Source of the DNA: Steroidobacteraceae bacterium
GTDB lineage: Bacteria; Chloroflexota; Limnocylindria; QHBO01
NCBI GenBank assembly: GCA_025935615.1
Contig: JAICUY010000001.1
Location: forward strand, 688 to 64,687
Direction: 5' to 3'
Length of the DNA: 64,000 nucleotides
In this document: piece by piece, positions 1 through 64,000 of the stretch
How the letters are laid out: every line of letters begins with the position of its first letter
Numbering within the stretch: the first letter of the stretch is position 1
Translations under genes and position numbers: made by a program
The notes under the pieces: model-generated
Told to the model about the DNA's origin: nothing
The model's input: the letters and a program-made list of their open reading frames with translations, nothing else
Databases searched by the model: none

Positions 1-2
1 GG

Positions 3-608
3 GTGGCCCTGGATCGCGCGCGACGCCTGGCCGAAGCTCTAGGCAGGGCCGATGCGGAAGCCAGCCGCCTCGACCGCTGGCAGCGCGAGGCGTCCGCCAT
101 CAGGCGGGCCGTCTTCGACAAGGGACGGCGCGACGACGGTGCCTTCGTCCAGTTCTTCGGCTCGGACCGTATCGATGCCTCCTCGCTCGTCTTCCCGCTG
201 GTCGGCTTCATCAAGGCATCGGCGCCGTCAGCCGAGGCGACCTTCAAGGCGGTCCGCGACGAGCTCGAGGAGAAGGGGTTGGTCAAGCGCTACCAGGAGG
301 ACGTCGAGGTCGAGGGCGTCACCGGCAAGGAGGCGTACTTCCTGATCTGCAGCTACTGGCTGTGCGACAACCTGGCGCTGCGGGGCGAGCTCGACGAGGC
401 TCGCCGCCGGTTCGAGGAGATCTCCGCCCATGCCAACGATGTCGGCCTCTTCAGCGAGGAATGGGACCCGGTCAACGAGCTCGCGCTCGGCAACTTCCCG
501 CAGGCGTTCACCCACATCGCGCTCATCTCGTCGGCCCACAACCTGGAGCGCGCGTCCCAGGGCCGGTTGCACGGGTCAGTTCGCCGCGAGGCGCCATCGG
601 ACGAATAG
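3..608 (+). CDS. Glycoside hydrolase family 15 (glucoamylase/trehalase-like), C-terminal fragment; the 5' end lies outside the window
   Basis: ORF is open at the window edge. C-terminal GH15-type motifs are present: ICSYWLCDNL, GLFSEEWDP, LGNFPQAFTHIALI. Confidence 0.7.
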   Translation: MALDRARRLAEALGRADAEASRLDRWQREASAIRRAVFDKGRRDDGAFVQFFGSDRIDASSLVFPLVGFIKASAPSAEATFKAVRDELEEKGLVKRYQEDVEVEGVTGKEAYFLICSYWLCDNLALRGELDEARRRFEEISAHANDVGLFSEEWDPVNELALGNFPQAFTHIALISSAHNLERASQGRLHGSVRREAPSDE

Positions 609-672
609 ACCGATGCGTCGGCGTGGCGGTCTCGCGACTCGTAACTCGTACGGCGAGCGATGATGGGAAGCG

Positions 673-1020
673 TCAGCTGCGGAGCAGGCTCCCCGTCAGG
701 CCGATCTCCACGAATCCGTCCGTGACCCGAACGGGGAACGTCTCGACCGGCTCGGTCGCCGGCGGGACCACTGCCGCACCGGTGCGAACGTCGAAACAGG
801 CCTCATGCCAGGCGCAGATCAGCACCCCGTCGCGCTGATCGAAGCCGGCTTCGCTCAACGGGAAGTCGCGGTGCGTGCAGTTGTTGGCTGTGGCGAAGAA
901 CTCGCCGCGGTGGCGGACCAGGACGACCGGCGTGCCGTCGATCTCGACTGGCAGCAGCTCGCCGTCGCGCAGCTCATCGGCGGGAAGCACCCGCACGAAC
1001 CGCGTCGCCGCGACGGTCAC
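673..1020 (-). CDS. Rieske [2Fe-2S] ferredoxin-type protein
   Basis: Cluster ligand motifs CTHRDFPL (CxH) and CAWHEACF (CxxH). Size is 115 aa. It lies directly downstream of the ALDH gene on the same strand. Confidence 0.85.
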   Translation of the reverse strand: MTVAATRFVRVLPADELRDGELLPVEIDGTPVVLVRHRGEFFATANNCTHRDFPLSEAGFDQRDGVLICAWHEACFDVRTGAAVVPPATEPVETFPVRVTDGFVEIGLTGSLLRS

Positions 1021-1033
1021 AGCCCGACAGGGA

Positions 1034-2476
1034 TCACAGCGGACGGACGAGGGCCAGCAGGCGCGGCTCGGTCATGTCCTCGATCGACCAGCGCAGCCCC
1101 TCGCGGCCGAGGCCGGAGTCCTTGACGCCGCCGTAGGGCATCGGATCGGTGCGCCAGGTCGGGATGTCGTTGACGATGATGCCGCCCACCTCGAGCTCGT
1201 CCCACGCCGTCAGCGTGCGCTCGAGGTCGTTGGTGAAGACGCCGCACTGCAGGCCGAAGGCGCTGTCGTTGATCTGGCGCAACCCGTCCTCGAAGGAATC
1301 CACGGCGAACAGGTTGACGACCGGCGCGAACACCTCTTCGCCGCAGACGCGCGCATCGGCCGGAACGTCGGCCAGGACGGTCGGCGGATACAGCTGGCCG
1401 TCCGGCTCGCCGCCGACCAGCACGCGCGCGCCGCGGTCGACTGCCTCCCGCACCCACTCGTCGGTACGCTCGACGGCCTTGCGATCGACCATGGGTCCCA
1501 TATCCGTGGCCGGATCCGAGGGATCGCCGACCCGCACGTCTCGCACGGCATCGACGAAGCGGCGCTCGAATTCGTCGTAGACGTCGCGGACCACGTAGAT
1601 GCGCTGCACACTGATGCAGACTTGGCCGGCGTAGGCAAAGGAGCCGAAGACGAGGCGCTTGACCGCCCAGTCGAGATCGGCCGATGCGTCGACCACCGCT
1701 CCGGCGTTGCCGCCCAGCTCGAGCACGACCTTCTTGCGGCCCGCCTCGGCCTTCATCTTCCAGCCGACGCTCGGCGAGCCGGTGAACGACAGCAGCTTGT
1801 ATCGGTCGTCCGACACCATTCGGTCGCCTGTCGGCCGATCCATGGGCAGGATGCTGACCGCTCCCCGCGGCAGGTCGGTCTCGGCGATGTAGTCGGCCAC
1901 CCGCAACATGACGAGCGGGTCCTTGGACGGCGGCTTGAGGACGATGCTGCAGCCGGCGGCGATGGCCGGCGCGACCTTGTGCGCGGCGAGGTTGAGCGGG
2001 AAGTTGAACGGGCTGATGCCGGCCACCGGACCGATGCCGTAGCGGCGCACGAGGCCCTGTCGGCCGCGGTTGGCAGCGCTCCAGTCCAGCGGCAGCCACT
2101 CCCCGTTGATGCGCAGCGCCTCCTCGGCCGCGGTGCGGAAGGTGAGCGCCCCGCGGGCGACTTCCCCCCGAGCGTCGCGGATCGGCTTGCCTGACTCGCG
2201 CATCAGCAGCTCGGCCAGCTCGTCGGCGTCCCGCTCGATGCACTCGGCGACGTGCGCCAGCGCGTCCCGCCGCGCGTAGCTCGGCAGGCGACGGGTCTGC
2301 TCGAAGGCCTCGACCGCTGCAAGCGTGGCGTGTTCGAGCTCGTCGGCTCCGGCCTGGAAGGTCGTCGCCACCAGCTCGCCAGTCGCCGGGTTGCGGACCT
2401 CGAGTGGCGACCCCGCCTCGACGAAGTCGCCGGCGAGATAGATCGGGACGGTTGCGGCACGAACCTGGGTGGTCAT
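1034..2476 (-). CDS. NAD(P)+-dependent aldehyde dehydrogenase
   Basis: ALDH motifs FTGSPSVG, ELGGNAG and catalytic-Cys region YAGQVCISVQR. The track ORF runs to 2536, but MTTQVRAATVPIYLAG (start near 2476) is the more plausible N-terminus. Confidence 0.88.
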   Translation of the reverse strand: MTTQVRAATVPIYLAGDFVEAGSPLEVRNPATGELVATTFQAGADELEHATLAAVEAFEQTRRLPSYARRDALAHVAECIERDADELAELLMRESGKPIRDARGEVARGALTFRTAAEEALRINGEWLPLDWSAANRGRQGLVRRYGIGPVAGISPFNFPLNLAAHKVAPAIAAGCSIVLKPPSKDPLVMLRVADYIAETDLPRGAVSILPMDRPTGDRMVSDDRYKLLSFTGSPSVGWKMKAEAGRKKVVLELGGNAGAVVDASADLDWAVKRLVFGSFAYAGQVCISVQRIYVVRDVYDEFERRFVDAVRDVRVGDPSDPATDMGPMVDRKAVERTDEWVREAVDRGARVLVGGEPDGQLYPPTVLADVPADARVCGEEVFAPVVNLFAVDSFEDGLRQINDSAFGLQCGVFTNDLERTLTAWDELEVGGIIVNDIPTWRTDPMPYGGVKDSGLGREGLRWSIEDMTEPRLLALVRPL

Positions 2477-2544
2477 CAGTCTGGCGATTGTAGCCCTCGG
2501 ACGGCGCGCGACCGTCGAGCGTCCATCGGCTACCATCGGGGAGC

Positions 2545-3471
2545 ATGAACCCCTGGTACCTCCTCCTCGAGCTGGCCGTCGCGATCTCGTTCGTCCTGGC
2601 CGCCCATGCCGCGCTGCGCCGCGGCCGGCTGCCGTTCTTCGAGCTGCTGTCGGCCGCGATCTTCGGGATCCTGCTCGAAGAGGGCGACCAGCTCATGTTC
2701 GAGAGCTACCACTACGCATCTGACTGGATCGTGGCGATCGACCGGGCACCGGTCGCCATCGGCCTGACCTGGGCCCTGATCCTGGCGGGAGCGATGCGCA
2801 TCACCGACGCGCTCGGCGTGCGACGCCGCTATGCGCCATTCGTCGACAGCGTGCTGGCCATCAGCCTCGACCTCGCGTTCGACGCCATCGCTATTCGGAT
2901 GGGACTCTGGACTTGGCGCGGCATCGGTCCCGAGCAGGCGTGGTTCGGCGTTCCGGCCGGCAACTTCTACGCATGGCTGTTCGTGGCGCTCGGCTTCAGC
3001 CTGGTGACGCGCTGGCTGCGCGACGTCGCCGGGCAGCGGCCGGCGCGAGCCTGGCTGCAGCTCCTGGCGCCGGTCCCCGCCTACTTCATCCTGATCGCCG
3101 GGCTGGTGCCGTTCATCATCCTGCAGCCGCTGCTCGAGCCCGGCCACGGCGAGGGTCTCGGCATCTTCGCGGTCACGCTGCTCGCCTTCGCGGGGCTGGC
3201 GGCCTACGGCGTGTGGGGTCCCAATCGCGCCATCCCCAACGGCGAACGCCTGGCCATCGTCGACCTGCGGCTGGCATTCGCCAGCCGGCTGTCGATCCAC
3301 GCCGTCTTCCTCACGGCGCTGCTGGTGATGGGCCTGCAGTCCTCGGTACCGATGCTCCTCGTCGTCTCCCTGCTGCTGCTCGTTGCCGAGATCCCGCTCG
3401 CCTGGCTGGTGAACGCTCGTCTGAGGACCGATGCGACCGCCTCGCCGGCGGCCGAGACGGTCGGCGCATGA
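2545..3471 (+). CDS. Polytopic membrane protein resembling the DUF422 / carotenoid-biosynthesis-protein (CruF-like) family
   Basis: About 8 hydrophobic segments. Family-like stretches GILLEEG..ESYHY, LTWALI and LDLAFDAIAIRMGLWTW. The function call rests on remembered family resemblance only. Confidence 0.5.
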   Translation: MNPWYLLLELAVAISFVLAAHAALRRGRLPFFELLSAAIFGILLEEGDQLMFESYHYASDWIVAIDRAPVAIGLTWALILAGAMRITDALGVRRRYAPFVDSVLAISLDLAFDAIAIRMGLWTWRGIGPEQAWFGVPAGNFYAWLFVALGFSLVTRWLRDVAGQRPARAWLQLLAPVPAYFILIAGLVPFIILQPLLEPGHGEGLGIFAVTLLAFAGLAAYGVWGPNRAIPNGERLAIVDLRLAFASRLSIHAVFLTALLVMGLQSSVPMLLVVSLLLLVAEIPLAWLVNARLRTDATASPAAETVGA

Positions 3472-4811
3472 CCCACTGGCCGGCCGCAACAGAAGACTGC
3501 ATCCGCCATCTGCAGGCGCTGATCCGCATCCCGAGCATCAACCCGCCCGGCGGCGAGACGCCGGCCGCGGAGTACTGCGCAGCGGTGCTGCGCGAGGCGG
3601 GAATCGACGCAGAGGTGCTGGAGGCGGCGCCGGGGCGCGGCTCGTGCTTCGCGCGCCTGCCGGCCACCGTGGACGACCCGCTGCCACCGCTGGTCCTGCT
3701 CAGCCACCTCGACGTCGTCCCGGTCGACCGAGACTCCTGGAGCCGCGACCCGTTCGGCGCCGAGCTGCACGACGGCGTCGTGTGGGGACGTGGCGCGGTC
3801 GACATGAAGGACATGGTCGCCATGGAGCTGGCCGTCATGCTGGAGCTGTCCGGGTCGGGCGCCCCGCGCCGGCGCGACGTCATCTTCGCCGCCCTGGCCG
3901 ACGAGGAGGCCGGCGGTGAGTTCGGGGCGCTGCACTGGGTCGCGCAGCGGCCCGACCTGTTCCGCTCCGACGCCGGCCCGGCCGCGGCGGCGCTCAACGA
4001 GGTCGGCGGCTACTCGATCACGCTGCGCGGCCGCCGGTTCTACACCATCGAGGTCGCCGAGAAGGGCATCGTCTGGACCCGCGTACGGGCCAGCGGCACG
4101 CCGGGACATGGCTCCATGCCGCATCGCGACAACCCGGCACTCAAGCTGGCGGCGGCAGTCACCCGTCTGGCGGACGCCGGGCGTCCGGCGCGCGTCACCG
4201 ACGTGGTGCGCAACTTCTTCGACGGCCTGGGGCTCGGCGACGTCGCCGCGCTGGCTGCGACCGATCCCGCGGCCGCATCGGTCGCGCTCGAGCGCGCGGT
4301 CGACGATCCCGTTCTACGTCGCTCGTTCGACGCCATGTTGCGCGACACGATCTCCCCCAACACCATCCACGTCGGGCAGAAGGTCAACGTCATTCCCGGC
4401 CTCGGCGAGGCGGAGATCGATGTCCGCACCCTGCCCGGCACCGATCAGCAGGCGCTGCTTGCCGAGCTTGGCGCGATCGCCGGCGATGACGTCGAGGTCG
4501 AGGCGGTGATGACCATGCCGCCGGTCGAGGCCGCCGCCAACGCCGAGATCGTCGGACTGATGCGCGAGGCGCTGTTGCGCGCGGATCCGGACGGCACGCC
4601 GCTGCCGATGATGATCACGCCCGGCACCGACGCCAAGGCGATGGCCCGCCTCGGCATCCCGACCTACGGGTTCGCGCCGCTGCGGCTCGATGCCGACGTG
4701 CCCTTCCTGTCGCTGTTCCACGGCAACGACGAGCGCGTGCCGGTCAGCGCCATCGCCTTCGGCCTGCCGGTGTTATTCGAGGTTGTGAGTACGTTCTGTC
4801 GCGCCGCCTAA
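3468..4811 (+). CDS. M20-family metallopeptidase (ArgE/DapE/CPG2-like)
   Basis: Motifs LLSHLDVVPV, GRGAVDMKD and ADEEAGGEFG. The ATG at 3468 overlaps the upstream stop (ATGA). The 185 aa upstream in track ORF 2913-4811 are an Arg/Pro/Ala-rich out-of-frame overlap of the membrane gene. Confidence 0.85.
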   Translation: MTHWPAATEDCIRHLQALIRIPSINPPGGETPAAEYCAAVLREAGIDAEVLEAAPGRGSCFARLPATVDDPLPPLVLLSHLDVVPVDRDSWSRDPFGAELHDGVVWGRGAVDMKDMVAMELAVMLELSGSGAPRRRDVIFAALADEEAGGEFGALHWVAQRPDLFRSDAGPAAAALNEVGGYSITLRGRRFYTIEVAEKGIVWTRVRASGTPGHGSMPHRDNPALKLAAAVTRLADAGRPARVTDVVRNFFDGLGLGDVAALAATDPAAASVALERAVDDPVLRRSFDAMLRDTISPNTIHVGQKVNVIPGLGEAEIDVRTLPGTDQQALLAELGAIAGDDVEVEAVMTMPPVEAAANAEIVGLMREALLRADPDGTPLPMMITPGTDAKAMARLGIPTYGFAPLRLDADVPFLSLFHGNDERVPVSAIAFGLPVLFEVVSTFCRAA

Positions 4812-4912
4812 GATCTTCGGCAGCAGCGTTGCTCCTCGGCGAGCGCTCAAGTGGCCGCTTCGGATTGCCGGTGCTATTCGAGGTTGTCGACCGCTTCTGC
4901 TTGAGCGCGCCG
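4757..4912 (+). repeat. Direct repeat: the last ~50 bp of the M20 peptidase gene recurs about 101 bp downstream in the intergenic region
   Basis: Copy 1 is cttcggcctgccggtgttattcgaggttgtgagtacgttctg. Copy 2 is cttcggattgccggtgctattcgaggttgtcgaccgcttctg. Both would translate as GLPVLFEVV..FC. Confidence 0.6.
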
Positions 4913-4968
4913 AGAGGGGTTTTGAGCCCCTCGGCTATACTCCACCGGTTAGCACGCACCATTCGACC

Positions 4969-6009
4969 ATGACCGATCAGACCGATCCCGCACCCGCACC
5001 CCGGGTTCACGCCTTCGTCTTCCCGGGGCAGGGCTCCCAATACGTGGGCATGGGCCAGACGCTCGTCGACCAATCCCCCATCGCCGCCCAGACGCTCGAA
5101 CGAGCCGATGCGGCCCTCGGCTTCCCGCTGTCACGCCTGATTCTCGAAGGCCCGGCCGAAGAGCTCGACCGGACCGTCAATGCACAGCCGGCCATCCTCG
5201 CCACCAGCGTCGCCTTCCTCGAGGCGATGCGCGACGAGGCGCGCCAGGCGGGCATCGAGCTCGAGCCGCGCGCGGTGGCAGGCCACTCCGCCGGACAGTA
5301 CGCCGCCGCCGTGGCAGCCGACGCCCTCGACTTCGCCGATGCGCTGCGACTGGTCCGCGAACGCGGCCGGATTATGCAGGAGCGCGGCATCGAGGGCGGC
5401 ATGGGCGCGGTCATCGGCCTGACGGACGAGCAGGTGGACGAGATCGTGGAGCAGGCGCGCGAGCACGGGGAGATCGCCGTCGCCAACGACAACGCCCCGG
5501 GCCAGATCGTCCTGTCCGGCGTCATCCCGGCCCTGGTCTTCGCCCTCGAGATGAGCAAAACGGTCGGTGCGCGCCGCGCCGTGCGGCTGACGGTGAGCGT
5601 CGCCAGCCACTCCCCGCTCATGCGCCGCGCGCGGGAGGAGTTCAGCTCGATCCTCGCCCGCGTCCCGTTCCGCGAACCGAACGTGCCGATGCTCGGCAAC
5701 GTCCACGCCAGCGTGATCCACACCGCTGACGGGCTGCGCAGCGAGCTGTCCGACCACCTCGTCCACGGCGTGCAGTGGACCGACACCGTGCGGCGCATGG
5801 TCGCCGACGGCGTCACCGACTTCGTCGAGGTCGGCCCGGGCCGGGTGCTGACCGGGCTCATCAAGCGCATCAGCCCCGTGTCTGGCGCGCACGCCACCGA
5901 CGCGCCGCGTGCCGATGGTTCGCGCATCTGGCTGCCGTCGACCGGCACCGCCGAGGGCGCGCCGAATGCCGCTGACGGCGCGCCGAATCCCGCCGAGGGC
6001 ACCGCGTGA
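4969..6009 (+). CDS. fabD: Malonyl-CoA:ACP transacylase
   Basis: FVFPGQGSQYVGMG and active-site GHSAGQYAA. Has a ~40 aa Ala/Pro/Gly-rich C-terminal tail. The stop overlaps the next gene. Confidence 0.9.
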   Translation: MTDQTDPAPAPRVHAFVFPGQGSQYVGMGQTLVDQSPIAAQTLERADAALGFPLSRLILEGPAEELDRTVNAQPAILATSVAFLEAMRDEARQAGIELEPRAVAGHSAGQYAAAVAADALDFADALRLVRERGRIMQERGIEGGMGAVIGLTDEQVDEIVEQAREHGEIAVANDNAPGQIVLSGVIPALVFALEMSKTVGARRAVRLTVSVASHSPLMRRAREEFSSILARVPFREPNVPMLGNVHASVIHTADGLRSELSDHLVHGVQWTDTVRRMVADGVTDFVEVGPGRVLTGLIKRISPVSGAHATDAPRADGSRIWLPSTGTAEGAPNAADGAPNPAEGTA

Positions 6010-7286
6010 GCCAGCGCCGGGCCGTGGTGACCGGCCTGGGCGTGGTGTCTCCGGTCGGTATCGGCCTCGACCAGGCCTGGGAGTCGCTGGTGGCCGGTCG
6101 GTCGGGGATCGCCGACGTCACGCTGTTCGACGCATCGGCCTACGACATCCACGTCGCCGGCGAGGTCAAGGGCTTCGACGCGACGAAGTACATGGAGCCG
6201 CGCGACGTGCGCCGCCACGACCGCAACACGCACCTCGCGGTGGCCGCCACCGGCGAGGCGCTGCGCAACGCCGGCATGCTGAATGGCGATAACCGCCTGA
6301 CCGGCGTCGATCCTGATCGATTCGGGATGGTCTTCGGCACGGGCATCGGCGGCATCGGGATCATGACGGAGGGCATCCGCACGCTGATCGAGCGCGGCCC
6401 GGGCCGCATCAGCCCCTTCCTGCTGCCGCACATGCTGCCCGACTCTGCCTCCGGGCAGGTGGCCATCGAGTTCGGCATTCGCGGCCCGAACATGGCGGTC
6501 GTCAGCGCCTGCGCCACCGGCGGCCACGCCGTCGGTGAGGCGATGGAGACGATCGTGCGCGGCCAGGCGGACGTCATGCTCGGCGCCGGCACCGAGGCGG
6601 TCATCGTGCCGCTGGCCTTTGCCGGCTTCCAGCAGATGAAGGCGCTTGGTTCGCCCATCGACCCCGACAGCGGCGAGTACAACCCGGCCATCGCCTCGCG
6701 CCCGTTCGACGCCACGCGTGACGGCTTCGTGGTCAGTGAGGGGGCGGCGGTGCTCGTCCTTGAGGAGCTCGAGCACGCCCGCGCCCGCGGCGCCACACCC
6801 ATCGCCGAGGTAATCGGCTACGGGTCGGCGGCGGACGCGTTCCACATGGCCGCCCCGGCCGAGCAGGGTGAAGGCAACCAGCGCGCCATGCGCGCAGCGC
6901 TGCAGCGTGCCGGCATCGGTCCGGACGAGGTCGACTACATCAACCCGCACGGAACGTCGACGCCGCTCAACGACCGGTTCGAGACGATGGCCATCGAGGC
7001 CGTCTTCGGCGAGCACGCCCGCGAGCTGGCCATCTCCAGCACCAAGTCGATGACCGGCCACATGATGGGCGCGGCCGGTGCCCTTGAGGCGCTGGTCTGC
7101 GCCCAGGTCATCCGCACCGGCTGCATTCCGCCCACCATCAACTACCGGCATCCGGATCCGGAGCTGACCCTCGACTATGTGCCGAACACGGCTCGCGCCG
7201 CCGACGTCCGGGTGGCGCTCTCCAACTCGATGGGCCTGGGCGGCCACAACTCGACGGTGATCCTGCGCCGCCTCGATGAGGACTGA
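6006..7286 (+). CDS. fabF: Beta-ketoacyl-ACP synthase II (KAS II, KasA/FabF-like), copy 1
   Basis: Catalytic Cys in VVSACATGGHAVGEA. His motifs NPHGTSTPLND and KSMTGHMMGAAG. C-terminal NSMGLGGHNS. Confidence 0.9.
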   Translation: MSQRRAVVTGLGVVSPVGIGLDQAWESLVAGRSGIADVTLFDASAYDIHVAGEVKGFDATKYMEPRDVRRHDRNTHLAVAATGEALRNAGMLNGDNRLTGVDPDRFGMVFGTGIGGIGIMTEGIRTLIERGPGRISPFLLPHMLPDSASGQVAIEFGIRGPNMAVVSACATGGHAVGEAMETIVRGQADVMLGAGTEAVIVPLAFAGFQQMKALGSPIDPDSGEYNPAIASRPFDATRDGFVVSEGAAVLVLEELEHARARGATPIAEVIGYGSAADAFHMAAPAEQGEGNQRAMRAALQRAGIGPDEVDYINPHGTSTPLNDRFETMAIEAVFGEHARELAISSTKSMTGHMMGAAGALEALVCAQVIRTGCIPPTINYRHPDPELTLDYVPNTARAADVRVALSNSMGLGGHNSTVILRRLDED

Positions 7287-8523
7287 CGGGCGCCGCGCGG
7301 TCGTCACCGGCGTTGGCGCGGTGACGCCCATCGGCAACGACGCAGACACCTACTGGCGCAACCTGGTGGCCGGCGTCTCCGGGGTGGCGCGCATCACCGC
7401 CTACGACCCGTCCGCCGAGGAGGTCCAGATCGCGGCCGAGGTCAAGGGCTTCGAGCCACGCGACTTCATGGACTTCAAGCAGGCGCGACGCATGAGCCGG
7501 TTCAGCCAGCTGGCGGTGGCGGCGGCGGCCCAGGCCATCGCCTCAGCCGGCCTGGAGGTGACCGATGCGAACCGCGACGACATCGCGGTGGTCGTCAACA
7601 CCGGCGGCGGCGGCATCGGCGACGTCGCGCTCGGTGAGCGCATCTTCCTGGAGCAGGGCGGCAAGCGGGTCAGCCCGTTCATGGTGCCGATGCTGTCGCC
7701 GTCCATGGCGGCCTGCCAGATCAGCATCCAGAACGACCTGCGCGGGCCGGTGGTGACCGCCGTGGCCGCCTGCGCGTCGAGCGCGCAGGCCTTCGTCGAC
7801 GCGCAGCGCATGATCGAGCACGGCGACGCCGAGGTGGTGGTCGCCGGCGGAACGGAGAGCGCCATCCTGCCGGTTGCCTTCGCGGCACTGGCCAACATGG
7901 GCGCGCTGTCGAAGCGCAACGAAGATCCCGAGCGCGCCTCGCGTCCCTTCGACGCCGGGCGCGACGGGTTCGTCTTCGGCGAGGGAGCCGCCGTTCTGGT
8001 GGTCGAGGCGGCGGAGCACGCCGAACGTCGCGGTGCACCGATCCTGGCGGAGATCGCGGGGGGTGGCATGACCGCCGACGCGTACCACATCTCGGCTCCC
8101 GAGCCGTCGGGCAGTGGCGCGGCGCGCGCCATGACCCGTGCCCTGCGCGACGCAGGCATGGAGCCTGAGCAGATCACCTATGTCGCCGCCCACGGCACGT
8201 CGACGCCGCTCAACGATGCGACCGAGACGAAGGCCATCCACGCCGCCTTCGGCGCGCACGCGCCAAAGCTGGCGGTCAGCTCCAACAAGAGCATGATCGG
8301 CCACACCCTTGGCGCGGCCGGCGCCATGAGCGCGCTGGCTGCCGTCCTTGCCATCCGCGACGGCGTGATCCCGCCGACCATCAACTACGAGACGCCCGAT
8401 CCCGCCTGCGATCTCGACTATGTCGCGAACGTCGCGCGCCGCACCCCGGTCGAGGCGGCCATCGTCAACGGCTTCGGCTTCGGCGGCCAGAATGCGGTGG
8501 CCGTCTTCCGCAGGTACGCGTAG
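7276..8523 (+). CDS. fabF: Beta-ketoacyl-ACP synthase II (KAS II, KasB/FabF-like), copy 2
   Basis: Catalytic Cys in AVAACASSAQAF. His motifs AAHGTSTPLND and KSMIGHTLGAAG. Overlaps copy 1 by 11 nt. Confidence 0.9.
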   Translation: MRTDGRRAVVTGVGAVTPIGNDADTYWRNLVAGVSGVARITAYDPSAEEVQIAAEVKGFEPRDFMDFKQARRMSRFSQLAVAAAAQAIASAGLEVTDANRDDIAVVVNTGGGGIGDVALGERIFLEQGGKRVSPFMVPMLSPSMAACQISIQNDLRGPVVTAVAACASSAQAFVDAQRMIEHGDAEVVVAGGTESAILPVAFAALANMGALSKRNEDPERASRPFDAGRDGFVFGEGAAVLVVEAAEHAERRGAPILAEIAGGGMTADAYHISAPEPSGSGAARAMTRALRDAGMEPEQITYVAAHGTSTPLNDATETKAIHAAFGAHAPKLAVSSNKSMIGHTLGAAGAMSALAAVLAIRDGVIPPTINYETPDPACDLDYVANVARRTPVEAAIVNGFGFGGQNAVAVFRRYA

Positions 8524-8578
8524 CGGGCGGACCATCGGCCCGCTCGGGCCCGGGCCGCCCAGCCCGTACGCTGCCGGC

Positions 8579-9037
8579 GTGACCGAAGTGAACGGCTTGC
8601 GCCTCGCCTACCGCGGCTTCATCGGCGGCCTGGCCGCCAGCTATGCCTGGCTGGCGCTGGCGATGGTGCTGTCGGGGCTGCTCGTGGCCGACCCGCTCGC
8701 GCCGCTGCGACCGATGGCCTCCGCGCTCTCGCCGGCAGCGACGTCGGCCGAGCTCGCCTTCGTGCTCGGCCTGCTGCTGACGCAGGCGGGCGGCGGACTG
8801 GCCGGGATCTGCTTCGCGTACTTCTTCGCCCGCTTCTTCACGGTGCGCCGCACGCTGCTCGTCGCCGCCGCCTCGTACGCGGTTCTGTCGTGGGCCCTGG
8901 TGCAGGCCGCCGGCCTCGGCGTGCCACCGGCGGTGGCGCCGGCGACCGTGGTGGCCGCGCTGGGCTACGGCCTCCTGCTCGGTGTCGGGACACCGTTGCG
9001 CAGCGAGGTGCTGCGGACTCAGTCGCCGGTCACGTAG
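8579..9037 (+). CDS. Hypothetical membrane protein (about 4 TM segments)
   Basis: The hydrophobic ORF portion starts at an in-frame GTG (VTEVNGLRLAYRGFIGGLAA...). The upstream part of track ORF 8420-9037 overlaps the fabF end and looks non-coding. Confidence 0.45.
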   Translation: MTEVNGLRLAYRGFIGGLAASYAWLALAMVLSGLLVADPLAPLRPMASALSPAATSAELAFVLGLLLTQAGGGLAGICFAYFFARFFTVRRTLLVAAASYAVLSWALVQAAGLGVPPAVAPATVVAALGYGLLLGVGTPLRSEVLRTQSPVT

Positions 9038-9603
9038 AGCTGCGGCTCGTGCTGCGGCCGGTGACCCGGCAGCGTCCCGACCCAGTCGCGCAGTGCCGAC
9101 TCGGTGGTGCTGAATGCCAGCTCCCCCCACGGCAACTCGTCGGGCGCAAACGCACGCACCTCGGAGGTCTCGGCGCCCGGCGCGGCCTCGCCGCCGACCA
9201 CGGTCGCCTCGTAGATCAGCGTCACCACCCCGGCGTGCGGCCGCGAATAGACGCCGATCAGGCGTCCGACCTCGACCAGCAGCCGGGTCTCCTCCTCCGT
9301 CTCGCGCCGCGCTCCCTCGGCGGTCGACTCGCCGAGCTCGAGGAACCCGCCGGGGTAGCTCCAGCGTCCGCTTGCCGGTTCGATCGCACGCCGCGCAAGC
9401 AGCACACGACCATCGGAGACCGGCAGCGTCCCGACCACCATCCGCGGATTGCGCCAGGTGACGTGATCGTTGGGGCAGACCAGGCGCGGACGGTGATCGG
9501 CTTCGAGCAGCTTCGCCCGGACGGGCTCGCCGCAGGCGGGACAGAAGCGCGGTTCCTCCCCAAGGCTGACGGGATGGTGCGAGGTCGTGTCGCGCTCCGG
9601 CAT
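9019..9603 (-). CDS. NUDIX hydrolase with N-terminal zinc ribbon
   Basis: Nudix box GGFLELGESTAEGARRETEEETRL. N-terminal CPACG...CPNDH. Confidence 0.85.
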   Translation of the reverse strand: MPERDTTSHHPVSLGEEPRFCPACGEPVRAKLLEADHRPRLVCPNDHVTWRNPRMVVGTLPVSDGRVLLARRAIEPASGRWSYPGGFLELGESTAEGARRETEEETRLLVEVGRLIGVYSRPHAGVVTLIYEATVVGGEAAPGAETSEVRAFAPDELPWGELAFSTTESALRDWVGTLPGHRPQHEPQLYVTGD

Positions 9604-9668
9604 GTGTCCATGCTAGAGCGCCGGCCGCGGGTGGGCGGGGGCGCCGGGCGCATCGGTACAATGCGGGC

Positions 9669-9851
9669 ATGAGCCTCGAAATGACCGCGCCCGAACGCGA
9701 CCTGCTGCTCGACATCCTCACCGATGAGCTGGGACGCCTGAAGGGCGAGATCTACAAGACCGAGACCTGGGAGTACAAGGAGCAGCTCAAGGCGCGCGAG
9801 CAGACCCTCGAGTCGCTCATCGCGCGGCTCCAGGACCTCGCGACCGCCTGA
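9669..9851 (+). CDS. Small (60 aa) predicted coiled-coil protein, unknown function
   Basis: Protein-like, Lys/Glu/Leu-rich composition that is atypical for GC-artefact ORFs. Ends 10 nt before cysS. Confidence 0.5.
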   Translation: MSLEMTAPERDLLLDILTDELGRLKGEIYKTETWEYKEQLKAREQTLESLIARLQDLATA

Positions 9852-9861
9852 CGCCGCTCCC

Positions 9862-11283
9862 ATGACCGATGCGCTGCCCGAGGTGCGGCTCTACAACTCG
9901 CTGACCAGATCGGTCGAGAGGCTGCGGCCGCTCGAACCGGGACGGGTCTCGATCTACACCTGCGGCAGCACGGTGTACCGCTACGCTCATATCGGCAACC
10001 TGCGGACCTACCTGTTCGGCGATCTCCTGCATCGGACGCTCGAGTACCTCGGCTACGAGGTGCGCTACGTGAAGAACATCACCGACGTCGGGCACATGCG
10101 CGACGACACGCCGGACCAGGACCGCATGGAGCTGGCGGCCGAAACCGAGGGCCGATCGCCGTCCGAGATCGCGCAGTTCTACACCGATGCCTGGCTCACC
10201 GACGAGCGGCTGCTCAACATCCTGCCGGCCGACGTCATGCCGCGTGCCACCGAGCACGTCCCGCAGATGCTCGAGCTGACCGCGACGCTGCTCGACAAGG
10301 GGCTGGCCTACGAGGTCGACGGCACGGTCTATTACGACGTCAGCGCCTTCGCGGGCTACGGCAAGCTGTCGGGGCAGCGGCTGGAGGAGATGAAGCCCGG
10401 GCATCGTGTCGACGTCGAGTCCGACAAGCGCGATCCGGAGGACTTCGCGCTGTGGAAGGCAGCCGGCGAGCATCGGCTCATGAAATGGCCATCACCCTGG
10501 GGCGATGGCTTCCCGGGATGGCACATTGAGTGCTCGGCCATGTCGATGCACTACCTCGGCGACCGCTTCGACGTCCACACCGGCGGGATCGATCTCAAGT
10601 TCCCCCACCACGAGGATGAGATCGCGCAATCCGAGGGCGCGCTCGGCCACCAGGTCGTGAGCATCTGGATGCACGGCGAGTTCCTCACCCTGGCCGACGC
10701 CAAGATGGCGAAATCCGCCGGCAACGTCATCCGCGTCGCCGATCTGCCGTCGAAGGGCTTTGAGCCGCTCGCCTTCCGCTACCTGGCGCTGACGGCACAC
10801 TACCGCTCGAAGCTCGACTTCACCGAGAGGGCCATGCACGCCGCGGCCTCGGCGCTCCGGCGCCTGCGGCGAGCGGTCGCGGAAGGAGCATCCGAGCGGA
10901 CCGATGCGGACCTCTCCGCGGCGCCGCTGGCTGGCTATCGCGATCGTTTCGTGGCTGCCGTCTCGGAGGACCTCGGCCTGCCGGCGGCGTTGGCGGTCGC
11001 CCATGCCGTGGCGAGCGACGGCGACCTGACGCCGCCGCAGCGACGTGTGCTGCTGCTCGATTTCGATCGGGTGCTCGGATTGTCGCTGGACGCCCCGGTC
11101 GGCGGGGAGGTGGAGCTGCCGGAGGGCGCCGCCGCGCTGCTCGCCCGTCGGGCCGAGGCGCGCGAGGCACGCGATTTCGCGACCTCCGATGCGTTGCGCG
11201 ACGAGCTGGCGGCGCTCGGCGTCGAGGTCCGCGATACCCGCGACGGCCAGGTCACCACGGTCGCCGGCACCCGGTCCGGATGA
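9862..11283 (+). CDS. cysS: Cysteine--tRNA ligase
   Basis: HIGH-type motif YAHIGNLRTY, KMSKS-type motif KMAKSAGN, and WPSPWGDGFPGWHIECSAM. Confidence 0.95.
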   Translation: MTDALPEVRLYNSLTRSVERLRPLEPGRVSIYTCGSTVYRYAHIGNLRTYLFGDLLHRTLEYLGYEVRYVKNITDVGHMRDDTPDQDRMELAAETEGRSPSEIAQFYTDAWLTDERLLNILPADVMPRATEHVPQMLELTATLLDKGLAYEVDGTVYYDVSAFAGYGKLSGQRLEEMKPGHRVDVESDKRDPEDFALWKAAGEHRLMKWPSPWGDGFPGWHIECSAMSMHYLGDRFDVHTGGIDLKFPHHEDEIAQSEGALGHQVVSIWMHGEFLTLADAKMAKSAGNVIRVADLPSKGFEPLAFRYLALTAHYRSKLDFTERAMHAAASALRRLRRAVAEGASERTDADLSAAPLAGYRDRFVAAVSEDLGLPAALAVAHAVASDGDLTPPQRRVLLLDFDRVLGLSLDAPVGGEVELPEGAAALLARRAEAREARDFATSDALRDELAALGVEVRDTRDGQVTTVAGTRSG

Positions 11284-11341
11284 GGTCATGGCGTCACGCC
11301 GGGCGAATGTTGCCGCGCTGCACCACGTGACGTGGATTTGC

Positions 11342-11371
11342 TTGACGGTGGTAGTACCGGGCTGGTACGTT
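11342..11371 (+). promoter_or_regulatory. Candidate sigma70-type promoter for the lasso precursor operon
   Basis: TTGACG, then 18 nt, then TACGTT, about 47 nt upstream of the precursor ATG. Pattern match only. Confidence 0.25.
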
Positions 11372-11417
11372 TCGCGCAAGGCGACGTGCCCTCACCATCG
11401 TCAGGAGAACTCTCATC

Positions 11418-11564
11418 ATGCAGATCGAGTACGAGGCGCCCCGGATCGAAGATCTGGGTTCCATCGCCGATCACACATTCGACAACCCGGGCAAGGGCGA
11501 CAAGTCGTCCGAGCCCATGGAGACTGACAAGTTCGGCGAGTATTCGCATCCCTTCGCCAGCTGA
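11418..11564 (+). CDS. Lasso peptide precursor (A peptide), 48 aa: MQIEYEAPRIEDLGSIADHTF / DNPGKGDKSSEPMETDKFGEYSHPFAS
   Basis: Not in the ORF track (<60 aa). AGGAGA lies 9 nt upstream of the ATG. The leader fits YxxPxLx3Gx5Tx (Y-17, P-14, I-12, G-8, T-2). Located immediately upstream of the lasso cyclase, RRE and the rest of the cluster. The translation was cross-checked against the overlapping track frames. Confidence 0.8.
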   Translation: MQIEYEAPRIEDLGSIADHTFDNPGKGDKSSEPMETDKFGEYSHPFAS

Positions 11565-11586
11565 CCAGCGCTCCGCTCTGACGACG

Positions 11587-11616
11587 AACCGGGCCTTCGG
11601 GCCCGGTTTTCGTTTC
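11587..11616 (+). terminator. Stem-loop plus U-rich tract just after the precursor gene (terminator/attenuator)
   Basis: aaccgggcc-ttcg-ggcccggtt (9 bp GC-rich stem, tetraloop) followed by ttcgtttcc. It sits between the precursor stop and the cyclase start. Confidence 0.5.
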
Positions 11617-11650
11617 CCGGCGATCAACCTCCACCCGTCACCCTGACGCC

Positions 11651-13429
11651 GTGGCTGCCATCGCGCTGGCCCATGGCCGGCAGTCAGCTCCCGCCGCGAG
11701 CGTGGTCGAGGCGATGCTCGCCGCCGCGCCGCACCGCGGCCCGACGCACCAGACCTTGATCCATGGCTCCACGGTGCTCGGAATCAGCCGCGGCGAGGAC
11801 GACGAGGACGCCTGTCTCGGGACTGACCGCGGCTTCGCGATCTGCTTCGCCGGTTCGTTCGACAACATGGCCGATCTCGGCATCGAGCTGGGGCTCGACG
11901 ACGGAAGCCGAACCGGGACCGTCGCCGACGTCCTGGGTGTCCTGGCCGAAGGCTACCGCCGCTTCCGCGAGGAGCTGCCGAACCGGATGCGCGGCGTCTA
12001 CGCCGTCGCCATCAGCGACGGCCAACGCGTGCTGTGCTTCCGCGACCACGTCGGCTACCGACCACTCTTCTATCGCTTCGACACGGACGCGCTGTACGCG
12101 GCCAGTGAAGCCAAGCAGGTCATCGCCGGTGCAGGCATCCCGCGTCAGCCGGACCTCGACGTGGTGGAGGCGATCTATTTCCGGACATATGACGACGCGA
12201 CGCCGGCGGCGCTGCGCGGCGTACGGCGGCTGCCCAAGGCGACCAGCCTGTCGCTTGCCGGGGGTCAACCGCGGCTGCAACGGTACTGGCATCCCGAACG
12301 GCTGCTCGAGACGGCCACCTTCAGCCGCGCCGAGCTGAAGGAACGATTCACGTCGCTCATGGAGCAGGCCGTCGGTCGCAGCCTCTCGCGGCCGGCCGCC
12401 ATCTCGCTCAGCGGCGGGATCGACTCTCCGGCGGTTGCCGCATTCGCCGCACCGATCCATCGCCACCGCTTCGGTCGCCCGCTGCAGGCCTTGTCCGTCG
12501 TGTACCCGCGCCATCCCTCGGTCGACGAGAGCAGCTACGTCAAGATCGTCACCGCTGCGCTCGATATCCCACTGCATGCCTACGAGCAGACGGCGAACGC
12601 CGTCGCCGATCTGCGGCGCTGGACCGCATTGGCCGATACGCCGTATCCGGCCGCGGCCCTGGCCCAATACGAGGAGGACTACCTCCGCGCCCGGGCTTTG
12701 GACGCCCGCGTCCTGCTGACCGGGGAGCACGCCGAATTCGTGATGGGCATGCAATGGCACGTCCTCGACCACCTGCTGACGCACCGCCGCTGGACCCCCG
12801 CGGCGCGGCAGCTGCGCGAGCGGCGCGGCCGCGGTGCATCGTGGATTGGCCTGACCCGCCTGGTGTTGCGCTCGCTGGCCTCGGACCGCGTGATGGCCGC
12901 GCGCAACCGCTTCGCTGCCCGACCGGCCAGCGTTCCGGCCTGGATCGACCGGAGCCGGCTCGTTCCCGACGATCCCGTCTCGGCGCGCGAACGATGGCGC
13001 GACTCGCAATTGACCGGCTTCGTCGGCCCCGGCATCTCACTCGAAGCGGAGGAGGTCTGCCAGCAGGTCTGCGGCGTGCGATCGCGCAAGCCGTGGACCG
13101 ATATCGACCTCTGGGAGTTCTTCCTCAGCCTGCCGGCCGAGATGAAGTTCCCCGACCTGCGGGCGAAGGGCCTGGTGCGCGACCTGCTCCGCGGACGCGT
13201 GCCGGATGAAATCCTCGACCGGCGCGACAAGACGGTCTTCGATGCAGCCGCGATGGCCGACGTCGACTACGCCGCGCTGCGCGGCCTGCTGATCGATTCG
13301 CCGCACCGGATCAGCGGCGTCGATTATCGGCGACTGGCCGCGGCGCTCGACGCCGAGCGACTGACCCCGATCGAGTACCGCTGGGCGCGGAACCTCGCCA
13401 ACGTCCACGCATTCCTGTCACAGTGGTGA
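11651..13429 (+). CDS. Lasso peptide macrolactam synthetase (C protein; asparagine synthetase B-like)
   Basis: 592 aa. PP-loop-type LSGGIDSPAVAAFA. AsnB-like architecture. Sits between the precursor and the PqqD-like gene. Confidence 0.85.
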   Translation: MAAIALAHGRQSAPAASVVEAMLAAAPHRGPTHQTLIHGSTVLGISRGEDDEDACLGTDRGFAICFAGSFDNMADLGIELGLDDGSRTGTVADVLGVLAEGYRRFREELPNRMRGVYAVAISDGQRVLCFRDHVGYRPLFYRFDTDALYAASEAKQVIAGAGIPRQPDLDVVEAIYFRTYDDATPAALRGVRRLPKATSLSLAGGQPRLQRYWHPERLLETATFSRAELKERFTSLMEQAVGRSLSRPAAISLSGGIDSPAVAAFAAPIHRHRFGRPLQALSVVYPRHPSVDESSYVKIVTAALDIPLHAYEQTANAVADLRRWTALADTPYPAAALAQYEEDYLRARALDARVLLTGEHAEFVMGMQWHVLDHLLTHRRWTPAARQLRERRGRGASWIGLTRLVLRSLASDRVMAARNRFAARPASVPAWIDRSRLVPDDPVSARERWRDSQLTGFVGPGISLEAEEVCQQVCGVRSRKPWTDIDLWEFFLSLPAEMKFPDLRAKGLVRDLLRGRVPDEILDRRDKTVFDAAAMADVDYAALRGLLIDSPHRISGVDYRRLAAALDAERLTPIEYRWARNLANVHAFLSQW

Positions 13430-13722
13430 ACGTGGAGATCACGGTCGAATCGGTCGTCCAGCGCAACCCGCAGGTCGTCGGCCGCGCCCTGGCGCCGGGC
13501 GAGGGGGGCGTCCTGCTCCACCTCTCGACCGCGGCCTACCATCGGGTGAACCCGGTGGGACTGGCGATCTGGGACCTCCTCGAGCATCCGCGCCGCGTCG
13601 ACGACGTCATCACCGCGCTGCGCGAAACCGTGGCGAATGCGCCGGCTGCGCTCGACCGCGACGTGCTCACCTTCCTGCAGTCGGTGGTGGATCGTGACCT
13701 CGTGCTCGTGGAAGAGGCCTAA
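13423..13722 (+). CDS. PqqD-like RiPP recognition element (lasso B1 protein)
   Basis: 99 aa. PqqD-family pattern: GGVLLHLSTAAYHRVNPVGLAIWDLLEHPRRVDDVITAL...DVLTFLQSVVDRDLV. Overlaps the cyclase stop by 7 nt. Confidence 0.8.
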   Translation: MVNVEITVESVVQRNPQVVGRALAPGEGGVLLHLSTAAYHRVNPVGLAIWDLLEHPRRVDDVITALRETVANAPAALDRDVLTFLQSVVDRDLVLVEEA

Positions 13723-15038
13723 GCTCGCGAGCGGCCATCAAAGCGCGCTACGCCGATGACGTGCCCGTCCAGCGCGATTCCCTCGACTGAGCGGTAGCCT
13801 GACTCGACCATCTCGTTCGCAAGCGCGTCCCACTGGTCCGGGAGCATCTGAAGCACGACCGCAGCGCCGGGCCGCAGGAACGGCCGGGCGTCGCGAATGA
13901 GCTGCCGCTGGAGGCCGAGGCCATCAGCGCCCCTTCCCTCGACCGTTGCGGCAGGCACCGATCCGAGCGCCACCCGGCGGGTCGAGGGAACGTACGGGAG
14001 GTTCGCGATCAGGCAGTCGACCGGTCCGATGCCCGACGGATCCATTCCGGCCAGCAACGCTCCACGCTCGAAGCGCACCGCCAGGCCGAGTCGGGCTGCG
14101 TTCCTGCTCGCGGCGCGCACGGCTCGACCGGATCGATCGGTGCCGACCACCGTTGCCTGCGGCAGGCGCGCCGCAATCCCGAGCGCGATGGCACCGCAGC
14201 CGGTTCCGATTTCGAGCAGCAGCGGCCGCTCGACCGCCTCGATGTGCCGCAGCGCGACATCGATGACCACGTCGGCCGACGCGGTCGGCACGAACACGCC
14301 GGGCGGCACGATCACCTCGATTCCGGCCAGTCGGACGCGAACGCCGAGATCGCCGTACGCCGGCGCGCCGGCCAGCAGGCGCCGCAGCCTCGCCGGACGA
14401 GCCCACCGCTGGAACCCCGAGGCGATCGTCCATGCCGGGCCCAGCGCTCCACCGAAGATCGGACCTGGTCCCGGCCGATCCGGGCCGCCGAGAGCGCGTC
14501 GCGCGCGATCCAGCGCCGCATGCACGCCGCTCTCGACGGCAATGCGCCGGGCCGCGCGCCAGTCGAGCGTGCCCGCCATCACACGCAGCCGCTCCCAATC
14601 CGCCTCGTGTCCCCGTCCTGGACGGCACGACTGCACGGCCAGATGCACCGCGAGCGCTTCGGGATCGGGCGTGCGCAGTGGACCGTCTCCGCCAGACGCC
14701 AACAAGCGCCCGGCGAGCGCGTCGAGGCTCGCCGGCGGAAATGGGGCGGCCGGCAGGCCCCAGAGCAGATCGAGGTACTGGCCCGTATCGGTCCAGTAGG
14801 TTCGGCCAGGCTGGAGCCGGCCAAGGCCGCGCCGGACCCACGAGTAGCGCCAATCGAGCAACTCGACGGCGGTCGTCGCCGCGGCGCGGCTGTCGCGCGC
14901 GACCAGCACCTGCATCGGTCGATAGCCCGCCTGCGCAGTCGCCGGCAGTGCCGTGCCGGTCAGCACAACGCCCGACAGCCCGCCCGCTCCGAATCCTTCG
15001 GCGATGGAGTCCTGGTCGAGCCCGCGCATCGCCGGCAC
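13719..15038 (-). CDS. Fusion protein: N-terminal degenerate nucleotidyltransferase-like (PF14907-like) domain plus C-terminal HemK/PrmC-like class I SAM methyltransferase
   Basis: C-terminal half has VFVPTASADVVIDVAL, SAM motif LLEIGTGCGAIALGIA, VVGTDRS and motif IV ANLPYVP (an NPPY variant). The N-terminal half aligns by eye to the 18462-19586 protein (YLDLLWGL vs PLDLHWSL; ALAVHLAVQ vs RLIHLAVHG; LDWRAARRIA vs VDWSAVAERS). GTG start lies 4 nt after the B2 stop. Confidence 0.7.
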   Translation of the reverse strand: MPAMRGLDQDSIAEGFGAGGLSGVVLTGTALPATAQAGYRPMQVLVARDSRAAATTAVELLDWRYSWVRRGLGRLQPGRTYWTDTGQYLDLLWGLPAAPFPPASLDALAGRLLASGGDGPLRTPDPEALAVHLAVQSCRPGRGHEADWERLRVMAGTLDWRAARRIAVESGVHAALDRARRALGGPDRPGPGPIFGGALGPAWTIASGFQRWARPARLRRLLAGAPAYGDLGVRVRLAGIEVIVPPGVFVPTASADVVIDVALRHIEAVERPLLLEIGTGCGAIALGIAARLPQATVVGTDRSGRAVRAASRNAARLGLAVRFERGALLAGMDPSGIGPVDCLIANLPYVPSTRRVALGSVPAATVEGRGADGLGLQRQLIRDARPFLRPGAAVVLQMLPDQWDALANEMVESGYRSVEGIALDGHVIGVARFDGRSRA

Positions 15039-15042
15039 GGGG

Positions 15043-15510
15043 CTATGCCGGACGGGGGTAGCGGGTCATCTCCTCGTAGCCGGCGCCACCAGGCGGCGGT
15101 CCGATGTCGCGGCCGTCGAGGAGGACCCAGGCGTGTGCATCGGGCGATGCGGCGCGGTGATGGAGACCAATGACCAGCTCGGCGGCGTCACCCTGCGCCC
15201 GCAACATCCGGTAGAGCACCAGCGCCCGCACCAGGCAACGCGGCTGCCAGGGACCGATGCGCAGGCCGCGGGTGACGGCGCGGCTCAGCAGCGCCAACGG
15301 GACGCGCTGGCGACTGGTGCCCGGCGGCGCCGATGCGACCGCCTGCAACGGCTGACGGCGCAACGCAACAGCCACGCGTGCGGCGCTGACCCAGACCCTC
15401 ACCAGCAGCCGCGCCTGCTCGCCACGCGAGGCAGGCTTCATGGCCGGCCCGGTCGGCGCGGGGGTCGATGACATGCGCGGATAGTGCCGCACGCGGCTCG
15501 CGCCCGCCAC
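15043..15510 (-). CDS. Lasso leader peptidase (B2 protein; transglutaminase-like Cys protease)
   Basis: CLVRALVLYRMLRAQG...ELVIGL...AHAWVLLDGRDIG matches the B2 Cys...His core pattern. The start may be 15510 or the internal Met at 15474. Confidence 0.8.
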   Translation of the reverse strand: MAGASRVRHYPRMSSTPAPTGPAMKPASRGEQARLLVRVWVSAARVAVALRRQPLQAVASAPPGTSRQRVPLALLSRAVTRGLRIGPWQPRCLVRALVLYRMLRAQGDAAELVIGLHHRAASPDAHAWVLLDGRDIGPPPGGAGYEEMTRYPRPA

Positions 15511-15519
15511 GGGCGCGGG

Positions 15520-16446
15520 TCAGCGCACGTTCGCGACCAGTCGTTCGAGCGCATCGATCACCTCCTGCATGCGGGCCATGCTGAGCGGCCGGTGGAGGTC
15601 GTAGGCCGGAACGCGAGACGTCAGGTCGACCACGCGCGCGAAGCAGGAACGGCGCGAGTCGTCCGTCGGAAGACGGAAGCTGAGCGCGAAGAGGTCCCGT
15701 GTCGCGCCGGCGGCATCCAGCGGGCGGATGCCGAGCTGATCGGCCCGCCGCAGCAGGACGATGGCGCGCAGCGGGACCGGCCGTCCGTCGCCCCGTCGCG
15801 CCTGGTCGAAGATTATCGCCTGCCGGCCAGCGTCCGACGAGCCTTCCGCATGACGTGCGCCCGGCAGCCGCAGAAGCTGCGCAACGTCCGGCCGCAGGCG
15901 AACCGCCGCCGGTCCGGGGTACAGGGCCGGCTCGGCACCAAGTGCGCAGCGCACCGTGTCTTCGGCCAGCAGCCGGTGGCCGACGGCGGCCAGCCCCGCA
16001 GCCAGGGTCGTCTTGCCGTGCATGCTCGGTCCTGCCAGCAGCAGCGCGCTGCCGCCGATCTCGACCGCCGAGGCGTGGACCGACAGGTCGCCGGCATGCA
16101 GCGCGCACAACGCGGCCGGGATGCCAAGCAGGCGCAACTCGCGTCGCAACGGCTCGGCGCCGCCTTCGACCCGGATCCGCGCGTCATCGGGTGCCACTTC
16201 GTAGCGACCGACGTCGCTTGCCCAGAAGACGTACCTGGTGCCCTGCCGGTGCAGCGTGGCGTGGAACGGGTTGTCCGGCCGCGCATGCCACACCGCGATG
16301 GGCTCGCCGCTGGGCGGCGGCAGATTCGCCTCCTCGACGAGGAGCGGCGTTTCGCCGGAATCGGAGCGCAGCGTCTGGAACGGCAGCGACGATCGCAGCC
16401 CGAAGCCGACGGCGCTGCCGACGACGTCGCGAGAGGGACCTGGCAT
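15520..16446 (-). CDS. HPr kinase/phosphorylase-like protein kinase (lasso precursor Ser kinase type)
   Basis: HASAVEIGGSALLLAGPSMHGKTTLAAGL (HprK C-terminal domain with P-loop). The ATG lies 5 nt after the permease stop. The N-terminal 256 aa of track ORF 15520-17217 are an out-of-frame overlap of the permease gene. Confidence 0.72.
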   Translation of the reverse strand: MPGPSRDVVGSAVGFGLRSSLPFQTLRSDSGETPLLVEEANLPPPSGEPIAVWHARPDNPFHATLHRQGTRYVFWASDVGRYEVAPDDARIRVEGGAEPLRRELRLLGIPAALCALHAGDLSVHASAVEIGGSALLLAGPSMHGKTTLAAGLAAVGHRLLAEDTVRCALGAEPALYPGPAAVRLRPDVAQLLRLPGARHAEGSSDAGRQAIIFDQARRGDGRPVPLRAIVLLRRADQLGIRPLDAAGATRDLFALSFRLPTDDSRRSCFARVVDLTSRVPAYDLHRPLSMARMQEVIDALERLVANVR

Positions 16447-16451
16447 GCCGC

Positions 16452-17285
16452 TCAGTACTGCGACAGGGAGCCGTCGGTCTGGGCGAAGCGGATGGCCCGG
16501 CCGCAGGCCCACAGCCCCAGCGGCACCAGCAGCACGCCGAGCGCAGCGAGCGCGGCGAAGTGCGGCCACAGGGTGGCAAATCCTTCCCCACTCAGCGTCG
16601 AACGCCGCATCAGCTCGAGGGCGTGCGTCAGCGGCAGAAGCTGCGCGAGCGCCTGCAGCCAGACGGGGAGCACGCTGACGGGGTAGAAGACCCCGGCCAA
16701 CAGCACCGACGCCATGCCGAGCAGCAGGCTGATGGGGTTGCCCTGCTTGACGACGATCACCACGCTTGCTGCGACGAGACCCATCCCGTTGAAGGCGACC
16801 ACCGACAGCGCCAGCGCCGCCAGCGCGACCGGCACGTTGGCGCTGCCGAGGTCGAGCCCGAGCGCCAGGCCGACCACGGCGTAGACGAGCAGCGTGACGA
16901 CTGCCATGGCGTGCGCCCAGAGCGAGGCACCGACCAGCAGGACCCATAACCGATTCGGGCTGAGCAGCATGAGCTCCAGCGTTCCCATCAGCTGACCTTC
17001 GCGGACCCGGGAGCTGATGCCCGACAGGCCCAGCGCCAGCAGGTTGGACAGCGCAATGCCGACAAGCGCGAAGGCAAAGTAGTTGCCGCCGTAGGCACTC
17101 AGGTTGCCACCGAGCTGGCCGCCGAAGGCGCGGCCCAGGAAATAGACGCTCAGCACGCTGGCCAGCGACCCGCCGGTCGACAGCAGGAAGCCCATTCGAT
17201 AGCTGGTGGCCGTCCACATGTCGCGAATGAATGTCGCCCCGAGCACGCGCGGCCAGCCGTCCATCACCCGCTCAAGCATCGGCAT
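16452..17285 (-). CDS. ABC-2 type transporter permease
   Basis: 277 aa with about 6 TM segments. Overlaps the ATPase gene end by 14 nt. Confidence 0.8.
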   Translation of the reverse strand: MPMLERVMDGWPRVLGATFIRDMWTATSYRMGFLLSTGGSLASVLSVYFLGRAFGGQLGGNLSAYGGNYFAFALVGIALSNLLALGLSGISSRVREGQLMGTLELMLLSPNRLWVLLVGASLWAHAMAVVTLLVYAVVGLALGLDLGSANVPVALAALALSVVAFNGMGLVAASVVIVVKQGNPISLLLGMASVLLAGVFYPVSVLPVWLQALAQLLPLTHALELMRRSTLSGEGFATLWPHFAALAALGVLLVPLGLWACGRAIRFAQTDGSLSQY

Positions 17286-18267
17286 GCACCGCGCGATAGA
17301 CGTCCTCGAGGGTCGGCTCTCGCGTCGTACAGCCCTCGATCCGCAGTCCGCGATCGAGCAGCAGCTGCAGCACGGCGCTCAGGGAGCCGCGGCCACGATC
17401 CAGGCGCACGCTGATGCGCGAGCCGACGGTCGCTGCCGTCACGTCGGCCGCTTCGACGCCCGGCAGATCACACAACGCCGCCCGCACGGGCTCGGTCCGA
17501 CCGTCGACCGCGAGCTCGACGAAGCTCGAGAGTCCCATCCGCGCGCTCAGCTCACTCATACTGCCGACCTCGATCATCGCGCCGCGCCGCATGATCGCGA
17601 TCCGATCGCAGATGGCCTCGGCTTCGGAGAGCGCGTGCGTCGCCAGGAAGACGGTGTATCCGCGCTTCCCGACGATGTGGCTGGTGATGTAGGTGCGCAG
17701 CTCGTCCGCCGCGATCGGATCGAGGGCGCGAGTCGGCTCATCGAGAAACAGGATCTGCGGATCGGTCAGCATGCCGCGCGCGATTCCGAACTTCTGGCGG
17801 GTGCCGGTCGAATAGCTGTCGAAGCGCCGGTCGGCATACTCGCTGACGCCCAGCGTATCCAGCAGCTCGTCGATGCGCCGATCGATCAGGCGGCGCGGCA
17901 CGTGGTACAGCGTCGCGAAGTACCACAGGTTCTGGCGTCCGGTGAGGCGCCAGTAGAAGCTGCGTTCGTCACCACTCACCAGCCCGATCAGCTGCCGGAC
18001 GCGATGCGGCTCGTCCACCACGTCGTGGCCGCCCACCAGCGCACGCCCCGAGGTCGGAAGCAGGGTCGTCGTCAGCATCCGGATCAGCGTCGTCTTTCCC
18101 GCACCGTTCTCGCCGAGCAGACCGAACAGCTCGCCGCGCCGCACACTCAGGTCGACGCCGTCGACGGCGGCGTCGCGTGCCGGCTGACGACCGTAGCGCA
18201 GCAGGTCCCGATAGCCGCTCACACGGCGGAACCGCTTGGTCAGATGCTCCGTTTCGATCGCGTTCAC
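17272..18267 (-). CDS. ABC transporter ATP-binding protein (DrrA/ABC-2 type)
   Basis: Walker A GENGAGKTT, signature YSTGTRQKF, Walker B ILFLDEPT. A GTG at 18267 is preceded by GGAG. The track ORF extends to 18369. Confidence 0.88.
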   Translation of the reverse strand: MNAIETEHLTKRFRRVSGYRDLLRYGRQPARDAAVDGVDLSVRRGELFGLLGENGAGKTTLIRMLTTTLLPTSGRALVGGHDVVDEPHRVRQLIGLVSGDERSFYWRLTGRQNLWYFATLYHVPRRLIDRRIDELLDTLGVSEYADRRFDSYSTGTRQKFGIARGMLTDPQILFLDEPTRALDPIAADELRTYITSHIVGKRGYTVFLATHALSEAEAICDRIAIMRRGAMIEVGSMSELSARMGLSSFVELAVDGRTEPVRAALCDLPGVEAADVTAATVGSRISVRLDRGRGSLSAVLQLLLDRGLRIEGCTTREPTLEDVYRAVHADA

Positions 18268-18461
18268 ACGACGCTCCGCTGGTCCTCGGCTCCCTCCGTT
18301 CGCCGGCACATGATGCCGGGCGGCGCGAAGGGGTGGCAGTATGCATCGCCTAGCGGTCGCGCGCCGCATGACGTTCAGTCGCCGGGAGGCCCACTCTGCC
18401 GTTCCTTCGTCGGTTTTCCGGTCGGCGCCTTCCGGGCACCCGATCCGAGCGCGACGCAGCG

Positions 18462-19586
18462 GTGCGCCTACTGTGCCTCTTGGTGGCGGATGAGGCGCCC
18501 GCGCCGGACACGGTCATGGCGCTGCTCCGCCAGACGACCGTGCCCGCTGTCCTGGCGCTCGCGCGCTACCACGCCGTGGCCGGACTCGCCTACGAGCGCC
18601 TCGATCCAGTGCCGGTGCCTGAGCCGTTGCTTCGCGGCCTGGCAGATCTTCGCGAGCAGGCGGTCCGCCGTCACCTCCTGGTGACCTGGGCGCTCGCCCG
18701 GCTGCAGCCACTCCTCGACGCGTCCTCCGTGGCGTGGTCGGTCGTCAAAGGGCCGGTGCTCGCAGAGCTGTACGCGGCGCCGGGGCGGCGCAGCTATCGC
18801 GATCTCGATCTGCTCGTCGATCCTGCGGGCTTTCCCGACGTCCTCGCACGTCTCCAGGAGGCGGGCGGCGAGCTGCTCGATACCAACTGGCGCGTCCTTC
18901 GTCGTGAGCTGCGTGGCGAGCTCCACCTCGTCCTGTCCGGTGGCGTGCCACTCGACCTGCACTGGTCGCTGATCAACATGTATCGGGCCGATACGGCTAT
19001 CGACACGTCCGAGATCCTGGGACGGCGGGTGGCGGTCGAGCTCGGCGGCGTGCCCGCCTGGAGCCTCGAGCCCAGCGACCGACTCATCCATCTGGCGGTT
19101 CACGGAGCGCTGTCAGGCGCCGACCGGCTGGTGTGGATCAAGGATGTGGACCTCGCCGCTCGTGACGCGGCGGTCGATTGGAGCGCGGTCGCCGAGCGAA
19201 GCCGCCGTTGGAAGGTGGCGCGCCCGGTGGGGCTGATGCTGTACCGCGCCGCACGCACCCTCGAGACGCCGCTGCCCCGTGGTCTCGCGGACAGCCTGCT
19301 GGGGCGCCGCTACCGCCGTGTCGCCGACCTCATCGACCGATACTCGCCCTGGCAGCAGGCGCTCGGCAGGGTGACGACGCCGAGCCTGCTGCTGGCGCGC
19401 AGCAGCGGCCAGGGCCCGGTCGGGACGATCGGCTGGCTCGCGCGACGGACGGTTCGCAATCTCGACCCGCGCGAGCCGGCCGCCTCGTCGGCGTTCACGC
19501 CAGCCGGCAGCGACGACGACCGCCGCGCCTACCTAGCGGCGGTCGCCGACGTGGCCAATCCTGCTCGGCGCTCGGTCAGGGAGTGA
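18462..19586 (+). CDS. Nucleotidyltransferase-family protein (uncharacterised NTP_transf_5 / PF14907 type)
   Basis: YRDLDLLVDPAGF (DxD) and LDLHWSL pattern. GTG start. Divergent from the ABC/kinase operon. Confidence 0.68.
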   Translation: MRLLCLLVADEAPAPDTVMALLRQTTVPAVLALARYHAVAGLAYERLDPVPVPEPLLRGLADLREQAVRRHLLVTWALARLQPLLDASSVAWSVVKGPVLAELYAAPGRRSYRDLDLLVDPAGFPDVLARLQEAGGELLDTNWRVLRRELRGELHLVLSGGVPLDLHWSLINMYRADTAIDTSEILGRRVAVELGGVPAWSLEPSDRLIHLAVHGALSGADRLVWIKDVDLAARDAAVDWSAVAERSRRWKVARPVGLMLYRAARTLETPLPRGLADSLLGRRYRRVADLIDRYSPWQQALGRVTTPSLLLARSSGQGPVGTIGWLARRTVRNLDPREPAASSAFTPAGSDDDRRAYLAAVADVANPARRSVRE

Positions 19587-21615
19587 CGGCCAGCTGATCC
19601 CAGGTCGCGGGAAAGACCGGCGAATTCAGACCCTGCGAGGTGGCGATGATGCCCGCGGCCAGCGGCCGGCCGTCGAGCCACGAGGCCGGGACCGTGCGCC
19701 GGGCGTCGTTGCCGCCGAAGTCACGCCAGTGATCGCCACCGTCGAGCGAGTACTTCGGCACATACGTGTTCGTCGCCGTCTTGACCGCGATGCGCAGATC
19801 GACACACGCCGCACCCGCGATGTCCGGGTCGGCGCGGCGGCTGAGCCCACGGCCCGTCCCCCTGACCTCGCGGACGTCATGGACCGACGAGGTATCACCC
19901 TTCACGTCGACCACGGCCTTGATGTAGTCGTCCTGCTGGCCGAGCCCGAAGAACACGCCCACCGCCTGGTAGGGCACGTCCGGATACGGTGAGCACACGC
20001 GACCCCGCACGAAGAAGTTCGTGCCATTCGGGACGAAGGCGCGCTGGAAGGCATAGCGCTGCCGATTCTCATGATCGATGGCATCGCCCTCCGGGACCGC
20101 ATTGATGGTGAGCCTGCCACCGCTGACATCGACGTTGGCGGCGTCGTACAGCGACGTGTACGGCCCATTGGCGTTGTACATCACGCCGTCGAAGCCGAGG
20201 TCCTGGAGCAGCGTGGCGTCGCTGACCGGTCCGTCGAAGTCGAGCGTGAACGAAGCCGCGGCTCCGCTGCCATTGGCCGGATCGAGTGCGAAGGCATCGC
20301 AACCGTCGCTGATGCCATCGCCATCGTGATCGCCGGCCATCGCCACAGTGACCGATACGGTGGCGGTGTCCGTCCCGCTGCGCCCGTCACCCACACGGTA
20401 GGTCAGCGTATCCGGGCCGGTGTACGAAGCGTCAGGACGGTAGCTGATGGCCCGGCCGTTGCGGACGATCGACGCCGTTCCATGACCCGGCTGGTTGGTG
20501 ATGCTCGTCATGCTCAGGTGATCGCCATCCGGATCGCTATCGTTGCGCAGCACCCAGAACAGGCGACTGCAGTCCTCGGCCACGGACATGGTGTCCGCCG
20601 CGGCAATCGGCGCGTGGTCACCGAGCGCCCGCGCCACCGCCGACGAAACCTGATCGGTCCCGCCGATGACGATGATCTTTGTCGGCGTCAGCCGCAGGAT
20701 TTCGCGCCGGGTGCTGGGCGGGATCGAGTCATGCTTGACGAGCAGCACCGGGCCCTGGCCCTTGGTGGCAGTCCCCGCGCCCATCGCATACGGCAGCGCC
20801 GTGCCGCTCACCACCCAGACGGTGGAGACCCGCGAAGTGAAGTGACGCCGACTGGTCTTGGCAACCGTCGAGTATTGCGTTGGGCCGGACTCGCGCCGCA
20901 CGGTGGCGATGGTGGCCAGCCGATCCGCGACGGCCGCCGAGATGACATCCGTGCCGCCGGCGATGATGATGCGATCGGGGTTGAGCCGGCGAAGCTCCGT
21001 AGCGGTCGACGCCGGTAGGCTGCCCGCGCGAGAGAACAGGATCGGTCCGCGCCCGTGGGCCGCGGGTGCGGCTCCCAGTGCCCAGGCGGCCTTGTTCGGG
21101 TTGGCGATGTACGCCATCTTGGCGCCCGCGTTGAATCGCGCCTGACTGACGTCAACCGCCGTGCCGTAGCGCGAATGGCCAGTGCGCCGCACGACCGGCG
21201 CGATCGCCCGCAGAGAGCGCCGGACGGCGGTTGACACCTGTCCGGCCGGACCGACGATCACGATGCGGTCGGGCCGCAGGCGCTCGAGCTCGTTGCGCGT
21301 CACGCTCGGAACGTGATCTCGCTTCACCAGCAGGACCGGTCCATGCTTGACCGCGGCAGCCGCCGCGACGAGTCCCTCGGCGGGACGATCACCGTTGACC
21401 ACGTAGACGACCGATACTCCGGCCGCGAAATGCAGCCGACTGACCCGCGCCGCGGTCGAGTACCGATTCGACCCGGCCTCGCGGATGTAGGTCGACGCGG
21501 CAACCGGCGCCGCGGATCGAAATGCGGGTGCGATCGAGGCTCCGGCGATAAGAAGGCCGGACATCAGACCAACGAAAACGGGCCGCACTGAACGGCCAAT
21601 GAGCAGGCTGGGCAC
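19576..21615 (-). CDS. Secreted multidomain surface protein: signal peptide, 3-4 cell-wall-binding-2 (CWB2)-like repeats, cadherin/Ig-like domain, Asp-rich calcium-type motif, C-terminal lectin/LamG-like domain
   Basis: Repeats of the type SGxxRYxTAxxVSxxxF...VVNG...VLL...P..T..EL.RL.P.RIxIxGG...VS. Also VLRNDSDPDGDHL and DHDGDGISDGCD. Confidence 0.7.
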   Translation of the reverse strand: MPSLLIGRSVRPVFVGLMSGLLIAGASIAPAFRSAAPVAASTYIREAGSNRYSTAARVSRLHFAAGVSVVYVVNGDRPAEGLVAAAAAVKHGPVLLVKRDHVPSVTRNELERLRPDRIVIVGPAGQVSTAVRRSLRAIAPVVRRTGHSRYGTAVDVSQARFNAGAKMAYIANPNKAAWALGAAPAAHGRGPILFSRAGSLPASTATELRRLNPDRIIIAGGTDVISAAVADRLATIATVRRESGPTQYSTVAKTSRRHFTSRVSTVWVVSGTALPYAMGAGTATKGQGPVLLVKHDSIPPSTRREILRLTPTKIIVIGGTDQVSSAVARALGDHAPIAAADTMSVAEDCSRLFWVLRNDSDPDGDHLSMTSITNQPGHGTASIVRNGRAISYRPDASYTGPDTLTYRVGDGRSGTDTATVSVTVAMAGDHDGDGISDGCDAFALDPANGSGAAASFTLDFDGPVSDATLLQDLGFDGVMYNANGPYTSLYDAANVDVSGGRLTINAVPEGDAIDHENRQRYAFQRAFVPNGTNFFVRGRVCSPYPDVPYQAVGVFFGLGQQDDYIKAVVDVKGDTSSVHDVREVRGTGRGLSRRADPDIAGAACVDLRIAVKTATNTYVPKYSLDGGDHWRDFGGNDARRTVPASWLDGRPLAAGIIATSQGLNSPVFPATWDQLAVTP

Positions 21616-21716
21616 GATTACTCTCCTCCCCGGATTTGGCAGCTCGCGGACGATACCCGAATGGGGGATGCTGTGTCGAGACTTTCGTACGACGGCGCCA
21701 GGCAGGTTTCGGCTGG

Positions 21717-22904
21717 TCAGGCGTCACCGGGCAACGGGACACCGACCGGCACGAGCCCTTGCTGGCGCAGCTCCCGCCACAGGTCGCCGGGAATCGGACG
21801 GGTGAAGTTGTGCACGTTCTCCTCGAGCTCGGCGACGGACCGCACCCCGACCAGGACGGTGCCGACGGCCGGATGGGCCAGCGGGAACTGCATCGCCGCG
21901 GCGGCCAGCGGCACGCCATGGCGTTCGCACACCTCCTGCATGCGAAGCGCGCGCTTCAGCGGCTCGCTGCTGCCGCCGACGGCGTGGTAGTCGAAGGCCG
22001 CTCCCGGTCGCGGATCGGCCAGGATGCCGCTGTTGAAGACCCCGCCGATGTTGACGCTCATGCCTCGCTCGGCTGCGGCGGGCAGGAGGTCGCGCAGGCC
22101 GGTCTGATTGAGGAGCGTGTATCGGCCCGCCAGCAGGAAGCAGTCGAAATCGGCCTCGCGGGCGAAGCGGGCCAGCGGCGCCGATTCGTTCATGCCGACG
22201 CCGATGGCCTGCACCGAACCGTCGCCGCGCAGCCGATCGAGGGCCCGATAGGCGCCCTCCAATGCCTCGCGATGATGCGTATCGGGGTCGTGGATGAAGA
22301 GCATCTCGACCCGATCGACTCCCAAGCGCTGGAGACTCGACTCGACGGACCGCATCACGCCGTCGTAGCTGAAGTCGAAGTAGGCCTCGAGCGCCCGCTC
22401 GTCGCCGCGATCGAACGGAAAGCCGAGGCCGTAGGCCGGATCCTTGCCCGTCAGCCGCCGCGCCACCCGTCCGGCATGTCGTGCGATCAGCGCGGGGCCG
22501 CGTTCGGGCCCGACCACCGACTGCTTCAGGACCGAGGCGACCTTGCGCGTGGTCGACACGCGGCGCAGCCGCCGCCCGACCTTGGTCGAGATCACGACCG
22601 CATCGCGCGGGATGCCGCGGATGGCATGGCCGACGCGCGTCTCGGCCAGGCCGGCGCCGTACTGCGGGGCCGTATCGATCAGGCGGACGCCGAGCTCCAC
22701 CGCTCGCGCCACGATGCGTCCGGCTTCGTCGTCGTCTACCACGATGCCCAGCTCGCCGAGCATGTTGCCCATCGCCACCGTGCCGAGCCCCAGGCGCGGT
22801 GCGCGCAGCGCTGTCGTGCCAACCGTGAAGGTGCCGATCCCGGTGTGCGGGCGCTCATCGATGGGGGTGGTCACCGTCGGGCGTTCTCCTTCGCGCTGGG
22901 GCAT
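21717..22904 (-). CDS. Aldo/keto reductase family oxidoreductase
   Basis: LGLGTVAMGN, IDTAPQYGAG, and C-terminal VLVGVRSVAELEENV. Confidence 0.8.
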   Translation of the reverse strand: MPQREGERPTVTTPIDERPHTGIGTFTVGTTALRAPRLGLGTVAMGNMLGELGIVVDDDEAGRIVARAVELGVRLIDTAPQYGAGLAETRVGHAIRGIPRDAVVISTKVGRRLRRVSTTRKVASVLKQSVVGPERGPALIARHAGRVARRLTGKDPAYGLGFPFDRGDERALEAYFDFSYDGVMRSVESSLQRLGVDRVEMLFIHDPDTHHREALEGAYRALDRLRGDGSVQAIGVGMNESAPLARFAREADFDCFLLAGRYTLLNQTGLRDLLPAAAERGMSVNIGGVFNSGILADPRPGAAFDYHAVGGSSEPLKRALRMQEVCERHGVPLAAAAMQFPLAHPAVGTVLVGVRSVAELEENVHNFTRPIPGDLWRELRQQGLVPVGVPLPGDA

Positions 22905-23303
22905 TCAGGGCAGTTGAGCGGCGACGAGCAGCACCGCGGGCAGCAACCCTAGCCCGAGCAGGTAGGTCAGCGCCAGCGCGCGGTGCGTGGCGGCAACGGC
23001 ACCCAGGCTGGAAAGGGCCGCCAGGGCAAGGAAGGTCGGGATCGGCGCCCAGGCATTGACGTAGATGACGGTGGTCGCCGCCAGGCCGGCGATCGACAGG
23101 CTGACCGGAACCGTGAGTGCCATCTTGGCCGCCCGGTCGCGCAGGCCGGCCACGCTCAGAAAGGCCCAGCCGGGTGCGACGCCCACGAAGGCCACCAGCA
23201 CCACTTCGCGCAACGGAAAGGCCGGCAGCACAGCCGCGACCGACGCGACTAGTGCGGACAGAGGCAACCAGGCGAGCGGTGCCCGGAGCACGCGCATCGT
23301 CAT
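22905..23303 (-). CDS. Hypothetical membrane protein (4 TM)
   Basis: Hydrophobic 132-aa ORF abutting the AKR start and overlapping the upstream gene stop by 4 nt. Confidence 0.5.
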   Translation of the reverse strand: MTMRVLRAPLAWLPLSALVASVAAVLPAFPLREVVLVAFVGVAPGWAFLSVAGLRDRAAKMALTVPVSLSIAGLAATTVIYVNAWAPIPTFLALAALSSLGAVAATHRALALTYLLGLGLLPAVLLVAAQLP

Positions 23304-25180
23304 CGCCGCGCGAACGCATCCATGCGGTACACCGCCGCGTCCGGATTGACGTAGACCAGCGTCCCCCGCCGAACGAGCTCGTCGACGCGCGACGACCAGT
23401 CCTGCTCGGACATGCCATACACGAGCCGCGCGTACTGGTGCTGGCTGCGGCTGATGATGAGCCAGGCGTGCCCGCCGTCGGGTGCCCGCGAGCGCATCTC
23501 GCCCACCAGCCCGTCGATGTCGTCGTCGCGGAAGAACCTTGCCAGATTGGGGTCGGCGTGCTGCTCGTATTCGGCGTAGCCAAGCGCCACGCGCGTGTTG
23601 ACGCCTGCGATGGGTTCACCCGGGTCGGCGTGATCCGTCACGAACTGGAGCGCCTGATACTCGTCGGCGGTGACCATCTCGTACGCCTCGTTGCCGTACC
23701 GCGTCAGGATGAACGTGCCGGCCATGGCCATCGAGGCCAGGATGACGACGACCGACAGGCGCCACGACGCTCGGTTTTCGTCGGGCAGGAAGGCGGCCGC
23801 CACGAAGAAGGCAACGGCGGGCAGCGAGAACAGGTAGATCCGCAGCAGGATCTCGCCGCCGTAGCTCTGCAGCAGGATGAGCCCGAACGGCACGACCCCG
23901 AGCACCGCCAGCGAGAGGTCGATGCGCCGCTGCCAGAGCCGACGCATGGCACCCACCACCGCCAGCAACCAGATCGCCGCGGTGAACGCCAGGCGACCGA
24001 CGACGACGACCTGGTGCCCGAAGCTTCCGACGAGGCGGTCGGTGACGTTGGCTGCAGCGTTCTGGTTGGCCTGACCGATGCCTTGGACCAAGCCCCCCAG
24101 GTGGCCGCTCAGGTAGGTCACGGCCATGAATCCGAACCAGCCACTCAGCAGAACCACCATCGTCAGCAGGAGGCTTCGCGGACCGATACGGCCGAGAACC
24201 ATCAGCGCCATCACCGCTGCCAGGATGGCGAACGGGGTGAGCTGGTGGCTCGCCACCGACATGGCGGTGAGCAGCCCGATTGCCGCCACCAGCCCGACCT
24301 CTTCGCGCTCCGTGACCAGGGTCTGCGCACGCTGCACGGCCGTCGAGGTGGGATCGATGAATGCGTCCCGCATTCTTCGCGGAACGGCGTTCAACGCCGC
24401 CCCCAGCCACCGCCATGGTGGTGTCGGCCACCGGCCCGGGCGCCGGAACCAGGTCAGCAGGATCGCGATGATCGAAAGGTAAAGGAGCAGGTTGAATCCC
24501 TGCGGCGAGAAGTAGTCCTGCGCCACCCAATTGGTCAGGCAGAAGAACCAGATGCCGAGCCAGATGAGGCGGGCATCCGATGTGGCGGACCGCATGATGA
24601 GGTACAGCGGCGGCAGGTAGAGCAGCGTCTGCGCGGTTGGGACCCATGCCAGGATTCCCAGGAGATCGAGGCCGCTGACCGAGCTCACGAACGCGCTGAG
24701 CACGAAGAAGGCCGGCCAGTCGAAACGCGCATCCCGCAACGGGAACAGGTCGCCGGTGCGAGCGATCGCGTCGCTGAATCCAACGTGAAGCCAGGCCGTC
24801 ACGAACCGCGGCGCCTGTTCGAAGAAGGCCGGAGCCCCGTACAGCATCACGACCAGGGCGACGATCTGGAGGGCCAGCAGTGTCCCGCTCAGGGGGCGAA
24901 GACGCAGCGACAGGACGAACGCAGCCGTCAGCAATCCCACGCATCCCAGCGCCGGAAGCGGCACGATCGAGATGATCCCGAAGTCGTCGATTGCCCGAAC
25001 GTCGAGGCGCGACATCAGCGCCACCCAGACCGCCAGGGCCACCACGCTCAGCGCCGCAATGACCGCGATCGTGATCCGCCGGCCGGCGAAGGCACCGCTC
25101 CACGTCAGGTCCCGCCCGCCGCGAGGCAGCCAAGAGCGTACCGGGCTGACCCGAACGTCACGCAGCTGGGATTCTTCCAC
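23300..25180 (-). CDS. Large polytopic membrane protein with C-terminal extracytoplasmic domain (possible GT-C-like glycosyltransferase or polymerase)
   Basis: More than 12 hydrophobic segments, then a soluble tail of about 150 aa. The start is uncertain: an in-frame GTG at about 25180 avoids overlap with the divergent small ORF, while the track ORF runs to 25369. Confidence 0.6.
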   Translation of the reverse strand: MEESQLRDVRVSPVRSWLPRGGRDLTWSGAFAGRRITIAVIAALSVVALAVWVALMSRLDVRAIDDFGIISIVPLPALGCVGLLTAAFVLSLRLRPLSGTLLALQIVALVVMLYGAPAFFEQAPRFVTAWLHVGFSDAIARTGDLFPLRDARFDWPAFFVLSAFVSSVSGLDLLGILAWVPTAQTLLYLPPLYLIMRSATSDARLIWLGIWFFCLTNWVAQDYFSPQGFNLLLYLSIIAILLTWFRRPGRWPTPPWRWLGAALNAVPRRMRDAFIDPTSTAVQRAQTLVTEREEVGLVAAIGLLTAMSVASHQLTPFAILAAVMALMVLGRIGPRSLLLTMVVLLSGWFGFMAVTYLSGHLGGLVQGIGQANQNAAANVTDRLVGSFGHQVVVVGRLAFTAAIWLLAVVGAMRRLWQRRIDLSLAVLGVVPFGLILLQSYGGEILLRIYLFSLPAVAFFVAAAFLPDENRASWRLSVVVILASMAMAGTFILTRYGNEAYEMVTADEYQALQFVTDHADPGEPIAGVNTRVALGYAEYEQHADPNLARFFRDDDIDGLVGEMRSRAPDGGHAWLIISRSQHQYARLVYGMSEQDWSSRVDELVRRGTLVYVNPDAAVYRMDAFARR

Positions 25181-25198
25181 CGTCGAAGAGCCTATACG

Positions 25199-25453
25199 AT
25201 GGCCGTCGTGACCACCACGGTGAACGATTTCCTGGCAGAGGTGGCGGCAGCCGGCGGGCCGCCGCTCTACCTCCTGCACGTCATCGTCATCGTCGTCCTG
25301 TTCGTCATTCTCCTCGAGCGAGGCATGCTCGACCGCCGCCGGCTCGTCCGTCATGTGCGTGCCAGGCAATTTCTGACCGCCGTGTCGATCCCTCTGATCG
25401 TGGCATGGGTCGTCGCGATCAGCGAGCGTGTCGCAGAGTTCCTGCGCCCGTGA
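25199..25453 (+). CDS. Small (84 aa) two-TM membrane protein
   Basis: This is the C-terminal part of the otherwise antisense track ORF 23117-25453. It has an ATG start and hydrophobic, protein-like sequence (LYLLHVIVIVVLFVILL, AVSIPLIVAWVVAI). Its TGA overlaps the GTG of the next gene (GTGA). Confidence 0.45.
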   Translation: MAVVTTTVNDFLAEVAAAGGPPLYLLHVIVIVVLFVILLERGMLDRRRLVRHVRARQFLTAVSIPLIVAWVVAISERVAEFLRP

Positions 25454-26190
25454 CGCAGCTCGCGCGGCGATCTGAGGCCGTGGATCCGCGGCTGCCCCTG
25501 TACGTCGCCGCGGTGGTCACCGCCGAAGCGGTGCTGACCTTCAACGTGACGATGAGCCTCGTCCTGCACGCCTGCGTGCTGCTGGCCGTGGCGACCGAGC
25601 AGGCGTTCTCCCGCGCGCCGCACCAGCCCGCGATCGTGGCCCTCACGCTGGTGCCGATCATCCGCCTGCTCGGGGCTGCGCTGGTCGGACCGCCGTTCCC
25701 GTACCTGCTGTGGTACGTCCTCGTCGGCGTGCCCGCCCTCGTCTGCGCATTGCTCGTTGCACGTGCCATCGGACTGACGGGGGCGGTGCTGGGCCTCGCC
25801 CGTCCCCGATCGCTCGCCATCGAGGCTGCGATCGTCGCGTGCGGCGTGCCGGCTGGCCTCCTGGGACTCGCCATCCCCGACCGCCCGCTCAGCGTGCCGG
25901 GCGACCCGAACCTCGGCCTGCTGGCGCTCACCTTCCTCCCGTGTGTTGCCCTGCTCGAGGAGCTCGTGTTCCGCGGCGTGTTGCCGCGCAGCATCGGTCC
26001 GGCTCACCCCATCCTGGCCATCGCCCTTCCGTCACTGGTCTACGGTTCGATGTATCTGGGTGGCGGTGCGGCGAGCGCGGCATTGATGGCGGGGTTGGGC
26101 GCCATCGCCACGCTTGCGAGTTGGCGAAGCGGAAGCCTCATCGGCGTCATCGGTGCCCATCTCGTCTTTCGGATCGTGCTTCAGCTCTAG
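25450..26190 (+). CDS. CPBP-family intramembrane glutamic endopeptidase (CAAX protease / Abi type)
   Basis: Motif 1 is EELVFRGVL. Multi-TM protein. C-terminal AHLVFRIV. Confidence 0.72.
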   Translation: MTQLARRSEAVDPRLPLYVAAVVTAEAVLTFNVTMSLVLHACVLLAVATEQAFSRAPHQPAIVALTLVPIIRLLGAALVGPPFPYLLWYVLVGVPALVCALLVARAIGLTGAVLGLARPRSLAIEAAIVACGVPAGLLGLAIPDRPLSVPGDPNLGLLALTFLPCVALLEELVFRGVLPRSIGPAHPILAIALPSLVYGSMYLGGGAASAALMAGLGAIATLASWRSGSLIGVIGAHLVFRIVLQL

Positions 26191-26218
26191 GCTGCCTGCG
26201 CGCTCGACCTCTCAACAT

Positions 26219-27505
26219 TCAGGGAGCGCGCACGATCGGATCCGGTATCGGCCCGTAGAAGCGGACCTCGCTCCCCGGGTCCTCCAGGAACGGCGCATGG
26301 CGGAATCCGCCCTGCGAGGAGATCGGCCCGACGCTCACGTCTCGCGCCAGCGATCCGAAGTGGATCAGGTACGAATTGGCATCGTCGCCTTTCCCGAAGG
26401 CGAGGTCGCTGAGCAGCACGCCGGTGGTCGGCCGATCGCCCGCGACACCGATCGCGATCTGAGCATTCGCCGATCCGCCCTGCGGGTTGTTGTCGGCCAG
26501 GGTGTCGCCAACGATGGTGAAGGCGCTCCCGCCCTCGATGCTGATCCCCCCTTCCGCATTCCCCTCCCACTTGTTGCTGGAGAGGCGGGTGCGAACGCAG
26601 CCCGGGATGAGCCGGATGCCGACGCCACCGTTGTTGTAGGCGTGGTTCATCCGGTACATCAATGAGGCGCTCCGACTCAGGAAGCCATCCCCATCGTTGC
26701 GGAACACGACGTTGCCCTCCAGCAGCATGTCGCCCGCGAGCTCGTCGTTGAGAATGCCGACGCCATGGCCGTCAAAGACGCGGTTGAAGAGCGCGAACCC
26801 GTCGTAGGGACGGCGTCCGGTGCTCGCTCCGGCGAACCGGATGCCGACCCCGCTCGACTGGCTCACCGCCGTGAGTGACACCGTCGGACGGATCCCCTCC
26901 ACGTCGATCCCCTGCGCGCGGTCCATCCCATCGACATGCACGAGGCTGATCAGTGGGCCGTAGGCGTTCGGCGTGGCCTGAACGAGGAAGCCGTCGTTTG
27001 GAAACGATTCTGCCGGCACCAGCTGCGATCCCAGCGCCGCCTCGCCATAGCCCGCGCCGTTCCCCACGTTGATGCCCACCAGTGCCAGCCCGTCACCCGA
27101 GATGACGACCGGGCGCGCGAGTTCGAAGCGGCCCTCGCTGAGCTTCACCTCCCCGCCACCGTGCGATGCGAGGTTCGCCAGCGCGGCATTGATCTCGTCG
27201 TCTGCCGTACCGGCCACCACGACCGATGCCGCAGCTTTGCTCGCCGCGCTCGCATCGCTCGCAGCAATCAGGACGAAGGCGCCGCTGGGCTGGGGCGGAT
27301 ACCAGATCGCCCCTCCCAGCGACGGATCCCCGGCCTCCGGACTCGGCGATCCGGCGATCGCGCTGGGATTCGCGGATGCGGGCGCCTGCGACACGGACGG
27401 AAACGGACTCGAAATTGGTTCAGTGGGCGATCGCGGCAGCAGCACGCCGACAAGCACGCCGGCAAGGACGCCGGCCGGCACAAGGATCCAGGGGAGCCGT
27501 CGCAT
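26219..27505 (-). CDS. Secreted right-handed parallel beta-helix repeat protein
   Basis: N-terminal signal/TM segment MRRLPWILVPAGVLAGVLVGVLL. Repeated G-x-G-I/N-x-x turns (GVGIRF, GHGVGILND, NNGGVGIRL, AEGGISIEGG). Confidence 0.68.
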   Translation of the reverse strand: MRRLPWILVPAGVLAGVLVGVLLPRSPTEPISSPFPSVSQAPASANPSAIAGSPSPEAGDPSLGGAIWYPPQPSGAFVLIAASDASAASKAAASVVVAGTADDEINAALANLASHGGGEVKLSEGRFELARPVVISGDGLALVGINVGNGAGYGEAALGSQLVPAESFPNDGFLVQATPNAYGPLISLVHVDGMDRAQGIDVEGIRPTVSLTAVSQSSGVGIRFAGASTGRRPYDGFALFNRVFDGHGVGILNDELAGDMLLEGNVVFRNDGDGFLSRSASLMYRMNHAYNNGGVGIRLIPGCVRTRLSSNKWEGNAEGGISIEGGSAFTIVGDTLADNNPQGGSANAQIAIGVAGDRPTTGVLLSDLAFGKGDDANSYLIHFGSLARDVSVGPISSQGGFRHAPFLEDPGSEVRFYGPIPDPIVRAP

Positions 27506-27761
27506 GTGACCTCGATGTCGATTCGCGGGCGGGTGGCTGAGATTGTCCGATCTTTCGTGCCGGGCTGCAGACGGACGGTCAGGAACCGCGTCGCGAGGGG
27601 GTGACGGTGCCGGACGTCAACGGCATTCGCAGGTTGGGACCCCGAATCGGTCCAAAAGGCTGGCCCGCTGCTTGCTGAGTGCTTCCCAAATTACCCAGCC
27701 TCGGGTACCTTTTGACCATCCAGAAGTCATCTTTTCGTCCGGAAGTACTAGGGGAGAAGAC

Positions 27762-28586
27762 GTGAACGCGAAACAACGTGGGTCGCGCCCCCGGCGAAGC
27801 GCGTGGAGCCAGGCAGGACTGCTCGTCGGCTCCATCGGCCTGCTCGTGGCAGTCGCTGCGCCGGTGCTGGCGAACTCGGTTCCGACCGATCCCGAGCCCG
27901 ATATTGCCTGCCCTGCGGACTTTGGCTCAGGCTTGCTGACCAAATACACCACCGATGTCGGTTCGGCAGACGACCCGGCCACCTGGAAGGTCAGCGTCGA
28001 GTTCACGCTTGCCGACGACGGCAGCGGTGTGAGCTGCCAGCTGAGCCTCGCCAGCTATGAGCTGGCGAGCGCAGCCTTCGTTCCGCCGCAGACGGTCTTC
28101 GACAGCGCAACCGGAACCTTCGGAGCCGGTACGCACGTTCTCACCGTCGCGCTGCCGCATACCGGTTCGCTGCCAGGCTGCTTCGCGCAGTACGACTTCG
28201 TCTTCGGACCAGTGCTCGACACCATCACCGAGTCGCAGCGCTACGGCGACCGTCAGGTGCGGGCACGCATCGTCGGTACCGAGGACTGCAGCAGCGGCGG
28301 CGTTCAGCCCACCCCGACGGTCACTGCAACCCCGACGATCACAGCCACCGCGACGGCCACTCCGACGCAGGCAGTCGCCCCCACCCCGACCCAGGAAGTG
28401 GAAGGCGGAACCGGAACGCCGGCGCCGGAACAGAGCGTCAAGGCGGGCACCGGGTTGCCGAACACGAGCACCGACGGTCATGACGGAGGCGGCAATGCGC
28501 CGCTCCTGCCGCTGGTGCTGATCGTCGCGGCGCTCGGCGGCCTCAGCTTCGTCAGCGTGGCTCGCAGCGCGGTACGCGCGCGCTGA
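27762..28586 (+). CDS. Cell-wall-anchored surface protein with LPXTG-like sorting signal
   Basis: GTG start preceded by GGGGAGA. Signal peptide LLVGSIGLLVAVAAPVLA. Pro/Thr-rich linker. C-terminal LPNTS, then a hydrophobic stretch, then ARSAVRAR. Confidence 0.7.
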   Translation: MNAKQRGSRPRRSAWSQAGLLVGSIGLLVAVAAPVLANSVPTDPEPDIACPADFGSGLLTKYTTDVGSADDPATWKVSVEFTLADDGSGVSCQLSLASYELASAAFVPPQTVFDSATGTFGAGTHVLTVALPHTGSLPGCFAQYDFVFGPVLDTITESQRYGDRQVRARIVGTEDCSSGGVQPTPTVTATPTITATATATPTQAVAPTPTQEVEGGTGTPAPEQSVKAGTGLPNTSTDGHDGGGNAPLLPLVLIVAALGGLSFVSVARSAVRAR

Positions 28587-28668
28587 CGCTCAAGCGCCGC
28601 CCGTGGGGCGGCGCTACACTCGACCATCGAGGGCGGCGCTTCGCCCTTCCATAGTCCATGTCGCCCTG

Positions 28669-29211
28669 GTGAAATTCATCGACACCCCGATATCCGGGGC
28701 TACCATCGTCCAGCTCGAGCCCCTGCGTGATGACCGCGGGTTTTTCGCGCGCGCCTTCTCGGCTCCGGAGTTCGCGGAGCACGGGCTTGCTTCGGTCGTG
28801 GCACAGGTCAACCTGTCTTCGAATGCGGTGCGAGGGACCGTGCGCGGCTTGCACTACCAGGTTTCTCCGGCGCCCGAGGCCAAGCTCATCCGGTGCATCG
28901 CGGGAGCGGCATATATGGTCGTGGTCGACATGCGCGACGACAGCCCGACGCGGCTGCAGCACGTGGCGGTCGAGCTTCGGCGTGGAGACCTGCGCAGCCT
29001 GCATGTTCCGGAACAATGCGCCGTTGGGATGCAGACGCTCGAGGACTCGACCGAGCTGCTCTACCAGGTGAGCGGCTTTTATACCCCGGGCGCCGAACGC
29101 GGCCTGCGCTGGGATGACCCGGCGCTCGGCATCGCCTGGCCGCTCCCGGCGAGCGTCATCTCGGCCAAGGACGCGGCCTGGCCGCTGCTGGCGTCGGAGT
29201 CCGCCCGGTGA
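28669..29211 (+). CDS. rmlC: dTDP-4-dehydrorhamnose 3,5-epimerase-like (RmlC cupin)
   Basis: DDRGFFARAF, RGLHYQ, KLIRCIAGAAYMVVVDMR, LRWDDPALGIAWP. The start is taken at the in-frame GTG (VKFIDTPISG). Confidence 0.78.
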   Translation: MKFIDTPISGATIVQLEPLRDDRGFFARAFSAPEFAEHGLASVVAQVNLSSNAVRGTVRGLHYQVSPAPEAKLIRCIAGAAYMVVVDMRDDSPTRLQHVAVELRRGDLRSLHVPEQCAVGMQTLEDSTELLYQVSGFYTPGAERGLRWDDPALGIAWPLPASVISAKDAAWPLLASESAR

Positions 29212-30503
29212 TCATCGTCGACCGTGCCCTGCAGGAGCGCGCCGCCAGTGGCCGGCCGGTACAGGTCGGCATGGTGGGCGCGGGCGCAATGGGCCGGGGC
29301 ATCGCGCGGCAGATGTTCCGCGCATTTCCAGGCCTGCGGTTGGCCGCCGTCGCCAACCGCACGGTGGCGAATGCCGAGCGAGCGTATCGCGAAGCGGGAC
29401 AGGACGAGTTCGGGGCCGCGAGCAGCGTCGGCGAGCTCGACGCGGCCGTCGCGGCCGGTCGGTTCGTGGTGACCGACGATCCATTGCTGCTGTGCGAGTC
29501 GCCGGCGATCGAGGTCCTGGTCGAGGTGACGGGCACCGTCGACCACGCCGCCGAGGTGGTGCTGCGTGCCATCTCGAACGGGAAGCATCTCGTCCTGATG
29601 AACGCCGAGCTCGACGGGACGGTAGGACCGCTCCTGAAGGCCTACGCCGATGACGCCGGCGTCATCATCAGCGCCTGTGACGGCGATCAGCCAGGGGTCG
29701 AAGCAAACCTGTATCGGTTCGTGCAGGGCATTGGCTTCCGCCCGTTGGTTGCCGGAAATATCAAGGGGCTCCAGGATCCGTACCGGACTCCGGAGACGCA
29801 GGCCGGCTGGGCAGCCCAGTGGGGCCTCGGTGTCGAGATGGTGACCAGCTTCGCCGACGGCACCAAGGTCTCATTCGAACAGGCGATCGTGGCCAACGGC
29901 ACTGGTCTGCGAGCTCCGAAGCGAGGGTTGAACGCCTGGGAGCACCGCGCGCATGTCGACGAGCTCGCCGAACGCTATGACATCGACGAGCTGGAGCGGC
30001 TGGGTGGGATCGTCGACTACGTGATCGGTGCCCAACCGGCGCCGGGCATCTACGTCATCGCCACGCATGACGATCCGCTCGAGCGCCACTACATGAAGCT
30101 CTACAAGCGCGGCGACGGACCGCTGTATGTGTTCTACACCCCGCAGCACCTCTGCCATTTCGAGGTGCCGACCAGCGTCGCGCGCGTTGCCCTGCTGGGC
30201 GATGCGGTCCTGGCGCCGATCGGCGGCCCTGTGGTCGACGTCGTCGCCACCGCCAAGCACGACCTCCGGCCCGGCGACGTGCTCGACGGCATCGGCGGCT
30301 TCACGGTCTACGGGCAGTGCGAGGACTCGGCGATGACGCGCGCCGAGCGGCTGCTGCCCATGGGTGTGGCGCCGGGATGCTGCGTGACCCGCGCCGTCGA
30401 TCGTGACACGGTGCTGACCTACGATGACGTCGAGCTTCCGCCGGGCAGGACCATCGATCGCCTCCGGATAGAGCAAGATGCGCGTTTCGGAAGCCAGGCG
30501 TGA
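29208..30503 (+). CDS. NAD(P)-binding oxidoreductase with C-terminal SAF-like domain (COG4091-type 'predicted homoserine dehydrogenase')
   Basis: Rossmann motif VGMVGAGAMGRGIA. Family resemblance is from memory. Translationally coupled to both neighbours. Confidence 0.55.
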   Translation: MIIVDRALQERAASGRPVQVGMVGAGAMGRGIARQMFRAFPGLRLAAVANRTVANAERAYREAGQDEFGAASSVGELDAAVAAGRFVVTDDPLLLCESPAIEVLVEVTGTVDHAAEVVLRAISNGKHLVLMNAELDGTVGPLLKAYADDAGVIISACDGDQPGVEANLYRFVQGIGFRPLVAGNIKGLQDPYRTPETQAGWAAQWGLGVEMVTSFADGTKVSFEQAIVANGTGLRAPKRGLNAWEHRAHVDELAERYDIDELERLGGIVDYVIGAQPAPGIYVIATHDDPLERHYMKLYKRGDGPLYVFYTPQHLCHFEVPTSVARVALLGDAVLAPIGGPVVDVVATAKHDLRPGDVLDGIGGFTVYGQCEDSAMTRAERLLPMGVAPGCCVTRAVDRDTVLTYDDVELPPGRTIDRLRIEQDARFGSQA

Positions 30504-31525
30504 TGGCCGCCATCTCGATCTTCATCCCCGTCTACAACGACACGCGCTGGCTGCCCGGCGCCATCGAGAGCGTGCTCTCGCAGTCCCACACCGATTGGCA
30601 GCTCATCGTCGGCGACAACGCGTCGAGCGAGGACATCGAGGCAGTCGTGCGCCGGTACGCCGACCCTCGCCTCCGCTATCGGCGCTGGGAGACGCACGTC
30701 GGCATCGACGAGAACTTCAACCGGACGGCGCTGCTCGCCGAGGCCCCTTGGGTGCAGCTGCTCGGCGCCGATGATCGCCTGCGGCCGGGCTGCCTGGAGC
30801 GGATCGCAGCTGCGATCGACGGTTGGGATTCGACCGGGCGCCTGGCCATGGTCGTCACCGCCTGCCGGCGCGTCGATGAGGCGGGCCGCCCGGCCGATCA
30901 CATCTGGTATGGCTCGCGTCGGCGGCTGGACGTCTCGCCTGGCGTGTACGACAGCCGCGCATGGTTCGGTGTCCACCTGCGGGACGGCCATCCGCCCTGG
31001 AACGTCGGATCGGTCGCCATCGCGCGCAGCGTGATCGAGGAGTCCGGGGGCTTCTTCCGACCCGAGGTGGGCCTGTCCTGCGATGTCGAGCTGTCGCTAC
31101 GCGCGGCTGCGTACGGCTCGGTGGTGTACATCGACGAGGCGCTCCTCGACTTCACGGTGCGGCCGGACGCCGACAGCTCCATCCGGTTGTGGGAGAACCG
31201 CTCCGGCAACGACCGGCGCACCCCGATCGAAAAGGCCCTGCTGGCGGGACTCAGCGTGCATCGCCATCGCCGTCGCGTGGATCCGCAGGAGGAGCGCCGG
31301 GTGCGAGGCGCCATCGCGCGCTCACATCTGCAGCGAGCGGCTCAGCATCGGGTGCTACCCGATGGTCGCGGCCGGCGCGGAGCGCTGGACGACGTTGTGA
31401 CGGCCATCCGCTGGAGCACGCGCGCCATCATCCATCCGTACGCGATGGCATATGCCACAGCCTCGCTGGTGGCGCCGAGCATGCTGCTGCGCGCGGCCAA
31501 GGACTGGCTCTCCGCCCGTCACTAG
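30500..31525 (+). CDS. Family 2 glycosyltransferase
   Basis: ISIFIPVYNDTRWLPGAIESVLSQSHTDWQLIVGDNAS and LGADD (DxD-type). Confidence 0.8.
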   Translation: MMAAISIFIPVYNDTRWLPGAIESVLSQSHTDWQLIVGDNASSEDIEAVVRRYADPRLRYRRWETHVGIDENFNRTALLAEAPWVQLLGADDRLRPGCLERIAAAIDGWDSTGRLAMVVTACRRVDEAGRPADHIWYGSRRRLDVSPGVYDSRAWFGVHLRDGHPPWNVGSVAIARSVIEESGGFFRPEVGLSCDVELSLRAAAYGSVVYIDEALLDFTVRPDADSSIRLWENRSGNDRRTPIEKALLAGLSVHRHRRRVDPQEERRVRGAIARSHLQRAAQHRVLPDGRGRRGALDDVVTAIRWSTRAIIHPYAMAYATASLVAPSMLLRAAKDWLSARH

Positions 31526-31568
31526 TCCCGGAGCGAGCGCCAGGCGACATCTCCTCAGCCAGCAGCCA

Positions 31569-32921
31569 TCACGACGGCGTGTCGATGGTGACCCAGTCGA
31601 TCAGAACGTGACCCGCGGCAGGCGCCGGCAGGTCACCTGACGGCAGCGTTTCGTTCTGCAGCACATAGTGCATCGGGCCCTGCGGAACGTGCTGGGTTGA
31701 GCGCCCGATGAGACGGCCATCGACGAAGAAGGCGGCGTACGGGGTTGGCGCCCGAGGGTTCCATTCCATGGTGTAGACATGCCACTGCTGGATGCTCGCT
31801 CCGCTGTCGTAGGCATCCTGATTGCGACCGCTGGACGGCTTCGGGTCGTAGTGCATGAAAGCGTGAGCGGTGGCTCCGAGGTCGAGCACTGCTTCCGGGA
31901 AGTCGACCTCGCCGTGGTAGTTCCCCGAACCGTCGTTTGGCCACAACAGGTACGCGACCTTGTATCCCGGAATGACCTCGGTGCGCATGCACAGGCTGAT
32001 GCGCTGACCGTACGTGTCGCCCAGCAACGGCAGCAGGGCTGCGACGTAGCGGGTGCCGCTTTCCGAATGTAGGAAGATGTCAAGCAGGCCATTGCCCTCG
32101 CTGACCGTCCGGCCGGAGTCGTAGGTCCCTCGACCGCTGGAGTCGTGCCAGCCGGCCGGTCGATTGCGCCAGTCGCGCCCCGCGACGGGACCGGGCCACG
32201 AACCGAGCGGCGTCTCTTCGCTGAACTGGCTCGTGACGCGCCTCGTCCAGCCACCGGGGGGTCCGCCACTGCCGGTGGCGCATCGGCTGCCTGATGGCGG
32301 CTGCGTCGGGCCGGGCGTCGCCGCCGGGGTGCTGCTCGGCGCGGGAGTCGGCTGCTGCGTCGGCGTCGGGGTTGGATCCGGCGTCGGATCCGGGGTGCTG
32401 CGCGGCGTCGACGTGGGTTGGGGCGTCAAGGTTGGCTGTGCCGAGGGCGAGGCGGTGGCAGCCGGAGGCGCTGCGTCCGCCACGGTCAGCGTCGTGGAGG
32501 CAACGACGACGTCGCCGCCCCCAGCCGATGCCTTGCGGGTTGCCGCGGCCACGGTCGCGGCGGCCAGGGTGTGAGCGCCGGGAGTGACGTCCGGAACGAC
32601 CAGCCGCGCCTTCAGCTGGCCCCGACCGTTGACCTTGACCAACGGAAGTCCGGCATCCTTGCCGTCCAGGGAGAGCTGAAGTCGCAGTTGCGGGACGAAC
32701 CCGTCGCCGACCACGCTGACCGCAGTGCCGGCTCGCGCCACCGACGGGTCGACGACCAACGCCGGGCCGGCCGCGCCGCTGCTCGAACGAGGCAACAGGG
32801 ACGCTATCAGGGCAGCGACCATGATCCCGGTCGCGAGCCAATCACGAAGGCGTGCGCGCGGGGCGCGCGACGGGGGAACTGGATGTTGGCGAATCCAACG
32901 CCGGCCATCCCAGAAAGCCAT
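31569..32921 (-). CDS. Secreted protein: TM/signal segment, Ig/IPT-like domain, Pro/Thr linker, GH16-like concanavalin-fold domain
   Basis: PT-rich linker PQPTSTPRSTPDPTPDPTPTPTQQPTP. GH16-type catalytic pattern ExDxxE appears as GEVDFPE. Also WHVYTMEW. Confidence 0.62.
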   Translation of the reverse strand: MAFWDGRRWIRQHPVPPSRAPRARLRDWLATGIMVAALIASLLPRSSSGAAGPALVVDPSVARAGTAVSVVGDGFVPQLRLQLSLDGKDAGLPLVKVNGRGQLKARLVVPDVTPGAHTLAAATVAAATRKASAGGGDVVVASTTLTVADAAPPAATASPSAQPTLTPQPTSTPRSTPDPTPDPTPTPTQQPTPAPSSTPAATPGPTQPPSGSRCATGSGGPPGGWTRRVTSQFSEETPLGSWPGPVAGRDWRNRPAGWHDSSGRGTYDSGRTVSEGNGLLDIFLHSESGTRYVAALLPLLGDTYGQRISLCMRTEVIPGYKVAYLLWPNDGSGNYHGEVDFPEAVLDLGATAHAFMHYDPKPSSGRNQDAYDSGASIQQWHVYTMEWNPRAPTPYAAFFVDGRLIGRSTQHVPQGPMHYVLQNETLPSGDLPAPAAGHVLIDWVTIDTPS

Positions 32922-33130
32922 GGCGGGTCTCCTTCGGCAGCCCGGCTAGCTCAAAGAGCCCCGTGGCTTTGCGGCGCCGCCTCGCGACGGCTGTGCTCGT
33001 TCGGTTGTGACCGCCGGTTGTGCCCGGGCAGCAAACGAGGCTGGACGTTACCCGAGGCAGCGCTTGGCTGGCAATGACCAGAACGGCGCATCGGTGACCA
33101 GTCATTGGTCACCGGCGAAGGATCACCGCA

Positions 33131-34279
33131 TCAGCGAATCAGCCGAGATCCTTGACCAGGCAGCAGCGACCGATACAGCTCCGCCGTCCGTGCCGCCGTC
33201 TCGTCCCAGGTCGGCAGCGGGGGCGGGACGAAGGGTGTGCCTGCGGCGTCGAGCTGAGCGAGCACCGCGGCTGCGACATCAACGCTGCCGGCGTCGGCGC
33301 CCACCACCCGCGCCCCGTTGAGCCCGCGCAGATCACCGAGCGCGGAGCCGTCGCTCACGACCAACCGACAACCGAGGGCGAGCGCCTCGTACGCTCCCAG
33401 TCCCTGCGACTCATAGTCGGACAGCAGGACCGCGACCGATGCGCCGGCGAGCTCGTGTGCCACCTCATCGCGCGGGACCCCACGCATCGCGACCGATGAA
33501 CCGATCCCGAGCCGGTCCGCCGTCACGCGCAACCGATCGGCGTCGGACCCATCACCGAGGATCAGCAGCCTGGCGTCCGGACGGGCGCGGTGAACCAGGG
33601 GGAGGGCTGCGAGGACGCGGTCATGGCCCTTGTAACGCTCCAGCCGCCCCACCGACACGATGAGATTCGGATCTCGCCGTGCCAGCTCCCCCGCGCCATG
33701 TGGGAGATCCGAGCCGGATGGGATCACGACGAACCGCCGCCGCGGAATACCGAGCCGTCCGGCGAAGAGCGCCGCCTCGAAGGGCGACACCGCCACCAGG
33801 CGGCGCGCGCGACGCATGAGCGGCCCCAGTGCCCGCACCTGGGTCGAGCGCAGCCGATGACGCATCGGCGAGGAATGACCTCCCGAATGTATGGTGAGGA
33901 CGAACGGCAGCCCTGCCCGCAGCGCGGCGAGCATGGCGATCGGCGGCACGGCGGTGTGATAGCCCTGCACGTGGATGACGTCGGCGGCCGAGCGAGCGAT
34001 GCGCGCGGCCACGGAAGGCGCCAGGTACAGGTCCATGCGGCGCGGCCACGCTCGCACTCGCTCGATGCGCACGCCGTCGATGACCTCGGCCGGCGGCAAT
34101 GTCCCGTCGCGGTCCGTGGTCACGACGCGCACGTCATACCCGTGATCGGCGACCAGCCGACGCGCCAGCTCGTAGGTGTGCGTCTCCACGCCGCCGCGGT
34201 AGGGCGGATAGCGCGGGGTTGCCATCAGCACCCGCACCGGCCGCGACCCAATCGGCGCATCGGCCGATCGGCCGCTCAC
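33131..34279 (-). CDS. Family 4 glycosyltransferase (GT-B)
   Basis: N-terminal VLMATPRYPPYRGGVETH. C-terminal E-x7-E-like region SDYESQGLGAYEALALG. Confidence 0.85.
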   Translation of the reverse strand: MSGRSADAPIGSRPVRVLMATPRYPPYRGGVETHTYELARRLVADHGYDVRVVTTDRDGTLPPAEVIDGVRIERVRAWPRRMDLYLAPSVAARIARSAADVIHVQGYHTAVPPIAMLAALRAGLPFVLTIHSGGHSSPMRHRLRSTQVRALGPLMRRARRLVAVSPFEAALFAGRLGIPRRRFVVIPSGSDLPHGAGELARRDPNLIVSVGRLERYKGHDRVLAALPLVHRARPDARLLILGDGSDADRLRVTADRLGIGSSVAMRGVPRDEVAHELAGASVAVLLSDYESQGLGAYEALALGCRLVVSDGSALGDLRGLNGARVVGADAGSVDVAAAVLAQLDAAGTPFVPPPLPTWDETAARTAELYRSLLPGQGSRLIR

Positions 34280-35268
34280 GATCCCGGCTCGACCGCCTGC
34301 CGTGGTGAGGCGTCAACCTGCCCGCGGACCCGGCCGGCCGCATATCCGAGACTGGTGATGCCGAGCCCGGCGACGACCGCCGCCGCGCGCCCGAAACCGG
34401 CCGTGGACCGCAGCCGCAGACCGTCGGCGAGATACCCGAATGCCGCGCGCGGCAGTGTCACGAACGCGTGGCGACGCTCCGAGGCAAGCCCGTGCTGGGT
34501 GCCCACCAGGCGAGCGACGACTGCCTTGGACACGCCCTCGGCATAGCACCGCCGGCGAAAATAGGACCACCCGGCGCGAGCCGCCGGCACGCGGTGGCTG
34601 ACGCGCGCAGCCGGCTGGTACAGCAGGAGCGATGACGGTGCCTGCTGCGACACGCGGATGCAGAGCTCGGTCTCCTCGCCGCCGACCGGGCGGTCGCCCA
34701 CGCGGCCGACATCGGTGTGGAAGCCGCCCACCACGTCGAATGCCTCGCGCCGGAAGGACATGTTGCAACCCAGGAAGTTGCGGATCGGCGACAAGGTGGT
34801 CGGGAGGCCCCGGTAGCTGCAGCCGACCACCCAGTCGAACTCTTCGGGAAACCAGGACGGTCGCCGCGCGTCCCAGGCCGGTAGCGCGGCGCCGCCGACC
34901 CCGATCACGTTCGGCGCGCTGGCATACGCGCTGGCAAGCGCTGCCAGCCATCCGCGGTCGGCGACGGCATCATCGTCGAGGAAGGCGATGATGTCACCGC
35001 GCGCAACGCCCAGGCCGGTATTGCGGGCATCCGATAGTCCCTGCCGACCGGTGTTGCTGACCACGATCACACCGTCGAACAATGCCGCCGCGCGGACGCG
35101 CAGCCCCTCGTTGTGATCGATCACCAGCACGATCTCGGAAGGCGGCAGGTCCTGTCCACGGATCGAGGTGATGGCTGCCACGAGGTCGTCCCAACGCTCG
35201 TCGCTGAAGGCGCACACGATCACCGAGATAGAGCCGGTGTCGGCCACGCCTCCCGCCTCGGGATTCAT
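34276..35268 (-). CDS. Family 2 glycosyltransferase
   Basis: ISVIVCAFSDERWDDLVAAITSIRGQ and FLDDDAVADRGW (DxD). Confidence 0.85.
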   Translation of the reverse strand: MNPEAGGVADTGSISVIVCAFSDERWDDLVAAITSIRGQDLPPSEIVLVIDHNEGLRVRAAALFDGVIVVSNTGRQGLSDARNTGLGVARGDIIAFLDDDAVADRGWLAALASAYASAPNVIGVGGAALPAWDARRPSWFPEEFDWVVGCSYRGLPTTLSPIRNFLGCNMSFRREAFDVVGGFHTDVGRVGDRPVGGEETELCIRVSQQAPSSLLLYQPAARVSHRVPAARAGWSYFRRRCYAEGVSKAVVARLVGTQHGLASERRHAFVTLPRAAFGYLADGLRLRSTAGFGRAAAVVAGLGITSLGYAAGRVRGQVDASPRQAVEPGS

Positions 35269-36575
35269 GAGGCCGGGTCAGCGCTCGGCGGTCGCATTGC
35301 GCGCACGACCCGCGGCGCCATGAAGATCGCTTCCACGAACAGGACCAACAGCCTGCCCAGCGCCACGCCTTCGAGGCCGTACAGCAGGCCGCCCAGTGAC
35401 GCGGCCGCCAACTCAGCCACCAGCGTCGCGAAACCGATGCCGCCGGCCCGCAGAACGCTGCCGCGCAGCCGTTGCACCGCGATCCAGTGATCCTTGATCA
35501 GCAGTGGCAGCGTCGACAGCGCCAGCAGGACGAGCGTCGTGTACGCGACTTCGGCATACCGCGGTCCGAACAGGCCAAGCAGCGGGTGGCCGATGAGCAC
35601 CAGCACGCCGGTGCCGAGGACCGCGATCGCGGCCGTGACGGCCATCGAAAACCGGACCTCGTGCCACAGCCGTTCGGGGGCCTGGGCACCGACCACGTAC
35701 AGGGTGAACGTCGTCGAGGTGCCGATCAGCGTGAGGAAGTTCGCGACCAGCAGCGCGACGTAGAAGTTGGCGTTCGCCTCGCGCGACAGGACGACCGTGA
35801 CCAGAACCGGCAGCAGCCAGACCGATGCCGATCGAGTGAGGTTGAGCAGATGGTGGGAAAGCGCGGCCGAGGTAAGGGTGCGCAGCCTGCCCCAGACCAA
35901 GGGGCGGACATCCGACGCGAAGCCGAATCCGCGCTCGGCAACCACCAGCGCAACCAGCGACAGGAGGATGGCCACCACCCATGCGCCGTAGAGTCCCATT
36001 CCGGCAGTGCCGGCCACGAGAACAGCCACGGCGATGAGCGGCAGGCGCACCAGGGAGAAGACCACGTTGCGGCCCAACTGCCGCAGGTTCTTGGACACCG
36101 CCACCAGGACGGTGTCGAGCACGGAGCTCCCGGCAGTGGCGCCGACGCCCAGGGCGAAGAGCAGCAGGATCGGCAGCCCATCCGACACTGGCGCCAGCTC
36201 GTCGGACAGGACGGGTGCGAGGATGCCGAAGGCGAGACCCAGCGCCAGGCCGACGGCACTTGCCGCCGCCAGCGCCGATGCGACCAGTGCCGTCGGTCGC
36301 GACTCGAGATGGAGGACGCCGGCCAACGTCGTCGGCAGGCCGAGCACCGCGATCTGGGACAGGAAGACCATGGCCGATACCGCCGCGCCGGCGAGGCCGA
36401 CCGCCTCCTGTGGATAGGCTCGCGCGGCGAGCCACCAGAAGGCGAACCCCGTCACACTGGTTGCCAGGTTGGCGAGCACCAGACCGCCGGTCGTGCCGAT
36501 CGTGCGCCGGAATGGCGCCAGCCGGCCGACGAGCGTGCTCATCACGACGGGGACCGGTACGCTGGGGGGCGTCAT
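35265..36575 (-). CDS. Polysaccharide/oligosaccharide flippase (Wzx / MOP superfamily)
   Basis: 436 aa with about 12-14 TM segments. Embedded in a GT operon, with 4-nt overlaps on both sides. Confidence 0.72.
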   Translation of the reverse strand: MTPPSVPVPVVMSTLVGRLAPFRRTIGTTGGLVLANLATSVTGFAFWWLAARAYPQEAVGLAGAAVSAMVFLSQIAVLGLPTTLAGVLHLESRPTALVASALAAASAVGLALGLAFGILAPVLSDELAPVSDGLPILLLFALGVGATAGSSVLDTVLVAVSKNLRQLGRNVVFSLVRLPLIAVAVLVAGTAGMGLYGAWVVAILLSLVALVVAERGFGFASDVRPLVWGRLRTLTSAALSHHLLNLTRSASVWLLPVLVTVVLSREANANFYVALLVANFLTLIGTSTTFTLYVVGAQAPERLWHEVRFSMAVTAAIAVLGTGVLVLIGHPLLGLFGPRYAEVAYTTLVLLALSTLPLLIKDHWIAVQRLRGSVLRAGGIGFATLVAELAAASLGGLLYGLEGVALGRLLVLFVEAIFMAPRVVRAMRPPSADPAS

Positions 36576-37531
36576 GCGGTTGCCAGCCTGCGTTCCGGCT
36601 CATCGGCCGGCAGCCAACCGCTCAGGTCACGGTCGATCAGGGCCGCAAGGCGGCGGATCTCGGGTTCGAACTCCGCCATCAGCTGCTGGCGCAGCGCCGT
36701 CGGCATCGGCGGCCGGTCCACGGGACGGCTGTTGAAGGCGAGCAGCGCCGCACGTACTCGGTGCGCGAATGGCGAGCGGCGCAGCAGCGGAATGAGCTTG
36801 GCGACCGGCGCGGGCGGCCGGACCATCATTGCCTGCACCGTGCGGTTGAGCGGTTCCTTGCTCTCGTTCACGCGACGGAACTCGGGCCGGAACGTCTCGT
36901 CGACGCCCAGGAAGCGAAGGACGTCGGCGTACTCTGCCTCGACATCGGCAATGAAGTCGTCGAACAGAATGATCTTCACCCGTTCACGACCGAAGACGTC
37001 GAGGTAGCGCTCGACCTGCTCGGCGAAGTGGACGGCCTGGCGGTAGAGAAGCACTTCCGGCCGCCGACTCGGTCCCAGGCGACGCCCCTCGCGCCGGTCA
37101 GGCTCTGCCGCCAGCGCTTCTGCGAAGTCGTCGATCGTCTCGCCCCGATAGAAGAGCAGCTCTCGATGCAGTGAGTACATCACGTCGACCGGGTGGCGCA
37201 GCATGATGATGATCCGCGCACCGGGCGAGAATTCGCGAATCTCGGAGGCCGCCGTCTTCGAGAACAGGTACCAGGTCGTGGCCTCGCCTGTTCGCTGCCC
37301 CGGCCGGGCCTCGGCGAAGAGCGCGAGGTAGTCCCGCTCGGTGAGCCGCACGTGCAGCTGGGTCAGGTCCTGACCGAAGTACATCGGCTCCTTGTGGAGC
37401 GGCATGTAGACGTCGGGATGCGCGCGCAGGTACTCGTACATCGCGGTCGTACCGCAACGCGGCGCGCCCACGATGAAGAAGTCGGGCGTGGCGACAGGCA
37501 TGCTGAATCGGGTTCGGTCCTGCTGATCCAT
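36572..37531 (-). CDS. Sulfotransferase-family protein (PAPS-dependent type)
   Basis: 5'-PSB loop FFIVGAPRCGTTAMYEYL. 3'-PB-like region IIIMLRHPVDVMYS. The start may be the Met at 37531 (just after the kinase stop) or 37561. Confidence 0.72.
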   Translation of the reverse strand: MDQQDRTRFSMPVATPDFFIVGAPRCGTTAMYEYLRAHPDVYMPLHKEPMYFGQDLTQLHVRLTERDYLALFAEARPGQRTGEATTWYLFSKTAASEIREFSPGARIIIMLRHPVDVMYSLHRELLFYRGETIDDFAEALAAEPDRREGRRLGPSRRPEVLLYRQAVHFAEQVERYLDVFGRERVKIILFDDFIADVEAEYADVLRFLGVDETFRPEFRRVNESKEPLNRTVQAMMVRPPAPVAKLIPLLRRSPFAHRVRAALLAFNSRPVDRPPMPTALRQQLMAEFEPEIRRLAALIDRDLSGWLPADEPERRLATA

Positions 37532-37535
37532 GGTC

Positions 37536-38519
37536 TCAATCGAGCTGTGCGAGGAGGACACGCGAGCCGTGTGCCTCGTACTGCACCGACACGTCGCGGA
37601 GGGCGGGGAGTGCGGCCAATACTGATGCCTTCGCCTCCGGCTCGCAAAGGAAGAGGAGGAACCCGCCTCCGCCGGCGCCGCACAGCTTGCCGCCGACGAC
37701 GCCCGCCGCCCGCGCCTCGCCGTACCAGCCGTCGATCTGGTCGGTCGTCACCGTGCTGGCCAGCTCGCGCTTGAGCTGCCAGCCCTCGTCCAGCATGGCG
37801 CCGAACGCGCCGAAGTCAGGTGAAGGGCTGGCCATCAGTGCCTGGAGCTCATAGGCCTGCTGGCGCATCCGTTCGAGATCTGCACGGTGTTCCGGAGTTC
37901 GCGCGCGTTGCTCGAAGAGGACCGTGCTCGAGCGCCGCTGATGGCCGGTCCACAGCATCATCATCCGGTCGAACAGGTCGTCGACGATACCGATGCCGCC
38001 GCGGTACGGCTGGACGGTCACGTCCCCACCTGGGCGAAAGGCGAACAGGTTCAGTCCGCCGAAGGCGGCGGCGTACTGGTCCTGCTTGCCGATCGGCTGG
38101 CCGAGCAGCTCGATCTCGATGTGGCACGCCTCCTCGGCCAGCTGGCCGGCCGTCACGCGCTCGCCGCGGAAGGTGTGCAACGCGTTCAGCAGCCCCACCG
38201 CAAAGGCGCTCGACCCGCCCAGCCCGGAGGAGTCCGGCAGATCGCTCACGACGCTGACGTAGATCGGCGGCTCGACCTCGAGCAGTCGCAGGCACTCGCG
38301 CGCGATGTCGTTGCGAATCGCATCGACACTGGCGACCGACTCGCTCAACGAATAGTTGATCCGGACTTTCTCGTCGAAGACCGGCCCGTGGCGCTTGAGG
38401 GTCACGTAGACGTACTTGTCGATGGTCGTGCTGAAGACCGCACCGCCGTCCTGCTCATAGAAGGCCGGCAGATCGGTTCCCCCGCCGGCGAAGGAAAGAC
38501 GCAGCGGGGTCTGGGTCAT
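37536..38519 (-). CDS. hddA: GHMP-family sugar kinase, D-glycero-alpha-D-manno-heptose-7-phosphate kinase type
   Basis: TPLRLSFAGGGTDLPAFY, GHMP motif SGLGGSSAFAVGLLNAL, and GGKLCGAGGGGFLLF. Confidence 0.75.
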   Translation of the reverse strand: MTQTPLRLSFAGGGTDLPAFYEQDGGAVFSTTIDKYVYVTLKRHGPVFDEKVRINYSLSESVASVDAIRNDIARECLRLLEVEPPIYVSVVSDLPDSSGLGGSSAFAVGLLNALHTFRGERVTAGQLAEEACHIEIELLGQPIGKQDQYAAAFGGLNLFAFRPGGDVTVQPYRGGIGIVDDLFDRMMMLWTGHQRRSSTVLFEQRARTPEHRADLERMRQQAYELQALMASPSPDFGAFGAMLDEGWQLKRELASTVTTDQIDGWYGEARAAGVVGGKLCGAGGGGFLLFLCEPEAKASVLAALPALRDVSVQYEAHGSRVLLAQLD

Positions 38520-38562
38520 CACGATCCCCTGCGCCGGCAGTCCGCGCCCAGGGGTCCATCGG

Positions 38563-39012
38563 TTAGCCATGCCGCAGCGACCAGTCGTACGGGATCTCGG
38601 CGGTGAAGGGATCGAGCCGTTCCATCTCGCTCGGGTCGTGCGGCTCGCTGGCGCAGTTGGCCAGGATGACCTGCTTGTCGCCGAAGGCCTTGTAGCCGTT
38701 GGCGATCCCCGGCGGCATCTGGACCAGGACGTAATTGTCCTCGCCGAGATAGACCTCCTGGAGCTCGCCCCTGGTCGGCGAATCGGGCCGCAGGTCGTAC
38801 ATCACCAGCTTGGCGCGTCCCGAGATGACCGCGTTGTTGACCGTCATGGTGCGATGGATGTGCCAGGCCTTGACGGTCCCCGGCCATGCCGTCGAGAAGT
38901 AGATCTCGCCAAAGCCGACGAAGTGCGGATCGGTCGCCTTGAGCATGTGCATGATCTTTCCGCGCTCATCCACGATCTGCCGCAGCGGAACGATCTTGAC
39001 ACCGTCGATCAC
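38563..39012 (-). CDS. Small cupin sugar-nucleotide epimerase (RmlC-like, short form)
   Basis: 149 aa with DERGKIMHMLK, GEIYFSTAWPGTVKAWHIH and PPGIANGYKA. Confidence 0.65.
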   Translation of the reverse strand: MIDGVKIVPLRQIVDERGKIMHMLKATDPHFVGFGEIYFSTAWPGTVKAWHIHRTMTVNNAVISGRAKLVMYDLRPDSPTRGELQEVYLGEDNYVLVQMPPGIANGYKAFGDKQVILANCASEPHDPSEMERLDPFTAEIPYDWSLRHG

Positions 39013-40055
39013 TGCGCCATCTCGGCGACCTGCCAGCGCAACCGGTCATCGAGCGCTCCACTGTCGAGCAGGGCGCGCAGCCGCTTGAGCCGCGTATAGC
39101 GATCGCTGGTGAAGCCCGCATAGGTCAGATCGTGCTCGGTCAGGATGCCCGCCAGCTCCACGGCCCCCTGCTCCGGTGTGCGCTCAAACTGGAACTCGGG
39201 GAAGGTGGCCGCCCATTTGCCGAAGTTGGTCCGATACGTTCGCTGGTCGGCGTCCGGCTGCGCCAGGACCTCGAGGTCCGAGCCGGGAACGGCATGTTGC
39301 ACGGCCGCCGCCAGTTCCCGGACCTGCTTGTTGAGCGCTGCCGCGCCGACGTTGAAGGCCTGGGCGTGCACCATCTCGCGCGGCGCCTCGAGCGCAGCCA
39401 GGAAGGCGCGGGCAACATCGCCGATGTAGACCACCGGGCGCCACGGCCGGCCGTCGCCCAGGACGGTGATGCGTCCGGTCGTCAGCGCGCTGCCGACCAG
39501 GCTATTGAGCACCGTATCGAACCGCATCCGCGGTGAGAAACCGTAGATCGTCCCGTTGCGCAGCAGCACCGGCGAGAAATCGGGTGCCGCGAGCTCGAGC
39601 AGCGACTGTTCGGCGGCCACCTTCGACCGCGCGTAGTCGGTCTGCGGGTTCAGTGGCGAATGCTCGTCGACCTCGCCTCCTTCGGAGAGGCCGTACATGA
39701 TGCAGGACGAGGCGAACAGGAACCTTCCGACACCGGCCTCCCTTGCCGAACCTGCCAGACGCCGTGTTCCCTCGCGGTTGATCGAATCGGTCCAGTCCGG
39801 GTTCAGGTTGCCGATCGGGTCGTTGCTCAGGGCGGCGAGGTGGACGACCGCATCGAATCCCTCGAGATCATGGGCGCTGACGTCACGGATGTCGCGATCC
39901 ATGGTCCGGATGTCGGGCACCGGTGCGAGATCGCAGTCGCGATAGAAGTCGACATCCAAGCCGACCACATCGTGGCCGGCGGCAGCCATGACGGGCGCCA
40001 TGACCGATCCGACATAGCCACGATGGCCGGTGATGAGAACGCGCTGGGCAGTCAA
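39009..40055 (-). CDS. NAD-dependent sugar-nucleotide epimerase/dehydratase (extended SDR)
   Basis: VLITGHRGYVGS (GxxGxxG) and catalytic YARSK. Confidence 0.85.
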   Translation of the reverse strand: MTAQRVLITGHRGYVGSVMAPVMAAAGHDVVGLDVDFYRDCDLAPVPDIRTMDRDIRDVSAHDLEGFDAVVHLAALSNDPIGNLNPDWTDSINREGTRRLAGSAREAGVGRFLFASSCIMYGLSEGGEVDEHSPLNPQTDYARSKVAAEQSLLELAAPDFSPVLLRNGTIYGFSPRMRFDTVLNSLVGSALTTGRITVLGDGRPWRPVVYIGDVARAFLAALEAPREMVHAQAFNVGAAALNKQVRELAAAVQHAVPGSDLEVLAQPDADQRTYRTNFGKWAATFPEFQFERTPEQGAVELAGILTEHDLTYAGFTSDRYTRLKRLRALLDSGALDDRLRWQVAEMAQ

Positions 40056-41272
40056 GCGGAGATCCTTTCGAGTTTGCTGGTGGTCATGGCTCGAGCGTGG
40101 TCGAGCAGGCTGGTGCTCTCGTCCACCGATCGGTACCGGCAGCCGGCCGCATCGGCGGCCTGACCGTCGCGTTCATCGTCGCCGATGAACGTGGTGCGCG
40201 AGAGGTCGAGCTGGAGCTCGCGCTGCGCCTGGAACAGCATGCCGGGACGCGGCTTGCGGCACGCGCAGCCGTCGTCCCAGCCGTGCGGGCAGTAATAGAT
40301 GGCGTCGATGCGTCCCCCGGCCTCGGTCGCCTCCCAGACCATCCGGCCGTGGACCTCGCGCAGGTCGGCCTCGGTCATCGCGCCGCGCGCGATCCCAGCC
40401 TGGTTGGAGACGACCACCACCTGGTAGCCCGCATCGGCAAAAGTGGCGAGCGCTTCCAGGCTGCCATCGAGCCAAGCGAACTCGGCCGGGGTGCGGACGT
40501 ACTCGGCCCGCGGTGGGCGCCGGTTGAGCACGCCGTCGCGATCGAGGATGACGGTCGGCTGCCGGGCGAAGAACGTCTCGGTCAGCGGCAGCCGATGCAT
40601 TGACCCGACGCTGTAGTAGCGGTGCTCCGAAACGAAGGCGGCCAGCTGCCCCTGCTCCGCAAGCGCCGGGTAGAGCGCCTGTTCCACGAGCTCGTCGCCG
40701 TCAGGGGGTAACAGAGCGAGAGAGCTCTTGGGCAGCAGCGCGTAGCTGATCTCGACGCCCTTGAGGTCGGGCGCCGAACGGCTCCGGTCGAACGCCTCGA
40801 CCATACTGTCGGCCCCGACGCGCGTGTTGGAGCGCGAATAGCCGTCCGAGTTGGCGTAGACCGTCACCATCGCCGGCGCATCGACAGCCAGGTAGTGCGC
40901 CCAGTGCCTGTCCATGTCGAGCGGCCAGTAGTTGTCGCAGTAGAGCAGCATGAACAGCTCGTCGAGACGCGGCAGTGCCAGCAGCATCCGTTTGGCGGTG
41001 AGGTCGTCGGCGCCCGAAACGACATAGTCGATCGAAACGCCGAAGCGACGACCGTCTCCGAAATGCTCCTGAATCACATCGGGGAGGTAGCCGAGCAGCA
41101 TCAGGATGCGCTCGAACCCCTGCTCGGCGAGCAGCTCGACGACATGCTCGAGGAATGGCCGGCCGCCGAACTCGATCATCGGCTTCGGGCGATCATCGGT
41201 CAGCGGCCGCATGCGGGTACCGCGCCCGCCGGCCAGGATCACCGCCTGGCGCGGGCGCTCGGGACGCATCAT
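40052..41272 (-). CDS. Bifunctional sugar-1-phosphate nucleotidyltransferase (HddC-like) / D,D-heptose-1,7-bisphosphate phosphatase (GmhB-like HAD)
   Basis: N-terminal AVILAGGRGTRMRPLTDDRPKPMI. C-terminal HAD motifs VILDRDGVLN, VVVSNQAGIARG, CPHGWDDGCACRKPRPGM and FIGDDERD. Confidence 0.8.
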   Translation of the reverse strand: MMRPERPRQAVILAGGRGTRMRPLTDDRPKPMIEFGGRPFLEHVVELLAEQGFERILMLLGYLPDVIQEHFGDGRRFGVSIDYVVSGADDLTAKRMLLALPRLDELFMLLYCDNYWPLDMDRHWAHYLAVDAPAMVTVYANSDGYSRSNTRVGADSMVEAFDRSRSAPDLKGVEISYALLPKSSLALLPPDGDELVEQALYPALAEQGQLAAFVSEHRYYSVGSMHRLPLTETFFARQPTVILDRDGVLNRRPPRAEYVRTPAEFAWLDGSLEALATFADAGYQVVVVSNQAGIARGAMTEADLREVHGRMVWEATEAGGRIDAIYYCPHGWDDGCACRKPRPGMLFQAQRELQLDLSRTTFIGDDERDGQAADAAGCRYRSVDESTSLLDHARAMTTSKLERISA

Positions 41273-41287
41273 CCTGCTCGGCCCGGT

Positions 41288-42826
41288 CTAGGCCGGCACG
41301 GGCGCCCGATCGTTGATCAGGCAGGTCGTCACGATGTCGGCGACAGCGGCGTGGGCACTCTCGACCAGCCCGTACTCCCCGGGCTCGGTTGCCACCCAGA
41401 TTGCCTGATCCAGCAGCTCGAGCGCGGCCCCGCCGTCGAAACCGACGAGGCCCAGCGTGCGCACCTCTCGCTCGCGCGCCGCGTGCAGCAGGGCGACGAT
41501 GTTCGGCGAGTTCCCGCTGGCCGAGACGATGACAACCAGGTCGCCCGGACGTGCGAAGTTCTCGAGCTGCCCGGCGAAGATGCGCTCGACCCCCTCATCG
41601 TTGGCGAGGGCGGTCAGCCACGGCGTGTTGTCGCTGAGGTTCATGACCCGGAACGGCAGCCGTCCGGAGGTCCGGGTGGCCTTGCCGAGGTCATTGACCC
41701 AGTGCGCGGCAGTCGCCGAGCTGCCGCCGTTGCCGGCGAAGTAGATGGTCGCGCCGCGATCCCGCGCAGCGCGCAGCTCCTCGACGAAGCCGGCAATGGC
41801 CGCGCGGTCGACCGAGCCCATGAGGCCAGTCAGCCGCTCGATGTACGTATCGGTCACCGCGTCCCACGAAGAGGGCCTGTCGGTAATGGCGAAGGCCTGG
41901 TACGTCGACGTCGAGCGATCCTCGGCGATCAGTTTCACCTCGGCGAAATCGGCGGCGTCGAATGGCGAGTGGGCGGTGCCGTTGCCATTAGTGACGTGGC
42001 CATTGCCGTTGCCGTGCCCGTTCCCGTTGGTCGCATGGCCGTTGCCGTCGGCGTGCCCGTTCCCGTTCGTGATCGGCAGCATGGCCGCCATTTCGAGGGG
42101 GCGCCATTCCGGCGCCAGCGCCAGCAATCGATCCGCAGCCGTCGGACGCGTCGCCCGTCGTCGCTCACCCCAGATCGTGCGCAGGACTCGCCAGCCGTCG
42201 GGAACCGTTCGCAGGCGACCGATGCCCATGACTCGGCGATCCTCGAAGCTCGGCACCTCGACGACACGCAGACCGGCGCGGAGAGCACGAATGTTCATCA
42301 TCGTCTCGATCTCGAAGCCGTCGCCGTCGAGCTCGAGCAGCGGCAGCACGTCCCGCCAGAACGCGTTGTAGCCGTAGCACAGGTCGGTGTAGCGGCCGCC
42401 GTACATGCTCCGCACCAGCCGCACGAACGTGGCGTTGCCGAGGCGGCGGTGGAAGGGCATGTCGCTGGTGCCCGCGCCGTGCAGGAAGCGCGATCCCTTG
42501 GCGAAGTCGGCGCCGGCCAGCAGGGCATGGACGAAGACTGGGATCTCAGCCGGATCGGTCGAGCCGTCGGCGTCGAGCATGACCAGAATGTCGCCGGTCG
42601 CGGCCCCGAATCCTGAGCGCAACGCGGCGCCCTTGCCGCGGCCCTGCTGGGCCACGATGCGCACATCGGGGATCAGTTCGCGGGCGACCTCCACGGTTCG
42701 GTCAGTCGAGTTGCCATCGACGAGAAGCACCTCATCGACGATCCGCGGAATCCTTGGCAAAACGTGGGGGAGATTTCCCTCCTCGTTGAGTGCCGGAATG
42801 ATGACCGAGATAGTAGGTTTCGACAT
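41288..42826 (-). CDS. Fusion: GT2 (polyprenyl-phosphate glycosyltransferase-like), Asn/Gly/His repeat linker, and SIS domain (GmhA-like sedoheptulose-7-P isomerase)
   Basis: N-terminal ISVIIPALNEEGNL, LVDGNSTDRT and VMLDADGS. Linker NGNGHADGNGHATNGNGHGNGNGHVTNGNG. C-terminal IYFAGNGGSSATAAHWVNDL and VVIVSASGNSPNIV. The start MSKPT is preceded by GGGAGAAGGA. Confidence 0.75.
   Translation of the reverse strand: MSKPTISVIIPALNEEGNLPHVLPRIPRIVDEVLLVDGNSTDRTVEVARELIPDVRIVAQQGRGKGAALRSGFGAATGDILVMLDADGSTDPAEIPVFVHALLAGADFAKGSRFLHGAGTSDMPFHRRLGNATFVRLVRSMYGGRYTDLCYGYNAFWRDVLPLLELDGDGFEIETMMNIRALRAGLRVVEVPSFEDRRVMGIGRLRTVPDGWRVLRTIWGERRRATRPTAADRLLALAPEWRPLEMAAMLPITNGNGHADGNGHATNGNGHGNGNGHVTNGNGTAHSPFDAADFAEVKLIAEDRSTSTYQAFAITDRPSSWDAVTDTYIERLTGLMGSVDRAAIAGFVEELRAARDRGATIYFAGNGGSSATAAHWVNDLGKATRTSGRLPFRVMNLSDNTPWLTALANDEGVERIFAGQLENFARPGDLVVIVSASGNSPNIVALLHAAREREVRTLGLVGFDGGAALELLDQAIWVATEPGEYGLVESAHAAVADIVTTCLINDRAPVPA
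41969..42067 (-). repeat. In-frame imperfect tandem repeat encoding (N-G-N-G-H-x)n
   Basis: ccattgccgtt / cccgttcccgtt units are visible in the DNA. They encode NGNGHADGNGHATNGNGHGNGNGHVTNGNGTAH. Confidence 0.8.
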
Positions 42827-43256
42827 CCGGTCCTTCTCCCCCAACAGGTTGGCTGATGAGTGCGTGCCGCAGATTGCGAGCACCCGAAATCGGATGACGA
42901 AGACCGCATCCCCGGTCCCGCCATACGACGAGACCGATTTGGGGCACTCCCCCCAAGGGCCATCAGGGGAAGGCCATGCTAGGACCTACGTACTATGAAC
43001 GCAATAAACGCTTCTTAACCTAACCCCCCTTTTCGGCACTTTCGTTGCGTGCCCGCAACGGACCCTGCCCGCGCACATGACCGGGCGGACCTTCGGCCCA
43101 CCCTTGAGCCGGATGGGTGATTGCGGGGAATGCGGCGCAGGCGATACCGTCCGCCGCGCACGAGGATCTGGACGCTGCCTGCCTGGCCCTCAGCCGGCGA
43201 CCGTCGCGCACGAACGGCGCGCGACGCCGCTGCATCGCCCAGTGGAGGTTGGTAGC

Positions 43257-43712
43257 GTGCGACTCATCACTCGTTTCATCTCGCATTCGTTCCTGGCGGT
43301 CCTCGAAGGGCTTCTCATCGCCACCCTCGTCATCGGCCTCATCGCCGGCTCGGCGCTCGCCGCCAAGGGCGGTGGCCGCGACGGTCGGACGAACGGTTCG
43401 GGCACCGTGGCACTCGTCCTCCTGGACTCGACCGATGGCGTGGCCCACCGCGGCCAGCGCGTCACGTTCGAAGTTGCGACGACCGCGTCCGACCGCCCAT
43501 TCGTCGGGCTCCGCTGCTGGCAAGGCAGCGAGTGGGTCTACGACGGCTACGTGGGGTACTTCCCGGATTACCTGTGGGATCCCTGGTTCGTCCTCGACTC
43601 GAACTACTGGGCCGACGGAACCGATGCGTTCTGCACCGCCCGCCTCTTCTACTACGACAAGCGTGGCAACCAGAAGGTGCTGACCAGCACCGACTTCGCG
43701 GTCGCACCCTGA
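43257..43712 (+). CDS. Small secreted/membrane-anchored protein, unknown function
   Basis: GTG start 8 nt after GGAGG. N-terminal TM/signal segment FLAVLEGLLIATLVIGLIAGSALA. Trp/Tyr-rich domain. Confidence 0.5.
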   Translation: MRLITRFISHSFLAVLEGLLIATLVIGLIAGSALAAKGGGRDGRTNGSGTVALVLLDSTDGVAHRGQRVTFEVATTASDRPFVGLRCWQGSEWVYDGYVGYFPDYLWDPWFVLDSNYWADGTDAFCTARLFYYDKRGNQKVLTSTDFAVAP

Positions 43713-43730
43713 CCGAGCGGCGAGCGTAAC

Positions 43731-43763
43731 GAGAAGGCCCCGGCGATGCGCCGGGGCCTTCTC
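43731..43763. terminator. Bidirectional stem-loop between convergent genes
   Basis: gagaaggccccggcg-atg-cgccggggccttctc (15 bp perfect stem), followed by cgctttc. Confidence 0.55.
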
Positions 43764-43787
43764 CGCTTTCAGATGGTCCCACTCACG

Positions 43788-46241
43788 TCAGGGGGCCGGC
43801 TGTGTCGTCCCGTCGACGATCGTGATGCTCGAGTGCTCATTTCCGCAGTCACTCGTCACGTCGAGATGCGCGGAGTTGTTCGACTCGAAGACCGCAATCC
43901 AGTGGAACGTCGTGCCATCGTCCCCGTATGCCGTGGTGTTGCTCGTGCCCACCGTGTCAGACAGCGTGGTGTCGCCGAGATCGTCGGTGTCCGACACCGT
44001 CAGCGGTCCCTCTGAATAGTTGGCACTCGTCAGATCGCCGTTACCACAGGTGGAATCGTTGACCCACATGTAGAAGGTCACGTCACCGTCCAGGTCGCCG
44101 GCGCCCGCCGCCACGCTGATGGTGGCGGAATCGTTCGGGATGAAGTCCTGGGCAGTATCGAGGGTCGGCTGGAGCTGCTGGACCGTCACGTCCTCGTCAG
44201 TGTCGTCGCAGGCCGTGTTGTGATCCGTCCCCAGCGTGTTGAGCGTCGACCCGGGATCGTAGGTCGCCACCCAGTGATAATCACCTGGCAGGTCCGGCAC
44301 GAACCCGGAGGTCATGTAGTCGTCGTCACCCGTCACGTCCACTGACTCCGGATTGTCTCCGGTGCCGGTCGCCGAGGTTTCGCAGTCACCCGGGCCGAGC
44401 AGCTGGAACGAGATCGTTCCGCCGGCCGGGCTGTCCATGGTGGCATTGATGGTCGGATAGTCGGTATCCGTGCCATCGTCCCCCGGCTGATAGGCCGTCC
44501 CGCCCAGCGTTGCGCTGTCATAGACGGCGCCGCCGAATGGAACGTCATCGGTCAGGGCGACACCGTTCTCGTCGACGGCAACGGTGTCGAGATCGGGAGT
44601 GACCGGCAGGACCTCGAAGCACTCACCGAGGCTGCTGTCGGTCGCGTCGGGCACGCCCTCCGTATCGGAGGTGAACTCGCCACGCCAGCAGTACCGTCCG
44701 ACGGACGTCAGGTTCGCCGAGGCCGAGACAATCGGCTGGACGGTGTCCTGGTCCACGGCCTGCGAATCGACCGGGAAGCCACCGCTCTCACAGGTGTCCG
44801 GATCGTCGATCGGTCCGCAGAGGTAGAAGTCCAGCGTGCCGCTCCAGGTGCTCGTGCCGTTGATGTCCAGCGCCGCCGAATCGGTGACGTCGACACCAGC
44901 GGTGCCGGTCCCGATCTGAACGTCGGGCAGCCCGAGGTTGTCGCTGTCCGTATCGGTCAGCGCCGTGCCTGACCCATCGGCGGGCGTCGTCACCAGCTCG
45001 GAGCCGCAGGCCTCGAACTGGCCGAGCACGAAGTCCTTGAGCTGCGCGCCGACCTCCGGTGCCGAGCGGGTCTCTGCGAGGAAGCTCGAGAAACACCCCT
45101 CGAGGCCGATCGAGCTCAAATTGATGCCGCCCTCGACCAGGCCTCCACTCGGAATGAAGCCTCCGGCGCTGGCGCCCTTTGCCTTGTAGGCCCACGGCGA
45201 GGGGACGCTCGTGTTGTTCACGGTCCCGCAGCCGTTCTGTCCGGAGCCACCAGGGACGCAGTCGCCCATGGCACCCACCGGCCCGTTCAGCACGCCGTTG
45301 GTGTTGCCGCCGCTGCCCACCCACTCGAAGACGCGGATGTTGACGGTGGCGCCGCCCTGCGTGAACGTGCCGAGGATCAGGATGTCTCCGGGCGTATCGT
45401 CGCTTGGGTCGTTCGGCGTGCCGTTGCTGTCGTGGGCCGTGTGCATGCCACTGAACGTGCCGTCGCCTTCGAGGCTGACGGGCGAATGGAAGAACCAGAA
45501 GCCGAAGTCCTTGGCCCCATTGACCGCCAGGCGATCGGCGCCGAAGTACAGGAACTGGCTGCCGCCGGTGTCGTACTTGGCTGCGAAGGCGTCCAGGATC
45601 TCGTCGGCGTCAGGCACGGACGAGTCGGTGTAGCGCCAGTTCGGGATATCGAGGTCGTCCTTCGATCCACCGGTGGTGTAGACGCTGTGACCTTCGGGAT
45701 CGTGGATCCAGGCGCACTCGATGGCACCGATGTCGTTGCACTTGGTGTCCGCGTCGTCCTGGACCTCGCTGTACACCTGATCCCAGTCGTCGCCATCCGT
45801 GGTCGCGACCGTGATCTTGGTGATGTCGCCTTCGAAGCCCGAGGCGGCATGCGCGGCGGCGGTGGTGCTGTTCGCTCCGCGCGTCACGGCGTAGGTGCGC
45901 TTGTTGACGGTTCCCGACGGACAACCACCGGTTGCGCTTCCGCTGCCGGTGACCGCGGTCACGGTCATCTGCTCCGCGCCGATCTGGATCGTAAAGCTCG
46001 GTGGGGCGGACTGCGCAATGAGCTGGCAGGCCGTGAATGACGTCGCGGTCGCGGTGATGTTTCCGCTCAGCGCGCCGATGCGTTGCGTGGTGAGGTCATT
46101 GGTCGCGTTCTTGTCAAGCTCGAAATCGGTCTGCGTCAGGCCCTGGGCAACTGCGGCCAGCAGCAGCGTGAGCACCGCGACGCCGGCCGCCAGCGCACCC
46201 CAGCGCTGCTTGGCGCGGGGATTGGACGTGGAAAGTGTCAT
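43788..46241 (-). CDS. Large (817 aa) secreted Asp/Thr/Gly-rich protein with repeated Ig-like (prealbumin-like) modules; no recognisable anchor
   Basis: Signal peptide WGALAAGVAVLTLLLAAVAQG. Recurring module pattern ...P.LDT...D.AT(L/I)...G(T/D)(I/V)(S/T)F.L/M...C...Y.W.A.Y.... Confidence 0.68.
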   Translation of the reverse strand: MTLSTSNPRAKQRWGALAAGVAVLTLLLAAVAQGLTQTDFELDKNATNDLTTQRIGALSGNITATATSFTACQLIAQSAPPSFTIQIGAEQMTVTAVTGSGSATGGCPSGTVNKRTYAVTRGANSTTAAAHAASGFEGDITKITVATTDGDDWDQVYSEVQDDADTKCNDIGAIECAWIHDPEGHSVYTTGGSKDDLDIPNWRYTDSSVPDADEILDAFAAKYDTGGSQFLYFGADRLAVNGAKDFGFWFFHSPVSLEGDGTFSGMHTAHDSNGTPNDPSDDTPGDILILGTFTQGGATVNIRVFEWVGSGGNTNGVLNGPVGAMGDCVPGGSGQNGCGTVNNTSVPSPWAYKAKGASAGGFIPSGGLVEGGINLSSIGLEGCFSSFLAETRSAPEVGAQLKDFVLGQFEACGSELVTTPADGSGTALTDTDSDNLGLPDVQIGTGTAGVDVTDSAALDINGTSTWSGTLDFYLCGPIDDPDTCESGGFPVDSQAVDQDTVQPIVSASANLTSVGRYCWRGEFTSDTEGVPDATDSSLGECFEVLPVTPDLDTVAVDENGVALTDDVPFGGAVYDSATLGGTAYQPGDDGTDTDYPTINATMDSPAGGTISFQLLGPGDCETSATGTGDNPESVDVTGDDDYMTSGFVPDLPGDYHWVATYDPGSTLNTLGTDHNTACDDTDEDVTVQQLQPTLDTAQDFIPNDSATISVAAGAGDLDGDVTFYMWVNDSTCGNGDLTSANYSEGPLTVSDTDDLGDTTLSDTVGTSNTTAYGDDGTTFHWIAVFESNNSAHLDVTSDCGNEHSSITIVDGTTQPAP

Positions 46242-46611
46242 GCCCGTGTCTCCGATTCAGTGGATGGCATACATGGGCAGCAGACGACGAAATGCGATCT
46301 CGAAAGGCCTCTCATAACCCCTCTCGCGAGCAGCCGCTCTCGGTGCGGCATCCGGCCACGCAGTCACGCGCGGACATCACTCCCCGCCCAAGCGGGATGG
46401 CGCCATGCGGCGCGCCCGATCAGGGACGAATGAGTGCACTCAAGGGGCACGCGCGCACATGCAGATATGCAGGCGGGGCAGGCGCCGACCGAACGTAGCC
46501 GGTCACTACGTGCGCTGGCCGGGAGCGGGCAGCTCGGGAAGCCCGGGGAGGCGTAAGAAGAACCGGAGCGCGACCGTACGCCGGTCAGTTAGGTGGCGTC
46601 AATCCGTAGAA

Positions 46612-46956
46612 CTACGGATTTTGGGCACTCTGGACCAGAGAATTCAGGTCGCGCATCAGCCGGGAGCGAGCCCACATCGGCCCCAATCCGGCGGCTCGCG
46701 CTGCGGCGTGTGCGTCGAGATCGGTGTGCGGCCCGAAGAGCACGACCCGCGTCGCGGCATGGCCCCGCCAGGCGCGCAGGCGCGGTCCCCAATCGTCGCG
46801 GCGATCCCCCCAGTCCACCAGCAGCAGGTCGACCGATGCGGCATCGGGAAGCTCGTCCGGGCCGTCGATCCGGTGCACGTCAGCGCGCGCCTGTGAGGCA
46901 GCCTCGAGGATGCGACTGGCGGTGATCAGGTCACCGACCAGCGCCACGACCTTCAC
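46612..46956 (-). CDS. Hypothetical protein (about 115 aa), flavodoxin/receiver-like pattern, unknown function
   Basis: The GTG start overlaps the upstream stop (GTGA). The VKVVALVGDL...DLLLVDW...VVLFGPH pattern alternates beta and alpha elements. Confidence 0.45.
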   Translation of the reverse strand: MKVVALVGDLITASRILEAASQARADVHRIDGPDELPDAASVDLLLVDWGDRRDDWGPRLRAWRGHAATRVVLFGPHTDLDAHAAARAAGLGPMWARSRLMRDLNSLVQSAQNP

Positions 46957-47396
46957 TCCGGCCGACTGGTCGCCGCCGAATCGTCGAAGTGTGGCTCCCC
47001 ACCGGCGGCGAAGCCGTGATGCACGCCGTTGGCGCTGCCGTTGGCATACCCATTGGCGTGGTGCGCGAACCCATTCCCGTTCGGCGCCCCGTTGCCGACG
47101 GACTGGTCCTGGATGAAGCGCGCGATGCGCATCGGGTAGACCCCGATCACCACCGGAGCACGCACCTCGACCGACAGCTCGACGCCGATCTCGTCGCGCT
47201 CCCACAGGTCCTGGAGCTTCGAGGCCTCGCGCTCGGGAAGGCCGACGTAGGCGGTGGTGCCATTGCGCCGCATGCAGCAGATTGCATCCGGCTCATCCAG
47301 CACGAACCGACGCCGGAGCTCGGCGACAGTCACGTATGGGCGGGTCGTGATGAACCGGCGGAGACTCGAAGTGCTCGGCCGCTTGCTGGCACTCAT
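46953..47396 (-). CDS. Hypothetical protein with possible N-terminal winged-helix segment and Asn/Gly/His-rich C-terminal region
   Basis: Protein-like composition, with LRRFITTRPYVTVAELRRRF. Low-complexity GNGAPNGNGFAHHANGYANGSANGVHHG. Confidence 0.5.
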   Translation of the reverse strand: MSASKRPSTSSLRRFITTRPYVTVAELRRRFVLDEPDAICCMRRNGTTAYVGLPEREASKLQDLWERDEIGVELSVEVRAPVVIGVYPMRIARFIQDQSVGNGAPNGNGFAHHANGYANGSANGVHHGFAAGGEPHFDDSAATSRPE

Positions 47397-47454
47397 GGCT
47401 ATCCGACGAGTCTACCGCGCCAGCGCACCGAACGCAGGTCGGCGCCAGGCTCGA

Positions 47455-48384
47455 TCAGCCGCGCTCGCCGAAGACGCTGCGCAGCACGAACAGCACGTTG
47501 GCCGGCCGCTCGGCCAGGCGGCGCATGAAGTAGGGATACCACTCGGTGCCGTACGGAACGTAGATGCGCAGCCGGTAGCCCTGCTCCAGCAGCGCGCGCT
47601 GCAGGTCACGCCGAATGCCGTACAGCATCTGGAACTCGAACCGATCGCGGCCGATCCCGGACTCCTCGACGAACGAGCGCACCGCTTCGATCATCTCCGG
47701 ATCGTGGCTGGCGATGGCCGGGTAGGCATCGGCCTCCAGCAGCAGCTTCGCCATCTCCACGAAGGATTGACCGATGCGGCCGCGGTCGTGCCAGGCGATC
47801 TCGGCCGGCTCCGCGTACGCGCCCTTGCAGATCCGCACCCGGATCCCGGCCTGGGCCATGGCCCGCGCATCGGCCAGCGACCGATGCAGGTAGGCCTGCA
47901 GCACGACGCCGACGTCGCAGCCCTGGGCGTGCAGGCGCTGCGCGACCTCGAGGGTCCGATCGGTGTAGGCCGCCGACTCCATGTCGATGCGCACGAAGAT
48001 GGCATGTCGGGCACCGGCCTCGACCACCGGGGCGATGATTTCCAGGCAGGACTCGACCCCGAGGTCGAGGCCCATCTGGGTGAGCTTTAGGCTGACGTTG
48101 GCGTCGAGGCCCTCGGCGGCGATGCGCTCGATGGTGGCGACGTAGGCCGCCGCCGCCCGGTCCGCGGCGGCACGATCCTCGACGCTCTCGCCGAGCACGT
48201 CGAGCGTCGCCATCGCGCCGCTGCCGTTCAGGGTGCGCACGGCCTCGACTGCCTGGTCGAGCGTGGTGCCGGCCACGAAACGCAGCGCCACGCGGCGCAG
48301 GAGGGGCGTATGGAGCGCCAGCCACGCCACCCAGCCGAGGTGGCTGAGCCACAGGAAGAAGCCGCGCAGCGCCGACGCCAGCAT
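47455..48384 (-). CDS. Proline dehydrogenase (monofunctional PRODH)
   Basis: LDVLGESV, NVSLKLTQMG, RICKGAY and C-terminal YGTEWYPYFMRRLAERPANV. Confidence 0.85.
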   Translation of the reverse strand: MLASALRGFFLWLSHLGWVAWLALHTPLLRRVALRFVAGTTLDQAVEAVRTLNGSGAMATLDVLGESVEDRAAADRAAAAYVATIERIAAEGLDANVSLKLTQMGLDLGVESCLEIIAPVVEAGARHAIFVRIDMESAAYTDRTLEVAQRLHAQGCDVGVVLQAYLHRSLADARAMAQAGIRVRICKGAYAEPAEIAWHDRGRIGQSFVEMAKLLLEADAYPAIASHDPEMIEAVRSFVEESGIGRDRFEFQMLYGIRRDLQRALLEQGYRLRIYVPYGTEWYPYFMRRLAERPANVLFVLRSVFGERG

Positions 48385-48403
48385 CCGTGCGAGTGTACCG
48401 GCG

Positions 48404-48715
48404 TCAGCCCCGGCGACCGTGGCTCCAGCCGCGCGCCCGCTCGACGGCCGTGCGGATCAGCTCCCTGGTTGGCAACGGGCGGCGAAGGCGGAGGCCGACC
48501 GGTGCATCGGTCGGGTCGATCACGTCGATACCGTCGATCCGAATCGTGGGCGAGCCGGGGAAGTCGAGGAGGGCCGCATCCGCATCGCTGCCGACGGCGA
48601 TCATCTGGATCGGCGTTTCGAAGGCGTCCTCGGTGAGCACCTCGACGAGCCGCTGACGGAGGGTCATGTACTCCGGGTCGCGGTCCCAATAGAGGAGCTC
48701 TACCCGCATCGGCAT
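48404..48715 (-). CDS. Small thioredoxin-fold-like protein lacking the usual Cys motif
   Basis: Resembles, from memory, the 'LYFDGCPSH...FLGSPTVRVDG' family. Here it reads LLYWDRDPEY...FPGSPTIRIDG. Confidence 0.4.
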   Translation of the reverse strand: MPMRVELLYWDRDPEYMTLRQRLVEVLTEDAFETPIQMIAVGSDADAALLDFPGSPTIRIDGIDVIDPTDAPVGLRLRRPLPTRELIRTAVERARGWSHGRRG

Positions 48716-48751
48716 CGGTGACGAGTATGACCCGCCTAGACTTCGCAGGGC

Positions 48752-49999
48752 ATGCCTCCCGTCAGCCGCCGCGTGCCGCTCCTGGCGCTCTTCATCTCGA
48801 ACGCGATCAGCATGACCGGCAACGTCCTGACCCTGGTCGCCATCCCCTGGTTCGTGCTGCAGACCACCGGCAGCGCGGCCCTCACCGGCCTGGTCGCGTT
48901 CTTCACGACGCTGCCGGCGGTGATCGCCGCCTTTTTCGGCGGCGCGGTGGTCGACCGCCTCGGCTACCGGCGCATGAGCGTCGTATCGGATCTGGCCAGC
49001 GGCCTCTGCGTCGCTGCCATCCCGCTCCTGTTCGACACGGTCGGGCTCGATCTGTGGATGCTGCTTGCGCTCGTCTTCGCCGGTGCCCTTCTCGACGCGC
49101 CGGGCAGCACGGCGCGGTCCGCGATCCTTCCCGACCTCGCCGGCATGGCGGGCATGAGCCTGGAGCGGGCATCGGGAATCTCACAGGCCATCAGCCGCGG
49201 CTCGAGCCTGCTCGGGGCACCGCTGGCCGGCCTGCTCATCGTCCTGCTGGGAGCGAGCAACGTGCTGTGGGTCGATGCGGCCAGCTTCGGCGTCTCGGCG
49301 CTCATTGTCCGGCTGCTCATCCCACCGGCTGGGGCACGGGCCGAGGCCCACGGCAGCTACCTCGGCGAGCTGCGCGAGGGACTCGCCTTCATCGGCCGAG
49401 ACCGGCTGATCCTGGCGGTGGTGCTGACGGCCATGATCACCAACTTCCTGGACGCGCCGCTGTTCAGCGTCGTGCTGCCGATCTATGCCAGCCGCGTCTT
49501 CGGCAGCGCGCTGGACCTGGGCCTGGTCATCGGCGCCTTCGGTGGTGCGGCGCTCGTGAGCTCGGTCATCTTCGGAGCAGTCGGACACCGCCTGCCGCGG
49601 CGGCTCAGCTTCGGGATCGCCTTCGTCGTCGCCGGGCTGCCGTTCTGGGTCCTCGCCACGCTGCCGCCGCTGCCGGTGGTCATCGCCGCGGCCGCCGTCA
49701 CCGGACTGGCCGGCGGCCCCATCAACCCCATCCTCAGCACCGTCATCTACGAGCGGGTGCCGGCGCGCCTGCGCGGTCGGGTGATCGGCACCATTCGGTC
49801 CGGCGCCTACGTCGCGATCCCGGCCGGCGTGCTGATCGCGGGCCTGGTGGTGGAGGGGCTCGGCCTGCGCGGCGTGCTGCTGGCGATCGCGGCCGGCTAC
49901 CTGATCGTCACGCTGTCGATCTTCGTCAACCCGGCCATGCACGGGCTCGACCGCCGCTCACCGGTCGAGCCGGCCGGCCCGGTGGATCAGCCGGCGTAG
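48752..49999 (+). CDS. MFS transporter
   Basis: 415 aa with 12 predicted TM segments. Loop motif GGAVVDRLGYRR (MFS signature-like). Confidence 0.8.
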   Translation: MPPVSRRVPLLALFISNAISMTGNVLTLVAIPWFVLQTTGSAALTGLVAFFTTLPAVIAAFFGGAVVDRLGYRRMSVVSDLASGLCVAAIPLLFDTVGLDLWMLLALVFAGALLDAPGSTARSAILPDLAGMAGMSLERASGISQAISRGSSLLGAPLAGLLIVLLGASNVLWVDAASFGVSALIVRLLIPPAGARAEAHGSYLGELREGLAFIGRDRLILAVVLTAMITNFLDAPLFSVVLPIYASRVFGSALDLGLVIGAFGGAALVSSVIFGAVGHRLPRRLSFGIAFVVAGLPFWVLATLPPLPVVIAAAAVTGLAGGPINPILSTVIYERVPARLRGRVIGTIRSGAYVAIPAGVLIAGLVVEGLGLRGVLLAIAAGYLIVTLSIFVNPAMHGLDRRSPVEPAGPVDQPA

Positions 50000-50256
50000 G
50001 TGAAAAAGCCGACCAGGCAGAAGATCGCCACCACGCCCAACGCCACGCCCACGTAGACACGCCGGCGCTCCTCGCCGGTCATCCCCTCGCTCGGGCGGCC
50101 GGCTGCCGTCCGCGAACGACCCCGCCAGCCGAGGTAGCGCTCGGTGTTGGCGTCGACCCGATCCCGGAGCCGGTACTGCTGCCAGGCCGGCCAGCCGACC
50201 AGGTAGGCGGCCACACCCGCCGCGGCGGCGGCCAGCAGCCAGATCCAGGCGCTCAC
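49987..50256 (-). CDS. Small two-TM membrane protein
   Basis: Hydrophobic N- and C-terminal segments. Its start overlaps the pgl stop by 4 nt, making it the last gene of the PPP operon. Confidence 0.45.
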   Translation of the reverse strand: MSAWIWLLAAAAAGVAAYLVGWPAWQQYRLRDRVDANTERYLGWRGRSRTAAGRPSEGMTGEERRRVYVGVALGVVAIFCLVGFFTYAG

Positions 50257-50990
50257 GCCGGCGAGGGCGCTCCGGCGGCCGAGGCTGCGTCAACCAGCCA
50301 TTCGATGCGCTCGGCATCGACGCGGCCGGCCGGCAGGTCGCTGTCCCCTTCGCGCACCTGCCGGAGCGCCGATCGCTTGTCGGCGCCGGTCACCACGAAG
50401 ATCACCAACCGCGCTGCGTCGAGCACCGGGTAGGTGAAGGTCATGCGCCACGTCTCGAGCGACGGCGCCCAGTTGGGAACGACCCAGCGGTCGTCGACGT
50501 CGAGCGCCTCGCTCCCCGGAAAGAGCGATGCCGTGTGGCCGTCGGCGCCCATCCCCAGCCAGATCAGGTCGAAGCGCGGGGGCTGGTGGTCGGGCGGATG
50601 GAAGACGTGCTCCATCTCGGCGGCATAGGCACGGGCCGCGGCGTCGCGATCGGCGGCGTCGGCCGGCATGCGATGCACCCGCTCGTCGGCGATACCGGGA
50701 AGCCGCGACAGCAGCATCTGCCTGGCGACGCCGAAGTTGGACTCGGGGTCGTCGGGCGGCACCGAGCGGTCGTCGCCCCAGAACCACTCGACCCGATCCC
50801 ACTCGACCATCGCGAGCCGCGGCTCGACGGTGAGCAGCGGGTAGACCGCCTTCGGCGTCGATCCGCCGGAAAGCGCGACGCGGAACACGCCTCGCTCGCC
50901 GATCGCCGCCTGCGCTGCGCCGATCAGGCGGTCGGCGGCGGCCGCCGCCACGGCAGACACGTCGGGCAGCACGCGGAATTCGGTGGTCAT
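50253..50990 (-). CDS. pgl: 6-phosphogluconolactonase
   Basis: FRVALSGGSTPKAVYPLL and LGMGADGHTASLFPG. Confidence 0.87.
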   Translation of the reverse strand: MTTEFRVLPDVSAVAAAAADRLIGAAQAAIGERGVFRVALSGGSTPKAVYPLLTVEPRLAMVEWDRVEWFWGDDRSVPPDDPESNFGVARQMLLSRLPGIADERVHRMPADAADRDAAARAYAAEMEHVFHPPDHQPPRFDLIWLGMGADGHTASLFPGSEALDVDDRWVVPNWAPSLETWRMTFTYPVLDAARLVIFVVTGADKRSALRQVREGDSDLPAGRVDAERIEWLVDAASAAGAPSPA

Positions 50991-51006
50991 CGAACGATCT
51001 CCGGGC

Positions 51007-52259
51007 TCACGCGACGTCCTGGCTTGGCTGCGCGGCCGCCAGGAAGACCGCCGCGGCTCGGAGTGCCGCTTCGTACACCGGCTCGTTGCTCTCGGTGATG
51101 AGGTCGGAGCTGAGCAGGTCGGCCTCGGAGGGCTCGTCCATCGGCACCGTCCGCAGCAGCGCGGTCATGCCGTCGGCATTAGTGGCGACGGTCGCCTCGT
51201 CGTCGCGGTTGCGATCGATGATGAACTCGGCTGCGCCCGTCTCCCCGAGGGCACGCAGGTGCGCGTTGACCAGCTCGCCGGGCGTGAAGTCGTCGGTGGC
51301 GAGCGGCTCGATGAGCAGGTCGATCATCTCGTACCGCCCCTCGAGCCGCAGCCGCAATCGGCCGTCCTGCAGTTGCTCCATGGCGCGGTCGCGCCGCCAG
51401 CCGACCCGCGAGGCGAGCCAGCCGGCGTAGAGGAGCGCCTGGCTGATCGGCGATCGGATGCTCGGCTCCACGTCCGTGCGCTGCGCCCGCTTTCCCTCGG
51501 CTGGAACCGCGTAGCGCACCCACAGCCGGTTGAGGTTGGGAAGGTAGCGGCGGAACCGCGGTACGTCGAAGAACTCGGCGGTCAGCTCCTGCCACCAGCC
51601 GAGCCGGTCCCAGAGCAGGTCCCCCACCCCGCTGCGGCGGCGCAGGTTCGACAGGCGGCGGTAGCCGAGCAGCAGGTCGCTGAAGTCGGAGCTGTCGACG
51701 ATGAGCCGATCGGCGATGCTTACCAGCTGGTCGAAGACCGGATGGCCGAAGGGCGGATCGCCGGGCCACCAGACGTGGGTCGGCAGGTCGTGGATCAGCA
51801 GCGGCGCGACGATGCCGGACAGGTGGCGCGCCGCCTCGCCCCGCACGGTGAGCACGACCTCCTCGTAGCAGATGCGGTCCGTCTCGCCGCCCAGCGGGTG
51901 ACAGTGCGTGCTGATCCGCGCGTCGAGCGACGCGCCGCGCGCTTCGGGGTCGGCCACGAGCACGATGGCGCGAGATGGGTGCCGGATGCCGAGGTCCATC
52001 ATGGTGCGCACGACCCGGTCGGCCGCATCGGCATCGACAACCGTCACGATCAGGTTCAGGACCGATGCACGGGCGTGAGGCAGTCCCTTCTCAGTGATGA
52101 CGGCGTCCTCGCCGGACGCCTCCGGCGGCGTCCACAGCTCGGCGAGCTGCGCCTCGATGGCCGGCACGCTGGTATCGCGCGCCTCCCACACCGGCGTCGC
52201 CAGCGACGGCGCCTGGCCGAAGCGTTCCAGCTCGCGGACCACGTTCTCGTGGCCGCCGC

Positions 52260-52275
<16 letters not shown>
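51007..52275 (-). CDS. opcA: Glucose-6-phosphate dehydrogenase assembly protein OpcA
   Basis: Position directly after zwf, plus an OpcA-like sequence (LNLIVTV...DLPTHVWWPGDPPF). The start is either ATG 52275 or GTG 52263 (GTGA overlap with the zwf stop). Confidence 0.8.
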
Positions 52276-53885
<1,610 letters not shown>

Positions 53886-53888
53886 CGG

Positions 53889-54887
53889 CTAACCGCGGCT
53901 GCCGGTGGCAGTCGTCGCCGGGTGTCCGGCGTCCCCGCCGGCCTCGCCCTGCTCGACGGTCGAGGTCGGCGAGGCGGCCTTGATGGCGTGGCCGCCGAAC
54001 TCGTTCCGCAGCGCGGCGAGGACCCGGTCGCTGAACGAATCCGGAGCGCGTCGGCTGCGGAAGCGCTGCAGCAGACTGAGGGTGATGATCGGCGCAGGCA
54101 CGTCGTGCTCGATGGCGTCGAAGACCGTCCAGCGTCCCTCGCCCGAATCAGCCACCCAGCCGGCGATGTCGGCCAGGTCATTGCCCTCATTCTCGAAGGC
54201 GTTTCCGGCGAGCTCCAGCAGCCACGAGCGGATCACGCTGCCGTGGTTCCACATGCGCGCGATCGCGGCCAGATCGAGGTCGTACTCGGAGGCATGCAGG
54301 ATGTCGAAGCCCTCGCCGTAGGCCTGCATCACCCCGTACTCGATCCCGTTATGCACCATCTTGACGTAATGGCCCGCACCCGCCGGTCCGCAATACAGGT
54401 AGCCCGCCTCGGGTGCCAGTGTCTTGACCATCGGCTCGATGCGCTGGTACAGCTCCCGCTTGCCGCCGACCATGGTGCAGAAGCCGACCTCCAGCCCCCA
54501 CACCCCGCCCGAGACGCCGAAGTCGAGCCACTCGATGCCATGCTCGCCGAGCGCCGCCGCGCGCCGCTGCGAGTCGTGGAAGTTCGAGTTGCCGGCGTCG
54601 ATGACGACGTCCCCCGGCTCGAGCAGGCTCGCCAGCTGGTCGACCATGGCCTGCGTCGGATCGCCGGACGGGACGCTGATGAGGACGTGGCGCGGCGCGT
54701 CGAGCTTGCCGACGATGGTGTCGAGCGGCTCCGCCACAAAAATGCGGCCCTCGTTCTCGGGTTCGCCGGCGAGCTCGACGGCCACCGATTCGGTGCGATT
54801 CCAGACGACAACGTCGTGGCCACCGCGGGCCAGCCGACGAGCCATCCCGGCCCCCATCCGTCCCAGTCCACAGATCCCGATCTGCAT
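53889..54887 (-). CDS. gnd: 6-phosphogluconate dehydrogenase, decarboxylating (short Gnd-like type)
   Basis: MQIGICGLGRMGAGMARRL Rossmann start, GHYVKMVHNGIEYG. The upstream 66 aa of the track ORF are Arg/Pro-rich and unlikely to be coding. Confidence 0.85.
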   Translation of the reverse strand: MQIGICGLGRMGAGMARRLARGGHDVVVWNRTESVAVELAGEPENEGRIFVAEPLDTIVGKLDAPRHVLISVPSGDPTQAMVDQLASLLEPGDVVIDAGNSNFHDSQRRAAALGEHGIEWLDFGVSGGVWGLEVGFCTMVGGKRELYQRIEPMVKTLAPEAGYLYCGPAGAGHYVKMVHNGIEYGVMQAYGEGFDILHASEYDLDLAAIARMWNHGSVIRSWLLELAGNAFENEGNDLADIAGWVADSGEGRWTVFDAIEHDVPAPIITLSLLQRFRSRRAPDSFSDRVLAALRNEFGGHAIKAASPTSTVEQGEAGGDAGHPATTATGSRG

Positions 54888-54913
54888 GCGTTTCCTTTCT
54901 TGGCGTGATCCGC

Positions 54914-56650
54914 TCAGGCGGGCACGAGTGTGGTGAGCGCGTCCGCGACCATCTCCTCGAGGCGCGGCAGGCCGCTCTCGGCATCGGCCAGGTGCAGGCG
55001 AATCGCTCGGCGCTGGCGTCGCTGCAGCGACTGCAGGTCGCCGAGCGCCTGGGCCGCGATCAGCATGCCGAAGGTCTCGTCCCAACCGGGGATCGGCAGG
55101 TCCTTGCGCGGTTCCGCGGTGATCTGCAGGTAGAGGCCGCTCGCAGGCCCGCCCTTGTGCAGCTGTCCGGTCGAATGCAGGAATCGCGGGCCGAAGCCGA
55201 GCGTCGTGGCGATGCCGAGCGAATCGCGGACACGGGCGCGGACTCGCTGCAGCAACGCCTCGGTGTCGCGGTCCTGGGGCAGGTAGGCGAGCAGCGCGAA
55301 ATAGTCGCCTGCCTGCGACGACGCCAGCAGCTGGCGGATTCCGCCCTCGACGGTGACCGGCGTGTCGCCGATGGCCGCGGCGTCGGCGTAGAGCGCCATG
55401 CCCTCCGTCGCCACCAGCGGCGCCGACGTCCGCAGGTTGCCACTGTCGCGTGCCTCTGCAAGCAGCTGTTTGGTGGCGTCCTTGCTCTCCTGGACGTTGG
55501 GCTGGTCGAATGGATCGATGCCCAGCACCATGCCCGCGGCAGCCGTCGCCACCTCCCAGCGCACGAACTCCCCGCCGACGTCGACGGATGCCGGCAGCTG
55601 GATGTGGAGGAAGGGATGGCCGAGCTCAACGAGGCTGTCCTCCAGGCGCTGCCATTCGGTGTCCGGCTCGTCGGCAAGGGTGACGAGCACGAAGCAGCGG
55701 TCGTCACCGTAGGCGGCCGGCTCGCCGATCGGCTCGCCCACGACCGGGATGATCCCCGTCCCCTGCTTGCCGGTGCTTTCGGCCAGCAGCTGCTCGGCCC
55801 AGTCACCGAAGCTCGCCAGCCTCGATGAGGTGAAGATCGTCAGCTTGTTGCGTCCGGCACGCGCGGCCTCGCCGATGTAGGCGCCCAGCCGCAACCCCGG
55901 GTTCTCGTCCGGCAGCCGCCGACAGCGCTCGGCCATGTCGACGGCGCGCGACAGAAGCGCACCGATGTCGACGCCGTGGAGCACCGCCGGCACCAGCCCG
56001 AAGACGGTCAGCGCGGAGTAGCGGCCGCCGACGTCCGGCGGTGCCTCGACGATGGCGCGAAACTCCTGGGCGCGGGCAAGGTCGGCCAGCGCCGTGCCGG
56101 GATCGGTGATGGCGATGAAGTCGAGCGCCGGCGCCTCGGCGCCCATGGCGGCATGGAAGGCGTTCGGCTCGGTGGTGGTCCCCGACTTCGAGCTCACCAG
56201 GAAGATGGTCCGCGCCGCGGTCGCCCACTCGCGGAAGCCGCGCACGGCATCGGGATGGGTCGAATCCAGGATGCGCAGCTCGAGGCCGCCACTTCCCGGT
56301 GCCGCGGCCCCGCCGCCGAAGCCGAAGACCCGGCTGAAGAGCTCCGGCGCCAGCGATGAACCGCCCATGCCCAGCACCGCGGCGCGCGTGTACCCGTCGG
56401 CGCGCACCGCATCGGCGAGATGTGTCAGCTCGCCGACGCGTTCTGACATGTCGTGCGGAAGGTCGAGCCATCCGAGCCAGGCGGCCAGCACATCGGGCGG
56501 CTTCCCCGAAGCCGCCCACAGCGATCCATCCTTATGCCAGAGGCGTTCCGCGACCCCCGCATCGGTCCAGGCCTGCAGGCGGTCCGCGATCGCGGAGCCA
56601 AGGCTGTCGCCCACCGTGCGGTCGACTCGCTCGGTCATCGGTCCGGTCAC
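54914..56650 (-). CDS. pgi: Glucose-6-phosphate isomerase
   Basis: PGI signatures DVGGRYSALTVFG and DPFDQPNVQESK. Confidence 0.82.
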   Translation of the reverse strand: MTGPMTERVDRTVGDSLGSAIADRLQAWTDAGVAERLWHKDGSLWAASGKPPDVLAAWLGWLDLPHDMSERVGELTHLADAVRADGYTRAAVLGMGGSSLAPELFSRVFGFGGGAAAPGSGGLELRILDSTHPDAVRGFREWATAARTIFLVSSKSGTTTEPNAFHAAMGAEAPALDFIAITDPGTALADLARAQEFRAIVEAPPDVGGRYSALTVFGLVPAVLHGVDIGALLSRAVDMAERCRRLPDENPGLRLGAYIGEAARAGRNKLTIFTSSRLASFGDWAEQLLAESTGKQGTGIIPVVGEPIGEPAAYGDDRCFVLVTLADEPDTEWQRLEDSLVELGHPFLHIQLPASVDVGGEFVRWEVATAAAGMVLGIDPFDQPNVQESKDATKQLLAEARDSGNLRTSAPLVATEGMALYADAAAIGDTPVTVEGGIRQLLASSQAGDYFALLAYLPQDRDTEALLQRVRARVRDSLGIATTLGFGPRFLHSTGQLHKGGPASGLYLQITAEPRKDLPIPGWDETFGMLIAAQALGDLQSLQRRQRRAIRLHLADAESGLPRLEEMVADALTTLVPA

Positions 56651-57750
56651 GCCGTCGCGAGGGCCTTCCGCTGGCTGTCGATGGTCTCGAGGAGGTCGTC
56701 AACCGACTTGGCGAACGCTTCCACGCCCTCCTCGATCAGCTCGTCGGTGACGTTTTCCATGTCGATGCCCTGTGCGCCCAGGTCGCGCAGCACGCGCCGA
56801 GCGTCATCCACGTCGCGGTCGACCGTGCGCTGCACGTTGCCGTGATCCAGGAAGGCTTCGATGGTGTCCAGCGGCATGGTGTCGACCGTCTCCGGTCCGA
56901 TCAGCTCCTCGACATACAGCACGTCGCGGTAGGCGGGGTTCTTGGTCGAGGTGCTGGCCCACAGGCAGCGCTGCACCTGGGCCCCCGCGCTGCGCAGCTC
57001 CTCGAAGCCGTTGCCATGGAAGATGTCCAGGTAGGCCTGGTAGGCCATCTTTGCGTTGGCCACCGCGGCGCGACCCTTCAGATCGTCGCCTCCGTTGCTG
57101 CTCGACGCGTCGAGCCGCTTGTCAACCTTGGTGTCGACCCGGCTGACGAAGAAGCTGGCGACCGATGCGATCCGATCGATCGGCTCGCCCCTGGCGCGGC
57201 GCTGCTTCAGCCCTTCGACGTAGGCGTTCGCCACCCGCTTGTAGACGTCGACGCTGAACATCAGCGTGACGTTGATGTTGATGCCCTCGGCGATGCAGGC
57301 GGTGATGGCCGGGACGCCTGCCTCGGTCGCCGGGATCTTGATGAAGACATTCGGCCGACCGAGCCGGGTCCACAGGTGCTTGGCGCGCTCGATGGTGCGG
57401 TCGGTATCGTCGGCCAGCGCCGGCTCGACCTCGATCGAGGCGAAGCCATCCGTCCCCTGCGACTCGTCGTAGACCCGCCGCAGCTTGTCGGCGGCGTCGC
57501 CGACGTCGGCGACCGCGATCTCCTCGAAGATCTGCTCGTTGGAGTGGCCGTTGTCGATCTCGCGGCGGATGAGCTCGTCGTACTGGCCGCTGGCGACCGC
57601 CTTGCCGAAGATGGTCGGATTGCTGGTCAGGCCGCGGATGCCGGTGTCGATCATCTCGTCCAGGCGGCCGGTGGTGATGAGCTCACGGTCGATGAAATCG
57701 ATCCACGGGCTCTGGTCCTGTTCGGCGTGAAGCCGCTGCAACGTGTTCAT
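56647..57750 (-). CDS. tal: Transaldolase (actinobacterial long type)
   Basis: GLTSNPTIF and FIKIPAT (Schiff-base Lys region). 367 aa. Confidence 0.9.
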   Translation of the reverse strand: MNTLQRLHAEQDQSPWIDFIDRELITTGRLDEMIDTGIRGLTSNPTIFGKAVASGQYDELIRREIDNGHSNEQIFEEIAVADVGDAADKLRRVYDESQGTDGFASIEVEPALADDTDRTIERAKHLWTRLGRPNVFIKIPATEAGVPAITACIAEGININVTLMFSVDVYKRVANAYVEGLKQRRARGEPIDRIASVASFFVSRVDTKVDKRLDASSSNGGDDLKGRAAVANAKMAYQAYLDIFHGNGFEELRSAGAQVQRCLWASTSTKNPAYRDVLYVEELIGPETVDTMPLDTIEAFLDHGNVQRTVDRDVDDARRVLRDLGAQGIDMENVTDELIEEGVEAFAKSVDDLLETIDSQRKALATA

Positions 57751-57777
57751 GTGTGTCTCTCCTCGGATGGTTCGGCT

Positions 57778-59634
57778 TCAGCTCGCGGCGGATACCGCCT
57801 CGCGCACCAGGGCGCGGGCAGTGTCGGCGATATGGGGTGCGTCAATGCCGGCCGCGGCCAGCTGCTCGGCAGGCGTCGCCGAGCCGGGCATGTGATCGAC
57901 TGCCAGCTTCACGATGCGCGGCCGCTCGTCGCTGTCGGCGAAGACCTCCAGCACCGCGTCGCCCAGCCCGCCCTGCGGCCAGTGATCCTCGATCGTCACC
58001 AGGCGCCCGGTGTCGCGCGCCGCGACCCGCAGCGTCTCGACGTCGATCGGCTTGACGCTGTACAGGTCGATGACGCGGGCGTTGATGCCATCGTCGCGCA
58101 ACGCATCCGCCGCCTTCATCGCTTCGTGGAGCGTGATGCCGGCCCCGATCAGGGTGACCTGGTCGTCATCGGTCTGGCGAACGACCTTGCTGCCGCCGAC
58201 ATGGAACTCCTCGTCGGGCGAATAGATGACCGGCGTCTTCTCGCGGGTGGTGCGCAGAAAGACGATCCCGTCGCGGTCCGCCATCTCCGCCACCAGCCGC
58301 GCCGTCTGGTTCGGGTCGCTGGGATACAGCACCGTCGATCCGTACACCGCCCGCAGGCTGGCGATGTCCTCGAGCGCCATCTGCGACGGCCCGTCCTCGC
58401 CGATGCTGACCCCGGCGTGCGAACCGACAAGCCGGATATCGGCCTGGCTGATGGCGCCCATGCGCACGAAGTCGTAGGCGCGCGACAGGAAGGCCGCGAA
58501 GGTGCTGGCGTACGGGCGCCAGCCTCGCACCTGCATGCCGACCGCCGCCGCCACCATCTGCTGCTCGGCGATGTACATCTCGAAGTAGCGCTCGGGGTGC
58601 GCCTTCTTGAAGATCTCGGAGTAGGTGGAGTTGCTCACCTCGCCGTCGAGCGCCACGACCTTGCCGTTGGCGCTGCCCAGCGCCGCCAGCGCGTCGCCGT
58701 AGGCCTTGCGGACCGCTTCCTTGCCGCCGAGCTCGTAGCGCGGCAGCTCCAGGCTGCCTGATGTCTCGAACACATGCGGCGTACCGTCGGAGGCGGGCTT
58801 GGGAACGTGGACGCTGATGTTGCGCTCGCCGCCGAGAGCCTTGATCGCCTCGTCCGGGTTCGGCACCACCTTGCCGTGGGCGCCGTTCTGGTTCTCGACG
58901 GCCGGGTCGCCCTTGCCCTTGATCGTCTTGGCGATGACCACGCTGGGTTGGTCAGAGACCGATGCGGCCTCGCCGAACGCCCGGTCGACCGCCTCCACGT
59001 CGTGGCCGTCGACCTCGACGGCGTGCCAGCCGCACGCCTCGAAGCGATTGCGGTAGTAGTCGAGGTTCCAGCCGTGCATCGTCTCGCCGGTCTGACCCAG
59101 GCGGTTGACATCGATGATCGCGGTCAGGTTGTCAAGCTTGTTGAAGGCCGCGTGCTCGATCGCCTCCCACATCGATCCCTCGGCCATCTCGGAGTCGCCG
59201 CACAGCACCCAGATGTGGTACGGGAGCCGGTCGAGGCGCTTGCCGGCGAGTGCCACGCCGACGCCGACCGGCAGACCCTGGCCGAGGCTGCCGGTCGCCA
59301 CGTCCACCCACGGGATGACCGGAGTGGGATGGCCCTGCAGCCGGCTGCCCTGCTCGCGGAAGGTGAGCAGCTCCGCGTCGGACACAGCCCCCGCAGCCTT
59401 GTAGATCGAGTACAGCAGCGGGGATGCGTGGCCCTTGCTGAAGATGAGGTGGTCGTTGTTCGGGTTCTCGGGATGGTCGAAGTCGTAGTGCAGGTACTTC
59501 GACATGAGCACCGCCATGAGGTCCGCCGCGGACATCGAGGAGGTCGGGTGGCCGGACCCGGCGGCCGCGCTGGCTCGGATGGAATCGACGCGCAGCTGCT
59601 GGCCCAGCTCGCGCCACTGGTCGAGGTCGTTCAT
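57778..59634 (-). CDS. tkt: Transketolase
   Basis: SGHPTSSMSAADL, GSLGQGLPVGVG, GEDGPSQMALED. Confidence 0.95.
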   Translation of the reverse strand: MNDLDQWRELGQQLRVDSIRASAAAGSGHPTSSMSAADLMAVLMSKYLHYDFDHPENPNNDHLIFSKGHASPLLYSIYKAAGAVSDAELLTFREQGSRLQGHPTPVIPWVDVATGSLGQGLPVGVGVALAGKRLDRLPYHIWVLCGDSEMAEGSMWEAIEHAAFNKLDNLTAIIDVNRLGQTGETMHGWNLDYYRNRFEACGWHAVEVDGHDVEAVDRAFGEAASVSDQPSVVIAKTIKGKGDPAVENQNGAHGKVVPNPDEAIKALGGERNISVHVPKPASDGTPHVFETSGSLELPRYELGGKEAVRKAYGDALAALGSANGKVVALDGEVSNSTYSEIFKKAHPERYFEMYIAEQQMVAAAVGMQVRGWRPYASTFAAFLSRAYDFVRMGAISQADIRLVGSHAGVSIGEDGPSQMALEDIASLRAVYGSTVLYPSDPNQTARLVAEMADRDGIVFLRTTREKTPVIYSPDEEFHVGGSKVVRQTDDDQVTLIGAGITLHEAMKAADALRDDGINARVIDLYSVKPIDVETLRVAARDTGRLVTIEDHWPQGGLGDAVLEVFADSDERPRIVKLAVDHMPGSATPAEQLAAAGIDAPHIADTARALVREAVSAAS

Positions 59635-59940
59635 ATGCCGTTCAGGCTCCGCAAGTTATCTGCCGCATCTCGTCATTGGATACGCCTCAATGATACGAGT
59701 CCGGCCCCTCTTCGCCCGGCCGACCGCTCGGCCGCTGGGCCGGTGCGTCGGTCCCGACCGGCTGAAATGACTGACAGCCGGGGGCTCTCATGCGGTCTGG
59801 TCTCCCCGGGACTGAAACCGGCGGGTTTGACGGAGAACGTGGCTCATTCCGGGTGATCTCAGCTTCCAGCAGACTGATACGCACGAGAGCTTGCCTTTCC
59901 CGGTCATTTCAGCCCACACCGGATGAGACAGGCCGAACGG

Positions 59941-59976
59941 CAAACGAAAGGCGGCTCACCACGAAGGCGAGCCGCC
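59941..59976 (-). terminator. Intrinsic terminator-like hairpin after the zinc-ribbon gene
   Basis: On the minus strand: ggcggctc-(11 nt)-gagccgcc followed by tttcgtttg. Confidence 0.45.
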
Positions 59977-60001
59977 CGTATCGGTCCGGAAGGAGCAGGC
60001 G

Positions 60002-60331
60002 TCAGCCGCGCATCAGGCGGAAGCAGTCGCTGCAGTAGACCGGTCGCGCGCCGGTGGGGCGGAAGGGGACCTGGGTGTCCTTGCCGCATCGCGCGCACAC
60101 CGCGTCGAACATCTCGCGCGGACCGCGGCTGAAGCCGTTGCCAGCAGCGTAGCTGCCGTTGCCATAGCTCGTGCCACCGCCGTTGGTGGCGCGTCGCTGC
60201 GCCCGGCACGAGGAGCAACGCTTGGGCGCAGAGGCAAAGCCCTTCTGCGCGAAGAATTCCTGCTCGGATGCGGAGAAGACGAAGTCGATTCCGCAGTCGA
60301 CGCAGGTGAGCACCTGATCGGTGTAGGTCAC
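60002..60331 (-). CDS. Zinc-ribbon domain protein (two CxxC...CxxC units)
   Basis: CVDCGIDFVFSASEQEFFAQKGF..PKRCSSC and CARCGKDTQVPFRPTGARPVYCSDC. The GTG start is preceded by GGGAGG. Confidence 0.7.
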   Translation of the reverse strand: MTYTDQVLTCVDCGIDFVFSASEQEFFAQKGFASAPKRCSSCRAQRRATNGGGTSYGNGSYAAGNGFSRGPREMFDAVCARCGKDTQVPFRPTGARPVYCSDCFRLMRG

Positions 60332-60574
60332 GAAGGACCCCTCCCATGAAGTTGTTCCACGCCGAGGTGCACACGCCCGTCGACGGCGCCGATCACGGTT
60401 CTTGCCGCTACCCCGTGATCCGACGCGTGGGACGTGCTGGGAGGGGGACGGAAGCGTTCCTGCTGGCGCCGCTCGGGGCGACCCGACGCGCCGGAGTATA
60501 CGCACGCACCCTGCGAGCGCAAGAGGCAAGTTTCGAGCGTCCGCGCCGAGCGTCAGCTGAGCATCGGCTGACGG

Positions 60575-61159
60575 TCAGCCGAGCGTGACTCCGGCGGCCT
60601 CCATCTCGGCCAGCGCCCGCTCGCCGTCGTCGGGCCGCAGGTCCACCGCCGCGACCGCATCGGTCAGCAGGACGGTCTCGAAGCCGAGGCGCCGCGCGTC
60701 GAGCGCGGTGCCGCGCACGCAGTAGTCGGTGGCGAGTCCGCAGACCACGACTCGCTCGGCGTGGCGCTGGGCCAGCATGGCCACGAGCGCGGTCGGCGAC
60801 TCCTCGCCGCTCACCGGATCGCGCACCGTGAATGCGGAGTAGCCGTCCTCGCCGCCGATTCCCTTGCGGATACGCTCGCCCTCGACCCGCAGCGCCGGGT
60901 GCAGCTCGGCGCCCCACGTTCCCGCCACGCAGTGCACCGGCCAGATGCCGCCGTCCTTGGCAAAATGCGGCGTCGTCTCGGGGTGCCAGTCCTGGCTGTA
61001 GAACACGGCCGCGCCGGCTTCGCGAGCCTGCGCTACCTGATCGTTGACGCGACCGATGATCTCGTCACCGCCGCGCACCGCCAGGCTGCCCGCAGGATCG
61101 GCGAAATCGTTCTGGAGGTCGACCACCACCAGAGCGGTGCGGTCGTCGTAACCGATCAC
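60575..61159 (-). CDS. Isochorismatase-family hydrolase, nicotinamidase/pyrazinamidase-like
   Basis: ALVVVDLQNDFADP and catalytic Cys region VVCGLATDYCV. Confidence 0.8.
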   Translation of the reverse strand: MIGYDDRTALVVVDLQNDFADPAGSLAVRGGDEIIGRVNDQVAQAREAGAAVFYSQDWHPETTPHFAKDGGIWPVHCVAGTWGAELHPALRVEGERIRKGIGGEDGYSAFTVRDPVSGEESPTALVAMLAQRHAERVVVCGLATDYCVRGTALDARRLGFETVLLTDAVAAVDLRPDDGERALAEMEAAGVTLG

Positions 61160-61214
61160 TCCGCCATCTTACCGATGCGCTGGCGACGGCCACGCGCAGT
61201 AGCATTCGAAGCGC

Positions 61215-61934
61215 ATGCAGCCGCTCATTCCTCGACGCCGGCTTCGCTGTGCCGCGATGGTCGTGGTCACGGCAGTGTTGGCCGGCTGCGCACCCGCCCC
61301 GGTGACGGTGCAGGGCCAGGGCGTCTCGTCGCTGTACTGGCTGTTCATGGCCGGCGCCGCCCTGGTCTTCGTGGTCGTGGCGGGGCTCATCGGCTGGAGC
61401 ATCGTGCGCTACCGCGCCACGCCGGACAACGGGCCGCCATCCGACTTCCACACCAATGTCCGGCTCGAGCTGGTGTGGTGGGCTCTGCCGACGCTGCTGG
61501 TCATCGGCCTCTTCGCCGTGAGCGCGCGCGTGCTGGCCGACGTGGACCGGCACGGGGACGCATCGGCCCTGACGGTGCAGGTCGAAGCCTTCCAGTGGCA
61601 GTGGCGGTTCAGCTATCCCGACGGCGGGCCGACCATCACCGGGCAGCTCGACCAGCCGCCGCAGGTGGTGCTGCCGATCGGCCGCGAGATCACGTTCGAG
61701 CTGACCTCGCCCGACGTCATCCACTCGTTCTACGTCCCCGAGTTCCTGATCAAGCGTGACGCCGTACCGGGGATCAGGAACGCCATCACGCTCACCATCG
61801 ACCGCCCCGGCACCTACACGGGGCAGTGCGCCGAGTTCTGCGGCCTGCTCCACAGCGACATGCGCTTCAGCATCCGCGCCGTCGACCAGGGCGCGTTCGA
61901 CGCCTGGCTGCGCCAGCAGGGAGGAGGCTCATGA
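61215..61934 (+). CDS. ctaC: Cytochrome c oxidase subunit II
   Basis: CuA site HSFYVPEF...[12 protein letters not shown]. Confidence 0.9.
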
Positions 61935-63589
61935 CCACCGCCGAGCTCGAGCGGCCCGCGCTGACGCCGCACCCCGTCGAGCGCACCGGAATCGTCGACT
62001 ACGTGACCACCACCGACCACAAGAAGATCGGCCTGCTCTACATCTTCTCGGGGCTCGCGTTCTTCATCCTGTCCGGGATCCTGTCGCTCTTCATGCGGGC
62101 CGAGCTGACCGTTCCCGGACTTCAGTTCCTGGATCGCGGAACGTACAACCAGCTGTTCACCATGCACGGCACCGGGATGATCTTCTTCTTCGCCGCGCCG
62201 GTGGCCATTGGCCTCGCCAATTACTTCATTCCGCTCCAGATCGGCTCGCCGGACGTCGCTTTCCCGCGGGTCAACGCGTTCAGCTACTGGCTGTTCCTGT
62301 TCGGCGCGCTGACCGCCTTCTCGGGCTTCCTCACCGCCAATGGGGCGGCGGCCTTCGGCTGGACCGGCTATGCGCCGCTGTCGGACACGACCTGGTCCCC
62401 GGGCACCGGCGCGAACCTGTGGATCATGGGGCTGATCATGACCGGCACCTCCGGAATCCTGGGTGCCGTCAACTTCATCGGCACCACCTTCACCATGCGC
62501 GCGCCCGGGATGACCATGTTCCGCCTGCCCGTCTTCACCTGGAACATCCTGGTGATGAGCCTGCTCATCATGCTCACCTTCCCGGTGCTGACCTCCGCGC
62601 TGGCCATGCTCTTCATCGACCGCACGCTGGGCGGCGCCTTCTTCGAACCGGCGCAGGGCGGCAGCGCCATCCTGTGGCAGCACCTCTTCTGGTTCTTCGG
62701 CCACCCAGAGGTGTACATCCTCATCCTGCCCTTCTTCGGGATCGTGACCGAGATCATCCCGGTGTTCAGCGGCAAGCGCGTGTTCGGCTACCGGGGCTTC
62801 GTCTTCGCCACCATGCTCATCGGGGCGCTGTCGTTCAGCGTGTGGGCGCACCACATGTTCACCACCGGTGTCGTCAGCACCCTGTTCTTCGCCATCACCT
62901 CGATGATGATCGCCATTCCCACCGGCGTGAAGTTCTTCAACTGGATCGCCACCATGTGGCGTGGCCGGCTGCGCTTCGCCACGCCGATGCTGTTCTCGAT
63001 CGGTTTCCTGTTCATGTTCCTGGTCGGCGGCATCACCGGGCCGTTCCTGGCCTCGCCGGCGATCGACTACGCGGTCCATGACACCTACTACGTGGTCGCC
63101 CATTTCCACTACGTGCTGTTCGGCGGCTCGGTCTTCGCCGCGTTTGCGGGCTTCTATTTCTGGATGCCGAAGATGACCGGGCGGCTGCTCTCGGAGCGCC
63201 TGGGCCGATGGCACTTCTGGCTGATGCTGATCGGCATGAACCTCACCTTCTTCCCGATGCACCAGCTGGGTCTGGACGGCATGCCGCGTCGAGTCGCGGA
63301 CTACCCTGCGGGCGAGACGGCCTGGACCGATCTCAACATCCTGATCAGCGTCGGCGCCACGATCCTTGCGCTGTCGATCGCGATCTTCGCCCTCAACGTG
63401 GTGCTGTCGGTCTTCATGCGGCGCGGCGCGGTGGCGGCCAATGATCCATGGGGCGGCTACTCGCTCGAGTGGTGGACCACCTCTCCCCCGCCGCACCACA
63501 ACTTCACCTCCCTGCCGCCCATCCGCAGCGAGCGGCCGGTGTACGACGCGCGCCGGCACGAGACCGATCCGGGACCGCCGAATGGCTGA
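61931..63589 (+). CDS. ctaD: Cytochrome c oxidase subunit I
   Basis: ATG overlaps the ctaC stop (ATGA). [29 protein letters not shown]. Confidence 0.95.
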
Positions 63590-63594
63590 ACGGC

Positions 63595-64000
63595 ATGGCT
63601 GAGGAGCTCCGCTTCTTCCTGCGCACAGGCGCCTACTCGATCGTGGTTGGCGGCGTCTACTGGTTTGTCAGCTACGAAGTCGCCGGCAGCCTGCTGCTGC
63701 TGTTCGTGGTTTTCTCGTCGCTCGTCTTTGTCGGCGTCGCCGCCGCCTTCGTGCGGCAGGCACGCAACGAGATCGTCCCCGACGACACCGCGGGGCTCGG
63801 ACGCGTGCTGGGGGCGGTGAACCGCGTCTTCGGCTTCGAGGAGCATCGATCCGCCGCCGGGACCGATCCGCTGGCTGCCGGACTGGAGCCGATACCGACC
63901 GGCAGCCTGTGGCCGCTCGTCGCGGGCATCGCCGCACTCCTGCTGCTGCTCGGCCTCGTCTATGGGCCGTGGCTGCTGCTGCCGGGCATCGTCCTGGCCG
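63595..64000 (+). CDS. ctaF: Probable cytochrome c oxidase subunit IV (actinobacterial CtaF-like), 3' end outside the window
   Basis: Open reading frame from the ATG just after ctaD: MAEELRFFLRTGAYSIVVGGVYWFVSYE..., with hydrophobic helices. It is not in the track because it has no stop inside the window. Confidence 0.55.
   Translation, partial: MAEELRFFLRTGAYSIVVGGVYWFVSYEVAGSLLLLFVVFSSLVFVGVAAAFVRQARNEIVPDDTAGLGRVLGAVNRVFGFEEHRSAAGTDPLAAGLEPIPTGSLWPLVAGIAALLLLLGLVYGPWLLLPGIVLA

Follow-up and report, generated by a model that had tools for sequence, protein, structure and literature searches.

PrmC/HemK methyltransferases (TIGR03534; PDB 2B3T and 1NV8) hold their substrate with a helical N-terminal domain (PF17827), which in PrmC contacts RF1 (PMC9060474). 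The proteusin Asn N-methyltransferases PoyE and AerE combine a PrmC-like Rossmann core with a separate N-terminal substrate-binding subdomain (PMC9060474). Lysine methylation has a precedent in the HemK-type class in HEMK2/KMT9 (PMC10804810), and another in PrmA, for which PDB entries among our matches contain dimethylated L11. Among lasso peptide tailoring enzymes, nucleotidyltransferases (NTases) of the PF14907 (NTP_transf_5) family are known and are at times fused to B2 (PMC8498205); one of them, PsmN, transfers a hexose onto phospho-Ser in pseudomycoidin (PMC9266682). [quoted passage not shown] The original prediction held that the known lasso methyltransferases are O-methyltransferases and not PrmC-like, and the literature searched agrees: it contained no N-directed or PrmC-like lasso methyltransferase and no paper linking lasso peptides with PrmC/HemK or lysine methylation, and the publications pairing lasso peptides with N-methylation in general were only reviews or concerned other RiPP classes.

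We analyzed a 64,000 nt stretch of Chloroflexota DNA (the window), in which a single ORF had been proposed to join an NTase-like domain to a HemK/PrmC-like methyltransferase inside a lasso cluster with a kinase and an NTase. The cluster is indeed of this kind, as A, B1, B2, C, an HPr-type kinase, an ABC exporter and an active-type NTase are all present (Table 1). The start of the kinase gene was inferred from the end of the permease gene, since the mechanical ORF extending to 17217 is over-extended. The GTG of the fusion gene lies 4 nt past the B2 stop codon and gives a protein of 439 aa, while the ATG at 15029 chosen by the gene caller gives 436 aa; the gene is convergent with B1, and their stop codons overlap. 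Profile searches and hhalign confirmed the two-domain reading, and the AF2 model of the full-length protein had a pLDDT of 86.8 and a pTM of 0.84.

Table 1. Features of the lasso cluster and of the fusion gene (positions in the window)
Feature	Position	Strand	Basis
Lasso precursor, presumed substrate; MQIEYEAPRIEDLGSIADHTF on the leader side, DNPGKGDKSSEPMETDKFGEYSHPFAS after the cleavage bar	11418..11564	+	orthologues in 20 related loci
Codon of core Lys17 in the DK[FYW] motif, best candidate methyl acceptor	11529..11531	+	Lys17 tracks with the fusion
Lasso cyclase (C), asparagine-synthase-like	11651..13429	+	PF00733 2.3e-28; NF033535 1.8e-42
B1, PqqD-type leader-recognition element	13423..13722	+	PF05402 3.5e-13
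Fusion gene, pseudo-NTase and HemK/PrmC-type methyltransferase	13719..15038	-	ORF and homologues
HemK/PrmC-type class I SAM-dependent methyltransferase domain, residues 232-439	13722..14345	-	TIGR03534, PF05175, PDB, Foldseek
Motif IV, N-L-P-Y, residues 346-349, counterpart of NPPY	13992..14003	-	aligned on T. maritima HemK
SAM-binding motif I, EIGTGCG, residues 276-282	14193..14213	-	alignment of 24 homologues
Divergent, catalytically degenerate domain with a probable PF14907-type NTase fold, residues 8-214	14397..15017	-	hhalign; PF14907 matches of relatives
P-M-Q, codons 41-43, at the D-x-D metal-binding position of NTases	14910..14918	-	hhalign
B2 leader peptidase	15043..15510	-	PF13471 7.5e-16; NF033537 3.2e-14
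HPr-kinase-like lasso kinase	15520..16446	-	PF07475 1.6e-5; TIGR04352 2.2e-9
ABC-2 permease (16452-17285) and ABC ATPase (17272-18369)	16452..18369	-	conserved in related loci
Stand-alone PF14907 NTase, DLDLLV and LDLHW intact	18462..19586	+	PF14907 8.7e-44

The C-terminal half of the fusion matched the PrmC profile TIGR03534 (5.2e-29), hemK_fam (4e-21) and PF05175 MTS (3.6e-7), with bit scores below the curated cut-offs (101.4 versus 199.1 for TIGR03534, 75.3 versus 115.5 for hemK_fam and 70.2 versus 248.8 for PrmC_rel_meth). Searched against PDB, a family profile retrieved experimental structures of HemK/PrmC (E about 1e-21), in whose alignment NLPY falls on NPPY, and a Foldseek search with the fusion returned 2b3t at 1.2e-14. 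PrmC/HemK was the best match of the fusion in both sequence and structure, sharing the class I Rossmann fold, GxGxG, the acidic residue after strand 2, NxPY and the G-x-DGL loop. VFVPT, EIGTGCG, VVGTDRS (containing D301) and ANLPYVP (residues 345-351), on which the assignment to the N-directed HemK/PrmC type had originally been based, were all found, and the assignment stands. We aligned 24 full-length fusion homologues with 40-50 % identity. G278, G280, C281 and G282 of motif I were unchanged in 24/24, the acidic residue after strand 2 (D301) was invariant, and N, L and P of motif IV were fixed with Y or F as the fourth residue (24/24), an agreement much greater than chance would give. The intact SAM and NxPY motifs are under purifying selection, and the fixation of motif I, the acidic residue and N-L-P-Y/F across these homologues suggests that the methyltransferase domain is probably active.

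The weight initially placed on NLPY as against NPPY proved unwarranted. Motif IV reads NLPY in 26, NPPY in 15 and NAPY in 15 of 58 stand-alone PrmC-like matches, and ANLPYV occurs in two proteins named by NCBI as release-factor methyltransferases (from Chloroflexi and Solirubrobacterales). Because stand-alone PrmC-like proteins carry the same motif, we rejected NLPY as a chemically meaningful departure. What sets the fusion apart from PrmC/HemK is the other half: PrmC_N (PF17827), found in most of the 58 stand-alone matches, was detected in 0/24 fusion proteins, which have a probable NTase-fold domain instead.

The homology of this N-terminal half was decided only by family-level and profile-profile tests. 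A Pfam scan of the window's N-half alone yielded no match even at E up to 10, leaving it below the PF14907 gathering score of 31.2 bits; BLASTP against the neighboring NTase was borderline (E 0.02), and sequence searches of PDB gave no match to the N-half or to the stand-alone NTase. PF14907 was weakly matched in 15 of the 24 full-length fusion homologues (best E 1.2e-5). When the N-domain family was compared with the family of the neighboring NTase by hhalign, the probability was 97.7 % (E 1.8e-12) over 205 columns, placing fusion residues 8-214 on NTase residues 77-295 and YRPMQVLV over YRDLDLLV, and this bears out the alignment that had been proposed by eye. The AF2 model of the N-domain was confident (pLDDT 87.6). 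Its 16 best PDB matches in Foldseek, including MenT1, ANT(2'')-Ia, JHP933 and mimivirus PAP, all have the NTase fold, at weak scores (E 2.5e-3 to 0.08, TM 0.19-0.47). Profile and model checks of the two halves, which the original prediction had called for, thus returned HemK/PrmC for the C-half and profile homology to NTases for the N-half, the fold matches of the latter being weak; the best E of 2.5e-3 counts against our overall reading.

The fusion N-domain shares the WR[YF], hD/ELxW and xLAVx motifs with PF14907 NTases but differs from them in lacking D-x-D, the catalytic His and the first ~76 residues, and in being joined to a methyltransferase. Both Asp residues of DxD are present in 79/79 NTase relatives versus 0/24 fusion relatives, so the predicted loss of both catalytic Asp (PMQVLV versus DLDLLV) extends to the whole set. 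The His of LDLHW is kept in 77/79 NTases and replaced by Tyr, Leu, Cys or Ser in all 24 fusion relatives, and the [DE]-L-H position reads D-L-L in the window protein. Because the carboxylates needed for nucleotidyl transfer are lost, the pseudo-NTase domain would be able to bind only, not to catalyze.

The same cluster is found again in members of Chloroflexota, Gemmatimonadota and Gaiellaceae and in soil metagenomes. Seven of the 10 genome loci, distributed over several phyla, have the gene set ABC, kinase, B2, NTase, fusion / B1, C, A around the fusion, and 4/4 metagenome contigs looked up by protein have it as well; six further fusion-bearing clusters were present among the metagenome loci anchored on the C gene. 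A lead to metanodin (Asn1 ring, Steroidobacterales), raised by one related locus from Steroidobacteraceae, was rejected, as the metanodin cluster is of the classical ABC-type proteobacterial kind and unrelated. No lasso genes were found beside the fusion within reach at three genome loci (L002, L006 and L008), which argues against a dedicated lasso tailoring enzyme. Such members outside lasso clusters would fit a self-protection enzyme, one that methylates a target within the producer itself such as a component of the ribosome or a translation factor, as would the weak likeness to methyltransferases of rRNA and ribosomal proteins (PrmA, RsmC and NpmA) and the recurrent neighbor gene cysS, which hints at a translation-related target. 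We regard self-protection as highly unlikely, given that the fusion gene sits within the biosynthetic operon directly after B2, that its relatives carry an active tailoring-type NTase in the same chain and that an ABC exporter is already in the cluster. Moreover, the same slot in sister clusters holds a PMT glycosyltransferase, from a family modifying protein Ser/Thr, and the generic methyltransferase matches all fell far under the curated cut-offs.

Most complete clusters with the fusion also encode a stand-alone NTase. At L004, the contig breaks off at the ABC ATPase gene, next to which the NTase sits in the window; at L025, the fusion is present and an NTase is absent within 10 kb. Many NTase-fold proteins dimerize, and the N-domain and the co-encoded NTase are paralogues. 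Instead of docking a substrate, the N-domain could serve to pair the methyltransferase with the active stand-alone NTase in a pseudoenzyme-enzyme heterodimer, or act as a mere scaffold; with the frequent co-occurrence in its favor and L025 against it, we consider this very unlikely.

A profile search with the N-domain collected 117 representatives. Sorted by motif, they include 39 fusions whose DxD is degenerate and 14 that retain the entire D-x-D/E and [DE]-L-H triad. One intact-triad fusion, P0191 (locus L111), lies inside a lasso cluster that also encodes kinase, B1, B2 and C. Since DxD survives in some members of the wider family, which are likewise found in lasso clusters, the window fusion appears to have arisen by decay from a bifunctional NTase-methyltransferase, a point that the original prediction had missed. 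In a neighbor-joining tree of the N-domains, which has long branches and no support values and gives only a rough picture, intact-DxD proteins grouped together and degenerate ones fell into several groups. The wider family also includes members with an intact NTase and a broken motif IV.

An ancestral fusion with an active NTase, and the intact bifunctional members in lasso clusters, would also suit a methyltransferase whose acceptor is not the peptide itself but the group that the NTase adds to phospho-Ser, either through the exocyclic amine of a nucleotide base or as an amino sugar; this group would then be bound by the pseudo-NTase domain. NxPY/DPPY motifs are also a hallmark of N6-adenine and N4-cytosine methyltransferases, and related clusters often contain glycosyltransferase genes; the hexosylation of phospho-Ser by PsmN (PMC9266682) points the same way. 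Nucleotidylation in this family is itself hypothetical, however, the L025 fusion has no NTase nearby, and methylation of an appended group would leave the correlation of Lys17 and Lys5 with the fusion, described below, unexplained; we judge it quite unlikely.

Lys17 is present in 11 of 12 distinct precursors from fusion clusters versus 0/3 from clusters without the fusion (Fisher p 0.009). The fusion-less clusters (L088, L099 and L112) have Thr17 and Glu/Gln5 and retain Lys8, Gln, His23 and the C-terminal Ser. All three carry a PMT gene in the slot of the fusion, and because they are closely related to one another, the correlation may rest on a single evolutionary event. L025, a locus full of frameshifts, has the fusion yet Thr17, which counts against our reading. 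Since the fusion-less sister clusters lose Lys17 and Lys5 yet keep the other candidate residues, the comparison of precursors indicates that the methyl target is most likely core Lys17, or else Lys5. The list of targets originally proposed (Asn2, Lys5, Lys8, Lys17 or His23) is thereby narrowed: Lys17 and Lys5 track with the fusion, while Asn2 is not conserved and Lys8 and His23 persist without it.

Methylation of a side-chain amide, on Asn2 of DNPGKG or Gln of QTPGKG precursors, would resemble the action of PrmC on GGQ and of PoyE/AerE on Asn. The best-scoring characterized families are Gln-N5 methyltransferases, which also tells against our preference for Lys, and AerE is among the structural matches. 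In addition, an amide-bearing residue always lies within the two positions before PGKG. On the other hand, Asn2 is confined to DNPGKG/NNPGKG precursors and is Thr in the QTPGKG group. The Gln of the latter is probably in the leader, because a core starting at Gly would agree with Thr at position -2 and with Asp as the ring acceptor, and it is also kept in fusion-less clusters. In the core predicted for the peptide of P0191 (GPSGSGSKEGIKT), two Lys occur, and Asn and Gln are both absent. We therefore consider amide methylation unlikely. No single cleavage register suited all precursors: with a Gly start, the DNPGKG/NNPGKG-type precursors of L025, L082 and L083 lack Asp/Glu at ring positions 7-9, and with an Asp/Asn/Gln start, all QTPGKG-type precursors lack Asp/Glu at the ring positions. 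The predicted ring residues of this lasso family are unusual.

Lysine as the acceptor would be in keeping with HEMK2/KMT9 and PrmA, which are Lys-methylating seven-beta-strand enzymes of the HemK/PrmA group; PrmA profiles matched 24/24 members of the fusion family, and KMT9 structures were among the top Foldseek matches. These are housekeeping or chromatin enzymes with other partner domains (TRMT112 and the PrmA N-domain, respectively), in contrast to the fusion. PoyE and AerE were both among its Foldseek matches, at a distance (TM about 0.35); their N-domain is unrelated, and their target Asn is not conserved in the window's peptide family. From PrmC/HemK, the fusion differs further in lying in a lasso cluster, where its substrate would probably be a peptide Lys and not the Gln of GGQ. 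LasF/StspM and the PIMT type share SAM dependence and the lasso context with it, but they are O-methyltransferases of unrelated subfamilies, whereas the fusion combines an N-directed NxPY group with a pseudoenzyme domain.

Our best reading is that the fusion is a tailoring N-methyltransferase whose pseudo-NTase domain stands in for the substrate-binding N-domain of PrmC; its substrate, acceptor atom and docking role we infer. The kinase would phosphorylate a precursor Ser, probably the conserved C-terminal one, and the stand-alone NTase would elaborate the phosphate. The pseudo-NTase domain, a probable PF14907-type fold in the place of PrmC's helical domain, would then dock onto the modified tail, plausibly as the docking pseudoenzyme of the original prediction, and the C-terminal domain would transfer the SAM methyl group to a nitrogen of the lasso peptide, a side-chain amine, with Lys17 in the conserved DK[FYW]GE[FY]SHP tail as first choice and Lys5 in PGKG as second. 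In the window's clade, the transfer chemistry would be left to the separate active NTase, the fused copy having decayed to a recognition module. We hold this explanation as a whole, a lasso tailoring enzyme for N-directed methylation with a decayed NTase as recognition module and Lys17 as the preferred site, with slightly more confidence than doubt; pairing of the N-domain with the active NTase would be the alternative to docking. As a tentative extension, taken as one joint proposal, the product may be the first N-methylated lasso peptide, bearing a Lys-N-epsilon mark at Lys17 and possibly Lys5, written by a reader-writer enzyme that was born by decay of a bifunctional NTase-methyltransferase and whose pseudo-NTase reads a C-terminal Ser that is phosphorylated or phospho-glycosylated.

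Lasso peptides are prized as scaffolds, with a small known tailoring repertoire, and their described methylations are all O-methylations. Judged by its motifs and gene context, the fusion probably methylates a peptide nitrogen, a modification so far undescribed in lasso peptides. If true, the lasso toolkit would gain both a new modification and, with the HemK-type N-methyltransferase, a new enzyme family. Proteins with both NTase and methyltransferase intact, with a dead NTase and an intact methyltransferase, and with an intact NTase and a broken motif IV form a natural series suited to studying how a pseudoenzyme domain turns into a substrate-recognition module. The finding also flags an uncharacterized, multi-phylum family of phospho-tailored, possibly glycosylated, lasso peptides in uncultured soil Chloroflexota, Gemmatimonadota and Actinomycetota.

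The fusion gene is embedded in a split-B lasso-peptide cluster in the window, where G+C is ~69%. It encodes 439 residues from a GTG located 4 nt past the stop codon of the upstream gene; an ATG three codons downstream, chosen by the gene caller, is an alternative start. The kinase most likely starts at the ATG at 16446, and a mechanically called 565-aa ORF (15520-17217, -) was rejected as over-extended since it overlaps the ABC-2 permease gene in a different frame. The closest related contig, L087, carries an NTase 78% identical to that of the window, and in both the NTase gene is followed by a gene for a CW_binding_2 and Big_9/cadherin-like surface protein (window 19576-21615, -; L087 5174-7216). 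A cysteinyl-tRNA synthetase gene adjoins the cluster in the window (9862-11283) and in the related loci L004 (12389-13579), L083 (13765-15204) and L089 (17880-19360), and its C-terminal remnant lies upstream of the precursor in L088 (795-878); this adjacency may reflect conserved synteny, or the gene may serve for immunity as a copy of the target.

Table. Lasso-peptide cluster of the window, and fusion genes found apart from lasso genes
Feature	Position	Strand
Precursor, 48 aa, MQIEYEAPRIEDLGSIADHTF-DNPGKGDKSSEPMETDKFGEYSHPFAS	11418-11564	+
Cyclase C	11651-13429	+
PqqD-type B1 (leader recognition)	13423-13722	+
Fusion gene	13719-15038	-
B2 peptidase	15043-15510	-
HPr-kinase-like kinase	15520-16446	-
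ABC-2 permease	16452-17285	-
ABC ATPase	17272-18369	-
Stand-alone PF14907 NTase	18462-19586	+
Fusion gene without nearby lasso genes	L002 1328-2686; L006 5199-6471; L008 9902-11254	

The N-half of the fusion protein alone had no Pfam match, BLASTP against the neighbouring NTase gave only E 0.02, and PF14907 was touched by 15 of the 24 fusion homologues (best E 1.2e-5). Although single-sequence searches were weak, the predicted homology was clear at family level: when the N-domain family was compared with that of the neighbouring NTase (79 relatives), hhalign gave 97.7% probability and E 1.8e-12 over 205 columns (fusion residues 8-214 against NTase residues 77-295). The alignment paired YRPMQVLV of the fusion with YRDLDLLV of the NTase, YLDLLW with PLDLHW, and HLAVQSCRPG with HLAVHGALSG. 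Both Asp residues of DxD, whose loss had been noticed by eye, are present in 79/79 NTases but 0/24 fusion proteins, where T/P/K/Q/S/N and Q/E/R take their places. The His of DLHW is retained in 77/79 NTases and replaced by Tyr, Leu, Cys or Ser in the fusions. Because of the profile homology and the loss of DxD and His, the N-domain is, judging from sequence, a homologue of the neighbouring NTase that is unable to bind catalytic metals. The proposed fold check agreed in kind but not in strength: when the N-domain was modelled on its own by AF2 (pLDDT 87.6), the 16 best PDB matches were NTase-fold proteins, including MenT1, mimivirus poly(A) polymerase, JHP933, ANT(2'')-Ia, LinB, LnuA and CD-NTases, at weak scores (E ≥2.5e-3, TM 0.19-0.47).

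The HemK/PrmC layout of the C-half (residues ~232-439) was borne out by profiles and a structural model alike. This half matches PrmC (TIGR03534, 5.2e-29), the HemK family and PF05175/PF13649/PF13847, and a profile of the 24 full-length fusion homologues matched solved HemK/PrmC structures at E ~1e-21, with NLPY placed on NPPY and the G-x-DGL loop also aligned. The best PDB matches of the AF2 model of the full protein (pLDDT 86.8, pTM 0.84) are E. coli PrmC and T. maritima HemK, followed by KMT9/N6AMT1, PrmA and others. The methyltransferase domain looks like a working enzyme, since motif I (E-x-G-T/S-G-C-G), the D/E after strand 2 and A-N-L-P-Y/F are (near-)invariant among homologues with just 40-50% identity. 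A PrmC orthologue was rejected, as every curated cut-off was missed about two-fold; PrmC_N is absent from the fusion and found in most stand-alone PrmC-like hits. The original prediction read a mechanistic meaning into NLPY in place of NPPY. The substitution was seen correctly, but motif IV of 58 stand-alone PrmC-like hits is NLPY in 26, NPPY in 15, NAPY in 15, NTPY in one and missing in one, and ANLPYV occurs in NCBI-named release-factor methyltransferases from a Chloroflexi and a Solirubrobacterales bacterium. By this comparison, NLPY is an ordinary variant without a mechanistic message.

We searched 1.84 billion representatives with the N-domain profile and sorted the matches by motifs. Among 117 proteins (83 at E ≤1e-10) were 39 methyltransferase fusions with a degenerate DxD and 14 with intact D-x-D/E and [DE]-L-H, such as P0188 (SGDVDLLI, TVDLHW, ANLPYVP) and P0191 (SGDVDVLL, RIDLHW, SNPPYVP). 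Motif IV is broken in five fusions (HLP[ST] or HLPW), four of which have an intact DxD (P0220, P0231, P0250 and P0254). These four keep NTase DxD and DLHW, with HLPT/HLPS where NxPY is expected, and probably represent the reciprocal pattern of a live NTase and a dead methyltransferase. P0191, apparently a bifunctional NTase-methyltransferase, is encoded in a compact lasso cluster (L111 2116-6799: fusion, B1, B2, C, precursor and HPr-type kinase) whose precursor ends in the short predicted core GPSGSGSKEGIKT; this cluster would make a good minimal experimental system. Because intact fusions exist, one of them in a lasso cluster, the window fusion is best understood as having arisen by decay from a bifunctional enzyme, in a lineage that has a separate NTase, with which the pseudo-NTase domain might alternatively pair.

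The fusion is found together with the cluster's set of genes in soil metagenome contigs as well as in MAGs labelled Chloroflexi/Chloroflexia, Limnocylindria, Gaiellaceae and Steroidobacteraceae. Two clusters contain paralogous pairs, L004 (2333-3649 and 4038-5450) and L082 (6-605 and 2657-3985), with DxD degenerate in every copy that shows an N-domain; of the first L082 copy, which runs into the contig edge, only the methyltransferase half is visible. Such pairs might point to two sites of methylation or to methylation in steps. No lasso genes were found within reach of the fusion in three genome loci, L002 and L006 from Gemmatimonadota MAGs and L008 from Chloroflexia, and these fusions may act in trans or on another substrate. 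Their neighbours encode amidohydrolase, M24 peptidase, LUD-domain proteins, glycoside hydrolases and an MFS/cNMP-binding protein. Genes for GT4, GT87 or PMT glycosyltransferases are common extras in related clusters, consistent with phospho-glycosylation by the kinase and PF14907 system of pseudomycoidin (PMC9266682, PMC8498205).

The orthologous precursors of the window and of L001, L003-L005, L017, L025, L081-L085, L088, L090-L104 and L112 form two groups, ...HTF-[D/N]NPGKGDKS... and ...HTFQTP-GKGTKSxD.... With Thr at -2 and Asp at ring position 7 or 8, both groups are satisfied only by differing cleavage points. The sole fit is a seven-residue ring closed between Asp7 and an Asp or Asn at position 1 for DNPGKGD/NNPGKGD precursors, and a Gly1-Asp8 ring with the leader extended by QTP for QTPGKGTKSxD precursors. 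The Gln of the latter is probably a leader residue. Asp is absent among the experimentally observed position-1 residues listed in PMC12670498, in which an Asn1 ring start was reported as new in 2025.

Five core residues had been proposed as methyl acceptors, of which Lys17 and Lys5 track with the fusion whereas Asn2, Lys8 and His23 do not. Asn2 is restricted to the [D/N]NPGKGDKS group, and three fusion-less clusters (L088, L099, L112) retain the Gln of QTPGKG, Lys8, His23 and the C-terminal Ser, with Thr for Lys17 and Glu/Gln for Lys5. Lys17 is found in 11/12 distinct precursors with the fusion versus 0/3 without (Fisher p 0.009), a correlation that may be a single evolutionary event because the three clusters are close relatives. 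The fusion's slot between B1 and B2 holds a PMT-family glycosyltransferase gene in L088 (3901-5241) and L112 (2918-4303) and a gene at 3661-5109, not a fusion, in L099. The slot gene and residue 17 (Lys versus Thr) appear to swap together. L113, with a cut gene in this slot (1-972), yielded no precursor. PMT-type clusters also share, downstream of the NTase, a UbiE-type methyltransferase gene that has no relationship to the fusion (L088 11577-12248; L112 10741-11511; L113 7492-8247) and adjoins an Rce1-like protease gene. The predicted core served by P0191 has two Lys and zero Asn/Gln, and HEMK2/KMT9 and PrmA provide precedents for lysine methylation in the HemK/PrmC group. From the residue patterns, this core and these precedents, we consider Lys17 the likeliest putative acceptor, followed by Lys5 and then by an amide; alternatively, the methyl would go onto the group added by the NTase.

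In PrmC, many substrate-protein contacts are made by the N-terminal helical domain (PMC9060474). In the fusion, the PrmC-type substrate domain is swapped for a pseudo-NTase kin to the enzyme acting on the phosphorylated peptide. The dead NTase domain may still bind its ancestral ligand, the phospho-Ser tail, perhaps together with the adduct, and would then bring the amine of a neighbouring side chain to the NxPY pocket. Self-protection is a rival role for the fusion protein; docking by the dead NTase domain would be the simplest model. In line with the original prediction, two reviews, covering lasso-peptide modification and the methyltransferases of RiPPs, name O-methylation (LasF/StspM and PIMT-type) as the only methylation of lasso peptides. 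In our literature search no paper connected PrmC/HemK or the methylation of lysine to lasso peptides, and pairing these peptides with N-methylation terms returned only reviews or other RiPP classes. The fusion is predicted to be a new kind of tailoring enzyme inside a known system.
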